NCBI GenBank assembly: GCA_033763315.1
Contig: JANRKS010000012.1
Location: forward strand, 1-44,539
Source: Deltaproteobacteria bacterium
GTDB lineage: Bacteria; Myxococcota_A; Polyangia; Fen-1088
Direction of reading: 5' to 3'
DNA: 44,539 nt
Shown: in pieces, positions 1 to 44,539 of the stretch
How the letters are laid out: every line of letters begins with the position of its first letter
Position numbering within the stretch: the stretch's first letter is position 1
Translations under genes and position numbers: made by a program
The notes under the pieces: model-generated
Seen by the model: only the letters and a program-made list of their open reading frames with translations
Databases searched by the model: none
Told to the model about the DNA's origin: nothing

Positions 1-158
1 GACGTCTCAGACCTGAACGAATGTGCAACGGGTGTTGAAGTACTAGAGGGTCCGAATTGTGGCGGTGTTCCTGGCAAAACCACTCGGTTGCAACTCGGTC
101 GAATTCGCCCTCAAACTACGACCAAAGGCCGGCCTTTAACATTTAAGGGGGCGGGAAG

Positions 159-221
159 GCCTCGAATGTCATTGCGGTTTTGGCGAGGCTCTTCGCAGAA
201 CGAGGAGTACCGCGGTTCATC
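159..221 (+). mobile_element. IS3-family transposase remnant (integrase-core fragment)
   Basis: Translates to ASNVIAVLARLFAERGVPRFI, resembling the helix and GxPxxI segment just before the conserved RSDNG aspartate of IS3 DDE transposases. It breaks off before that motif. Confidence 0.5.
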
Positions 222-400
222 GTAAGCGCCGCAGGTCCTCTCGTTCCCGATCTGAAAGTGGTTTGTGAAGCCACTCGTAGCAGCCGCTCCGTGAAACCCT
301 TAGCACCCTGCACATCTGTGCAATGCGAAACTCCCGGCGATGGGACTCCACGAACGCGTGTTTGCGTCGCGTGTAGCTGCGGGCAAACCAATAGGCTACG
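217..400 (-). mobile_element. IS3-family transposase remnant (OrfA end / OrfB N-terminus)
   Basis: AYWFARS...KHAFVESHRREFRIAQMCRVLRVSRSGCYEWLHKPLSDRERED matches the typical IS3 OrfB start (MCRVLxVSRSGxYxW). It is truncated, with no DDE domain and no terminal IRs seen. Confidence 0.8.
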
Positions 401-457
401 TGGAAAAGCTCTAGCTCAAGGTGCCAGGGGCCCCATTGTTTCCACACGGAGAGAGCT

Positions 458-2350
458 TCAAGAAAAGAATCCTGTCCCTGGTTGCTTTACCGACCCGACC
501 AGGCATTCTCGATCAAGTAAACGATTTCCGGTCTCACAACTTGTTTCTGGAAGGAGTGCGCACGCATGACAGGCTGCAAGATTTAGCGAGTCCGTGCCCT
601 GCCCATTACTCTCAAAACAGAGCGGGTCGGATGCGCACCATTGGCCGTCGTCGAGCGCTCTGCGAAGCACCGCTTCGAACACACCTGGGCGCCCTTGCCG
701 GACGAGCCCACCCATAGTCCCTTCCGCATCACCCGCTGCTGTGTAAATCAACACTCCCTCCATGGGCGATATTGAAGCGCCGCCTTCTCGGCAATAAATA
801 CGCTCCCGCAAAGATGAGCTACCGTACCCGCACTCGAAACTCAGGCGCCGAATCAAGAGGTGGGCCACCGTGTGGAGTACATAAAACTTTGGCGGAAGAA
901 GAGGGATCACCCGCCCCCGCCTTTGAGACGTTTCCACATACCTCTTCGAGAGCTCGATGACTCTCCCGCCGTGATCTTTAGCCCATCGGTCTAGTAGGCG
1001 TTGGTCGAGCCTAAAGAATATCCCTTCGCCATAGGCACGAACGGCGGGCAGCCAATTCTGCTTTGGATTGAGACTAAGTTGCGAGAGCTTCGGCCTCCAA
1101 ATGTCGCCGGCCAAGTCCGGGACGTCTCGCGAGAAACCGGTGAGTGCGCGTGTTTCGGCCAGCTTTTCCACCAACACGACATCTTCGACTAGGCGTGAGA
1201 ACCAATCAGCATACGCGCCACGATCCTTGTAGACCAAGCGAAGGTCCTCCTCAGGTGGGCGCGTTCGATCAAGAAGAGCGCAGTATTCGGCGTACCGGAA
1301 CTCTTCTTCGGTTTCAATACGAACAGGTTCCGCATCTCCTGCGGACTTTTCGTGAAAAGCCCGCTCCACCTCGCCCGGATCGAGCTTTTTACTTGCGGCA
1401 AGCATTCGGAGGCCCTCGGCCAGTCTCTCCCCGTCCTTGCCTTTGACTTGTTCCCACACCTCTCTGTCTTCGAAAGCTCGTCTAGCCCTCGATGCGTAGG
1501 GCGGAATTAAGATTGAACTCGCAACATTGGCGAAATAGATGTTCGTTGCACCCCGCTGAAGGACACGCATGGTTCCCGAACAAGGCTCCTCTTCTGCGCC
1601 GGAGGGCCCTAGCCACGGGCGCTTTCCAGAGCATCCAAGAGACTCCATCGAATTCGTGGCGCCTGCAAAGGCCATTGAACGGCTGGTCTTGCAGGCGTCG
1701 CACACCACGATCAATCCATCCAGGCCAGCCAGACCGGTCGCAATTAGCCGCAGCTGTGGCTTGTCGCATGACGCGTCACCAACAAGTGCGTTACCTCTGC
1801 TGTGTGCCCAGGCTACCCATGGGAAGTCATCGATGTGCCCCAAACGGCAAGCAATGACGAAGCGAAGAGGGACCATTCTGGCTCTTCGTCGTTCTGGTAA
1901 CGAGGCGCATGGGACGGCGGGTACACGATGCAGTGATGGACCGGCCCCTGTTGCATCGGACTGAACAACCCTCTTTTCGCCCCCCTCATGGGTGTCCATC
2001 CTCCTTGGAATTCTGGTTCCAGGCGGGACGGATGAATCACACCGAGGCGGCCGTGAATCATTCCATCGCGCAGCACAAAGAGCTCGGCATCTAGGGCAAA
2101 CGTGCCAACTCGGAAAGCGTACAAATGGAAGTGCAACTTTCCCAATGTCGTCGAGCGCGGGCGGTTCACGAAAGTAATCAACACCCAGCCGGTGGGCGAG
2201 CCGAGGATCATCAACTTGGCACCGCGGTTCAGCGACCCAACTTTCTAGCCCCGCAGCCATGAGCGCTTCTTGCCGGAAATCGACGATGGCGCCGACTCCC
2301 CAAGGGACGACCGCTTGGCCACGCCTAAGCTTGTGCCGGGGTTTACTCAT
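458..2350 (-). CDS. drmB: DISARM DrmB-like DUF1998 protein
   Basis: N-terminal LRRGQAVVPWGVGAIVD, RFVIACRLGHIDDFPW, and a C-terminal DUF1998 region (HTVAHLLIRRLSFECGYGSSSLRERIY...WCASDPLC...AACHAC..LPETSCE.GNRLLDR). 4-bp overlap with the upstream helicase. Confidence 0.9.
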   Translation of the reverse strand: MSKPRHKLRRGQAVVPWGVGAIVDFRQEALMAAGLESWVAEPRCQVDDPRLAHRLGVDYFREPPALDDIGKVALPFVRFPSWHVCPRCRALCAARWNDSRPPRCDSSVPPGTRIPRRMDTHEGGEKRVVQSDATGAGPSLHRVPAVPCASLPERRRARMVPLRFVIACRLGHIDDFPWVAWAHSRGNALVGDASCDKPQLRLIATGLAGLDGLIVVCDACKTSRSMAFAGATNSMESLGCSGKRPWLGPSGAEEEPCSGTMRVLQRGATNIYFANVASSILIPPYASRARRAFEDREVWEQVKGKDGERLAEGLRMLAASKKLDPGEVERAFHEKSAGDAEPVRIETEEEFRYAEYCALLDRTRPPEEDLRLVYKDRGAYADWFSRLVEDVVLVEKLAETRALTGFSRDVPDLAGDIWRPKLSQLSLNPKQNWLPAVRAYGEGIFFRLDQRLLDRWAKDHGGRVIELSKRYVETSQRRGRVIPLLPPKFYVLHTVAHLLIRRLSFECGYGSSSLRERIYCREGGASISPMEGVLIYTAAGDAEGTMGGLVRQGRPGVFEAVLRRALDDGQWCASDPLCFESNGQGTDSLNLAACHACALLPETSCETGNRLLDRECLVGSVKQPGTGFFS

Positions 2351-5300
2351 GGCTGCTCCTCCTCGTCATACGGCACCTGAAGCACCCTCGCCCCGCACTC
2401 TGCATCTACGTTTCGCATCGACGTCGGAGTGCGCCAACTAGCATCGTCTCGATCGCTCGCAGAAGGAGGGCCATACGACAGTAGTCGATCTCCATCTTCT
2501 CCCTTCCGTAACGTCCCGAATTTTGGAGGGCAATAACGCAGCCAGTGTTTCACACTCATTTGCAGTCGTGCCATGACCTCAGGCGCGTGTTCCTTGTCGA
2601 TCCTCAAGCTCCTGCAACGAAGATACTCGAAGAATTCTTGTAGCCTCGGATCGTCGCCACGGAGTTGATCCGGCTTGCTAATGTTCCATCGCTGCCGCGC
2701 AACAATGACCAAGATCGCATGCAGCGCCCGCTCCAAGACGGGGATGGAAAAGGGTGTGACGCTGGTTGGCTCGACGTGTCTATAGAAAGCTTCATGATAG
2801 GCGCGGAACTGCTCGTAGTGTGACCGGTCGCGTGGCTTGCCCGCGTTGTACAACGTGACAACTAGGCCCGCTCCGGAGCGGCCAACCCGACTGCTTGCCT
2901 GGATGTACTCCGACGTGGTCTTTGGTTGACCCACGACCACCATGAGGCCTAGCCGTGGGACATCGACCCCTACAGAAATCATATTGGTGGCTAAAAGTAC
3001 GTCGATCGGCTTCTTCGCCTTGATGTTTTTTGCCGGAACGTCGTCAGCTTGGCCCTGATAGCGAACCTTGAGGTCTTCGAGGATTTCGGGAATCTGCTCT
3101 GCAGTGAGGCGGCCCGTCAACTCCACGGGACCGCGCATGAATCGTTTGGGCAGCTTGTACCGCTTGCTGATGACACCGAGGTACTCCGGTATGTCCTGCT
3201 CCACAAGGGTGGCGGCGCGGCCTAGCTCACGCAGGCTCCCAAAATACTGCAGTTGAGTCCAATAGGGATCCCTATCCGCCTCGGTCGACCCAATCGGAAG
3301 GGGGACGCTTTTCGCTCCCTGATGAAGAGCTGCCGAGGTTCGAACCAGGGCTGTCACAGGAGAGGGTGCTGCCGTTGCAAAAACTCCAACATAAAGTCGG
3401 CCGGCAGCCACCTCTCGCTCCGCTGCGAAGAATGAATCGCTGATATCAAGGCCAGGCGGGGGAAACTGAAAGGCCTGCCGATCATAAAGCGCAAAGCATT
3501 GTTCACGGGCACTCCGAATGGTCGCCGTGGAAGCGACGATCTTGGGTCGGTATTTTCCGGTGCATAGATAGTCGATTGCTGCCTCAAATAACCCCACCAT
3601 CGACCCAAGGGCCCCGGAAATCAGGTGCAATTCGTCCTGGATGATGAGATCAGGCGGATCAATTCCGCTCCTACCGATGCCAAAAATCGCAGCGGCCTCT
3701 GGCTTCCAAGCCAACATCGCGAACTTATCGACCGTTCCTATTATCACGGTTGGCGGCCGCTCGTAGATGTCCTCATCGATGACCGTCACCGGTAGTGGCG
3801 CCACCAATTTCGAGAACCGACAGCGGCTTTCGGGACACTTAAAAACTACCGTACCCTCGTGTTTAACGTAACCGAGCGAAGATGCACGGTCGAGCCGAGT
3901 ACCACACCAGGGGCATGCCAAAACTTGGAAAAGGTTCTCGCGGCGGCCCTCATGCTCGGCTCCAAGCTTGGCTAATCGGCCACGGCAGGCGATTGCCTCT
4001 TTTCGAGAATTGGGTGAAGCAGTTCCACCCACCCATAAACCGATCGTGATTCGTTCTTTGCCGAGGTGAGCTTCGTCTTCCGTGCGCAAATGCTCGCAAG
4101 CGCAAATCAGTGCGGCGGCACGTTGAAACTGCTGAGCCGTCAGCAAGCGCAGCGTGTAGCGCATAAGGATGGTGCAACCACCGTTGGTCGGCTGCAGGAG
4201 GCGGCGGAGAAAGATTGCATACGCCGCAAGCCCCAAATACGCCTCAGTTTTTCCTCCGCCTGTCGGAAACCAAATTAGGTCCACAACACCTCGAGGAGCC
4301 TCAAAACCTGAGCGGTCTGGCAAAAATGCCGGAAGGTTCATCAAGATGAACGCAAGTTGAAAGCTTCTCCATCGTCCATCACCGGAGTATCCGACTGGGG
4401 GCTCGCGCCACAAGTCGTTCAACTCGCGATTGGGAAGTCGGGAGTGAAACTGCTGCATCAACATGGCCTTGTTGGCGAGGACAAACGCCCTCAGGACGTG
4501 CGCGTTGTCACGGAGCAGCTTGACCCCGGCCTCCATGCGGACGAGTGCATGGCGACAAGCAGCGATGTGTCGTCGCGCAGCCTCCCGCAATTCAAGAGGC
4601 ACTTTCTCGAAATCATGAATTGAGATCCGATCAATCCACTCCTTGTAGGCCTTAGGCAGACCGGCGACAACATCTGGAACAGAGTCTTCATCCCCCGAGG
4701 CAAGCTTGTGAATGTCGAGAGCGTCGCCGCCGAGAGATGTCGCCTCCACTGGAGGAACCTTTACCGAGGGGACCGTCTCTGTATGAACTTCTATCGCTGC
4801 TTTTTGGCCGCTCGGCACGTTCCATTCAGCTGCACACCCATGTCCAGCAGCAAACTGCCGGCGATTTCTGTACAGCAGCGACAGGGATTCCTCTTCCTCA
4901 TCCTTGTTTCTATGAACCGAGACATCGTACGGGAGGAAGATCGGGGACCGGTCTGGAGACCGTACGAAGAATCGCGATTGGAAGAAGCAACTTTTTGCAG
5001 ATGGGGGCTTGTGTGGTGACCGCGGCGTGTGCCGATTGGCTAGCGAGACGGTCACGAGCCGCAAGCCGTCCTGTTCGCGTCGGCAAACCACCTCAACCCG
5101 AAGGCCCTGCACAACGTCTGCCTCCTGCACCTTCTGGCCATTCTGCAAATCAAATCGTATCGGGTCCGGTTGACATGGCTGGCGCCGCCAAGTTACCAGC
5201 CTGTGCTGGCGGTCATTGATGTTCTCTAGGCGCGCGTACGTGGCTGCCGAAACGCAAACCTCGATAGATTTCGTATCCGCTCCGATGAGGAACGATAGCC

Positions 5301-5700
5301 CCATCGCGCTTGGATAATAGGTGTTGGCTAGTAGGACCACGTCATCATGTTCGCTATCATCACCAAAATCTAACGTGGGAGCATCCATGGCAATCGCCGC
5401 TTCAGTCGCTCCCCGCTCACCCTCAGATTCCTCCTCGCCGCCGTCACCTTCTTCCGTGATCTCGTGATCTGGATCCTCTTCTCCCATTGTGCTTTGGACT
5501 GAACCCTCCGCGCCTTCTCGCTCGTCATCCCGTATGGAGACGTCAATCTCGTCTGTTCGCTGCAGTTGCGGAAACAAGACACCCGCCGAATAGACTCGGC
5601 ATGGATTCTCATCCAAGATCTCTTCGGCTGCGTGGGGGCCCGCAACGTGCGACTTGAGGTAATCAACCAAACCACCGCGCAGTTCGTTTGCGTTATTCAT
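2347..5700 (-). CDS. drmA: DISARM DrmA-like SF2 helicase
   Basis: Walker A PTGGGKTEAY, YTLRLLTAQQFQRA, IIQDELHL, ASTAT, ATNMISVGVDVPRLGLM, QASSRVGR, RDRSHYEQF and EPTSVTPFS. Start placed at ATG 5700 (MNNANELRGG), which overlaps the upstream stop (ATGAATAA), rather than at 5793. Confidence 0.9.
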   Translation of the reverse strand: MNNANELRGGLVDYLKSHVAGPHAAEEILDENPCRVYSAGVLFPQLQRTDEIDVSIRDDEREGAEGSVQSTMGEEDPDHEITEEGDGGEEESEGERGATEAAIAMDAPTLDFGDDSEHDDVVLLANTYYPSAMGLSFLIGADTKSIEVCVSAATYARLENINDRQHRLVTWRRQPCQPDPIRFDLQNGQKVQEADVVQGLRVEVVCRREQDGLRLVTVSLANRHTPRSPHKPPSAKSCFFQSRFFVRSPDRSPIFLPYDVSVHRNKDEEEESLSLLYRNRRQFAAGHGCAAEWNVPSGQKAAIEVHTETVPSVKVPPVEATSLGGDALDIHKLASGDEDSVPDVVAGLPKAYKEWIDRISIHDFEKVPLELREAARRHIAACRHALVRMEAGVKLLRDNAHVLRAFVLANKAMLMQQFHSRLPNRELNDLWREPPVGYSGDGRWRSFQLAFILMNLPAFLPDRSGFEAPRGVVDLIWFPTGGGKTEAYLGLAAYAIFLRRLLQPTNGGCTILMRYTLRLLTAQQFQRAAALICACEHLRTEDEAHLGKERITIGLWVGGTASPNSRKEAIACRGRLAKLGAEHEGRRENLFQVLACPWCGTRLDRASSLGYVKHEGTVVFKCPESRCRFSKLVAPLPVTVIDEDIYERPPTVIIGTVDKFAMLAWKPEAAAIFGIGRSGIDPPDLIIQDELHLISGALGSMVGLFEAAIDYLCTGKYRPKIVASTATIRSAREQCFALYDRQAFQFPPPGLDISDSFFAAEREVAAGRLYVGVFATAAPSPVTALVRTSAALHQGAKSVPLPIGSTEADRDPYWTQLQYFGSLRELGRAATLVEQDIPEYLGVISKRYKLPKRFMRGPVELTGRLTAEQIPEILEDLKVRYQGQADDVPAKNIKAKKPIDVLLATNMISVGVDVPRLGLMVVVGQPKTTSEYIQASSRVGRSGAGLVVTLYNAGKPRDRSHYEQFRAYHEAFYRHVEPTSVTPFSIPVLERALHAILVIVARQRWNISKPDQLRGDDPRLQEFFEYLRCRSLRIDKEHAPEVMARLQMSVKHWLRYCPPKFGTLRKGEDGDRLLSYGPPSASDRDDASWRTPTSMRNVDAECGARVLQVPYDEEEQP

Positions 5701-8700
5701 GTAAGCCCGACCTCTGCTGTTGATCCGCGTGAAACAAAAGACGGTTGACCCTACTTCTCGGAACCGGACGCAAGCGATCGGATACGAACTCAAGCGTCAC
5801 GATAGCCACGCTATCCATGTGTAGAACGCCGCAGTCATCCCCAGCCAGTTGCTGAGCAGCAGCCGCCACCACTTTTTCGGCGAGCATGACGGCGGCCCGG
5901 TGGTGGGCGCCGCGGACAGTGGCGATAGCATCCTCACACTCTGTTAAATTGGAACTCAGTGCCTGGTCACCCGTGATCGCGGCGATGCAACGAATGTCTC
6001 GCTCCAATCGGGGGCCGATGATGTCGTCGTTTTTGAGCCACTCCCTGACAGTTACAGGATGGCGGGAGCACCCATGCTCAGCCAATGCGCTACAAATCTC
6101 ACCGACACTCTTGCCTCCGTGCTTCGCCCAGCTTCGTAAAGCTTGCTGCCAGTATCTAGTTTTTTCTCTGATGCCGGGTGCCAGCAACTTATCCGCACAA
6201 TCCCGAATGGCATCGCGATCTCCTTCCGCGAACAAAAGGACATCACCCTGCCTTAGTGCGGTCGCGCGTCGCTGAAGGACCTCCGCCTCTGACGTCGCGC
6301 CTGATAGTCCGCTGAACAGATGGGTGATGACGTTTGCCACATAGCCCTGTGTCAAAAATGCCGCCGATCCGCCTTTGAATATGAGCGCCGTGGCATCGAC
6401 TAGCGGTTCAGCGCTCTGGATCGTGTTCTGCAAAAAACGCCGACTCCTTGCCTCGTGTATTTCGACCTGATGCAGATCAAGATCTGGCACGGGATCCTGG
6501 ATGATACTGGGTTTAGCAACCTCCTGCTGTCGTTTCCAAGATCGCGACAAGCCTGGAAACACGTCGCGCTTCGAGTACATTTGCCGTTGTTTCGCAAGGA
6601 GACGATTTCGCTCAAGCCAAGCTGAATACCAACGTAGTTCCGGCCCATAGAGCAGCATGGTGAGCGAGGTCGCCGCCGGCGGCGTGAGAAAGCGAGACAT
6701 TTGGCGCCGTCCAAACCAGCCAGGGATTATTACCGGCACCTGGATTTGCGTTTCGTCAAGATCCTGGGGAACATCCATGAGCACCCGTGACTCGGGGTGC
6801 ATTTGAAGCATCCGCGCTAGCGCTAACTGCTTCGGATTTTCACGCTCCAGTGCTTCATCGGCACCCAAGATGGCCTCTCGGACTTGGGCGACAGCGGCAC
6901 GAACCTCTCCATCTATAAACCTGTCCTTTTCAAGTGATTCAGCGATTTGGAGCATCTCGTTTCGATGTTCGCCCCCTCGCCCCATCGACCGCATCATCGC
7001 GATGATGCCCCCAAGGGCCTCCGAGGCAAAATCTTCAACGACCGGCTGGACTTCTGCCGCAATGACAACTCGACGCATACGTAGAAATGCCTCGAACGCA
7101 CCCTCTACAGGCTTAGATCGAAGGGCAACAGTTTCAGGTTTGAAATTCGCTACCCATGAAAGGCGCCTCTCGTACCTTCCAAGTGTTGTTTCTGATGCGT
7201 CTTCGTGCGGAAGGAGCTGTTCCAGCTCATCGTTGTTCCAGCCCCAAACACCAGCTTTGCAGTCGGCAAGCAGCGCGATACGTTCGCCATGTTCGCCGTC
7301 TTCTGGAACAAACGCCAAAACCGGCACACCCGCATCCAACAACCGCCGTAAGTCGGCATGATCGGCGCAGATGTTTTCGGTGGCGTCAAGGACCACCGTT
7401 CCAACCCCGTGCCCCGCCGTATCGAGGTAATCGGCGGCACGAGACGTGGAACCGGAGAAGATAACGACGGGCGAAGCATCGCCCAAGGAGGCTACGGACC
7501 AAGGTGTCGTGCTGCAATCACGATTCAGAACCCCTAGCGGCAAGATCTCGACAAGCGGCGATCCGTGTATGCGAATGCGCTGCGACCAGACATGCGCTTT
7601 CCGGGGATTGGTAACGACAAGTACCTTTGATGCTGTCGAACAGGGACTTACTGGGTCGGGTAGGTGAAGGAGGCGCTGCAGAACATTGACGACACGGTCG
7701 CCATAAGAAGTTCTGGCTATGCGTCCCGATGGTCGGCGACTTGAAGGCGCAGGAGAGAGTCGCACCTCGTCTTCTACGGGAAGGTAGAATCGTATCGTTC
7801 CTGCTCGCTTTGACCGAGTCGGCTGCTCCAAGACGATAGCAGGCTTGCCGTCAACACCAGTCTGTACCCCTCGATAGAATGCGGCAGCATTGGCATCAAC
7901 AAGAACCAAGTCTCCGACCTTGAACCGATCGCCTCTGTGGTACACCTGGGTCAGCTGCTCACCCAACGCACATAAGTATCCGACAACGAGAGGCAGTGGA
8001 CCGGTTCCTGGAAGGACGATCGCAAGATGTCGCCTTGGCCGACTTCCCCCCCACGCCAGATCACGGCACGAGAAAGCTGCATTGAGCAGAACGAACTCTG
8101 AAAGTGCGACAGGAACACCACCTTCATCCACGAGAAGATCAAGTAAAAAAGGCCATGCCGATGTGAGGGCCGTCAATAACTCGTTCCATTGAATTCTAGT
8201 AGGATCAATGAAGTGAGCTGCCGTCTGAACCACGAAGAGGTCGTCCAGCAAACCCGTCAGGCCGAGCCGATCATCAATGGCATCATCCTTGCGCAGTAGG
8301 TAACTCAGCCCCGCCCTTGCCCAGGTTCGTGACTCAGCTGAGCTTGCATCTTCCAGCGTCTTAACTAGGAGCCGTCCCTGCCGTACCAGTCGTGCTAAGA
8401 AGGGCGACCCCGAAAGCCTGGCGATCTCGTCACAGAAGTTCCGGCCTTGATCAATAAGGTCGTCGTCAGGCAGGAGGGGCACATCTGCATGTTCAAGTAG
8501 AAGGGCCTCTGCGGCCTCTCTCTGTTCTAGAGTGAGAGCCGGAGGCTCGTGTCCGCTCGGCTCTCCGCCAAGGTCGGCGATCTCGTGAAGAACCGTACGA
8601 GCGACAAAAACTCGAGTTGCGAGGCCTTCCCCCCCGTCAACGGAGCCCTTGATCAGGTATGCAAGCGCTCCCGCAGCAAGTTGCCTAATTTCAGCTGCGG

Positions 8701-8899
8701 GGCACGAACGTACGTAGGTCGAAAGAGCAGTAGCATCCCGAACAAGCACCGGTCCCACCCCCGGCACCTGCCCAACCGACTTCAGCCAGTCAGAAGCGGT
8801 CACAACCAAATCGGCGAGAGCCGCCTCGCTTGTGTGAGGGTGGCTCTTAATCTCCGCAAGCACGCGCTTGCGGTCCCTTTGGGTAAGAACGCTTAACAA
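5693..8899 (-). CDS. drmE: DrmE-like protein with N-terminal DUF1232/YkvA-like extension
   Basis: Lies directly upstream of and overlaps drmA. The C-terminus (LRQGDVLLF...WQQALR...GCSRHPVTVREWL..DDIIGPR...IAAITGD...AIATVRGAH) resembles DrmE. The N-terminal ARAGLSYLLRKDDAIDDRLGLTGLLDDLFVV fits the DUF1232 pattern. The TTG start is uncertain. Confidence 0.65.
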   Translation of the reverse strand: MLSVLTQRDRKRVLAEIKSHPHTSEAALADLVVTASDWLKSVGQVPGVGPVLVRDATALSTYVRSCPAAEIRQLAAGALAYLIKGSVDGGEGLATRVFVARTVLHEIADLGGEPSGHEPPALTLEQREAAEALLLEHADVPLLPDDDLIDQGRNFCDEIARLSGSPFLARLVRQGRLLVKTLEDASSAESRTWARAGLSYLLRKDDAIDDRLGLTGLLDDLFVVQTAAHFIDPTRIQWNELLTALTSAWPFLLDLLVDEGGVPVALSEFVLLNAAFSCRDLAWGGSRPRRHLAIVLPGTGPLPLVVGYLCALGEQLTQVYHRGDRFKVGDLVLVDANAAAFYRGVQTGVDGKPAIVLEQPTRSKRAGTIRFYLPVEDEVRLSPAPSSRRPSGRIARTSYGDRVVNVLQRLLHLPDPVSPCSTASKVLVVTNPRKAHVWSQRIRIHGSPLVEILPLGVLNRDCSTTPWSVASLGDASPVVIFSGSTSRAADYLDTAGHGVGTVVLDATENICADHADLRRLLDAGVPVLAFVPEDGEHGERIALLADCKAGVWGWNNDELEQLLPHEDASETTLGRYERRLSWVANFKPETVALRSKPVEGAFEAFLRMRRVVIAAEVQPVVEDFASEALGGIIAMMRSMGRGGEHRNEMLQIAESLEKDRFIDGEVRAAVAQVREAILGADEALERENPKQLALARMLQMHPESRVLMDVPQDLDETQIQVPVIIPGWFGRRQMSRFLTPPAATSLTMLLYGPELRWYSAWLERNRLLAKQRQMYSKRDVFPGLSRSWKRQQEVAKPSIIQDPVPDLDLHQVEIHEARSRRFLQNTIQSAEPLVDATALIFKGGSAAFLTQGYVANVITHLFSGLSGATSEAEVLQRRATALRQGDVLLFAEGDRDAIRDCADKLLAPGIREKTRYWQQALRSWAKHGGKSVGEICSALAEHGCSRHPVTVREWLKNDDIIGPRLERDIRCIAAITGDQALSSNLTECEDAIATVRGAHHRAAVMLAEKVVAAAAQQLAGDDCGVLHMDSVAIVTLEFVSDRLRPVPRSRVNRLLFHADQQQRSGLHE

Positions 8900-9096
8900 A
8901 GCACAACCATCCGGGTCCCCGCCCGGCGATAGTAGACCAAACTCGGCTCATGCGGTTGATCTTTGGCACCTCGATTAGGGTAAGATGCGCGACCACATCT
9001 TTCGGGCAGGCAGCGCCCACTTTGGGTGACCATCTCGACCTACGACCAAGGTTGACTTGCCTGTTGCGTGACGAGTAACTTGGGGGCCACTCAGAT

Positions 9097-10524
9097 ATGG
9101 CCCTCGAAAAACCTCCCACGTTCATCAATTTGTTCGCCGGAGGAGGGGGGATGCTCCTAGGCCTTGAGCGAGCGGGCTTCAAGTGCGTTGGCGTCGCCGA
9201 ACACGATCAGGCGGCATCGGCAACGCTTGCCCTCCACCTTAAGGAAAAGGTGTGCGAACATCTGCTTGCGCTTGGCCCAAAAAGCGGTGACGTGCGGCGA
9301 CTCAACTTCACAGAGTGGCGAAGTGCTCTCGAAGCCAGTGGTGTACGGCAGCTGGATCTGCTGGCGGGAGGACCACCGTGTCAGTCGTTCTCTAGGGTCG
9401 GGCGAGGCAAGTTGAATGCCCTCACGGATACCGGCTTTCTGGGCGACGAACGAAACCGCCTGTGGAAAGTCTTCTTCCAAGCCGTCGACAAACTTCGCCC
9501 CCGTATGTTTCTTATCGAGAACGTACCAGGCATGCTTCACCACGGCGGTGTAAACGTGGCGGATCTCATCTGCCGTGCTGGCGCTCGACTCGGGTACATT
9601 ACCCGATGTGCGATCTTGAACGCGGGGGCCTTCGGAGTGCCACAGCTCCGTGAACGCCTCTTCATCGTCGGCATTGAGGCCAAGGCGGGCACGGTGCCTT
9701 CGCTGCCCACTGGCACGCGTTCCGTCCGTCTCGGTCGCTCCCACATCGGCCGTCAAAAGGCCCTATCGAATCTCTTTAGCGACCCAGCGTCCTTCGTTGG
9801 CTGTCTTCTGCCACAAAGTAGCTCTCCCCCTGCGCTCAGCGTTGAACAGGCACTTCGGGATTTGCCGATGCATCTGGAACATCTTCAACCCTCCTACCGC
9901 GCAAGGGTACCGTGCCCACCGCGCCCGTATGGCCCCTGTTCCCCTTCGGAATATGGACGTGCGATGCGGGACTGGCCTGGCCTACCAAAATCCGGAGCGG
10001 CAACAGATCATGTATGTAAAGCCACTCCGCGCGACTATCGCACTTTTGCAGTCATGCGCCCCGGCGACCGTTACCCCGAGGCAGTCGCTATCGCGGAACG
10101 GAGATATACCATCGCGCTCCGCAGGTGGCTAAAGACGAACCGCGCTGGCACGCGGCCACGCCGTTTGGACTTTGTGCCACCGTACCGGCTCGACACATTT
10201 CCAGAAAAGTGGCGCAAACTGATACAGACCGAACCGTCCTGGACCATTACCGCCCATTTGGCGAAGGATACATACTCGCACATCCACTACGACTCGTTGC
10301 AAGCAAGAATGATTACCGTGCGCGAGGCAGCGCGGCTTCAAAGCTTCCCCGATTCCTACGTTATTGTCGGCAATATCGGAGACAAGCTTCGGCAGATCGG
10401 AAATGCTGTTCCCCCCCTGCTAGCCGCGGGCATTGGGGCACACTTACTTGCGATCCTTTCGCACGACCTTCCCTCCCGTGGTGAACTCTCCTTTGCATTG
10501 GGCCGTACAGCATCTCGGGGCTGA
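9097..10524 (+). CDS. DNA (cytosine-5)-methyltransferase, probable DrmMII of the adjacent DISARM-like locus
   Basis: C5-MTase motifs in order: LFAGGGG (I), GGPPCQSFS (IV), ENVPG (VI), QLRERLFIVG (VIII), RMITVREAARLQSFP (IX), GNAVPP (X). Confidence 0.93.
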   Translation: MALEKPPTFINLFAGGGGMLLGLERAGFKCVGVAEHDQAASATLALHLKEKVCEHLLALGPKSGDVRRLNFTEWRSALEASGVRQLDLLAGGPPCQSFSRVGRGKLNALTDTGFLGDERNRLWKVFFQAVDKLRPRMFLIENVPGMLHHGGVNVADLICRAGARLGYITRCAILNAGAFGVPQLRERLFIVGIEAKAGTVPSLPTGTRSVRLGRSHIGRQKALSNLFSDPASFVGCLLPQSSSPPALSVEQALRDLPMHLEHLQPSYRARVPCPPRPYGPCSPSEYGRAMRDWPGLPKSGAATDHVCKATPRDYRTFAVMRPGDRYPEAVAIAERRYTIALRRWLKTNRAGTRPRRLDFVPPYRLDTFPEKWRKLIQTEPSWTITAHLAKDTYSHIHYDSLQARMITVREAARLQSFPDSYVIVGNIGDKLRQIGNAVPPLLAAGIGAHLLAILSHDLPSRGELSFALGRTASRG

Positions 10525-10795
10525 CGTAGGGCCTTGGTCAACGAGCGAAGTCAGGGTTGTCCCGATCTCGATCCCAACATGGCCTAGACATGCAAGGTGC
10601 CAAAGTCTCCCGAACATGAGACGATCACACCCACTGATTCTTTGTATCGCCTCGCTGTGGCCCGTGGCGGACAGGGCGAGAGAATAATGCGCTCGAAGGG
10701 TTCCACTTCGCGAAATCGGCAGTTAGGAGGACGGCGCCTGGCTGTTGACGAGCCAGATTTGCGACTGCCTTCAGGTATGGCGAGGGCACAGCAGT

Positions 10796-11855
10796 TCAAC
10801 GTCGCGTTGCCCGGTAGCTATCCAGCAACTGCGCGACGGCGGGTTTCCCCGCGGCCAGTGCGGCCTGCGAAGGTGTGAGGCCCGCTTCCTCCTTCGCCGT
10901 CCGATCGGCTCCTGCGGCCAGCAACATTCTAACCTTGTTAACGGATCCGCTCGCCGCCGCATAGTGCAGCGCCGTTTTTCCCCCGGGCCCGCGTGCATCA
11001 ACATTCGCTCCATGGTTGATGAGCGCTTGCATGCGATCAACGGTGTTGCCCTTATCCCCCCGGTGCAAGATACACAAGTGGCGGAAAGCCGCTGGTGCCG
11101 ACGCGATCAACAGGCACCCCGTGATTGAGAAGCCACTGGGTGGTAACAGGATCACGCGCAGCCACAAAGACGCTGCTGTCAGCTGCCATGGGATCCGCCC
11201 CGCGTGTGAGCAGCAGGTCCAACAGGTCCACTCGGCCCAGTCCCGACGCCACGTGGAATAGTTGGGCGCTGTAGCTTCTTATGTCGGCGCCTGCATCAAG
11301 CAGCTGTTCGGTCACGTCATGATGCCCACCCGCAACGGCAAAGGTAAGTGGTGGGGTGAAATAGATTTCGTTGTCCTCGTCATCAGCGTTTAGCAGACGA
11401 GGGTTATCGACCAGCAGACGCTTCACCCTAGGGCCATCACCCAGGAACGCCGCCTGGAAGATGTTGTGGGGCCGCGTGCGCGTCTTAAGGAATGCGGCGA
11501 CAGTCGGCCGCTTGTAGTGAATGGCGGCGCACATCGGTGACAGCTGCACCAACGTCTCGCTGTTGTAGCATCCGGTGACCTCAGCGTCGGCGCCCGCATC
11601 CAGAAGAAGCTTTACGTTCGCCAGGTTCCCTGCGCGTGTCGCTTCCCACAAAAGCGTACGACCGTGATTGCCGCGCTTGTTCAGATATTCAGTGTTTGCT
11701 TTTAGCAAGGCCTTCAGTGTTTGAACCGTTCCCTTCGAAGCGATAGCGAGGCATTTGGTCGGAAGCTGCTTCTTCCAATGCCCGGGCGGCACGTTCAGCG
11801 CGCGGACCCAGCGCCGATCGGCCTGTCTTTCGTCACGATGCTCCACCATGTTCAT
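10796..11855 (-). pseudogene. Ankyrin-repeat protein split by a 1-nt frameshift (or a sequencing error)
   Basis: ORF 11052-11855 (GRTLLWEA..GN...VKLLLDAGAD) continues in another frame as RGDKGN...GKTALHYAA..G....VRMLLAAGAD. The shift is at the C6 run 11056-11061, and removing one base restores one ORF. Confidence 0.85.
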
Positions 11856-11953
11856 CCGTCAACGTGCTGATGTTCTGGCACAACTCAGGTAGCGCTGTGG
11901 TGATTTGCACACCAAGGTACCAGTCGAGCGTGGTCGAAGGCTTCAACATCTTG

Positions 11954-12283
11954 CTACGTCTCTCCACCCGCAGGCCCGCAAAATAGCACCCAGACCGCGA
12001 AGTCGGGCGAGAATGATTCGAACCGATGATCCTGTTTGGCAGGAACAAAAATAAATGAACCGGGTAAGACCTCGCGCCGCTCCGTTCCGTTGAAGAACAA
12101 AGCCGTTCCGCGAGCAACCACATACACCTCGTCCCGATCATGCGGCTTTTGGCGATCGGCGCCGGCTGGCGTGTACATCTCCACTTCGAGAGACCCGTGC
12201 CGAAAAATTGGTATCGCGTGATTGCCCGGTGGGGGCGGCCCCTGACGAAGCGCTTCTTCGAGTGTTATCTCTGTCTTGGACAT
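11954..12283 (-). CDS. Cupin-domain protein
   Basis: Cupin motifs QKPHDRDEVYVVARG and PGSFIFVPAKQDHRF. Confidence 0.88.
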   Translation of the reverse strand: MSKTEITLEEALRQGPPPPGNHAIPIFRHGSLEVEMYTPAGADRQKPHDRDEVYVVARGTALFFNGTERREVLPGSFIFVPAKQDHRFESFSPDFAVWVLFCGPAGGET

Positions 12284-12304
12284 GGTTCGCTCGTCTGGCT
12301 CATA

Positions 12305-12994
12305 CTACCAACGTATCGACATAGGCAGTGTAGGCTCAAAGCTTGTCGCTTCTCCAGACACGCCATCATCCCACTGCAATTCAAGGTGTGGCTCTGCAGC
12401 GCCTGCTTGAACCTGGATCAGACCACGTTCCACAAACCAACGAAATCCTGAAGAGCGAGCCGACTTTCCCGGCGGAAGTTGCATTTGGAAATGCGTCAGT
12501 TTTCTCGGCCGCCCGCCGTGCTGTGGCAACCCGCCACGGTTCTCTTCCCACGTTCGTGGCGCGGTACCCCAGGTCCCGATAAAGATCAACGGTTCGTCAA
12601 ACCTTCCCGGTGGCGTGACGATAGGCATCGACATTCCGCGCGGCAAGTAGGCGGCCTCGTAGGCCCATGTCTCGAACGGAAGCGTCTTGGGATCAACCTT
12701 GGCTGATGCGCCCGCCATCGGGCGAAAACAAAAGCCAAAAGGGCACGCTCCCGGGGACTGCCAATTGATTCGCTCGTAAAGGCCAAGAGGGGCGACAAGG
12801 TCGGAACGTATTTCGCCTTTATCGGCTTGGTAAAGAAGCTCCAGAAAAGCATTCTCAAACACCGCGCACGCGTTTCGCGTTCCCTGCCCTCGATGCTCTC
12901 GGTGAACGGAAAACGCGATTCCAAAAGTGCGCAGAGCAAGTTCGGATGCCTCTGCATCGGGCGCGCCGATCAAGATATGATCCAGTTCAAACAT
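12305..12994 (-). CDS. VOC/glyoxalase-like (Glyoxalase_3-type) protein
   Basis: ELDHILI...HRGQGTRN...FENAFLELL pattern, with RBS GGAAGG upstream of the ATG. Confidence 0.8.
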   Translation of the reverse strand: MFELDHILIGAPDAEASELALRTFGIAFSVHREHRGQGTRNACAVFENAFLELLYQADKGEIRSDLVAPLGLYERINWQSPGACPFGFCFRPMAGASAKVDPKTLPFETWAYEAAYLPRGMSMPIVTPPGRFDEPLIFIGTWGTAPRTWEENRGGLPQHGGRPRKLTHFQMQLPPGKSARSSGFRWFVERGLIQVQAGAAEPHLELQWDDGVSGEATSFEPTLPMSIRW

Positions 12995-13082
12995 GAGAAC
13001 CTTCCGTCTAACGTATCACGTTCGGCTTCAGCGCCCGCTCGCGACTAAGACGAGCCGTGCACGCATCACACGGGCTGATCTC

Positions 13083-13183
13083 GGTGGAAGAAGTCTCCCT
13101 TGCTGCGGGCAGGAGACGCCCCAGCGCGCTCTACCGCCGAGGATGCCCTCGGGCTGCGGGCTATGTAAGCCTCACGGGCAGCG
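13083..13183 (-). ncRNA. Putative structured leader RNA, copy 1
   Basis: ~85% identical to 15262-15361. The minus strand has stems GCTGC/GCAGC, GGCT/AGCC, CCGAGG/CCTCGG and GTCTCC/GGAGAC. It ends ~90 nt upstream of the VOC gene ATG. Confidence 0.55.
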
Positions 13184-13292
13184 AGTAAGGGTGGCCACTT
13201 GCGGAGCGCCGGTGTTATCGACTACGTCAACGATGCCATGTGGCGGTACTTGGCAAGGCTGCCTGGGAAGCACATCGCAATCAATGAATGTG

Positions 13293-13580
13293 CTACTCGG
13301 CACGTTTCGGCCGGACCACAAGGCTCGTCTGCAGTCCCGCACGATCGGCCATTTCCACCAGTGCGTCGAGCGAGAACAAATTCAGTCGCCCACGCATCAA
13401 GTCTGATATGCGAGGCTGAGTAACGCCAAGCAGATGGGCGGCTTTGGATTGCGTAAGCTTGCGCGCCCGCAGTTTTTCGATCACCTCGTTCGCGACCAAC
13501 GCTCGCAGCTTCAGGCTTGCGGCCTCATAAGTGGAATCTTCAATGGCAGCCCACACAGAAGAAAAGCGTTTTGAACTCAT
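13293..13580 (-). CDS. HigA-like XRE HTH antitoxin (orphan)
   Basis: MSSKRFSSVWAAIED...LTQSKAAHLLGVTQPRISDLMRGRLNLFSLDALV is an HTH_37/HigA-type signature. RBS AAGGAG before ATG 13580. Confidence 0.85.
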   Translation of the reverse strand: MSSKRFSSVWAAIEDSTYEAASLKLRALVANEVIEKLRARKLTQSKAAHLLGVTQPRISDLMRGRLNLFSLDALVEMADRAGLQTSLVVRPKRAE

Positions 13581-13613
13581 CCTTGTTTCTCCTTTAACCA
13601 TTGGGGGCCCGAA

Positions 13614-15182
13614 TCACTTCTCCGCTAGCCTCTGCAACAACAACCCGGCCACGTCACCCAATCCCCGAGCTGCAGCCTTCTCACCCGCCGTTTGACGCGC
13701 GCGATTCCAATGCGTCGGATCAGCGCCCGCGGCCAGCAGCACCTCTGCGACCTCGAATGCCTTCTCCTCGTCCTGGGGCAACGCGAAAAGCGGCGTCTCT
13801 TCAGGCTCCGCACTGAACCATCCAAGCCCAATGCGTTCAGCAAGTCTGTGATTGGCACGCGAGGCGTCCTCGGCAAGCAAGGCAGCGAGGCGTGTTGTTA
13901 ATCCGCCGGCAGCAAGCGTGAAGACGTCGCGGGTGTGACGGGCAAACAGTTCAATCGTCCCCGCCATCTGCGCGCGAATGGCCCAGGCCAAAGGCGTTGC
14001 ACGATGCGCTTCGTCCCGTGCGTCAACATCGGCACCGTGATCAATCAGAAATTGAGCCACATCGACGTGATTCAAACACGCGGCTTGGTGAAGCGCTCTG
14101 TAGCGTGCCGATGGACCTCCATAATCAACGTTCGGTGAGACCCCTAGAGCCAGCAAGAAGGCCGCAAGATCCTTGCGCTCGTGCTTTGCCGCCTGGTTCA
14201 CAAGCATCGCGCCACAGTCTTCAATGTATTCCGGATGAGCCAACAGTAGGCCCTCAGCCGCCGCGCGATCGAGGCGCATACACGCGGCGCGAAAGGCGTC
14301 GCGCCCGCTCAGTTGCGAGTGCGGGGCGCCGTGGCGAAGCAGCAGCTCTGCCATTTCGATGCTGCCTTCGAGCAGGGCGCGTTCGTGCAGGCTTCGCCCC
14401 GTGGCGGAATGTGGATTCGCGCCATGGGCAAGCAAGAAGGCGGCACGCTGAAGCTGGTTCATCTGCACAGCGTGCTCAAGCAAGTATGCGAATAGGTTAT
14501 TGGCATCACCGGGGGACCAGTTGATCGTGTGGTTGGCGTTGAGGCCGTGCGCCACGAGCACCCGCAGCCAGCGATCGTCATCGCCCCGAAGCATCGTGTT
14601 GTAAAGTGCCTGGCTTTGATTCGGATCAGCGCCACGGCTCAGCAGCAAGGCGGCCAAAGGCTCGGCCGCAGGATGCGGCGGGCAGGTGATAGGCCCGCTC
14701 TCACCGTCGCCGATCACTCCGCAGAGCGCGCTCCAGCGCATCGTTTGGTTCTGCCATTGATAGGTCCAGTGGCAGTTTGGATCCGCGCCGTGATCGAGCA
14801 GCGCTTGGGCAATGGCCACGGCATTGTCAGCCGCCGTCGCAATGGGCAGGCGGCCGTAGCACAGATACAACAGCGGCTCCCACCCCTCACGGCCACCTTT
14901 CGTGCATGCGCTTGATGGTGTTGCGGCCAAGATGCGATGAACCTCAGCAACATCACCGCACACCACGGCTGTATGTAGCGTCGCGCGCCCAAGGTTTGGG
15001 TGTCGTTCAAGAATGCGTGCTGCCTGCTTGCGTCGGTGCGGACCCTCAGGATAGCCCGTGCACGCGTTAGAGCCAGGCGCGACGCCATAGTGCAGGCATG
15101 CCAAATCCAGGAAATCGGCCGCCCGCTCATCGTGGCTGTCCAGGCTTGTGCGCGCGCTGATAGATCTGAACGTCGTGGACAT
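13614..15182 (-). CDS. Ankyrin-repeat protein
   Basis: Repeated LLxxGADPN, ALHQAA..NH..VAQFLIDHGADVDARD and TPLAWA motifs. Start moved to ATG 15182 (RBS GAAGGAAGG), because the extension to 15317 runs through the leader repeat. Confidence 0.88.
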   Translation of the reverse strand: MSTTFRSISARTSLDSHDERAADFLDLACLHYGVAPGSNACTGYPEGPHRRKQAARILERHPNLGRATLHTAVVCGDVAEVHRILAATPSSACTKGGREGWEPLLYLCYGRLPIATAADNAVAIAQALLDHGADPNCHWTYQWQNQTMRWSALCGVIGDGESGPITCPPHPAAEPLAALLLSRGADPNQSQALYNTMLRGDDDRWLRVLVAHGLNANHTINWSPGDANNLFAYLLEHAVQMNQLQRAAFLLAHGANPHSATGRSLHERALLEGSIEMAELLLRHGAPHSQLSGRDAFRAACMRLDRAAAEGLLLAHPEYIEDCGAMLVNQAAKHERKDLAAFLLALGVSPNVDYGGPSARYRALHQAACLNHVDVAQFLIDHGADVDARDEAHRATPLAWAIRAQMAGTIELFARHTRDVFTLAAGGLTTRLAALLAEDASRANHRLAERIGLGWFSAEPEETPLFALPQDEEKAFEVAEVLLAAGADPTHWNRARQTAGEKAAARGLGDVAGLLLQRLAEK

Positions 15183-15261
15183 AAAACCTTCCTTCGGTGG
15201 CGCCTGAAGTCCGCATCGTACAGGCAAGAAAGAAGGATCGCAGATCGCAGTGATTTGACTG

Positions 15262-15361
15262 GGTGGAAGAATCTCCCTTGCCGCGGACAGGAGGCGCCCC
15301 AACGCGCTCTGTTGCAAAGGATGCCTTTAGGCTGCCGGCTATGCAAGCCTCACGGGCAGCG
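15262..15361 (-). ncRNA. Putative structured leader RNA, copy 2
   Basis: Paralog of 13083-13183 with the same stems (GCTGCC/GGCAGC, GGCT/AGCC, AAAGG/CCTTT, CTCC/GGAG). It ends ~80 nt upstream of the ankyrin ATG. Confidence 0.55.
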
Positions 15362-15418
15362 TTGTGAGGATGACAACGGCTTGGGCCGTAGGAGCGCCTC
15401 CAAAGGGGGGCGCTGGTG

Positions 15419-15712
15419 TTATCGACTACGCCACGCGCCGGGCTTTCGCCGCAAATGCAAGACCGCAAGGATGATCACAGCCTCGTCAGTGACGACAAAG
15501 TAGCCGCCGTAAGGAAAACGGCCGTGGATGGCGCGCCTGACTCTTCGGTCAATTTCCTGATAGGCCATGGGGTTCCTGTGAATGCGATTGATCAACAGGC
15601 GCATCCCTTCCACGAACTCCCCACCCAACCCGGCTTCCTGATCCTCGTACCAAGCTGCCGCCGAATCGATATCAGTTTCGACTTGAGGTCGAACAAGCAG
15701 TCGCCGCGTCAC
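15419..15712 (-). CDS. RelE/ParE-family type II toxin
   Basis: 97 aa; DIDSAAAWYEDQEAGLGGEF...I..NP....RRA..GRFPY..YF....VIILAVLHLRRKP. 4-bp overlap with the antitoxin. Confidence 0.88.
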   Translation of the reverse strand: MTRRLLVRPQVETDIDSAAAWYEDQEAGLGGEFVEGMRLLINRIHRNPMAYQEIDRRVRRAIHGRFPYGGYFVVTDEAVIILAVLHLRRKPGAWRSR

Positions 15713-15951
15713 TTTGCACGCTGGTACCGGTCGCGAAGCCGACTATACACGGATGACCAATCCTCGGCGGTGGCCGGATCAGCGTCGCTCTCTGCCAACC
15801 TTTGCTGCAGGATCTCGTGATGCCACTGGGGCACGGCTGCGGCTTGCATTCCGGTTGTAGCCCGCGTTAGGAGTTCTTGAGCGTATTCAAGTTGCTCTTC
15901 TGGCGACATTTGCTCGAAGCCGGCAGGAGGCATGGCAGCAGGATGACCCAT
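15709..15951 (-). CDS. Addiction-module antitoxin (Unstab_antitox-like)
   Basis: 80 aa; MSPEEQLEYAQEL...VPQWHHEILQQRLAE...W..V..RL, directly upstream of the toxin. Confidence 0.85.
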   Translation of the reverse strand: MGHPAAMPPAGFEQMSPEEQLEYAQELLTRATTGMQAAAVPQWHHEILQQRLAESDADPATAEDWSSVYSRLRDRYQRAK

Positions 15952-15986
15952 CTAAATATTATACCTGCACCAATGCGGCCCATCCA
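15952..15986 (-). promoter_or_regulatory. Sigma70-like promoter of the TA operon, possibly leaderless
   Basis: Minus strand TGGATG-N17-TATAAT-N6-ATG, with no SD sequence before the ATG. Confidence 0.5.
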
Positions 15987-16063
15987 CCTGAGTTCCGGAC
16001 GAAATCTGTCAAACGTGGGCCCCTACTCGCAACCGGCGGGTGGGTGTTAGGTTTGCAGATTCC

Positions 16064-16948
16064 TCAGCCGCCCAGGCGGCGCACCCAGCCCATGATGTCT
16101 TTTCCAACGGCGGCGCCCAATTCATTTTCGACATAGAATCGGATCGATCGCTCTTGCGCGGCGCTAAGGCCAGCCGCTTGCAACGTGCCCGACAGAGCAC
16201 GCCGTCTTGCGGGGCAGCCATCCGAACTTGAAGGCGCGCGGCTCATGCGGTGCCAGCGCAGCAGTTCCCAGGTGACGGGGCCTGCCGGTGCGTGCGCCGA
16301 CAATCGATCGATGAGACCGCGTAGGCCTTTTGCAGATAGGTCCTTAAGTTGAGGGGCGGCGCTTTTGGGGCACGCGTAGACGCGCCTTTGGCGCTTGGAG
16401 CTGAATTCGGGTGGATCCACCTCACTTTCACAGGAAAGAAACACCTGCGTGGTCGGCCACAAGATGCGCGCTCCTGGACGAGGCTCGCTGGCAACAATTG
16501 TGTGGTTCCACGTGGGCCAGTAAAGGCCCGCATTCGGAACGCCCCACGCGCACACAAACTCGGTCATCCACGCACTTAGCTCATCGCATTCACCGACGAG
16601 TGGCTCGCCTGACGTCAACGCGTCCCACAACGCCTTGGATGAAGGCTCGCGGTCGGTGATGCTCCAACGGGCACCGAACCACCCGCCATCGCGCGTGGCT
16701 TCAAAAGCCAACCGCAGAATGCGGTATTGGGAGAACGGAAATGTCTTGTCGTCTAAGCGGTGCCTCGCCTGTAGCTGCTGATGCTCCGTTCGCAGCTCCA
16801 CGGTGTCAACGGTGGAGGCAACGGCATCAAGGGCAGTGATCAAAGGCGCCAGCGCCGAGCGAGGCGCGCCAAAGGCGGCGGTGCCGCACGCAAGGAATGC
16901 AGTCGCTGCGACCAATCTAAAGAGCACGCTCGGCAACTTCATTCTCAT
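16064..16948 (-). CDS. Secreted hypothetical protein, possible transglutaminase-like Cys/His fold
   Basis: Signal peptide MRMKLPSVLFRLVAATAFLACG from ATG 16948; GECDELS...WPTWNHT motif. Confidence 0.6.
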   Translation of the reverse strand: MRMKLPSVLFRLVAATAFLACGTAAFGAPRSALAPLITALDAVASTVDTVELRTEHQQLQARHRLDDKTFPFSQYRILRLAFEATRDGGWFGARWSITDREPSSKALWDALTSGEPLVGECDELSAWMTEFVCAWGVPNAGLYWPTWNHTIVASEPRPGARILWPTTQVFLSCESEVDPPEFSSKRQRRVYACPKSAAPQLKDLSAKGLRGLIDRLSAHAPAGPVTWELLRWHRMSRAPSSSDGCPARRRALSGTLQAAGLSAAQERSIRFYVENELGAAVGKDIMGWVRRLGG

Positions 16949-17085
16949 CGTAGTCCATAATATAGGCCCGTACGACCGATGACGGTGCGCAATCCAGCTT
17001 TTGACGTCGCCTTCACGCGGAGATACTGCATCGCCATGAACACGTCGCGGGCGAAGATCGGCATTCTGGAATGCCTCATGCTGTT
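16891..17085. repeat. Diverged repeat A1 (divergent intergenic region plus two gene 5' ends); partner 27460-27656
   Basis: Direct alignment by eye, roughly 85% identical over ~195 bp. Confidence 0.9.
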
Positions 17086-17113
17086 GTATCGTGGCGCTTA
17101 AAGAGGGGTCGAG

Positions 17114-17641
17114 ATGAAGAATTTTAGAAGACTTTCCGTATTGTCCGCGCTGGTTGCCTTCTTTCTTAATCCGGGCTTCGGCTGTGGTCAGAGCGACGAC
17201 TTTGAGTTCCACGAAGAAGAAATGCGCGCGGCCGCACTAGGCAAATGGCGTGTCACGAACGACTCGATTGACGTTTCGATAGAGTTGTTTGCATCTCGCG
17301 GCTCCGCGTCCGCCTCTAGACGACTCGGGCTCGTACGCTCAGCGCATGCCTGTGGAAGCCGCGAATTCCTTCGCAGCGCAGATGCATGCCTCGAACGTTC
17401 AGTCTTAACCTTTGACGTTCGAACGATAGATGGCAGCACGCTCAATGGCATGAAGGCCCAAGGAACAGGGGAATTCGAGATTTACGGCCGAAGTCTCACA
17501 CCAGGTCGCATTTCGCTTTCGTTTAGCAACGGTGTGGAGATGAGCATTTACATGGTGGAAAAGTCGGGCGGCAGCTTTACCGGAACGATGGGTGGAACGG
17601 GCGTTAGCGGATTTCCTGCGATCCGAGTGCAGCGTCTGTAA
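17114..17641 (+). CDS. Hypothetical lipoprotein
   Basis: RBS GAGGGG; signal peptide ending FGFG-C; 175 aa. Confidence 0.7.
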   Translation: MKNFRRLSVLSALVAFFLNPGFGCGQSDDFEFHEEEMRAAALGKWRVTNDSIDVSIELFASRGSASASRRLGLVRSAHACGSREFLRSADACLERSVLTFDVRTIDGSTLNGMKAQGTGEFEIYGRSLTPGRISLSFSNGVEMSIYMVEKSGGSFTGTMGGTGVSGFPAIRVQRL

Positions 17642-17700
17642 AGTTGGCTCCGCCGCCCGGCAACTCGATGCTCATCCGTGCTGCGGTCCCAGCGGAGACA

Positions 17701-17848
17701 TCAAGCCAGATAGAAGATCTCATCAAGCCGCAAGAAGCCCTCGTCAGGCCGACGTCCGTCCAGATTCTCGAAAAACGGCGCCATCTGCCGTTGCCACCGT
17801 TCGTTGATCGGTTCTGCATCCATGCCCTTGAGCGCCGCCTGCAGGTCA
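17701..17848 (-). pseudogene. rhaM: 3' half of an L-rhamnose mutarotase gene (truncated second copy)
   Basis: ~90% nt identity to 28550-28697; encodes DLQAALKGMDAEPINERWQRQMAPFFENLDGRRPDEGFLRLDEIFYLA*; the 5' half is absent. Confidence 0.88.
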
Positions 17849-18168
17849 TCAACGGTTCCGCTGTTCCAGCTGAACCGACTGACGCTGCCTGTTCAGCATC
17901 CCCAGCGGAGCGACCCTGCACCCTATGGCGCGAAACCCTGGGTGGGCACAGCTATCTTGTGGCTCGTAACCTCAATGAAAACTACGGGCCACGACGCGTC
18001 CAAGCCGCGTCGTATTTCATGCTGGGCGACAATCGCGACAACAGCAACGATTCGAGGTTCTGGGGTCCTGTGCCTGAGGCGCTGATGGTCGGCAAGGTCA
18101 AGTTCATCCATTGGTCGAGCGGTGAAGACGGCATAAGGTGGGCTCGGGTGAACACAGTGGTTGAGTAG
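17845..18168 (+). pseudogene. lepB: C-terminal fragment of signal peptidase I
   Basis: Box E YFMLGDNRDNSNDSRFWG and the VGK..FI.WS tail are present. The catalytic Ser and Lys boxes are missing, and the upstream frame is antisense rhaM. Confidence 0.85.
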
Positions 18169-18450
18169 TGAGCCTCCTTTTCCATTCACTTCTGCAATCG
18201 ATGGAGTGGCCATAGGGGCACTTCACGGCGCAAGGCGATTGATCCATGCAACGTGCTCGGCCTGGTCGGCGGTGCCAAGACGGTTGCCCGAGGCTTGCTT
18301 TGCGTCGTGCCGCTTCAATCGGAAGCGTCGGTAACGTTGTCGACGATGGTGCGCCATTGGCGTACGGCCATGGAAGGTGTCGCATCTGGTTGAAGGATTG
18401 ACACCACCAAAGCAGAGCCAGCAAACTACGCGGTCTCTGAGGTATCGCGA

Positions 18451-18929
18451 ATGTCACAACAAAAGCCACCCGTAGCTATTTTGGCCAGCGAAGCCGCGCT
18501 GCGCACGAAGCCATCTGTTTATCCCGAGCCGTTCGCTTCCCGTATGGCGGGGCGCGAGAAGCGAGTTTAGGAGAAGTATTTGGTCTTACGAATTTCGGTG
18601 TGAACCTTACGCGGCTGGCTCCCGGCGCTCAATCTGCCCTGCGACACGCGCATACGAAGCAAGATGAGTTCGTCTACGTCGTCATGGGCGAAGCAGTGCT
18701 TAACACAGACGAAGGCCGCACGCCTTTGAAGGCTGGTATGTGCGCAGGGTTTAAGGCTGGCACGGGCAACGCCCACTGTTTGGTGAATGAAACCGCGGAA
18801 GACGTGGTTTACCTTGAGGTGGGTGATCGAACGCCTGGCGATGAAGGCAGCTACCCCGACGACGATTTGCAAGCGCTTATGGTCAACGGAAAATGGCTGT
18901 TCACGCACAAGGATGGAACGCCCTATTGA
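18451..18929 (+). pseudogene. Cupin-domain protein with a 1-nt frameshift (or a sequencing error)
   Basis: MSQQKPPVAILA..RTKPSVYPEPFASRMAGREKRV* then, in another frame, LGEVFGLTNFGVNLTRLAPGAQSALRHAHTKQDEFVY...GNAHCLVN. One T is missing at ~18566-18568. Confidence 0.85.
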
Positions 18930-19385
18930 TTGGGCCGCGGCTCGAAAACACGTCGCGCGATTGCGCGCCCACACAAGCAAGGGTGCCGATTGCATCGCGT
19001 TCATCAGAAAATCGCAATGATCTCTCCGGATGTCAGCACACAGGCGCCATCTTGAGGGTTGCCCCCAGTGCGCAGGATGTCCGCCGCCGGCGGAGCGTCA
19101 TGAACGCCGGTCATTTCGGCATCAACCATCCGCACGATTGCGTGATTGAGCTGGGTGACGAAGTAGCAAGGAATGCTTGGCTCTTTGTGATCGCCGCCCG
19201 AACCGCGGCTTCGCCAAGTGTTTGCCCGCGCTTATCCTTCCTATGCCTTTGAGGACGCAAGGAAGACCGACGATGTGACCAAATGCCAACGGCGAACACC
19301 CCGACAGCTTATTGCGGGAAGGCGTCGGATGCGGCCTACGTACCGACGGCGGTTTCCAGACTCGTCCGCCTATCGCAGGAAACGG

Positions 19386-20150
19386 TTATCTATCTTCGAC
19401 GGCTCCTGGGCAGGTGAGTTGCACGTTGTCGAGAGCCTGGATCTCGGCGCCGAACAGCGCTTCGACGCAGATGCGTAGCTCGGTGACATTGCTTAGGATA
19501 TCGCGCAATTGGCTTGCGCTGACGCCCCATGCGTCGGGTGTCAAAGGGACACTGTAGGTGGTCCACGTCATCAGAGGCGGGCCCATGTCGCCAGGGACCA
19601 GATCCCGTTCCAAAACGCCGAACGGCGACGTGATACGTACCCAGCCGTAGTCCTCCGACGCCTTCGTCCAAGCGGTCCCGCCTACGGCCAGCGCAGTGCC
19701 GTCGAAGCGCAGGGTTCCGCCAATGTGACTCGTTTGATCACCGACGAACTTCGCGCCAGCGAAGACGTAACTGAGATCGAGATCGGATGTGTCGGCGTAC
19801 AACAGGCCGCCAGGGTTTCCTCCGCTCGATCGCTGTTCAAAGGTGGTAATGCCCGTCTGTGTAAAACCGTCCGTGTTGCTCGTGAAGTCGCTTATGAGCG
19901 GTGTGCACGAAGCGGTTGGCGGGGCCGCATCGTTTGCACCCGAATCGACACCGGCTTCGGCGCTCACATCGGCAGATGCAGCGTCAGAGATTTGCGCGTT
20001 GCCGTCACCCATTCCACCGTCGTCCGAGCCCGAGTTGATGACGGCACCGTCCGCGGTCGGGGTTGGGGAGGCTTCCTCGTCCTCGCAGGCGAAGTTGATG
20101 ATGGCCGACGAAAATAGGAGCGTGAACAATCCGAAGCGAGATGATTTCAT
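19386..20150 (-). CDS. Lipoprotein with a laminin-B (IV)-like C-terminal domain
   Basis: Signal ending NFA-C, DAG-rich linker, GGNPGG, KFVGDQTSHIGGTLRFD...ILSNVTELRI...LDNVQL. Confidence 0.7.
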   Translation of the reverse strand: MKSSRFGLFTLLFSSAIINFACEDEEASPTPTADGAVINSGSDDGGMGDGNAQISDAASADVSAEAGVDSGANDAAPPTASCTPLISDFTSNTDGFTQTGITTFEQRSSGGNPGGLLYADTSDLDLSYVFAGAKFVGDQTSHIGGTLRFDGTALAVGGTAWTKASEDYGWVRITSPFGVLERDLVPGDMGPPLMTWTTYSVPLTPDAWGVSASQLRDILSNVTELRICVEALFGAEIQALDNVQLTCPGAVEDR

Positions 20151-20529
20151 AGCGCAGCGAAAGATACCTGATACTAGCGCAGCTGCGAGTCAGGACATTC
20201 AGCAGCCGGGTGGGTGCAAATGCACCCCCTCGGGAATCAATCGGGAATTCCGGGACATCATGGGCACAGGGGTCGGGTTCTGCAGGTCCCAAGCGGGAGG
20301 GTGCGGCCGTACCTACGTGGGACATGAAGGTGGGACCCCGTAACGTAGAGCCGAGCTTCAGGTTCTGAAGTCGAGGCGGTGCGCCTTTGCATCTTGGTCC
20401 GGTGCAATTTCGCCCGCGCATCCTGAGTGCGTGCACAACCCAGCACGTCGCTTTCGCCCCCGTCACTTTCGCCCGCAATACCCATCCGTTCCCCTTCGTC
20501 AGCCATTGTGAACCTTGGAGGAACACATC

Positions 20530-21417
20530 ATGACGATAAGAACCAAACTCTACCTTCCCGCTGCCTTATGTTTTGTCTCGCTGTTTTCAGGCTGCTTCAA
20601 TGGCTACAAGCCGCCATCGGGTCCCGGCGAAGATTACTGTCAAACGTCGGATCCGTGCTTGCAACCTGGCGATGCGTGTTTCAACCGTTGCCCGTCAGGC
20701 TCAAGTTGCGATCCATCAACAAACATCTGCGCAACTCACTGGTCACCTCCGCCGGTGGATGCGCAATGGCAAACGCCCACTGCAGACGCTGCGTCTCCGC
20801 CACGCTTTCCCGATGCTGGTGTTGGTCCCGATGTGGGCGGCACATCGCCGCCTTCCGCTTGTAGCGCTTGCGAGCAGCCACCACCAAACACGCCAACACC
20901 GATCGTTACACCCCTTTGCCAATTCAACCATCAGTGTGGCCCCGGTGGTCGCTGTTTTGATGGCGCTTGCCAAGCGGCGTGCACATCTTCGGCAAGCTGT
21001 GGCACGGGAGACGTTTGCCTCAATGGCTTTTGCCAAGCGGATCCAGATGGCGGTGATGCATGCGTGTTCAGTTCGCAATGTGGCGATGGTGTTTGCATCA
21101 ATGGCACGTGCCACGCAGAGTGCACCACAAGTTGCGCGAATGCTGCGGACGTCTGCGAAGAAGGGGTGTGCAAGCCCAACCGCAACCCCAGCCCCGAGTG
21201 CAAACGCACAATTGATTGTGCAGGCTCAGGCATGTGCGTCAACGGCGTGTGCCGCACCCCCTGTGCAGATGATCGCAGTTGTGGTGCCGGTACATCCGGC
21301 TGGCTCTGCGTAAGAGGCTATTGCGTGGCGCCTCAGGAAGTTGCGCCCCAATGTGGCAACAACAGCCACTGCGATGCCGATAAGAGCTGCGTGAACGCGA
21401 TTTGCTGCACGCCTTAG
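20530..21417 (+). CDS. Cys-rich repeat lipoprotein
   Basis: RBS GGAGG; lipobox FSG-C; repeated C-x4-C-x4/5-C-x2-G-x-C modules. Confidence 0.8.
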   Translation: MTIRTKLYLPAALCFVSLFSGCFNGYKPPSGPGEDYCQTSDPCLQPGDACFNRCPSGSSCDPSTNICATHWSPPPVDAQWQTPTADAASPPRFPDAGVGPDVGGTSPPSACSACEQPPPNTPTPIVTPLCQFNHQCGPGGRCFDGACQAACTSSASCGTGDVCLNGFCQADPDGGDACVFSSQCGDGVCINGTCHAECTTSCANAADVCEEGVCKPNRNPSPECKRTIDCAGSGMCVNGVCRTPCADDRSCGAGTSGWLCVRGYCVAPQEVAPQCGNNSHCDADKSCVNAICCTP

Positions 21418-21674
21418 GTGGCGTCACGGCGGGGGCAAGACGGTTGGCCGTCGCCTCCGCGGTTTCCATGAAGCCGGGCGCCGGCAGGGACCAACCATGA
21501 GCCTGGCCTGCCCCAGACTTTGAGCCAAGGATCATGGGATGCGAAAGTCCGTCGCTTGAAAAGCACGACACAAGTGTCGCGCCGCCATCGTGTATCCACA
21601 AATCGCCATCGATAAGACAGAAGCCGCGCGTGCCTGTTTCGTCAGGCCGCGCAGCGTGATATGGATGCATACAC

Positions 21675-22586
21675 GTGCGGGCGATCGTTTGTCTTTTTGT
21701 GTTGATTGGCCTGTCCCGTGCGCTTCCGTGTGCGGCGGCGCCGCGGTTGTTTGTGCAAGGTGCGGGAGGCTGTCCCGATGCCATTGGTGTTTGCAGGGAA
21801 CTGCGTTCATTGGGGCTTTACTGCGCGCCTGACGATGAGGGGGCTTGGAAAGTTGAGCTGACCGATGCCGGCGCGTATGGGCACCTTTCAATGTGGGGGG
21901 TGCAGGGGGCACTTGTTACCGAGCGCGACATCGAGGGCGAAAGTTGTTCGGATCGCAGCGCGTTGGCTGCGCTTGTGATTGAAGCGGTGTTCTTGGAACT
22001 GGGGCAATACGTACGTCCTTCGGCGCCTCCAGCTTCGACGACAAAAACGCTGCCCACTGCGCCCGTCGTCAACGCTCCTGCTGCGCACGTCTTCTTAGGT
22101 TTGTTCGGCGGGCTCAACACCGCCATAGACCAGTCGTTGTCACGTGCCGATGTGGCCGTTGAAGCGGGGCGATCTTGGCGGGATACAGTGTGGGCGTCGT
22201 TTGTCGCGTCGCTTATGCAAGGCGCTTCGCTGTCGGAAGGCACAACGCGCGTGGATTTGTGGGGTGGGCGCGTTCAGTCTCGCTTGGGTCTTTCTCGCAG
22301 ATGGGGCGCCAGCGTCCTGGATGTGGGGGCCCTGCTCGGCGCCTCAATTCAGAACAAAACGGCGCCCGCCGCCCCCATTCCCACCTCGCACCTGCGCGTG
22401 ACCCCCGAAACCGGCGTGGTGGCTGGTGCGGCGTGGCAAGTCAGCCGCGCCTTCGTGCTCCGCTTGGAACTGGGCGTAATTTATGCGATTTCCCGCGATC
22501 GCCTCGTGATTGAAGGGCTTGGCCCTGTGGCCATTGAGCCGCGGTGGCAGGGCTTTTTTCGGGCGGGCGTGCGCTGGGTTTTATAA
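21675..22586 (+). CDS. Secreted/outer-membrane hypothetical protein of the ECF cluster
   Basis: Signal peptide, N-terminal Cys pairs, amphipathic beta-strand C-terminus ending AGVRWVL. This gene type typically neighbours myxobacterial ECF/anti-sigma pairs. Confidence 0.65.
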   Translation: MRAIVCLFVLIGLSRALPCAAAPRLFVQGAGGCPDAIGVCRELRSLGLYCAPDDEGAWKVELTDAGAYGHLSMWGVQGALVTERDIEGESCSDRSALAALVIEAVFLELGQYVRPSAPPASTTKTLPTAPVVNAPAAHVFLGLFGGLNTAIDQSLSRADVAVEAGRSWRDTVWASFVASLMQGASLSEGTTRVDLWGGRVQSRLGLSRRWGASVLDVGALLGASIQNKTAPAAPIPTSHLRVTPETGVVAGAAWQVSRAFVLRLELGVIYAISRDRLVIEGLGPVAIEPRWQGFFRAGVRWVL

Positions 22587-22654
22587 AACGACAACGAGAG
22601 GCCACTTCGCACTGATCGATCAGGAGGCGTGGGGCCACGTTCTATCAAGAGCCG

Positions 22655-23272
22655 ATGTCCGTTCCCTTGCGCCACCCGCTGGATCCCATAACGCCTGAGG
22701 CGGGTGGGCCACCTTTGTCGTGGAAGCAATTGTTCGACGCCGAGTTCCGCGGCACGTGTAGATTTCTGGGCCGCCTCGGTGTGGATCCGCCAGATGTGGA
22801 AGACGCCGCACAACAAGTTTTCTTCGTCGCGCACAGGCGCGCGAATGAATTGCAGGGCATAGATAACCCAGCCGCGTGGATCCGCGGCATCGCTCTGCGC
22901 GTGGCACGAGAACATTTTCGGTGGCGCAAAGTGCGCCGGATCGGCCGCAAAGTGATCAAGCTGCTGCATGAAGTGCACCACCAACCTCCCATGTCACCCG
23001 AGCGATGGACATCGGCGGTGAGAACAACGGCGGTGGTGCGTGAATGTTTGGCCGAACTTAGCCCCAAGCTTCGCGAGGTTTTGGTGCTGTGTGAATTTGA
23101 GCAAGCCAATCTCGCCGAAGCGGCCAGCATTCTTAATGTGCCGCTAAACACGGTGCGATCGCGGCGTCTGCTGGCGCGGCAAGCGTTGCGCGAGCGACTG
23201 GAAAAGAAATTGGGTGGTCACGCTGTGGCCGCTTTGGAGGCGAACGAATGGCCCTTCGTAGGGACGACATAG
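22655..23272 (+). CDS. ECF RNA polymerase sigma factor
   Basis: Region 2 DVEDAAQQVF...AWIRGIA; region 4 LSPKLREVLVL...EAASILNVPLNTVRSR...AR. Confidence 0.9.
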   Translation: MSVPLRHPLDPITPEAGGPPLSWKQLFDAEFRGTCRFLGRLGVDPPDVEDAAQQVFFVAHRRANELQGIDNPAAWIRGIALRVAREHFRWRKVRRIGRKVIKLLHEVHHQPPMSPERWTSAVRTTAVVRECLAELSPKLREVLVLCEFEQANLAEAASILNVPLNTVRSRRLLARQALRERLEKKLGGHAVAALEANEWPFVGTT

Positions 23273-24183
23273 ACAGGGTGGAATTCTCCGCGGTGGCGCG
23301 GCAGCTGGGCGACGTGCCGTGCGACGAGGCCGCGCGTGCCCGCGTGCTTGCGGGCGTGCAAGCCAAAGTGGTTCAACACCAGCGGCGCAAAAGGCAGTGG
23401 CGCTTGGCCGCCATCGGCTTGGTTCTGCTCGCGGCCACCACGCCCGCGTTGGCGCGCATTGGCGCGCGTTACGATTTGAATCCACGTTGGGTGGAACGTC
23501 TGTTTGGCGACCCTCCGGCTCCTGCACGCGGGGCACACAAAACGCGCCACCGTTTCAATGCCAGCGCGCCTGCGCGAAACAATGCTGTGTCGAGTGCGCC
23601 GCAGCCAACGGTGGCAGCCCTAGACCCTGTGCCATCGCCGTTGCCCGCTGAACAGGCGCCGGCCGCTCCCGTTGTCATCCACACGGTTCGCAAAGCGACG
23701 CGAACGAAAGCTCACGAGGGCAACGCATTGTTGCAACCACCCACGCCCCCCGTTTCTCAGAACATGCGCGTGATGGAGCCGAATCCCCTGCTCGCGACCG
23801 AACCTGCCGCACCATTTCGCGATGACTCTCGTACAGCAAGCCCAGCGCCACCCATGGCGCGGGCCGTGGCGCCGACTTGGAAACCTGTGGTCTCGAAGCC
23901 CAAGGCTGAGCCCACCCCCTTGGCGCTGCAGATGAATGAATATCGATCAGCGTTGGCGTTGAGCGCTTCGGAGCCTTCGTTGGCGCTCAAACGCCTGCGC
24001 ACGCTTCGTACAACCTATCCACAATCGCCCCTGCGGCACGAGATCGACATTCACGTTCTCAATCTTTTGTCGCGCGCGAACCAGTGGAGTGAAGCCAAAA
24101 TGGAGGCGCGGCGGTTTCTCGCCTCGTATCCACACAGCGTTCATCGAGTGAAAGTGCAGGCCCTTTTAGATGGCGCACCGTAA
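23248..24183 (+). CDS. Probable anti-sigma factor (TM helix, Pro-rich linker, TPR-like C-terminus)
   Basis: Overlaps the sigma gene; TM helix after RRKRQW; C-terminal YPQSPLRHE...ARRFLASYPHS. Confidence 0.7.
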   Translation: MALRRDDIDRVEFSAVARQLGDVPCDEAARARVLAGVQAKVVQHQRRKRQWRLAAIGLVLLAATTPALARIGARYDLNPRWVERLFGDPPAPARGAHKTRHRFNASAPARNNAVSSAPQPTVAALDPVPSPLPAEQAPAAPVVIHTVRKATRTKAHEGNALLQPPTPPVSQNMRVMEPNPLLATEPAAPFRDDSRTASPAPPMARAVAPTWKPVVSKPKAEPTPLALQMNEYRSALALSASEPSLALKRLRTLRTTYPQSPLRHEIDIHVLNLLSRANQWSEAKMEARRFLASYPHSVHRVKVQALLDGAP

Positions 24184-25159
24184 ACGCGCACACGCTGGCA
24201 GGCATCTTCGCAGAACCAAGCTGGGCGTCATCGCCTTGCTGCTTGGCTGTGTGTTTGCTTGCACAACGGATGTGGAAGTGGGACGCCTTGTTTCCACATC
24301 TCCTCAGGGCACAGGTGGCCAAAGCCCTAGCGACGCAAGCACGCCCGACACAGCAACCGGTGGCGATGGCGGCTTGTCATCTTTCACGCGCGACGCGGGT
24401 CAAGGCGGCACCACTTCACCAAGCCTGCAAGACGCCGGCGTTAGCGGTGGCGTTTCTGGGAGTACAGGCGGCACGGCGGGCAATGGCGAAGGCAGTTTGC
24501 TTTCCGCTTGCGCGCCCAACGTTGCCTCTGCAGCGCAGATCGCGCGGTATGAGTTTGATGAGGGCAGCGGCACACGCGTGTCCGATGCTTTCGGCAACGA
24601 TGGCACGGTCACGGGAAGTTTGATGTGGACCACGCGCGGGCGCGCGGGCGCGGCTGGTGGTTTTGGCAACGACGTTGTGCTGGTGCCAGCGAATGCAAAA
24701 CTCTCATCAATCGGCACAACGGGCGCCATCACCGTGGCAGCTTGGGTGTACGCCGACCCCTGGCCAGCGGGTACGCAGTGGATCGTACATAGGGCCGAGG
24801 CCGGCACACCCTACACTTCGTTTGGCCTCGGCGTGAGCGATGCCGCGCCCATCTTCGAGGTTCACTTCTTAAGCGCACGCGCGAGCAGCATGCTGCCGAA
24901 TGGGCGTTGGGTTCATGTGGCTGGTACCTATGATGGGATAACGGCATCGCTTTATGTAGACGGGCAACCAGCAGGCAGTCTAGACATCGGCTGGCCACTG
25001 TCGGACGATACGACCGAGCTCGCGATAGGAGCCAAAATGTCTGCGAATGCCAAGACCGGTTTTTTCACGGGCCTGATCGACGAAGTTGTGGTGTTCGATC
25101 AAGCCCTTCCCATTGCGGACGTAAAACGCCTTGCCACGTGCGATGGCAAGCTCCCTTGA
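24170..25159 (+). CDS. LamG-like jelly-roll lipoprotein
   Basis: Lipobox VFA-C; RYEFDEGSG...ITVAAWV...WVHVAGTYDG...LYVDG...FTGLIDEV. Confidence 0.85.
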   Translation: MAHRKRAHAGRHLRRTKLGVIALLLGCVFACTTDVEVGRLVSTSPQGTGGQSPSDASTPDTATGGDGGLSSFTRDAGQGGTTSPSLQDAGVSGGVSGSTGGTAGNGEGSLLSACAPNVASAAQIARYEFDEGSGTRVSDAFGNDGTVTGSLMWTTRGRAGAAGGFGNDVVLVPANAKLSSIGTTGAITVAAWVYADPWPAGTQWIVHRAEAGTPYTSFGLGVSDAAPIFEVHFLSARASSMLPNGRWVHVAGTYDGITASLYVDGQPAGSLDIGWPLSDDTTELAIGAKMSANAKTGFFTGLIDEVVVFDQALPIADVKRLATCDGKLP

Positions 25160-25259
25160 GGCAGCGCCAACAAAGTTTCACTGATCGCTCTTTGGTGTTC
25201 GGCACACAGACTGATGAGAACGTTAGCGCTCTCATCAACTTCTGAAGAAAGAGACGAAC

Positions 25260-26801
25260 ATGAATCGCCAAAGAGTTTTAGGTGCGATGTCAACGTATGC
25301 CGTGGCGCTTGCGCTTAGCACGGGGTGCGGCGCCGCGGATGATCCTGACGACACACTTAGTGCTTTGCGAAAGGGCAAGCCTTCACACTTGCCAGCGGAT
25401 GCCGGCGCTCCAGCCGATCCAAAGCCCCTCATGGACGCCAGCGCGCCACCGCCCCAGCGCCCGGACGCTCAGCCCAATCCCGCTCCCATGGATGCGGGGC
25501 CCAAGCCGGGTCCCGAATGCAAGGCAGCGAACCAAATCAAGAACGGTCTGTTTGCCTACTACAGATTCGATGAGTCGAGCGGGCAGGTCGCGGCTGATGC
25601 TTTTGGCAACAACGGACAAATTGCGGCTCCGGCACTGTGGGTGCCCGGCCGCATCGGAAACGCATTGAGCTTCGCGGGCAACAACGCAGTGACGGTGCCC
25701 AGTAACTCCTCAATCAATCAACCAGCCCTCACGGGAGCGATATCGGTTTCCACGTGGGTAAAGCTAGAAAACAGTGCGGGAACGCAAACCCTGGTCGCAC
25801 GAAATGAGGCCGGAACATCTTTTCAGCACTTCGCCTTGGCTGTCGACAATGGCGTGCCCACCTTCACGATCCACTTCATCAGGCTGCTTGGCACAAAGGC
25901 GTTGGCCCCCGGCAAATGGAGCCACGTGGGAGCGAGCTATGATGGCATCACATCGAGGCTTTACGTGGACGGGGTGGCCGCAGGGCTGTTGGACATCGGT
26001 TGGCCGCTCAGTGCAGATTCAACTCCTCTCACCCTGGGCGCACAAGCAGCCGCGGGCGGTGTGCTCTCCAATCGCTTGTCAGGCGTTCTTGATGAAGTGA
26101 GCCTCTACGATCGCGCGTTGTCTGAAGATGAGTTTCAACAGCTTGCTTCCGTGTGTGGGAAAGAACCTCTCCCACCACCGCCACCGCCACCACCGGGCAA
26201 CGTGATCGCGCATTACGACTTCAATGATGGCGCCGGCAACGTGATCAACGACGACTTCGGCAACGATGCGCAGCTGACCGGTCGCGCGGTTTGGGGCAAA
26301 GGCACCCTGGCATTTGATGGCAAAAGCATCGCCACGGCTCCGGCCAATCAAGCACTTAACAGCACTGGTGACACGGGGGCTGTTTCCATAGCGGCATGGC
26401 TGAAAGTGAAAGACAGAGCCGTCACGGGCACCATCGCCAATCGATCGGAAGCAGGGACCAAGTTCGAGCACTTTGGCCTGAGCTTGGAAGCCGGACATCC
26501 CGTGTTTCGCGTGCACTTCTTTAAGGTCGCGTCGGCGGTACCCTTGCTCACCAACGCCTGGATGCACGTGGCTGCCACGTACGACGGCATCACCTCAAGG
26601 CTTTACGTCAACGGTGTGGAGCAAGGCGCGCTCGACGTCGGATGGCCTATCTCAGCAGACAACACACCGCTGACAATTGGTGGCGAACTCAATGTTGGAC
26701 AACCCGGTCAATTCTTGGCCGCAGAGTTGAACGATCTAACGATCTACAACCAACCTCTGCAACCCGCTGAGATCTCCGCTTTGGCCAAAACGTCGCCCTA
26801 A
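25260..26801 (+). CDS. Lipoprotein with two LamG-like domains
   Basis: Lipobox STG-C; two LamG_3-like domains joined by a poly-Pro linker. Confidence 0.87.
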   Translation: MNRQRVLGAMSTYAVALALSTGCGAADDPDDTLSALRKGKPSHLPADAGAPADPKPLMDASAPPPQRPDAQPNPAPMDAGPKPGPECKAANQIKNGLFAYYRFDESSGQVAADAFGNNGQIAAPALWVPGRIGNALSFAGNNAVTVPSNSSINQPALTGAISVSTWVKLENSAGTQTLVARNEAGTSFQHFALAVDNGVPTFTIHFIRLLGTKALAPGKWSHVGASYDGITSRLYVDGVAAGLLDIGWPLSADSTPLTLGAQAAAGGVLSNRLSGVLDEVSLYDRALSEDEFQQLASVCGKEPLPPPPPPPPGNVIAHYDFNDGAGNVINDDFGNDAQLTGRAVWGKGTLAFDGKSIATAPANQALNSTGDTGAVSIAAWLKVKDRAVTGTIANRSEAGTKFEHFGLSLEAGHPVFRVHFFKVASAVPLLTNAWMHVAATYDGITSRLYVNGVEQGALDVGWPISADNTPLTIGGELNVGQPGQFLAAELNDLTIYNQPLQPAEISALAKTSP

Positions 26802-26816
26802 AGCACGCGCTTCACT

Positions 26817-26845
26817 GCGGCCTCCGGTCTACGCCGGAGGTCCGC
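26817..26845. terminator. GC-rich hairpin between convergent genes
   Basis: GCGG-CCTCCGG tctacg CCGGAGG-t-CCGC; no strong U-tract. Confidence 0.45.
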
Positions 26846-26932
26846 GGCGCGCCGCGATTTCGTTCTTATGGCAATCTCAGCCGTACAGTCCATGCGGCAA
26901 TGTGACGCAAGCCTTATCGGTGTCTAACCCCC

Positions 26933-27316
26933 TTATCGCGGCGCAGGAGCACCGTACACTGGTGCTGGCAGCGGAGCATCGGGTGCGGCATCGGCAGGCG
27001 CACACGCGGTGCCACCCGCGTCCGTTGTGCAAGAGGCGGCGTCTGCGGGCGGCGCAGGCGCGCCATACACCGGCGTATCGGGGTTCGTAACACCCTTGGT
27101 GTCAGCCTTCGCATCTTGTGTGTTGGATCCGGCGTCCATAGTTGTCGGCGCACCATACACGGGCGTGTCCATCACCAAGTCTTCAGTCACTTCCCACACG
27201 GCATAGATGGGCCGCGTTTGTCGGTCGACGGGGCGCGCCTCTTCAAAGAGAGGTAGACGCCGGGCGCCGGGCGCGGCGCGGGGGGCAATTGGTAGCGACT
27301 TCCGTGCAGAAATCAT
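26933..27316 (-). pseudogene. Chimera: radical SAM N-terminal stub fused in frame to a PVYGAP-repeat peptide
   Basis: MISARK...RRLPL...ARPVD...RPIYAVWEVT stops where a CxxxCxxC motif is expected, then continues into three PVYGAP repeats in a DAG-rich context. Confidence 0.6.
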
Positions 27317-27459
27317 GTCGACAGGTCCGCAGCAAAGCCTAGGCCACTGGGGAACCAACACCGCCCACCTCCGTAGGGGAGGCCGGGGGTGTGTTCGACC
27401 GCGGCAATCCCGTCATCAGACCACGAAAATCTGAGGCATCGTAGGACCATCCCGCCTAT

Positions 27460-27656
27460 CAAGGAATGCAGCCGCTGCGACCAACCCAAAGAGCACGCTC
27501 GGCAGCCTAATTCTCATCGCGGTCTATAATACAGGCCCGTACAACCGATAACCGTGCGTAATCCGACCTTTTGATGCCGCCTTCACGCGGTGATATGGTG
27601 ATACCCATGAACACGTCGCGGGCGAAGATCGGGATTCTGGGATGCCTCATGCTGTT
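27460..27656. repeat. Diverged repeat B1; partner 16891-17085
   Basis: Contains a truncated minus-strand stub MRIRLPSVLFGLVAAAAFL (27517-27416) and the intact start of the 27607 gene. Confidence 0.9.
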
Positions 27657-28527
27657 ATTGCAGACGAGCTGCGGTGGAGGCGACGCTTCAACGGCCAGTG
27701 AGTTTGCCTCGTCATACTGCGGCTTGCTGAAGCCATGTTGCGCGATGGCGGGGCTGGCCACGGACGGCAAACAATGCGAGGCATTCATAGGCTTCTTCTC
27801 AACCGGCTACAACGCGGACAAAGGCCGTGCGTGTTTGGACGAGCTGCGAGCCAATTCTCAGAAGAGCGACTTCTGCGACTTGAACCCCACAAGCTCCGCC
27901 ACGTGCGACGGCGTTTTTACCTCCGCCAGCGGCAAGAAGAAACCTGGAGAAACTTGTGAGGATGACGATGAGTGTGCCGCCTCGGCCGAGGGCGAAGTGG
28001 ATTGCGCCACTGAATTCGTGAACAACGCGCGCATTCAAAAGTGCCAGGTACAAGTGCGCGGCAAAGAGGGCGATGGCCCCTGCACGGGAACGGTGGATGG
28101 CAGTCTCACGTCTTTTGGTGGCGCCGAATCCACGGACGTGCCCGCGAAGGCATTCCTGTGTTACGTGGCCGATGGCCTTAGTTGCTCTTCAAAAACAGGC
28201 GTGTGCACAAAGATTCAACCTATCGGTGGCGCGTGCCAAAGTTCCTTCCAATCGTATCAGTGTGTCGATGAGGCCTACTGCGATACAACGAAGATGATGT
28301 GCGTGGCAAAGCTGGCGGTGGGCGCCCCCTGCTCCTTCGTCAGCACGTGTGTTGATGCCGCCTACTGCGACGAAGCCACTGACGTTTGCGTGGCAAGACG
28401 CGCGAATGCGGCGGCCTGTGACAACGACGACCAATGCCTCTCCGACAACTGCGTGAATGGCAAGTGCGCCACAGACACAAGCGTCTCTGATTTTGGTTTG
28501 TCTTTCGTCTGCGGCGAGAAAAGCTGA
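27607..28527 (+). CDS. Cys-rich secreted lipoprotein
   Basis: MNTSRAKIGILGCLMLLLQTS-C lipoprotein signal; repeated G-x2-C-x4/5-C modules. Confidence 0.8.
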   Translation: MNTSRAKIGILGCLMLLLQTSCGGGDASTASEFASSYCGLLKPCCAMAGLATDGKQCEAFIGFFSTGYNADKGRACLDELRANSQKSDFCDLNPTSSATCDGVFTSASGKKKPGETCEDDDECAASAEGEVDCATEFVNNARIQKCQVQVRGKEGDGPCTGTVDGSLTSFGGAESTDVPAKAFLCYVADGLSCSSKTGVCTKIQPIGGACQSSFQSYQCVDEAYCDTTKMMCVAKLAVGAPCSFVSTCVDAAYCDEATDVCVARRANAAACDNDDQCLSDNCVNGKCATDTSVSDFGLSFVCGEKS

Positions 28528-28549
28528 GCGGACGGTCTGGTCGAAGACC

Positions 28550-28885
28550 TCAAGCCAGGTGAAAGATCTCGTCGAGCCGCAAAAAGCCCTCGTCAGGCCG
28601 ACGGCCGTCGAGGTTCTCGAAGAACGGCGCCATCTGCTGTTGCCAGCGTTCGTTGACCGGTTCCGCATCCATGCCCTTGAGCGCCGCCCGCAGGTCAGCT
28701 GTTTCGAAATAGCCCACCAGCAGGCCATCCGGTCGCAAGAACAGCGAATAGTTGTGCCAGCCGTGCCGGCGGAGGGCGTCGAGCATCTCGGGCCACACCT
28801 CCGCGTGGCGCTGCCGGTACTCGACCAGACGCTCACGGCGTACCTGAAGGGTAAAACAAACCCGCTCTCGTGGTGCTTGCGGCAT
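28550..28885 (-). CDS. rhaM: L-rhamnose mutarotase
   Basis: EYRQRHAEVWPEMLDAL...G.HNYSLFL...ERWQ..MAPF...LDEIFHL. Confidence 0.9.
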   Translation of the reverse strand: MPQAPRERVCFTLQVRRERLVEYRQRHAEVWPEMLDALRRHGWHNYSLFLRPDGLLVGYFETADLRAALKGMDAEPVNERWQQQMAPFFENLDGRRPDEGFLRLDEIFHLA

Positions 28886-29157
28886 GGCATAGGTCCTATC
28901 ACGTTGCCCTGCCTAGCCCAACTAACCCACATGCAATGGCTTAGGCACTCAGAGCGACTGCAACCGGGGCTCATCCCTTGGTGAAGGACTCGACCCAACG
29001 CTCTGTGACCAGTGCTTCCAGCATCCCTTTGCGTGACTTGTATTGTGCGCCGTAAGAGCGCTCGGGCGACTCTGTCCGTGTGAAGCCCGCCGCAGATATG
29101 CGAATCGCAAAACCCTGGTCAGGCCCGTCATCTTAGGGCTACTGTGACGCCACGTTC

Positions 29158-32100
29158 ATGGACGCCTTCTTGACGCTTGCGGCTGTGGTGTGCGCCTTCG
29201 CGCTGCTGGGAGTGATAAGCGCATTCCGATGGCTGTTTTTAGTCGGACGTAAGCCAGAGCTGGTGGCTGTTGTAGCGTCCCCTTCGTTTACGCGCAAAGA
29301 AAAGTTGGAGGTGGTGGAGGAGCTGTTGGGTGCGCAAATGCCTGCCGCTTTGGCAGACGAGTTGCGGCGTTTGCGAGGACTTCCGCCAGCGTTTGTTGCT
29401 GCACCGCAAGCCGTTGCTGCGCCCAACGTGGCCGAAACGCCCGCTTTGGGGGTTGTGTCTGCGGCCGATCCCGAGCCCTTCACCGTCAATCCGTTTGCGC
29501 CGCTTGAATTGGCACCATCGCCCGTTGCCGCGATCGATGCGCCCACAACCATGATCGGTGGCGCACTGGGCTTAAGCCTCGACGATCGACCGTTTGCAAG
29601 CGCTCCCGAGGATGCACGATTGGCGCAGGCCGCTCACCCGTGGCTGCGATCGCTGTTGTCGTTTGAGAACGTTATTTTTCTGTTGGCAGCCGCACTGATT
29701 TTGGGCGGCACGATCTATTTGTTGGCCACCACGTGGGGCCGTGTGCCTTCGCGTTGGCAGGCGGTCTACCTTGAAGGAGCACTGCTGTTCTACGGCAGCA
29801 TCTTGAGCGGCGCTGCCGTGTTCGTGAAGCGAAAGCTGCAGCTGCAAAGCCCTGCGCAAGTGATTGCGATGTTGGCTATGGTGATGCCGCCCGCCGTGGC
29901 CGTGGTGGCGGGGGCAGGGGCTACGGTGAATGCGATGGGCAGTGTGGCAGGTGCGTGTGCGGCAACGCTCGCTGCGTGGGCAACGTGCTTCATGGTCGCG
30001 CACGCTGATGCGGCTCCACGTTTGGCGGGCGCTTTATTTGCCGGCGCGGTTGCCCTCTTGGCTGCAGGTGTAGCCGCATTCGATTGCGCGTGGCCCGCCA
30101 CCGGCGCCGCGCTGCTCGTGATGAGCATGTTGGTTGCCATGCTGCCGCTGGCCAAGGCGCTGCACGCTTCGGGCATTCGTGCCGTGTTGGTTTTGTTGAG
30201 TTTGCCAGCGGCGATCGCTGTTTTGCCGGCCACGGTGCCCGCGTCGTGGCCGCTGCTCGCGCCGGCTCTTTTGGTCACAGGCTTCCTCGCGTATCGCTTG
30301 CTTGATCAATCGGCCACCGCCGTCGTAAGTGCGTTGTGCGTGCTGTGCGTCTGGATGGTTTGGCCTCACCCAAAGTTGTTGGCGGCGACCATCGCAATTG
30401 CGTTCTCGGTGGCGGCGGTGACGTCCGTGTCAGCGGCGCGAGAAGCGCGACTCCAGGCACGGTTGCTTTCAGCCCTGCTTTACATCGCGCTTGCTTTTGC
30501 GTGGACCGGTCGACTGGGCCCAGATGCTCTTCTAAACCAAAGCACGGCATTGGTGGCGGCCGCCTCCTTGCCGTTTGCGATCGCCGCTTTTGCTGCCGCT
30601 TTGCTGAGGATGCCCGCGCCTCCACACTATGCAGCCAACGGCTTCGAGGTCATCGGCCTCATCATCCTTGGACTCGCACAGACCTTAACTGCCATGTCTG
30701 TGACAGGAGCGTGGACTCATGCGCTCGTGACACTTGCGATCGCCGGCATTGGCTACGCGTATGCGGCACGCATGCAAGCCTCCGAGATCTGGCGTCGTGT
30801 ATTGGCTCACGTATTTCTGTTGACCTCTGCAGGCATCGCCGGTGGCTTGTTTGCCTCGTGGGCCATAGGCTCTGCCGTGTGCGTGGCTGCACTTGCGCTG
30901 ATGGCACTGCGCCAGCCTACGGCTTGGTGGGTTGGGGTGTTGGGGGCACCCGTTGGTTTTGTGATGGCTTTGTCCGCGGCAGCCCCGCGATGGTCCGTTG
31001 TTGCGTTGTGCGCGGCATTTCTTGTGCTGTTGTTGGTGCGCACACGCGACCAAGCGCTAAAGCCATGGCGGTTGGCGATCTACCCTGCGTGGCTTGTGGT
31101 TGTGTACATGGCATTAGGGTATTGGCAATCGAACCAAGCGCCGTGGATTGCCCCATCGTATCTTGCTTTGTCACTGGTTGTGGCCAGTGTGCCCGCGGGC
31201 GTGTTCGTTGGGGTGCGACGTCGTGCCGATCTTCTGATGGTTGAGGTAGGCCTGGCCCTCGCGTGCCTCTCGGCGGCCGACGCGGCGTTGTCTGCGCTGG
31301 TCGTGCTCGCAGCTCTTGCCTTTGGTCGCTGTGCAACGGCGCGCAGGTTTGTGGCGATGGCATCGTTGCCTGTCGCCTTGCTCGCTATGCAACAGCAGGC
31401 CCACTCTTGGCTGTTGGGCGTCCTTGTGGCGGCGGTGGCGGCGCGCCTGCTGTGGCAAGCACGCCCATCTTCGAGCCACGCCGACGATGCAGCAGCCTAT
31501 TGGCACAACGCCGAGATTTGCATCGGCCCCGTCTTGTTCATAGCTGCGCAATTGCTCGCAACGATGGCGCCGCCACAGGGCGCCCTTTTGCCGCTTTACG
31601 CAGCGCCGCTGGTTGTGGCACTGGGCCTCGTGCCATTCGCCTTTGTGGCCAGCGTTTGGGCGCGCCCCGTGTTGTGGGTCACCGAGGTGCATCTCGGTGC
31701 GGGGCTCACGTTCGTGATGTCTTTGCTGGTCGCGATGATCGTGCCCAGGGGCGATCGTGTCGCCGTTGCCGCAGGCACGGCTTGCTTGGTGGCACTGGCC
31801 TGCGCGGTCGCCGCTTGCCTGCGTGGTCCCTTGGCAAAAGGGCGCATCACGCTTGTTGGCACCGCCATCATGGCCCCTGTGGCCGTCGTCGCAATGACAC
31901 AGTCTCTGTGGATTGCACCCGTCGTGGCGATGGTTGGTGCGGCTGCGTTGTTGCTTTACGGCCGCCTCTCTGGTGAGCCGCTTTTGTCACGCGCTGGTTT
32001 CCTCTTGAGCTTGCCGGCGGCCGCTTGGTCCCTTGCCGCCATGGGCCTGCCCAGTTCCTCAAGCCTTACCGATATGGATAAGGCCACCGTGTTGCGTGTA

Positions 32101-33828
32101 GGCGCGGCGATTGCCATTCATGGATGCGTGGCCACGCGTTGGCACCGCCAAAGAGCTGGGGTCGTTTTGCGATGGACGATGCGCGCCGATCTTGTGTTGG
32201 CCATGATCGTCGTGGGAATCGGCACGTTTGTGTTCACGTCGTCACGAACGTGGTCACCAAGATTTTCCTCTGAAGAACTCAGTCTGCTGCTTGCCACCAC
32301 TTTTTGGGCGACGCTCTTGGCACTCGCGAGTCGCAGCGCGGAGCGCGTGCTTGCTGTTACGTTAGGGCTTGCCGGAGCCGCGTGCGCGGTCGCGCTCACG
32401 TGGGTGATGTCCGCGGTGTTCCATCGCGGATGGGAGGCTCTGGCGTTGGCTGCATTTTGTTCGCTTGCAGGTTTGTTGGCGGGCACGGCCAAGCGAAGCC
32501 ACCCGCAATCGCGCCTCGCATGGATTGTGGCCACGTTCTTGATGCCCGTCTTGGTGGCATCTTGTGCTCCCCTCGATTGGTCGCTGCAGGCAGGTGCCGC
32601 CGCCGCTTTTGCGTTCGTTGCGGTGCTGTGCTGGCTGTCAAAGCGGCGGGACGACAACGTGCTAGGCACGTGGGGCCTTTCTCTTGGAGCCGTCGCGTTC
32701 ATGTGGGCGTTAGGCGCTGCGGCAGAACCCTTTTCACACGGCGGTGATAAGGCACGGCATTTGCCCTTAGTAACCGTTGCGCTGACGGTCTATGCGGTGC
32801 TGGTGGGGCAAAAGGGCAAACGGATCGCGGCGTGCTCGAGCGCCGTCTACTTCCGCGTCGCGCTCGGCGCCCTGGCCTTTGCCATGGTGGCACTTGTGGC
32901 CAGCGTTGGGCTTCTGCCTGAACCTTCGTTCGCCACAGTGCTTAAGACGGAGGCGGCCCTGGCCGTGTTTGCTGGCGGATCTCTTTACGTGGCGCTGCGC
33001 TTTTCATGGGGCTGGGCCTTTTATGGTGCGGAGGGTGCGGTTGTGGTGGCGTATGGATACCTCCGCCTGCGCACCAATTGGCTGCATGCGTTTGGTGACT
33101 GGGACGGCGTGGCCATGACGGTGTTTGCTTTTCTTGGCCTGGCGGCTGAACGAAAGCTGCGCACACTCAAAAAAGCGGTTGGAGCCCGCGAAAGCGTGCA
33201 CGTGGCGATGCTTTTGCCTCTTGTGTCTGCCGTGCTGCTCGATGCCGACTCTCCTGTGCGTGCGATTGGCTCGGCGGCGGCGTCCCTGTTTTACTTGCAC
33301 ATCGCACGCCGAGGTGGCGTGTATCGTTTGGCGGCATGGGCGGGTGTGGGGTTGGCGAACGCGAGTCTCATCAATCTTTGGTTGCACTTAGATTTCACGT
33401 CGCCACTGCTATTTGCAGTGCCCGTGGGGCTATCACTGGCTGCGCTTGTGCATGGGCAAGCTGAAGCCTTGGGCAATGCCGCGGCTCCGTTGAAGACGAT
33501 CGCTTCACTGCTGGTCCTCGGCGTTGGCTCGTGGGAAGCGATGCGCTTTACAAGCCCATGGCCAGCGTTGGCTCTTGCCGCGCTGTCAATTCTGGGCGTG
33601 TTCGTCGGCATTGTCTGGAGAACACGCGCTTACCTTTATCTATCCTTCGGCGCGCTCATTCTGGACATCGTGGCCAACGTCACCCGCTTTGGCTTGCGTG
33701 ATCGCTTAACAGGCGCCTTGCTAGGTTTAGGCGCCGGCCTTGTGCTTTTGGCGCTCGGCGTGATTGTGGCGCGCCACAAAGCCCAGTTGTTGGCGCGTTA
33801 CCATGAGCTGCAAGAATGGCAGTGGTGA
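29158..33828 (+). CDS. Very large polytopic membrane protein of unknown function
   Basis: 1556 aa, almost continuous Ala/Leu/Val hydrophobic helices; ENVIFLLAAALILGGTIYLL near the N-terminus. Confidence 0.8.
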   Translation: MDAFLTLAAVVCAFALLGVISAFRWLFLVGRKPELVAVVASPSFTRKEKLEVVEELLGAQMPAALADELRRLRGLPPAFVAAPQAVAAPNVAETPALGVVSAADPEPFTVNPFAPLELAPSPVAAIDAPTTMIGGALGLSLDDRPFASAPEDARLAQAAHPWLRSLLSFENVIFLLAAALILGGTIYLLATTWGRVPSRWQAVYLEGALLFYGSILSGAAVFVKRKLQLQSPAQVIAMLAMVMPPAVAVVAGAGATVNAMGSVAGACAATLAAWATCFMVAHADAAPRLAGALFAGAVALLAAGVAAFDCAWPATGAALLVMSMLVAMLPLAKALHASGIRAVLVLLSLPAAIAVLPATVPASWPLLAPALLVTGFLAYRLLDQSATAVVSALCVLCVWMVWPHPKLLAATIAIAFSVAAVTSVSAAREARLQARLLSALLYIALAFAWTGRLGPDALLNQSTALVAAASLPFAIAAFAAALLRMPAPPHYAANGFEVIGLIILGLAQTLTAMSVTGAWTHALVTLAIAGIGYAYAARMQASEIWRRVLAHVFLLTSAGIAGGLFASWAIGSAVCVAALALMALRQPTAWWVGVLGAPVGFVMALSAAAPRWSVVALCAAFLVLLLVRTRDQALKPWRLAIYPAWLVVVYMALGYWQSNQAPWIAPSYLALSLVVASVPAGVFVGVRRRADLLMVEVGLALACLSAADAALSALVVLAALAFGRCATARRFVAMASLPVALLAMQQQAHSWLLGVLVAAVAARLLWQARPSSSHADDAAAYWHNAEICIGPVLFIAAQLLATMAPPQGALLPLYAAPLVVALGLVPFAFVASVWARPVLWVTEVHLGAGLTFVMSLLVAMIVPRGDRVAVAAGTACLVALACAVAACLRGPLAKGRITLVGTAIMAPVAVVAMTQSLWIAPVVAMVGAAALLLYGRLSGEPLLSRAGFLLSLPAAAWSLAAMGLPSSSSLTDMDKATVLRVGAAIAIHGCVATRWHRQRAGVVLRWTMRADLVLAMIVVGIGTFVFTSSRTWSPRFSSEELSLLLATTFWATLLALASRSAERVLAVTLGLAGAACAVALTWVMSAVFHRGWEALALAAFCSLAGLLAGTAKRSHPQSRLAWIVATFLMPVLVASCAPLDWSLQAGAAAAFAFVAVLCWLSKRRDDNVLGTWGLSLGAVAFMWALGAAAEPFSHGGDKARHLPLVTVALTVYAVLVGQKGKRIAACSSAVYFRVALGALAFAMVALVASVGLLPEPSFATVLKTEAALAVFAGGSLYVALRFSWGWAFYGAEGAVVVAYGYLRLRTNWLHAFGDWDGVAMTVFAFLGLAAERKLRTLKKAVGARESVHVAMLLPLVSAVLLDADSPVRAIGSAAASLFYLHIARRGGVYRLAAWAGVGLANASLINLWLHLDFTSPLLFAVPVGLSLAALVHGQAEALGNAAAPLKTIASLLVLGVGSWEAMRFTSPWPALALAALSILGVFVGIVWRTRAYLYLSFGALILDIVANVTRFGLRDRLTGALLGLGAGLVLLALGVIVARHKAQLLARYHELQEWQW

Positions 33829-33832
33829 AGCA

Positions 33833-34645
33833 ATGATTGACTGGATCGCGTTTTTGCTAGCGGTAGCGACCTTAGCTCTTTGCCTATTCCTTGTTTGGCG
33901 CTTTGTTGGCCGCAAGGCCCGATCGCGCTTCGTATTCGCTGCGCGCCTGCTGCTGTGCCTGGTGCTTGCGGTGCCGATCGTTGGGCTCGGCGCCTGGCGA
34001 TTCTGCAATTCCCGGTCGATGCAGGTTGTGGGTCAGATCGTGAATCGAGTTGAGACGACCGAGCCCGTGGTGGCGCTGACCTTTGATGATGGACCCGCTC
34101 CAGCCGCCACGCTTCAGATCCTGCGCGACTTGGCTGTCGAGAACGTGCGCGCCACCTTCTTCCTCATTGGCAGCCAGGTGGCGGCGCACCCTGACTCTGC
34201 CCGAGCGCTTGTTGCCGCCGGCCATGAGATTGGCAACCACACCAACTCGCACCCAAGGATGTTGGGGCTATCACAGGCGCACATTGCCGATGAACTTGAA
34301 TCGACGGACCAGCTCATCCGCCAGGCCGGCTATGATGGCGCGGTTCATTTTCGCTCACCGTTTGCCAAGAAGTTCGTGGCGCTGCCGCTTTATCTTTGGC
34401 GCACCAACCGCATCAACGTTTTGTGGGATGTCGAGCCAGAGAGCGATTCGGATGTTAACGGCGACCCCGCGCGCATCGTACGCCATGTGATCGAAAACGT
34501 CCGCCCCGGGTCGATCGTCCTGCTTCACGTTATGCCTCCCTCCCGGAAGGCTTCGCTCGCGGCGGTGCCGCAGATCGTGAGCCAACTAAGAGCGCGCGGC
34601 TTCCGCTTCGTCACCGTTTCAGAACTGCTGAAGCTTCGCACCTAG
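33833..34645 (+). CDS. NodB-type polysaccharide deacetylase with N-terminal TM anchor
   Basis: VALTFDDGP, ATFFLIG, GHEIGNHTNSH, FRSPF, GSIVLLH. Confidence 0.92.
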   Translation: MIDWIAFLLAVATLALCLFLVWRFVGRKARSRFVFAARLLLCLVLAVPIVGLGAWRFCNSRSMQVVGQIVNRVETTEPVVALTFDDGPAPAATLQILRDLAVENVRATFFLIGSQVAAHPDSARALVAAGHEIGNHTNSHPRMLGLSQAHIADELESTDQLIRQAGYDGAVHFRSPFAKKFVALPLYLWRTNRINVLWDVEPESDSDVNGDPARIVRHVIENVRPGSIVLLHVMPPSRKASLAAVPQIVSQLRARGFRFVTVSELLKLRT

Positions 34646-34831
34646 CGCAAGCGGGCAGCCGCAGGGGCTTGGCTGATGCCCACTTCATGGAGACATCAGG
34701 TCTCGGCGGATGACGTTTTCGCAGGCACGCCGGCGTCGATCACTGTCGGGATCGCTCACGTTGCAGCAGACGGCCCATCATGTTCTGAATACTCAGCTCG
34801 CACATGTTGAACCGCCTGAAACCGAAGCGCC

Positions 34832-36001
34832 TTACATCGCTGGCACGGTCACGGTGCTGCTTTGTAGAACAACCGCTGTTTGTGCCAACAGCCTGCCCTT
34901 GATCGACGCTCCCGTGCGCAACGTGATGGCCGTTTGGCTCATGACGGTTCCCTCAAAGTGTGCGGTGGTACCGATCTCTACGAAGCCACTGACTTGCCAA
35001 AAGACGTTCTTGGCCAACGCGCCACCCGACAACGTGATGCTCTTGCCGCTGCTCATGGTTAGGTTTTGCGCGACCTGGAAAATCCACACGTCGGTCGCAG
35101 TCCCCGTAAGCGCGAGGTCAGTGGGAATCAGCAAACCGCTGGCCCAGCTGTAAACGCCCGGCGCCAGTGTTTTTCCACCGATGTCACCCGCGCCCAATTC
35201 AGTCACATCCGCTGCGCGGCCAGCCGCATCCGTGAACGCCAGCTCCATGTCGCTCACGGCCGCTGTCAGATTCGCAGGCGTAGGGGCCGCGTAATTCGCC
35301 GCGTACACGTTCCCGGTGACTTGCGACGATTTTGAAAACTGCGCAGACGGATCCGCGATCAGCGAGAACTCAGTGATGGCCGTGGCCGAAGCAGGGCTGA
35401 CCGCAATGTTGCCAGTGATGACCGATGGGGGAACCGTGGAGATGGCGCTTTTGGCAAGGATGACGAAGTTGCCAGCGCTTGCGAGGTTTACGGGAAGGGG
35501 CGCTGCCACATTGGTTCCGGTGGTGAAACCAAAAGTGTGGTTCGCAGCCATCGGCACGCCCAAGCCACTCTTGACCGCTGTTGTGATGGTTGCGGTGTAC
35601 AAGGTGCTGGCAGCAAGACGCGCTGAAGGGCGGAACACAGCCGTACGGCTGCCGTAGATAACCGTGCCAGGCACCGCAGTGTTGCCAAGCTTCAACATGA
35701 AGCTGTTCGCGTTGAGTGAGTCGCGATCCATCGCCATATCGAACGTCACGCTGACGCTGGCGTTGAGTGCAACGCTGGCAGCGCTGTTGGTGGGGTTATT
35801 TGCAGTCACCTGGGGCGCCACAGCGTTGGCGTCCGCGGTGCCCGTTTCACTTGCGTTGGAATCGTTGGAATCGTTGGCATCGGTCCCGCCATCGGCAAAC
35901 TGGCCGGAATCACCGTCAGAGTCGTCGCAAGCGGCACCAAGGGACACCAGCAAGAACGCGACTGCTGTACTCGATACGAAAGCTCTAGATCTTATTGTCA
36001 T
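34832..36001 (-). CDS. DUF3494 ice-binding-like lipoprotein with an Ig-like (Big_5) domain
   Basis: Lipobox GAA-C; Ig-like VTFDMAMD...F.P...L...TLYTATIT; DUF3494 VNL.SAGNFVILAKS...LAPGVY...WIFQ...NVFWQV...HFEGT...GRLLAQTAV. Confidence 0.9.
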   Translation of the reverse strand: MTIRSRAFVSSTAVAFLLVSLGAACDDSDGDSGQFADGGTDANDSNDSNASETGTADANAVAPQVTANNPTNSAASVALNASVSVTFDMAMDRDSLNANSFMLKLGNTAVPGTVIYGSRTAVFRPSARLAASTLYTATITTAVKSGLGVPMAANHTFGFTTGTNVAAPLPVNLASAGNFVILAKSAISTVPPSVITGNIAVSPASATAITEFSLIADPSAQFSKSSQVTGNVYAANYAAPTPANLTAAVSDMELAFTDAAGRAADVTELGAGDIGGKTLAPGVYSWASGLLIPTDLALTGTATDVWIFQVAQNLTMSSGKSITLSGGALAKNVFWQVSGFVEIGTTAHFEGTVMSQTAITLRTGASIKGRLLAQTAVVLQSSTVTVPAM

Positions 36002-36178
36002 GGGTCATCGTGCGCCCATTTCCACCTTTTAGACATCACGAACTCGAATACGCCATGATGCCGAGGAGTTGAGCGGCCGACGTCACCAAAGGGGGACGCT
36101 CGCGAAGCCGCGAGATTCCGATGCAGTCGCGTGACGGTCGTGCCGCCGCGGGCATCTTATAGGTTAGGACGGGTTCAA

Positions 36179-37351
36179 GTGACGCCAGCTTCCGTTCCCT
36201 CACGGTTCAACATGCCGGACGCATTACGTGCGGCACATCCACTGCTCACCAAGCGGCTTGAAGAGGCACTGCTGCAAAGCGATGCCTTGGCCGATGACGT
36301 TGTCCGTGACTTCGCCACGCTGCCACAAGGGGCTGGGTTTCGCTTGCTGGAACAGGGGCTGGCGCTGGGACCCGAAGCGCTTGTGCAAGCGCCGCTGTCG
36401 CTGCACCAGCTGCTCGCGCAGGCGGCCGAGAAACCATCCTGGGTAAACATGGCCCAGGCCGAAGCGGGCGCAGGTGCTTTGCTTCGTGCCGGTCCAGCCG
36501 CGGGCATCGTTTTAGGCATGAAATCCCTGATCTTGGGCTACGCCTCACCTGCGGGAAACAAGCCTTTGATGCTGTCGGGCCAGCTGCAATCACGCACGCC
36601 GATGCGGCTTGCTGAAACCAGTCGGTTCGTGCAAGCCATCAGCCAGCCGGGCGGCGTCACACGTCACGGGCAGGGCCTGGCCATCGCCGTAAAGGTTCGG
36701 ATCATGCATGCGCAAGTCCGCAGCTTGATCGAACGCGCGCAGAAAAATTGGAGCCCTGAGTATGGGGTTCCCATTAACCAACACGATATGCTGGCAACCG
36801 TGATCTTATTCTCCGCTGCGTTGGTCGAAGGCCTGCGGCAGCTTGGGTACGGGATCACGAGCCGTGAGGCCGATGACATCAGCCACTTGTGGCGATACGT
36901 GGGCTGGCTTATGGGCGTGCGCGAAGACTTGCTGCCAGGCAACCATCAAGACGCGCTGCGGATGGCCGATCTAATTCAATCCGCTCAAGGCCCACCCGAT
37001 GACGATTCGCGTACGCTTGTGGCCGCGCTTTTTGGCTCGCGCGAACAAATGGCAACGACGGCGGCGCAACGGCAGCGGGCCCGCAGCCGCGTCGCCATCA
37101 TGCAAGCTATCTGCAGGCATCTCATCGGTGCTGAGCTTGCCGATGCGTTGCACATACCAGCCACACGGTGGCACCTGTTGCCGCTCTTCGCTCGTCCCAT
37201 TTTTGGCTTGGCAGCGCGTGCGAATCGCCTACCGATGTTGCGGAACGCAGCCGCGCGCGCAGGAGACGCGTATTGGAAGGCGGCGGTGTCCGAAGTTCTA
37301 CGCGAAGATCCACCTTTCGCCCTGCCCAAGGGGCTGATGAACGCGCAGTGA
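36179..37351 (+). CDS. MpaB/Lcp-like (DUF2236) oxygenase family protein
   Basis: RLAETSRF, KVRIMHAQVR, YGVPINQHDM, HLWRYVGWLMGV. Start uncertain (36131 or 36179). Confidence 0.85.
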   Translation: MTPASVPSRFNMPDALRAAHPLLTKRLEEALLQSDALADDVVRDFATLPQGAGFRLLEQGLALGPEALVQAPLSLHQLLAQAAEKPSWVNMAQAEAGAGALLRAGPAAGIVLGMKSLILGYASPAGNKPLMLSGQLQSRTPMRLAETSRFVQAISQPGGVTRHGQGLAIAVKVRIMHAQVRSLIERAQKNWSPEYGVPINQHDMLATVILFSAALVEGLRQLGYGITSREADDISHLWRYVGWLMGVREDLLPGNHQDALRMADLIQSAQGPPDDDSRTLVAALFGSREQMATTAAQRQRARSRVAIMQAICRHLIGAELADALHIPATRWHLLPLFARPIFGLAARANRLPMLRNAAARAGDAYWKAAVSEVLREDPPFALPKGLMNAQ

Positions 37352-37520
37352 TCCACGACCTGGCTCGTAACCGGCGCGAAGCGCTCGGGGACGCCGTCTT
37401 GGGCGAGGGCGCATGGGGCCGGGGCATGTCAAGAAGGACCACGGAAATCGCGGGGTTAGGCTCCAATCCCTGTGAAAACGGGCTGCGAAACGAAGTATGA
37501 GAAAAAAAACGACATTCATT

Positions 37521-37546
37521 TGTCCAATTGGCGCCGGGCCGTCGTC
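37521..37546 (+). promoter_or_regulatory. Probable ECF42-type promoter
   Basis: TGTCCA-N16-CGTC, close to the reported ECF42 consensus (-35 TGTCGA, -10 CGA/TC), directly upstream of the YciI-ECF42 operon. Confidence 0.6.
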
Positions 37547-37566
37547 ATGATTGCGGAGGTACCACA

Positions 37567-37902
37567 ATGAAATTTGTTTTTTTGTATCGCAATTCACTGG
37601 AGCCAAGCGACCGGCCATCGGCGTCCGACATGGAGGCTGGCTATGCAAAATGGGGCGCCTGGATGTCCAAGCACTCTAAAGAGATCTTGGAACAGCCCCC
37701 GGCGCGTTCAGGGCCGAAGCCGGGCGGCGCCCGTGCCGTGTGCAAGAAGGGCGTGGTGACCGATGGTCCCTACGTTGAGGGAAAGGAGGTTGTGGGCGGC
37801 TGGTCGTTCATCGAGGCCGAGTCGCTGGAGAAGGCTGCCGAGATTGCCAAAGAAGTACCCATGTTCTCGAGCGTTGAGATCATAGAGGTCACCACGTTCT
37901 GA
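37567..37902 (+). CDS. YciI/DGPF-family protein
   Basis: VTDGPYVEGKEVVGGWSFIEAESLEKA; RBS GGAGG. Confidence 0.88.
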   Translation: MKFVFLYRNSLEPSDRPSASDMEAGYAKWGAWMSKHSKEILEQPPARSGPKPGGARAVCKKGVVTDGPYVEGKEVVGGWSFIEAESLEKAAEIAKEVPMFSSVEIIEVTTF

Positions 37903-37903
37903 T

Positions 37904-39130
37904 ATGAACGCGCCCGCGCTTCCAGAGCATTGGTTTCGCCGGGAGCTCGGGCGCCTGATTTCTATTTTGTCGCGGCGTTTCGGCGTGCATCGCATCGAGT
38001 TGTGCGAGGACGCCGCGCAAACGGCGCTGCTCGCCGCCACCCAAGCGTGGGCGGCGCAGCTGCCTGATAAACCTGAGGCGTGGCTATATCGTGTTGCACA
38101 CAACTACGTTCTTGACGAGCTTCGCCGGAACAAACGCGATGAACGCTACCTGGCCGAGGTGCAGGAGCAATACGCCGAACAGCAAGTGCAGGACGACGTT
38201 CTGCGCTTGCTGTTTGTGTGTGCTGACCCAGCCATTCCTTCTGAATCGCAGCTAGTGCTGGCGCTCAAGACTCTATGTGGCTTTAGCACGGAGGAAATTG
38301 CGCTGCGTTTGTTTCAGAACGTGGATGCCGTTCATAAACGGCTGCAGCGCGCCCGCGCACGCCTGCGCGAAGGCGTTGACGATCAGGGGATTGATCCAGA
38401 GCGCGTGCAAAGCGTTTTGCACATGCTGTATTTGCTGTTCAACGAGGGTTACAGCTCCGCGCAGCCGGATCGCCTCATTCGTGGTGAGCTGTGCGATGAA
38501 GCGCTTCGCTTGGCCATGATGCTGCGGGAGGATCCCGCCGGTGCCCTTCCCGAGACAGATGCGCTGATAGCGCTCATGTGTTTTCACGCCTCGCGGTTTG
38601 CGGCCCGCGTGGATCGATTGGGCGACCTTCTGCTGCTCGAAGAACAGAACCGCTCCCTGTGGGACCGTGACCTCATCCAGCGGGGGCTCCAACACCTCGT
38701 GCGCTCGGCCCGCGGTGACAAGGTGACCCGTTATCATGCCGAAGCAGGCGTGGCCGCAGAGCACTGCCTTGCACCGTCGTATGCGCAGACGAACTGGGAG
38801 GAGATTGTTCGGCTCTACGCCGTGCTGGAGCGTGTGGCTCCGTCTCCGCTGAACGTGTTGAACCGAGCGATCGCGTTGGCCGAATGGAAAGGGCCCGAGG
38901 TGGGCTTGGCAGAGCTGCAATCATTTGAGGCGCCAAGCTGGCTGCTTGACTACTACCTATGGGATGCAACGCTGGGCGAGCTGCAACGCAGAAGCGGACA
39001 TCTCGATCAGGCGCTGGCGTACACAACCCGCGCGGCTGCGTCCGCACCCACAAACCTTGAGAAGGCCTTGCTCGAACGGCGTTTGGCTCACATCGCGAGC
39101 CAGAGGTTGGGCGCCTCTCAAAAGCCTTGA
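37904..39130 (+). CDS. ECF42-type sigma factor with C-terminal TPR extension
   Basis: LRLLFVCADPAI, LKTLCGFSTEEIA, LYLLFNEGY, LLEEQNRSLWD, LNRAIA; preceded by YciI. Confidence 0.9.
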   Translation: MNAPALPEHWFRRELGRLISILSRRFGVHRIELCEDAAQTALLAATQAWAAQLPDKPEAWLYRVAHNYVLDELRRNKRDERYLAEVQEQYAEQQVQDDVLRLLFVCADPAIPSESQLVLALKTLCGFSTEEIALRLFQNVDAVHKRLQRARARLREGVDDQGIDPERVQSVLHMLYLLFNEGYSSAQPDRLIRGELCDEALRLAMMLREDPAGALPETDALIALMCFHASRFAARVDRLGDLLLLEEQNRSLWDRDLIQRGLQHLVRSARGDKVTRYHAEAGVAAEHCLAPSYAQTNWEEIVRLYAVLERVAPSPLNVLNRAIALAEWKGPEVGLAELQSFEAPSWLLDYYLWDATLGELQRRSGHLDQALAYTTRAAASAPTNLEKALLERRLAHIASQRLGASQKP

Positions 39131-39264
39131 TCGGCACAGCCGGGGGTTCAGAGTTTCAGCTTTTCGACGGGCCACCTTGAGCTCTTCGGGCCTGAGAAGG
39201 CTGGGGCAGATCTTTGCATTGACTCAGGCGGCGCGCGGTGAAAGTCTTCGACCAGGGAGGACAG

Positions 39265-39633
39265 ATGACAAACGCGGCGATTTGGTTCGAGATCTACGTT
39301 CAGGACATGGAACGCGCGAAGGGCTTTTATGAAGCTGTTTTGGCCAGGAAACTTGAACGGCTTGCAAACCCCGAGCTAGAGATGTGGGCCTTCCCCATGG
39401 ACTATAAGGCGCTGGGCGCGGGTGGTGCTCTTGTGAAGATGGCGGGAGTGCCCTCAGGTGGCAACAGTACCCTTGTGTACTTTCACAGCACCGACTGTGC
39501 CATTGAAGAGGCGCGTGTGGAGGCAGCTGGTGGCCGCGTGTTTCGTCCGAAAATGTCGATAGGGCAGTACGGCTCGATCACGTTGGCCATCGACACCGAG
39601 GGAAACATGTTCGGTATTCACTCGATGTCGTGA
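39265..39633 (+). CDS. VOC/glyoxalase family protein
   Basis: WFEIYVQDMERAKGFY...DTEGNMFGIHS; RBS GGAGG. Confidence 0.9.
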   Translation: MTNAAIWFEIYVQDMERAKGFYEAVLARKLERLANPELEMWAFPMDYKALGAGGALVKMAGVPSGGNSTLVYFHSTDCAIEEARVEAAGGRVFRPKMSIGQYGSITLAIDTEGNMFGIHSMS

Positions 39634-39639
39634 GGTGGG

Positions 39640-42204
39640 TTAGCGACCAATGCGGCGAGCGTTCTTTTCGATCGTCGCAAACGGGACGTCAATGAAAGTA
39701 CGCCCGCCGCCGATGTCGATGCCGATCGTGAGCGTTTCCGGGCGTGCGTTATAGCGGTCGGCGCTCGCCCACTCTCCGCGTTTAAGTTGATTGCCGATGT
39801 CCATGGCCCTTGCGGGACTGCCCGGCGATAGAAGCAGGATACGGTCGCCCCAGTGCAGCCAAAACGAACCGTCGGCGCGCTGGCCGAACCCATGCACACC
39901 GCCATCCGGGCCCGCGTCGATGTCCCTGCTTCGGTCCGCTGGCAAATCCCAAACCTGCGCTTCGCGGCCCTCGGGATGAATGTGCATCTGCAACACCATT
40001 TTTTCATCAAGGTCGATGAACTCGATGTAATCGCCCGAGGTGGTCAGGAAATTCCTTTTAACGGATTCTATCGTAAAAGCCGGCAACAGCACTTGCCTGA
40101 TTTCGTTGTTGCCGTACCCAAAACGCAGCAGCGCGCGCACTTTCACGGGATTTCGCGCATTGATAGGGTCGCTATAATTGACCATCACCGCCACGCGTTC
40201 GGAGTTGCTGCCGGACACGATGCTGGCATGATCGGTGTAGCTGGGTGAGCGGAAGATCTCCCGCGACGTGGCACGGCCGTTGATGAGCTCGACCACGAAG
40301 ATCCCGTCCAGCACGCAGTACCGCACATTGCAGTGCCCTTGGTTTTTGGTTGGCTTGATAAACGTCGCGCCGCGCTCGGAGACGTGCAAACGGTGGCCTT
40401 CGTGCCGGTATAGACGCGTGGCCGCGCCGCCATCAAAGGGCACTTGGTAGAACTCGTTGAGACTCTGGTTGCCATTGCCGGAAACAAGGCCATGCATAAA
40501 AACCAGGGCGGCTTGTCCGTTAGGATCGAAAAACAGGTGCTGCAGGCCCGCGCTGAAACCCGCCACATCACTTGATGGCCAAGGAAACGTTTTGTGCACA
40601 CTCGCCGCTGGCTCGAAAAGATGGATCTGCCGTTCAGAAGACCAGTGCGCCAAAATGCGGCCGCCAGCTTCATCAACTTGCATTCGGTAGATCGTTCGAT
40701 CAGGCAGCGCGTACAGCAGGCGCCACGGCTGCTTGGGGTCGTCGCGGTAATAGAGGTTGGTGTCGCCAATCGATAACACTCCACCACCAAGGTTGCGCTG
40801 GCTGCGTCTGCCTTCGAGGCGGTTTGTAACGGCGGGAGGCATCGGCCCAACCGTTTCGCGTGACACCGTGGCTGGCTGCCAGGGCCGCGCGCTGCGATCG
40901 AGGGCTGCGAAGTCCACCCGAATGTAATCGCGCCCGCCGCCCATCTCGAGGCCAAACCACACGGCCTCCGGATCTTCGACGTAAATGTATGAACCAGCCC
41001 ATTCGGCGCTGCGCCCTCCGAATCCGCCAACGTCAACCTTGCGCGCGCCACTGTTGTTTACGATCACCAGATTGTCACCCCAGTGCATCCAAAGATCACC
41101 GTTCTTGCGCTCTCGAATGCTGGTGAGCCAAGCCTTCGCGGGGCGGCCCTTCTCATCGCCCCATGCGGCGATGGTGTTGCGGACTTCCGTGCCGTCCAGC
41201 TTTACACGCGTGAGTGTCACTGCCTTGTCTTCGCCTTGGCGGCCTTCGATGTATTCGTTGTTTCGCGCCAATAGGGATAGGTCGAACGTCGCGCTGCTTG
41301 TCTCAGACAAAGCATGGTAAAGCGGCTCCTGTCCGTACGTGTAACGGAGCAATCCGCGCGTGCGCTTCTTCTCCTTTTCGTTCCAACCCGTAATTTGAGC
41401 GGCGATGCTGAACGCTCGGGTCGATGGCACGATCTGCGCAGAGTCGTAACGCACGCCTTTGCCTTGCGCATCGAACAAAAGACGTTGGCTGGTGCGTGCC
41501 CCCGCGAACTCGTATGCGACGATCTTGTCGACGGGGCAGCCCGAATGTGAACAGCCAAGCGCCCAACTTTTCGGCTTCAGCAAAACACTGCCGCGCTTCG
41601 ATTGATCCAACGTGAACCCCACGTCTTGGAACAGCTGTGTTGGCGGCGCATCGCCTGCAAGGGGTACGCGGTATGCCGCGTGGACTATGTAAGATCCTGT
41701 GCGCGCTGTATAAGCGGCGGCCCACATATACACCAGCGCGTCGAGGCCATCTTCCGCAAAAGCGAGCGAATCCAAGCGCCAGTCTTGAAAGCCTTCGATG
41801 CCCGTCGGCCGCGGCGGCTTTGCGATCGTCTTGTGTGCGCGGGATTGCAAATCGATAAGATGAAAGTGCGGCTCGTTTTCGTAAGACGCCAGCACAAGCC
41901 CGCGGTTTTCAGCCACGCGGTACAGGTTCTGGCCCTTCACATCCAACAGCACGTCCCAGCTCTTGGCGCCCGGGGCCAGATGGCGCAGCCGCGAGCCGCC
42001 CATCGCGAACATTCCGCTGGGCGTATTCACCAAGCCGGTGGCGCCGCGCAGGCGCATGGTGCTGCTTGGCAGCTTCGCACGTTTGCTCACATCCTCGGCG
42101 CGGGTGGTTGCGGCGAGAGTCATCGCGAGGCCAAGGGCCACAGCAAAGGTTTGGCGTCGCCTTCGTGCACAGCTTTTGTTTGCGAGGGGATGGCGCAGGT
42201 TCAT
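39640..42204 (-). CDS. Secreted hypothetical protein made of two tandem ~400-aa repeats
   Basis: Signal peptide; both halves share G..C....C, R.LLR..YG, YIE, W.HWGD, EWA and GGGR motifs. Confidence 0.75.
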   Translation of the reverse strand: MNLRHPLANKSCARRRRQTFAVALGLAMTLAATTRAEDVSKRAKLPSSTMRLRGATGLVNTPSGMFAMGGSRLRHLAPGAKSWDVLLDVKGQNLYRVAENRGLVLASYENEPHFHLIDLQSRAHKTIAKPPRPTGIEGFQDWRLDSLAFAEDGLDALVYMWAAAYTARTGSYIVHAAYRVPLAGDAPPTQLFQDVGFTLDQSKRGSVLLKPKSWALGCSHSGCPVDKIVAYEFAGARTSQRLLFDAQGKGVRYDSAQIVPSTRAFSIAAQITGWNEKEKKRTRGLLRYTYGQEPLYHALSETSSATFDLSLLARNNEYIEGRQGEDKAVTLTRVKLDGTEVRNTIAAWGDEKGRPAKAWLTSIRERKNGDLWMHWGDNLVIVNNSGARKVDVGGFGGRSAEWAGSYIYVEDPEAVWFGLEMGGGRDYIRVDFAALDRSARPWQPATVSRETVGPMPPAVTNRLEGRRSQRNLGGGVLSIGDTNLYYRDDPKQPWRLLYALPDRTIYRMQVDEAGGRILAHWSSERQIHLFEPAASVHKTFPWPSSDVAGFSAGLQHLFFDPNGQAALVFMHGLVSGNGNQSLNEFYQVPFDGGAATRLYRHEGHRLHVSERGATFIKPTKNQGHCNVRYCVLDGIFVVELINGRATSREIFRSPSYTDHASIVSGSNSERVAVMVNYSDPINARNPVKVRALLRFGYGNNEIRQVLLPAFTIESVKRNFLTTSGDYIEFIDLDEKMVLQMHIHPEGREAQVWDLPADRSRDIDAGPDGGVHGFGQRADGSFWLHWGDRILLLSPGSPARAMDIGNQLKRGEWASADRYNARPETLTIGIDIGGGRTFIDVPFATIEKNARRIGR

Positions 42205-42485
42205 TCTCCTTTGACGGCCTGCCCGATTGTCTCATGGGGACAACGGGAATTCCCGCAAAGCCCCGTTGTTTGTGAAAACGTGCGGGTGGCGCTGTGTTTC
42301 ACGTGAGCGCAAGCGCTTTCAGGCCGGTGGTGGCTGCTTCTGCAAATGCCAAGTAGAGGCGCGACGCGCGACTGGCGTAAAATGTGGGCTGACGACGTGC
42401 TCATGGGAAAGAGCGCCCATACTTTCGGGCCGTGATGTGTGCTTGGATAGACGCTCGCTCGGAAGTTCACGAAAGGTAGTTCCTC

Positions 42486-43697
42486 GTGTCGCAAATCCGC
42501 GTTCGTTTGATAATTGCTGTGTGCTGTTTGTCCGTTCCATTGGGTTGTCGTCCCGCCGATGTGGATGGCGCCGTTGAAGATGATGACGGTGGCGGCAGCG
42601 GTGGCTCGGAAGATTCTGGTGGTTCAAGCGGAACCACGATGACTGGTGGCTCTGGATCCCCCGCTCAAGGCGGTTCCGCGGGCGAGGGTGGGGGCGGGCA
42701 GGGAGGCACGGGGGGCGTTGGTGGAACCAGCGTCATGGGAACCGGCGGCGGAGCCGGTGGTGTTGGCGGCGACGGCGCGCCCGCGGGAAGTGTGCCGATG
42801 TTCGTCGCGGTGGGCCGCGGCGGGCGAAGAATCATGTCGTGCGATCGTGGACGCACGTGGGTTGCGAATCAGTTCGTTTCAACTCAAGACGGCGAGCATT
42901 CAACTTTCACGCCCAAGGGTTTGGCGTATGGCAATGGCACGTTCGTGTTCTTGTCAGGGTGGGGAAATCCAAGCACCACGTGGATCACAACCAATGGTGT
43001 TGATTGGGTGGAGCAAAAACATCAAACGGGCTTTGCCGGCCTGGGATACGACGACGGGCAGTTTGTTCTCGTGGGCACGAACTACCACGAGGGTTCAAAA
43101 GACAACGGAAAAACGTGGACGCGTTTGCCGCAAAGCAAAGCCAGCGGAGGCCGCGAGGGCGCTGCGTTTACCGGAATTTGGGCCGCAGGCACGGACGGGC
43201 AAGCACAGGTGCTGCGCAAGGGAATGAACTCGTGGGCAAACATCTCTGGCTGCACGGGGCCAAGGCATGGAGGCATCGGCGCCGATGGCGGTTTCGCTGC
43301 CAGTACCGACACCCTTATTTCCGTGGGCAGCAACGGCAACATCTGCGGTGTAAACATCGCGACGGGTGCCGCGATTGGCGCCACGCAGTTCAACGTGGAA
43401 GTGCGTGGCAAACCCAACTTTGCTGCCGGCTCGTTCATGGTGGCCACGGGCGATTCGATCCGGTTCAGCAAAGATGGATCGAACTGGACCACGCGAACTT
43501 TACCCAAAGACGTTCGCATCGACCTTGTTGACTGCGATGCCGATGGTCACTGTGTGGGCCTCAACCTTGATGGCAAGTCGTTCTACTATAGCGATGACGC
43601 TATGACTTGGTCGCGCGCAGCCGCACCGCAAGGCAACGGCATGGTCGCGGTAAAAGCAGGGGCAGGGCTTCCGTCAGACCTCTGCAAGCTTCCGTAG
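42486..43697 (+). CDS. Gly-rich-linker lipoprotein with a BNR/beta-propeller-like domain
   Basis: Lipobox PLG-C; Gly-rich tract; Asp-box-like SCDRGRTW, SKDNGKTW, SKDGSNW, SDDAMTW. Confidence 0.8.
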   Translation: MSQIRVRLIIAVCCLSVPLGCRPADVDGAVEDDDGGGSGGSEDSGGSSGTTMTGGSGSPAQGGSAGEGGGGQGGTGGVGGTSVMGTGGGAGGVGGDGAPAGSVPMFVAVGRGGRRIMSCDRGRTWVANQFVSTQDGEHSTFTPKGLAYGNGTFVFLSGWGNPSTTWITTNGVDWVEQKHQTGFAGLGYDDGQFVLVGTNYHEGSKDNGKTWTRLPQSKASGGREGAAFTGIWAAGTDGQAQVLRKGMNSWANISGCTGPRHGGIGADGGFAASTDTLISVGSNGNICGVNIATGAAIGATQFNVEVRGKPNFAAGSFMVATGDSIRFSKDGSNWTTRTLPKDVRIDLVDCDADGHCVGLNLDGKSFYYSDDAMTWSRAAAPQGNGMVAVKAGAGLPSDLCKLP

Positions 43698-43777
43698 CGT
43701 TGGATATCTATACGCAACGGCTGGGCAGCCTCATCACGGTGCACGGAGACGCTTCCTCGTAAAGATCGTGTGGCGGG

Positions 43778-44371
43778 CTAGAATCGGAACGAGGCGCTGT
43801 AGCAGGCGCCGCAGCCTTTTCCGTTTGGCTCGGATCGACGATAACGTTCAACTCGAACACTGCGGCTAAGAAGGCTGCGGCCCGCTATCCAAAACTCCAG
43901 GTGGTACTTGTCGCCGGGAGCCAATTGGCTGTCGTACCGTGTTGAGTAATGAATGGTGATCTGCGGATTCACGGACGTTTGAGCCACGTCAACCGAACAA
44001 TAAGCCGGATGTCGCGGATCAGGTTTGCCACCCAACGGCACAGGCACACCCTGTTGGGCCCAAGGGGTTGGGGCGAGACGCTTAAGCGATCCGTCTAGAC
44101 AGTGTTCATTGTGACAGAGACGAACGTGCGCCGTTCGCAGCTGTGCCCACGAGAGCGCGGGCTTAAAGGAAAAGTCGGCGCCCGTGGAGCAGGCGATGAG
44201 GGTACAGAGTGTGTTCTCCTCCTTGGGCCATGGCCGCCCGTCGGGTGCCAACGACGAACCTTTATTCGGTCTCTCGTACGAGGCCGTCACAGGGTTTCGG
44301 GACATGCGACCGTTTCCACATGCTGCCCAACAACAGAGGACAAGGCAGGTGACCCAATTCCAACGGTGCAT
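43778..44371 (-). CDS. Hypothetical lipoprotein
   Basis: Signal ending WAA-C; CTLIAC and C-terminal PNGKGCGAC motifs. Confidence 0.65.
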   Translation of the reverse strand: MHRWNWVTCLVLCCWAACGNGRMSRNPVTASYERPNKGSSLAPDGRPWPKEENTLCTLIACSTGADFSFKPALSWAQLRTAHVRLCHNEHCLDGSLKRLAPTPWAQQGVPVPLGGKPDPRHPAYCSVDVAQTSVNPQITIHYSTRYDSQLAPGDKYHLEFWIAGRSLLSRSVRVERYRRSEPNGKGCGACYSASFRF

Positions 44372-44539
44372 GTTGCGAACCTATGCCAGCCGATCCACGA
44401 GTTCAACCCTCAACGATCACCTACAGACCGGCCAAGAGGATGATTTCAAACACGGGCTTTCCCGAGACTTTGACAGCAAGGTGCCTCCTGACGCGCGCAC
44501 CTCGGTAGCCTGCGCCACAAATGAGTCCACTTGCAGGCT

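Follow-up and report, generated by a model that had tools for sequence, protein, structure and literature searches.

The two similar stretches in the window (the whole stretch of DNA analysed, 44,539 nucleotides) are, judging from their sequence, copies of the promoter and leader of one large RNA family, and this leader most likely controls the amount of an ankyrin-repeat protein that is made. A new cis-regulatory RNA had been proposed in the first-pass annotation. Indeed, a conserved structured leader is found on the mRNA strand, its homologs share it, and we consider it very probable that this structured leader is genuine.

Promoter and leader of the two copies

A repeat search of the window aligned positions 13094-13183 with 15272-15361 at 84% identity over 90 nt, and a search of the whole 7.6-Mb genome aligned the same pair at 85% over 104 nt (E 1.2e-25), in agreement with the repeat of about 100 nt and 85% identity described at first. 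No third copy was found in this genome, which holds exactly two since the 18 other matches listed all had E >= 0.3. Both copies are non-coding and lie in the same orientation, on the minus strand, which is the sense strand of the genes that follow; they end, as had been noted, 80-90 nt before a start codon: 89 nt before the ATG at 12994 (Glyoxalase_3/VOC gene) and 80 nt before the ATG at 15182 (ankyrin gene). The similarity extends beyond the repeat as first delimited; an additional 27-nt piece is common to both copies (13203-13229 and 15407-15433, 89% identity), and the conserved leader of copy 2 reaches the start codon (15311-15180). Each copy consists of a sigma-70-type promoter and a 5' leader of about 130 nt. 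The surroundings form a cassette-like row of small genes that includes toxin-antitoxin pairs. The features of the two copies are as follows.

Copy 2, upstream of the ankyrin gene:
15407-15433, minus: upstream segment shared with copy 1, with the last codons and stop codon (15421-15419) of a ParE toxin gene
15341-15346, minus: putative -35 hexamer TTGCAT, from sequence and family register
15318-15323, minus: putative -10-like hexamer CATCCT, separated by 17 nt from the -35
about 15310: probable transcription start
15180-15311, minus: complete leader RNA through the AUG (R1 105.5 bits, E 4e-27; R2 91.7 bits)
15307-15304 with 15297-15294, minus: P0
15301-15298 with 15263-15260, minus: P1
15288-15283 with 15214-15209, minus: PK2
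15277-15273 with 15269-15265, minus: P2
15236-15228 with 15195-15187, minus: anti-SD with SD
15225-15221 with 15206-15202, minus: P4
15182-15180, minus: AUG
13614-15182, minus: ankyrin-repeat gene, 522 aa (Pfam Ank)

Copy 1, upstream of the VOC gene:
13203-13229, minus: non-coding relic of a ParE 3' end segment, from the repeat match
13163-13168, minus: -35 hexamer TTACAT, in register with copy 2
13140-13145, minus: putative -10-like hexamer CATCCT, spacer 17 nt
about 13132: probable transcription start
12992-13133, minus: partial or chimeric leader (R1 69.9 bits, E 1e-17; R2 40.2 bits, E 2e-4)
13129-13126 with 13119-13116, minus: P0
13123-13120 with 13084-13081, minus: P1, with a G.G mismatch
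13110-13105 with 13038-13033, minus: PK2, GCCCGC:GCGGGC, compensated
13099-13095 with 13090-13086, minus: P2
13076-13069 with 13059-13053, minus: P3
13052-13048 with 13009-13005, minus: closing helix, CGUCU with AGACG
13005-13000, minus: SD GGAAGG, largely unpaired
12994-12992, minus: AUG
12305-12994, minus: Glyoxalase_3 (VOC) gene, without N-domain

A -35 box TTGAC lies at -54 to -56 in 57 of the 63 evaluable loci of the family, and the -35 of copy 2 begins 55 nt upstream of the invariant CC, which is the modal TTGAC position. Transcription of the family leaders probably begins a few bases before P0, under a sigma-70-type promoter whose distance is constant. Among public sequencing runs, no RNA run was listed for 12300-15960. 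Two upstream hairpins had been read as part of the leader fold. The first, GCTGC..GCAGC around GGCT-TRCAT-AGCC, is present in the sequence, but it is promoter DNA holding the -35 and would not be part of the leader RNA. In the second (CCGAGG/CCTCGG in one copy, AAAGG/CCTTT in the other) pairing is kept, but solely by a register shift; without that shift, one pair is compensated and two positions are mismatched. The loop of this hairpin contains the -10 hexamer CATCCT, upstream of the probable transcription start. In both window copies, inverted repeats surround the -35 and -10; a relative of the same genus has a different one around its -35, and the promoter hairpins are not conserved outside the genus. 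Located in the promoter and lacking conservation in the family, neither hairpin was retained as leader structure.

Two other readings of the DNA were dropped. Sigma-54 promoters carry GG and GC dinucleotides 10 bases apart (consensus TGGCAC-N5-TTGC), and such a promoter was rejected for TGGGGCGCCTCCTGT because 86 of the 87 sequences in alignment A2 read GT at the GC position and because the TTGAC box lies at a fixed distance upstream. Integron attC sites have paired core sites at either end and recur many times, separating the cassettes. An attC or other intergenic DNA repeat, suggested by the cassette-like gene row, was rejected because only two genomic copies exist and the family evidence lies at the RNA level, with strand-specific conservation including U.G pairs and a single gene family.

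A leader family tied to one gene family

A scan with a 20-nt core gave at least 119 loci, and 87 of the 119 listed carry the long motif; among nine downstream proteins scanned, eight contain ankyrin repeats and three LRR. Two further samples were picked by protein motif alone, via degenerate DNA patterns. The leader was found at 73 of 100 loci of the first (R1, E <= 0.01) and upstream of 73 of its 78 N-domain HMM matches; of the other five, three are spurious frames, one lies at a contig edge and one has had its leader replaced, so that a single real exception had upstream sequence but no leader. In the second, broader sample, 88 loci among the first 100 matched R1 at E <= 0.1, 81 of them at E <= 0.001 as well, and R2 added four more from that hundred plus 17 of the last 20, bringing the total to 109 of 120 loci, with five of the misses at contig ends. 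Almost all leaderless loci in the motif samples appear to be chance motif matches or contig edges. The leader is thus linked almost exclusively to the gene of the presumed binding protein (73/78; 109/120) and, as anticipated in the first-pass annotation, homologs lie almost without exception directly upstream of a gene. As to a shared metabolic or transport theme, the association consists of this one gene family (48 of the 52 complete proteins have ankyrin repeats), and no Pfam family occurred in the neighbourhood of more than 2 of 67 loci. According to the record titles of metagenome bins, some of them probably mis-binned, carriers span about 16 phyla; record titles also name the cultured, harmless carriers Nitrospirillum amazonense, N. 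viridazoti, N. iridis, Niveispirillum lacus and Steroidobacter flavus.

The ankyrin proteins of the family begin with a conserved helical N-domain of about 70 aa, with the consensus L..LKK.AK.L...D..A...P...L.DAQLVIAREYGF.SW..LK, and no Pfam family besides Ank or LRR was found in leader-linked proteins. An AlphaFold model of the N-domain has four helices (mean pLDDT 79); Foldseek gave no match to known folds at E <= 0.001, and no known RNA-binding fold resembling the model was found. Sequence searches returned weak generic ankyrin matches in NCBIfam and PADLOC, designed helical bundles in the PDB (E about 1e-3) and "hypothetical protein" clusters in a protein atlas (0.76-0.82).

The 522-aa protein behind copy 2 is a homolog of these proteins (39% identity to family protein L063, starting at residue 39) without the N-domain of about 60 residues, and none is encoded anywhere in this 91% complete genome (best E 0.056). 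Copy 2 is a complete family member, although its gene has lost the N-domain. No leader was found before other ankyrin genes of the genome, and a third weak leader-model match (G000:C2:76632-76750, E 0.04) was taken as chance because the DNA there looks coding and no N-domain gene follows.

The two genes behind the repeat had been called unrelated, which does not describe the family: the leader accompanies a single gene family, and the VOC copy is unique to the present genome. VOC homologs occur in just 2 of 88 family genomes, neither preceded by a leader, and the 3' half of copy 1 has no relatives, neither elsewhere in the genome nor among some 360 loci retrieved. P4 is not recognisable in copy 1, and a near-invariant position carries a G-to-A change. 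In all likelihood copy 1 is a one-off chimera, in which the promoter and 5' half, together with a scrap of the ParE gene, would have been copied ahead of the VOC gene. It may no longer be regulatory, its SD being largely free despite P0, P2, PK2 and the closing helix.

Fold and covariation of the leader

Covariation, which had been set as a check on the proposed RNA, is strong in the alignments of relatives and backs P0, P1, P2, P4, the helix between the anti-SD and the ribosome-binding site, and the long-range PK2. The loop of the 5' hairpin P0 pairs downstream to form P1, giving an H-type pseudoknot; a conserved joining strand (CC-N-GUCCGCGG-NAA), hairpin P2 and a variable linker or P3 follow. 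The anti-SD pairs with the ribosome-binding site, the resulting helix encloses hairpin P4, and the P4 loop GCGGAC pairs back to an upstream GUCCGC to form PK2. Half of the 26 core columns (13/26) hold one letter in at least 90% of sequences, across many phyla. In the canonical group P3 forms a hairpin (z -1.19), but the broad set lacks this signal (z -0.17), and we therefore treat P3 as a variable linker.

Alignment A5 has 88.9% of its cells paired, as opposed to 40-47% after sliding. Both partners vary in 27 of its 33 pairs, with 363 doubly changed cells (24-69 after sliding), and none of 500 shuffles matched any measure; in alignment A4, 91.8% were paired against 35-54%. As both alignments were fitted to nested helices by the search model, these counts lean towards structure. 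P1 and PK2 are absent from that model, and here, with 78 of the 88 rows used, P1 was 89.7% paired (32-59% slid; 58 doubly changed cells, 4/4 pairs) and PK2 98.5% (24-48% slid; 19 doubly changed cells, 3/6 pairs). Further PK2 variants among relatives are UUCCGC:GCGGAA, GUUCGC:GCGAAC and GACCCAC:GUGGGUC, and numerous U.G pairs are compatible with the leader strand only.

The anti-SD:SD helix was 92.6% paired, and both partners vary in 6 of its 7 pairs. Shuffling the 5' part lowered the SD pairing probability from 0.72 and 0.76 to 0.61 and 0.53, the natural sequence pairing its SD more than the shuffled one in 50/71 and 71/86 sequences. This advantage did not hold for the window's two copies, in which shuffling the 5' part raised SD pairing under nested-only folding (from 0.39 to 0.58 and from 0.42 to 0.63) and single-sequence folding energies were no better than those of shuffles (z -0.10 and -0.87); copy 2 also has a competing 17-bp helix of similar energy.

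The structure first drawn for the repeat is not supported as a fold, although several of its sequence elements are present. The shared leader ending is present as GGAAGGTTCTCATG and GGAAGGTTTTATG, the second being one base short of the pattern proposed. The CTCC/GGAG inverted repeat exists, but the stem proposed there is not supported: two of its four positions pair in no more than 15% and 32% of sequences. A conserved pyrimidine stretch does pair with the SD, as suggested, but the CTTCC proposed for this role is itself the 3' strand of hairpin P2; the anti-SD of the family is CCUUCUUUC at 15236-15228, beyond the repeat noted earlier.

Possible effectors and relation to known systems

No family of Rfam 15 matches the leader. 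The whole window gave no match at the gathering threshold; positions 12900-15600 at E <= 10 gave a single match, Bcj14 at E 1.1, which falls within the coding part of the ankyrin gene; eight canonical loci at E <= 1 gave two matches, both to microRNA models elsewhere; and eight loci from other phyla gave three, none at the leader. Full-text literature searches returned neither a structured RNA of ankyrin genes nor the core sequence, which supplements or non-Rfam collections could hold. The family thus appears undescribed in Rfam 15 and in the literature searched, and multi-phylum structured leaders missing from the RNA family library are rare.

The leader combines two covarying pseudoknots with an invariant core, features typical of RNAs with a specific binding partner. 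We think it probable that it gates translation in cis: the knotted fold would hold the ribosome-binding site shut, and an effector would shift the balance. By analogy with ribosomal-protein leaders, the leading candidate for this effector is the N-domain of the encoded protein, acting by feedback repression, ahead of a small-molecule ligand; we put this identity forward tentatively, as we do the explanation as a whole with its effector included. The near one-to-one linkage of leader and N-domain and the lack of a conserved neighbour gene argue for it; against it, the genome encodes no N-domain and yet copy 2 is intact, and the N-domain model is unlike known RNA-binding folds. An intact copy 2 in such a genome would rather suit a riboswitch, whose double-pseudoknot core would bind a small molecule or ion and stabilise or release the helix burying the ribosome-binding site. 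A covarying 5' UTR domain and an SD-overlapping platform, as in riboswitches, are found (in the window's own copies without the gain in SD pairing over shuffles); the fold is complex, the pseudoknots covary, 13 core positions reach 93% or more across many phyla, the SD lies inside a conserved helix, and copy 1 retains its compensated PK2 before a VOC-superfamily enzyme gene. Riboswitch expression platforms usually vary between lineages, however, and here the SD-burying helix is the same in all of them; moreover, just one protein family goes with the leader, no enzyme, transporter or conserved neighbour points to a ligand, and the VOC association was seen only once. We consider a riboswitch rather unlikely.

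The universal SD-burying helix and the lack of a partner gene would also be consistent with a leader that has no dedicated effector, be it a fixed translation throttle, a stabilising 5' structure (P0 begins a few bases from the probable 5' end, like protective 5' hairpins) or a response to some general factor, for instance a helicase, temperature or ribosomal protein S1. We hold such a leader to be unlikely, as a throttle or thermometer would need far less than an invariant joining strand and a pair of pseudoknots that covary. It is very improbable that function resides in the DNA only, with a recently duplicated promoter, inverted repeats serving as operators and the transcribed part a functionless passenger. 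The shared segment does include the promoter and the ParE 3' end relic, inverted repeats frame the -35 and -10, and copy 1 looks degraded; however, it is the transcribed part that is conserved across phyla and not the promoter, the compensatory changes are strand-specific, and the promoter hairpins end with the genus.

Translational control by the leader is thus our preferred reading, and since the leader is tightly tied to the ankyrin family, it provides a handle on the biology of that family. Were the effector a metabolite, the ligand would name a pathway and reveal the purpose of the ankyrin-repeat proteins; that the leader is a new riboswitch class, with an aptamer conserved from Actinomycetota to Bacteroidota and small-molecule control of these proteins, seems doubtful to us. 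In an equally new alternative, the four-helix N-domain, as modelled, may be a novel RNA-binding domain recognising the knot, which would mean an RNA-binding fold of a new type and a further case of autogenous control by a protein that is not ribosomal. As cultured carriers are among the matches, the effector question is directly testable.

The alpha operon leader (Rfam Alpha_RBS) is bound by S4 and the rpsO leader by S15. Like these, the ankyrin leader is a pseudoknotted 5' leader of about 100-130 nt that includes the ribosome-binding site, and it has one linked gene whose product would be the effector on translation initiation. Unlike them, it precedes the gene of an ankyrin-repeat protein and not of a ribosomal protein, its sequence and topology are unrelated, and protein binding is putative here; the presumed binding domain is encoded neither behind the leader copies of the window nor elsewhere in the window's genome. 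With SAM-II, SAM-V, preQ1-II and preQ1-III it shares an H-type pseudoknot core with conserved joining nucleotides, an SD in a conserved helix and a compact leader adjoining the start codon, but it is larger, has a second long-range loop-to-strand pairing, matches none of these families and has no ligand-related gene associated. RNA thermometers (ROSE, fourU) are simple SD-masking hairpins of low sequence conservation; the leader resembles them in the pyrimidine-rich strand that holds the SD in a helix with U.G pairs, and differs from them in its two covarying pseudoknots and invariant core. The nadA motif, now the NAD+-I riboswitch (PMC6859854), and the folE motif, now the THF-II riboswitch (PMC6800512), are reported as validated single-gene candidates, found like the ankyrin leader by comparative analysis upstream of one gene family only. 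The genes of both motifs encode enzymes whose pathway named the ligand, which the ankyrin gene does not, and the nadA motif is restricted to Acidobacteria, whereas the range of the ankyrin leader is far wider.

The repeat and its gene surroundings

The first-pass annotation had drawn attention to a repeated stretch, and this repeat is real: its two minus-strand copies, 13083-13183 (copy 1) and 15262-15361 (copy 2), are 84% identical over 90 nt in a repeat search of the window and 85% identical over 104 nt (E 1.2e-25) in a whole-genome search. The window is one entire contig (C12) of a 7.6 Mb genome in 40 contigs (91% complete), and a sequence search of this whole genome found no third copy. 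An extra 27-nt piece upstream (13203-13229 and 15407-15433) is also common to both copies. The genes around them all lie on the minus strand.

Genes around the two copies
15951-15709, minus: ParD-like antitoxin (Unstab_antitox), upstream of copy 2
15712-15419, minus: ParE toxin gene, directly upstream of copy 2
15182-13614, minus: ankyrin-repeat gene, behind copy 2
13601-13293, minus: HTH_37 gene (antitoxin-like), between the ankyrin gene and copy 1
12994-12305, minus: Glyoxalase_3/VOC gene, behind copy 1 and followed by a cupin gene and another ankyrin gene

The ParD-like and ParE genes (15419-15951) overlap by 4 nt, and the ParE stop codon falls within the 27-nt segment that copy 1 also has. 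The HTH_37 gene begins 12 nt behind the ankyrin gene and has no adjoining toxin partner, and one or two more ankyrin-repeat genes, without leader, lie at 10895-11855 (minus). A 382-aa ORF at 16064-17212 (minus) belongs to no Pfam family, and a paralogous block recurs at 16810-17848 and 27457-28697 with a spacing of about 10.6-10.8 kb (pieces 85-96% identical). With a C-5 cytosine DNA methylase gene at 9097-10524 (plus) and the toxin-antitoxin genes, the region has the look of an accessory island.

A leader family, its probable promoter and its fold

Taken singly, the two copies have unremarkable folding energies (z -0.10 and -0.87). A search of 89 genomes of the window's taxonomic family gave two significant relatives, with the match confined to the gene-proximal part. 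When a 20-nt core was scanned against one genome per prokaryotic species, at least 119 loci were returned, 87 of which have a longer element in common; the remaining 32 of the 119 listed are unrelated DNA, mostly coding.

Layout of the long element
5' end: TTGACA box, then a -10-like hexamer about 17 nt on
Next: AGCGCGCGCUGGGGCGCCUCCUGUCCGCGGCAAGGGAG-loop-CUCCCACCCA a few bases past the -10-like hexamer, then a variable hairpin
3' part: CCUUCUUCC GGCCUG .. AGCGGAC .. CAGGC .. GGAAGGAAGG, then the start codon

Of the 87 long elements, 70 were followed by an ORF in a start-codon search, and the same N-terminal sequence opens every one of these ORFs. Ankyrin repeats were present in eight of nine scanned downstream proteins and leucine-rich repeats in three. 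Copy 2 contains the whole element down to the AUG, copy 1 only its 5' part. The comparison with Rfam recommended in the first-pass annotation, made here with Rfam 15, returned no family at the leader in the window, at 8 canonical loci or at 8 loci from other phyla, and no relevant description turned up in full-text literature searches, with Rfam as the only motif collection covered.

The putative promoter is held in a fixed register. TTGAC begins 54-56 nt upstream of an invariant CC in 57 of the 63 evaluable canonical loci, 10 of the 73 rows of A4, the alignment of the canonical sample, being left out where upstream sequence or the anchor was missing.

Promoter hexamers in the window
15346-15341, minus: -35 hexamer TTGCAT of copy 2, at -55
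13168-13163, minus: -35 hexamer TTACAT of copy 1, in register with copy 2

In both copies CATCCT follows 17 nt after the -35 hexamer, and from these elements we infer the transcription start position. Since the hexamers are fixed in position, the two upstream hairpins of the first-pass annotation lie within the promoter; beyond this genus these hairpins are not conserved. At the four positions of the annotation's CUCC:GGAG stem, the fraction of sequences with a pair is only 15%, 32%, 85% and 95%. In L021, a locus from a same-genus relative, a different inverted repeat, GTGGACGC..GCGTCCAC, surrounds the -35 region of the leader (1560-1640).

We then counted pairs in the helices P0, PK2, P2, P3, anti-SD:SD and P4 across A5, a broad alignment of 88 sequences. 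In counts biased towards the nested helices, to which the search model had fitted both A4 and A5, 88.9% of A5 cells were paired, against 40-47% with the partners slid, and A4 gave 91.8% against 35-54%. With the same bias, both sides changed in 27 of the 33 A5 pairs (363 such cells, against 24-69 slid), and the covariation score was 0.372 against 0.159 shuffled, none of 500 shuffles reaching any of these measures. The counts for the two pseudoknots, P1 and PK2, are free of this bias because both are absent from the model; they cover 78 rows, the other 10 of the 88 having gaps at the anchor columns. P1, an H-type pseudoknot, joins the four bases directly before the P0 3' strand to four bases after P2, and was 89.7% paired (32-59% slid), with 58 doubly changed cells across all four pairs and the variants UGGG:CCCA, CAGG:CCUG, CGGA:UCCG, CGAG:CUCG, AAGG:CCUU, CCGG:CCGG and CAGU:ACUG. 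PK2, which RNAalifold also recovered independently, joins GUCCGC of the joining strand to GCGGAC of the P4 loop, about 70 nt apart; it was 98.5% paired (24-48% slid), and three of its six pairs together account for 19 doubly changed cells. Its variants are ACCCGC:GCGGGU, AUCCGC:GCGGAU and GUCUGC:GCAGAC, together with UUCCGC:GCGGAA, GUUCGC:GCGAAC and GACCCAC:GUGGGUC in loci that the first model missed, and in copy 1 it is compensated as GCCCGC:GCGGGC. U.G pairs are frequent and are compatible with the mRNA strand only. In 13 of 26 core columns one letter reaches at least 90%, and P3, a variable linker, forms a hairpin in part of the family only.

Leader and N-domain, and the two window copies

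Two locus samples were picked by protein motif alone, independently of the RNA. The first (EAKRWLKA, 100 new loci) was searched with R1, the covariance model built on the first alignment, which found the leader at E <= 0.01 in 73 loci. The HMM of the N-domain, the conserved N-terminal helical domain, matched in 78 loci, 73 of which carry the leader; the 22 loci with neither are chance motif matches. The five with domain and no leader comprise one contig edge, three spurious frames and one real gene, at L190, where the 5' part of the leader is replaced. The replacing sequence (L190 2660-2950) resembles a terminator, being a hairpin accompanied by a run of T, and the P4 3' strand and SD alone remain.

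The second sample (120 loci; motif AQLVIAREYGF, which describes the N-domain more broadly) extends over a far larger number of phyla. Going by record titles, with some contigs probably mis-binned, these include Acidobacteriota, Gemmatimonadota, Pseudomonadota, Myxococcota, Planctomycetota, Verrucomicrobiota, Bacteroidota, Ignavibacteria, Actinomycetota, Chloroflexota, Armatimonadota, Deinococcota, Poribacteria, Latescibacterota and Methylomirabilota, with Vulcanimicrobiota from the first sample. Among the cultured bacteria with the leader are Nitrospirillum amazonense, Niveispirillum lacus and Steroidobacter flavus. Among the first 100 loci, R1 gave a match at E <= 0.1 in 88, of which 81 reached E <= 0.001. 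Among its 12 misses, the motif lies within 235 nt of a contig end in five; four of the other seven match the broader model R2, and the core is visible by eye in one more. R2 also matched 17 of the remaining 20 loci, and overall the leader is present in 109 of 120. The N-domain opens all downstream proteins, and 48 of the 52 complete ones have ankyrin repeats. Copy number varies: three alphaproteobacterial or gammaproteobacterial genomes have a single copy apiece, a Vicinamibacterales bin has three and a Gemmatimonadaceae bin five, with ankyrin genes behind all four scanned most-diverged copies of these genomes. The leader is patchy within the window's taxonomic family (10 of 89 genomes), and all five diverged leaders inspected there precede N-domain genes. 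There is no conserved neighbour gene: among 67 downstream genes, any one Pfam family is seen twice at most.

Two relatives depart from this arrangement. The N-domain gene of L021 ends after 108 codons, and may therefore be frameshifted. In L022 / L089, from a relative of another genus, the leader 5' domain is joined directly to the SD and a GTG start, and P3, anti-SD, P4 and N-domain are all absent, as if through one deletion.

Copy 2 has all helices; R1 gives it 105.5 bits and R2 91.7. Its gene product keeps the first ~16 residues and, from residue 39 onward, is 39% identical to a family protein; about 60 residues of the N-domain are missing, by what looks like an in-frame deletion. Copy 1 scores 69.9 bits with R1 and 40.2 with R2. 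Because the two have in common the promoter, the 5' half and the 27-nt scrap of the ParE 3' end, which is non-coding in copy 1, the shared part of copy 1 was probably derived from the copy 2 locus; relatives of its 3' half were found nowhere in the searches. Its closing helix is CGUCU:AGACG, P1 has a G.G mismatch, a near-invariant base is changed from G to A, P4 is absent and the SD is mostly free. Only 2 of 88 family genomes encode a homolog of the VOC gene, and in neither does a leader precede it. Copy 1 is therefore a single occurrence; it may be a promoter that was captured together with a leader now in decay.

Putative mechanism and candidate effector

A conserved helix has the ribosome-binding site as one of its strands. 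P4 would stack on this helix and its loop would be tied to the H-type pseudoknot core, and through these links the entire RNA could close over the site. In two sets of family sequences the SD stretch has a pairing probability of 0.72 and 0.76, against 0.61 and 0.53 with the 5' part shuffled; the unshuffled leader gives the higher value for 50 of 71 sequences in one set and 71 of 86 in the other. For the window copies nested-only folding gives 0.39 and 0.42, below shuffles, and the evidence for SD burying is weaker here than across the family. In copy 2 (15209-15288, minus), GUCCGCGGCAAGGGAGA can also pair with UCUUUCUUGCC..GCGGAC as a single long 17-bp helix, incompatible with P2, P4 and the anti-SD:SD helix, and this would free the SD. 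Its MFE is -52.9 kcal/mol, similar to the -38.8 of the consensus nested fold once the two pseudoknot helices add about -14. The competing helix may represent a switch in its open state, or it may be chance.

What would close or open the leader? We favour, tentatively, feedback by the encoded N-domain, because the link between leader and domain is almost one to one across phyla and paralogs, a partner gene is absent, other ankyrin genes have no leader, and unusually little variation is seen in either the RNA core or the protein motif AQLVIAREYGF.SW. Against this reading, the window's genome (91% complete) encodes no N-domain anywhere, although copy 2 is intact, and the predicted four-helix fold of the domain resembles nothing known. 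A small-molecule riboswitch, in our view somewhat less probable than feedback, would fit the intact copy 2 and the knotted, invariant core; no gene theme supports such a role. Although the leader is a member of none of the known pseudoknot leaders that bury the SD, it can be likened to them in its predicted working.
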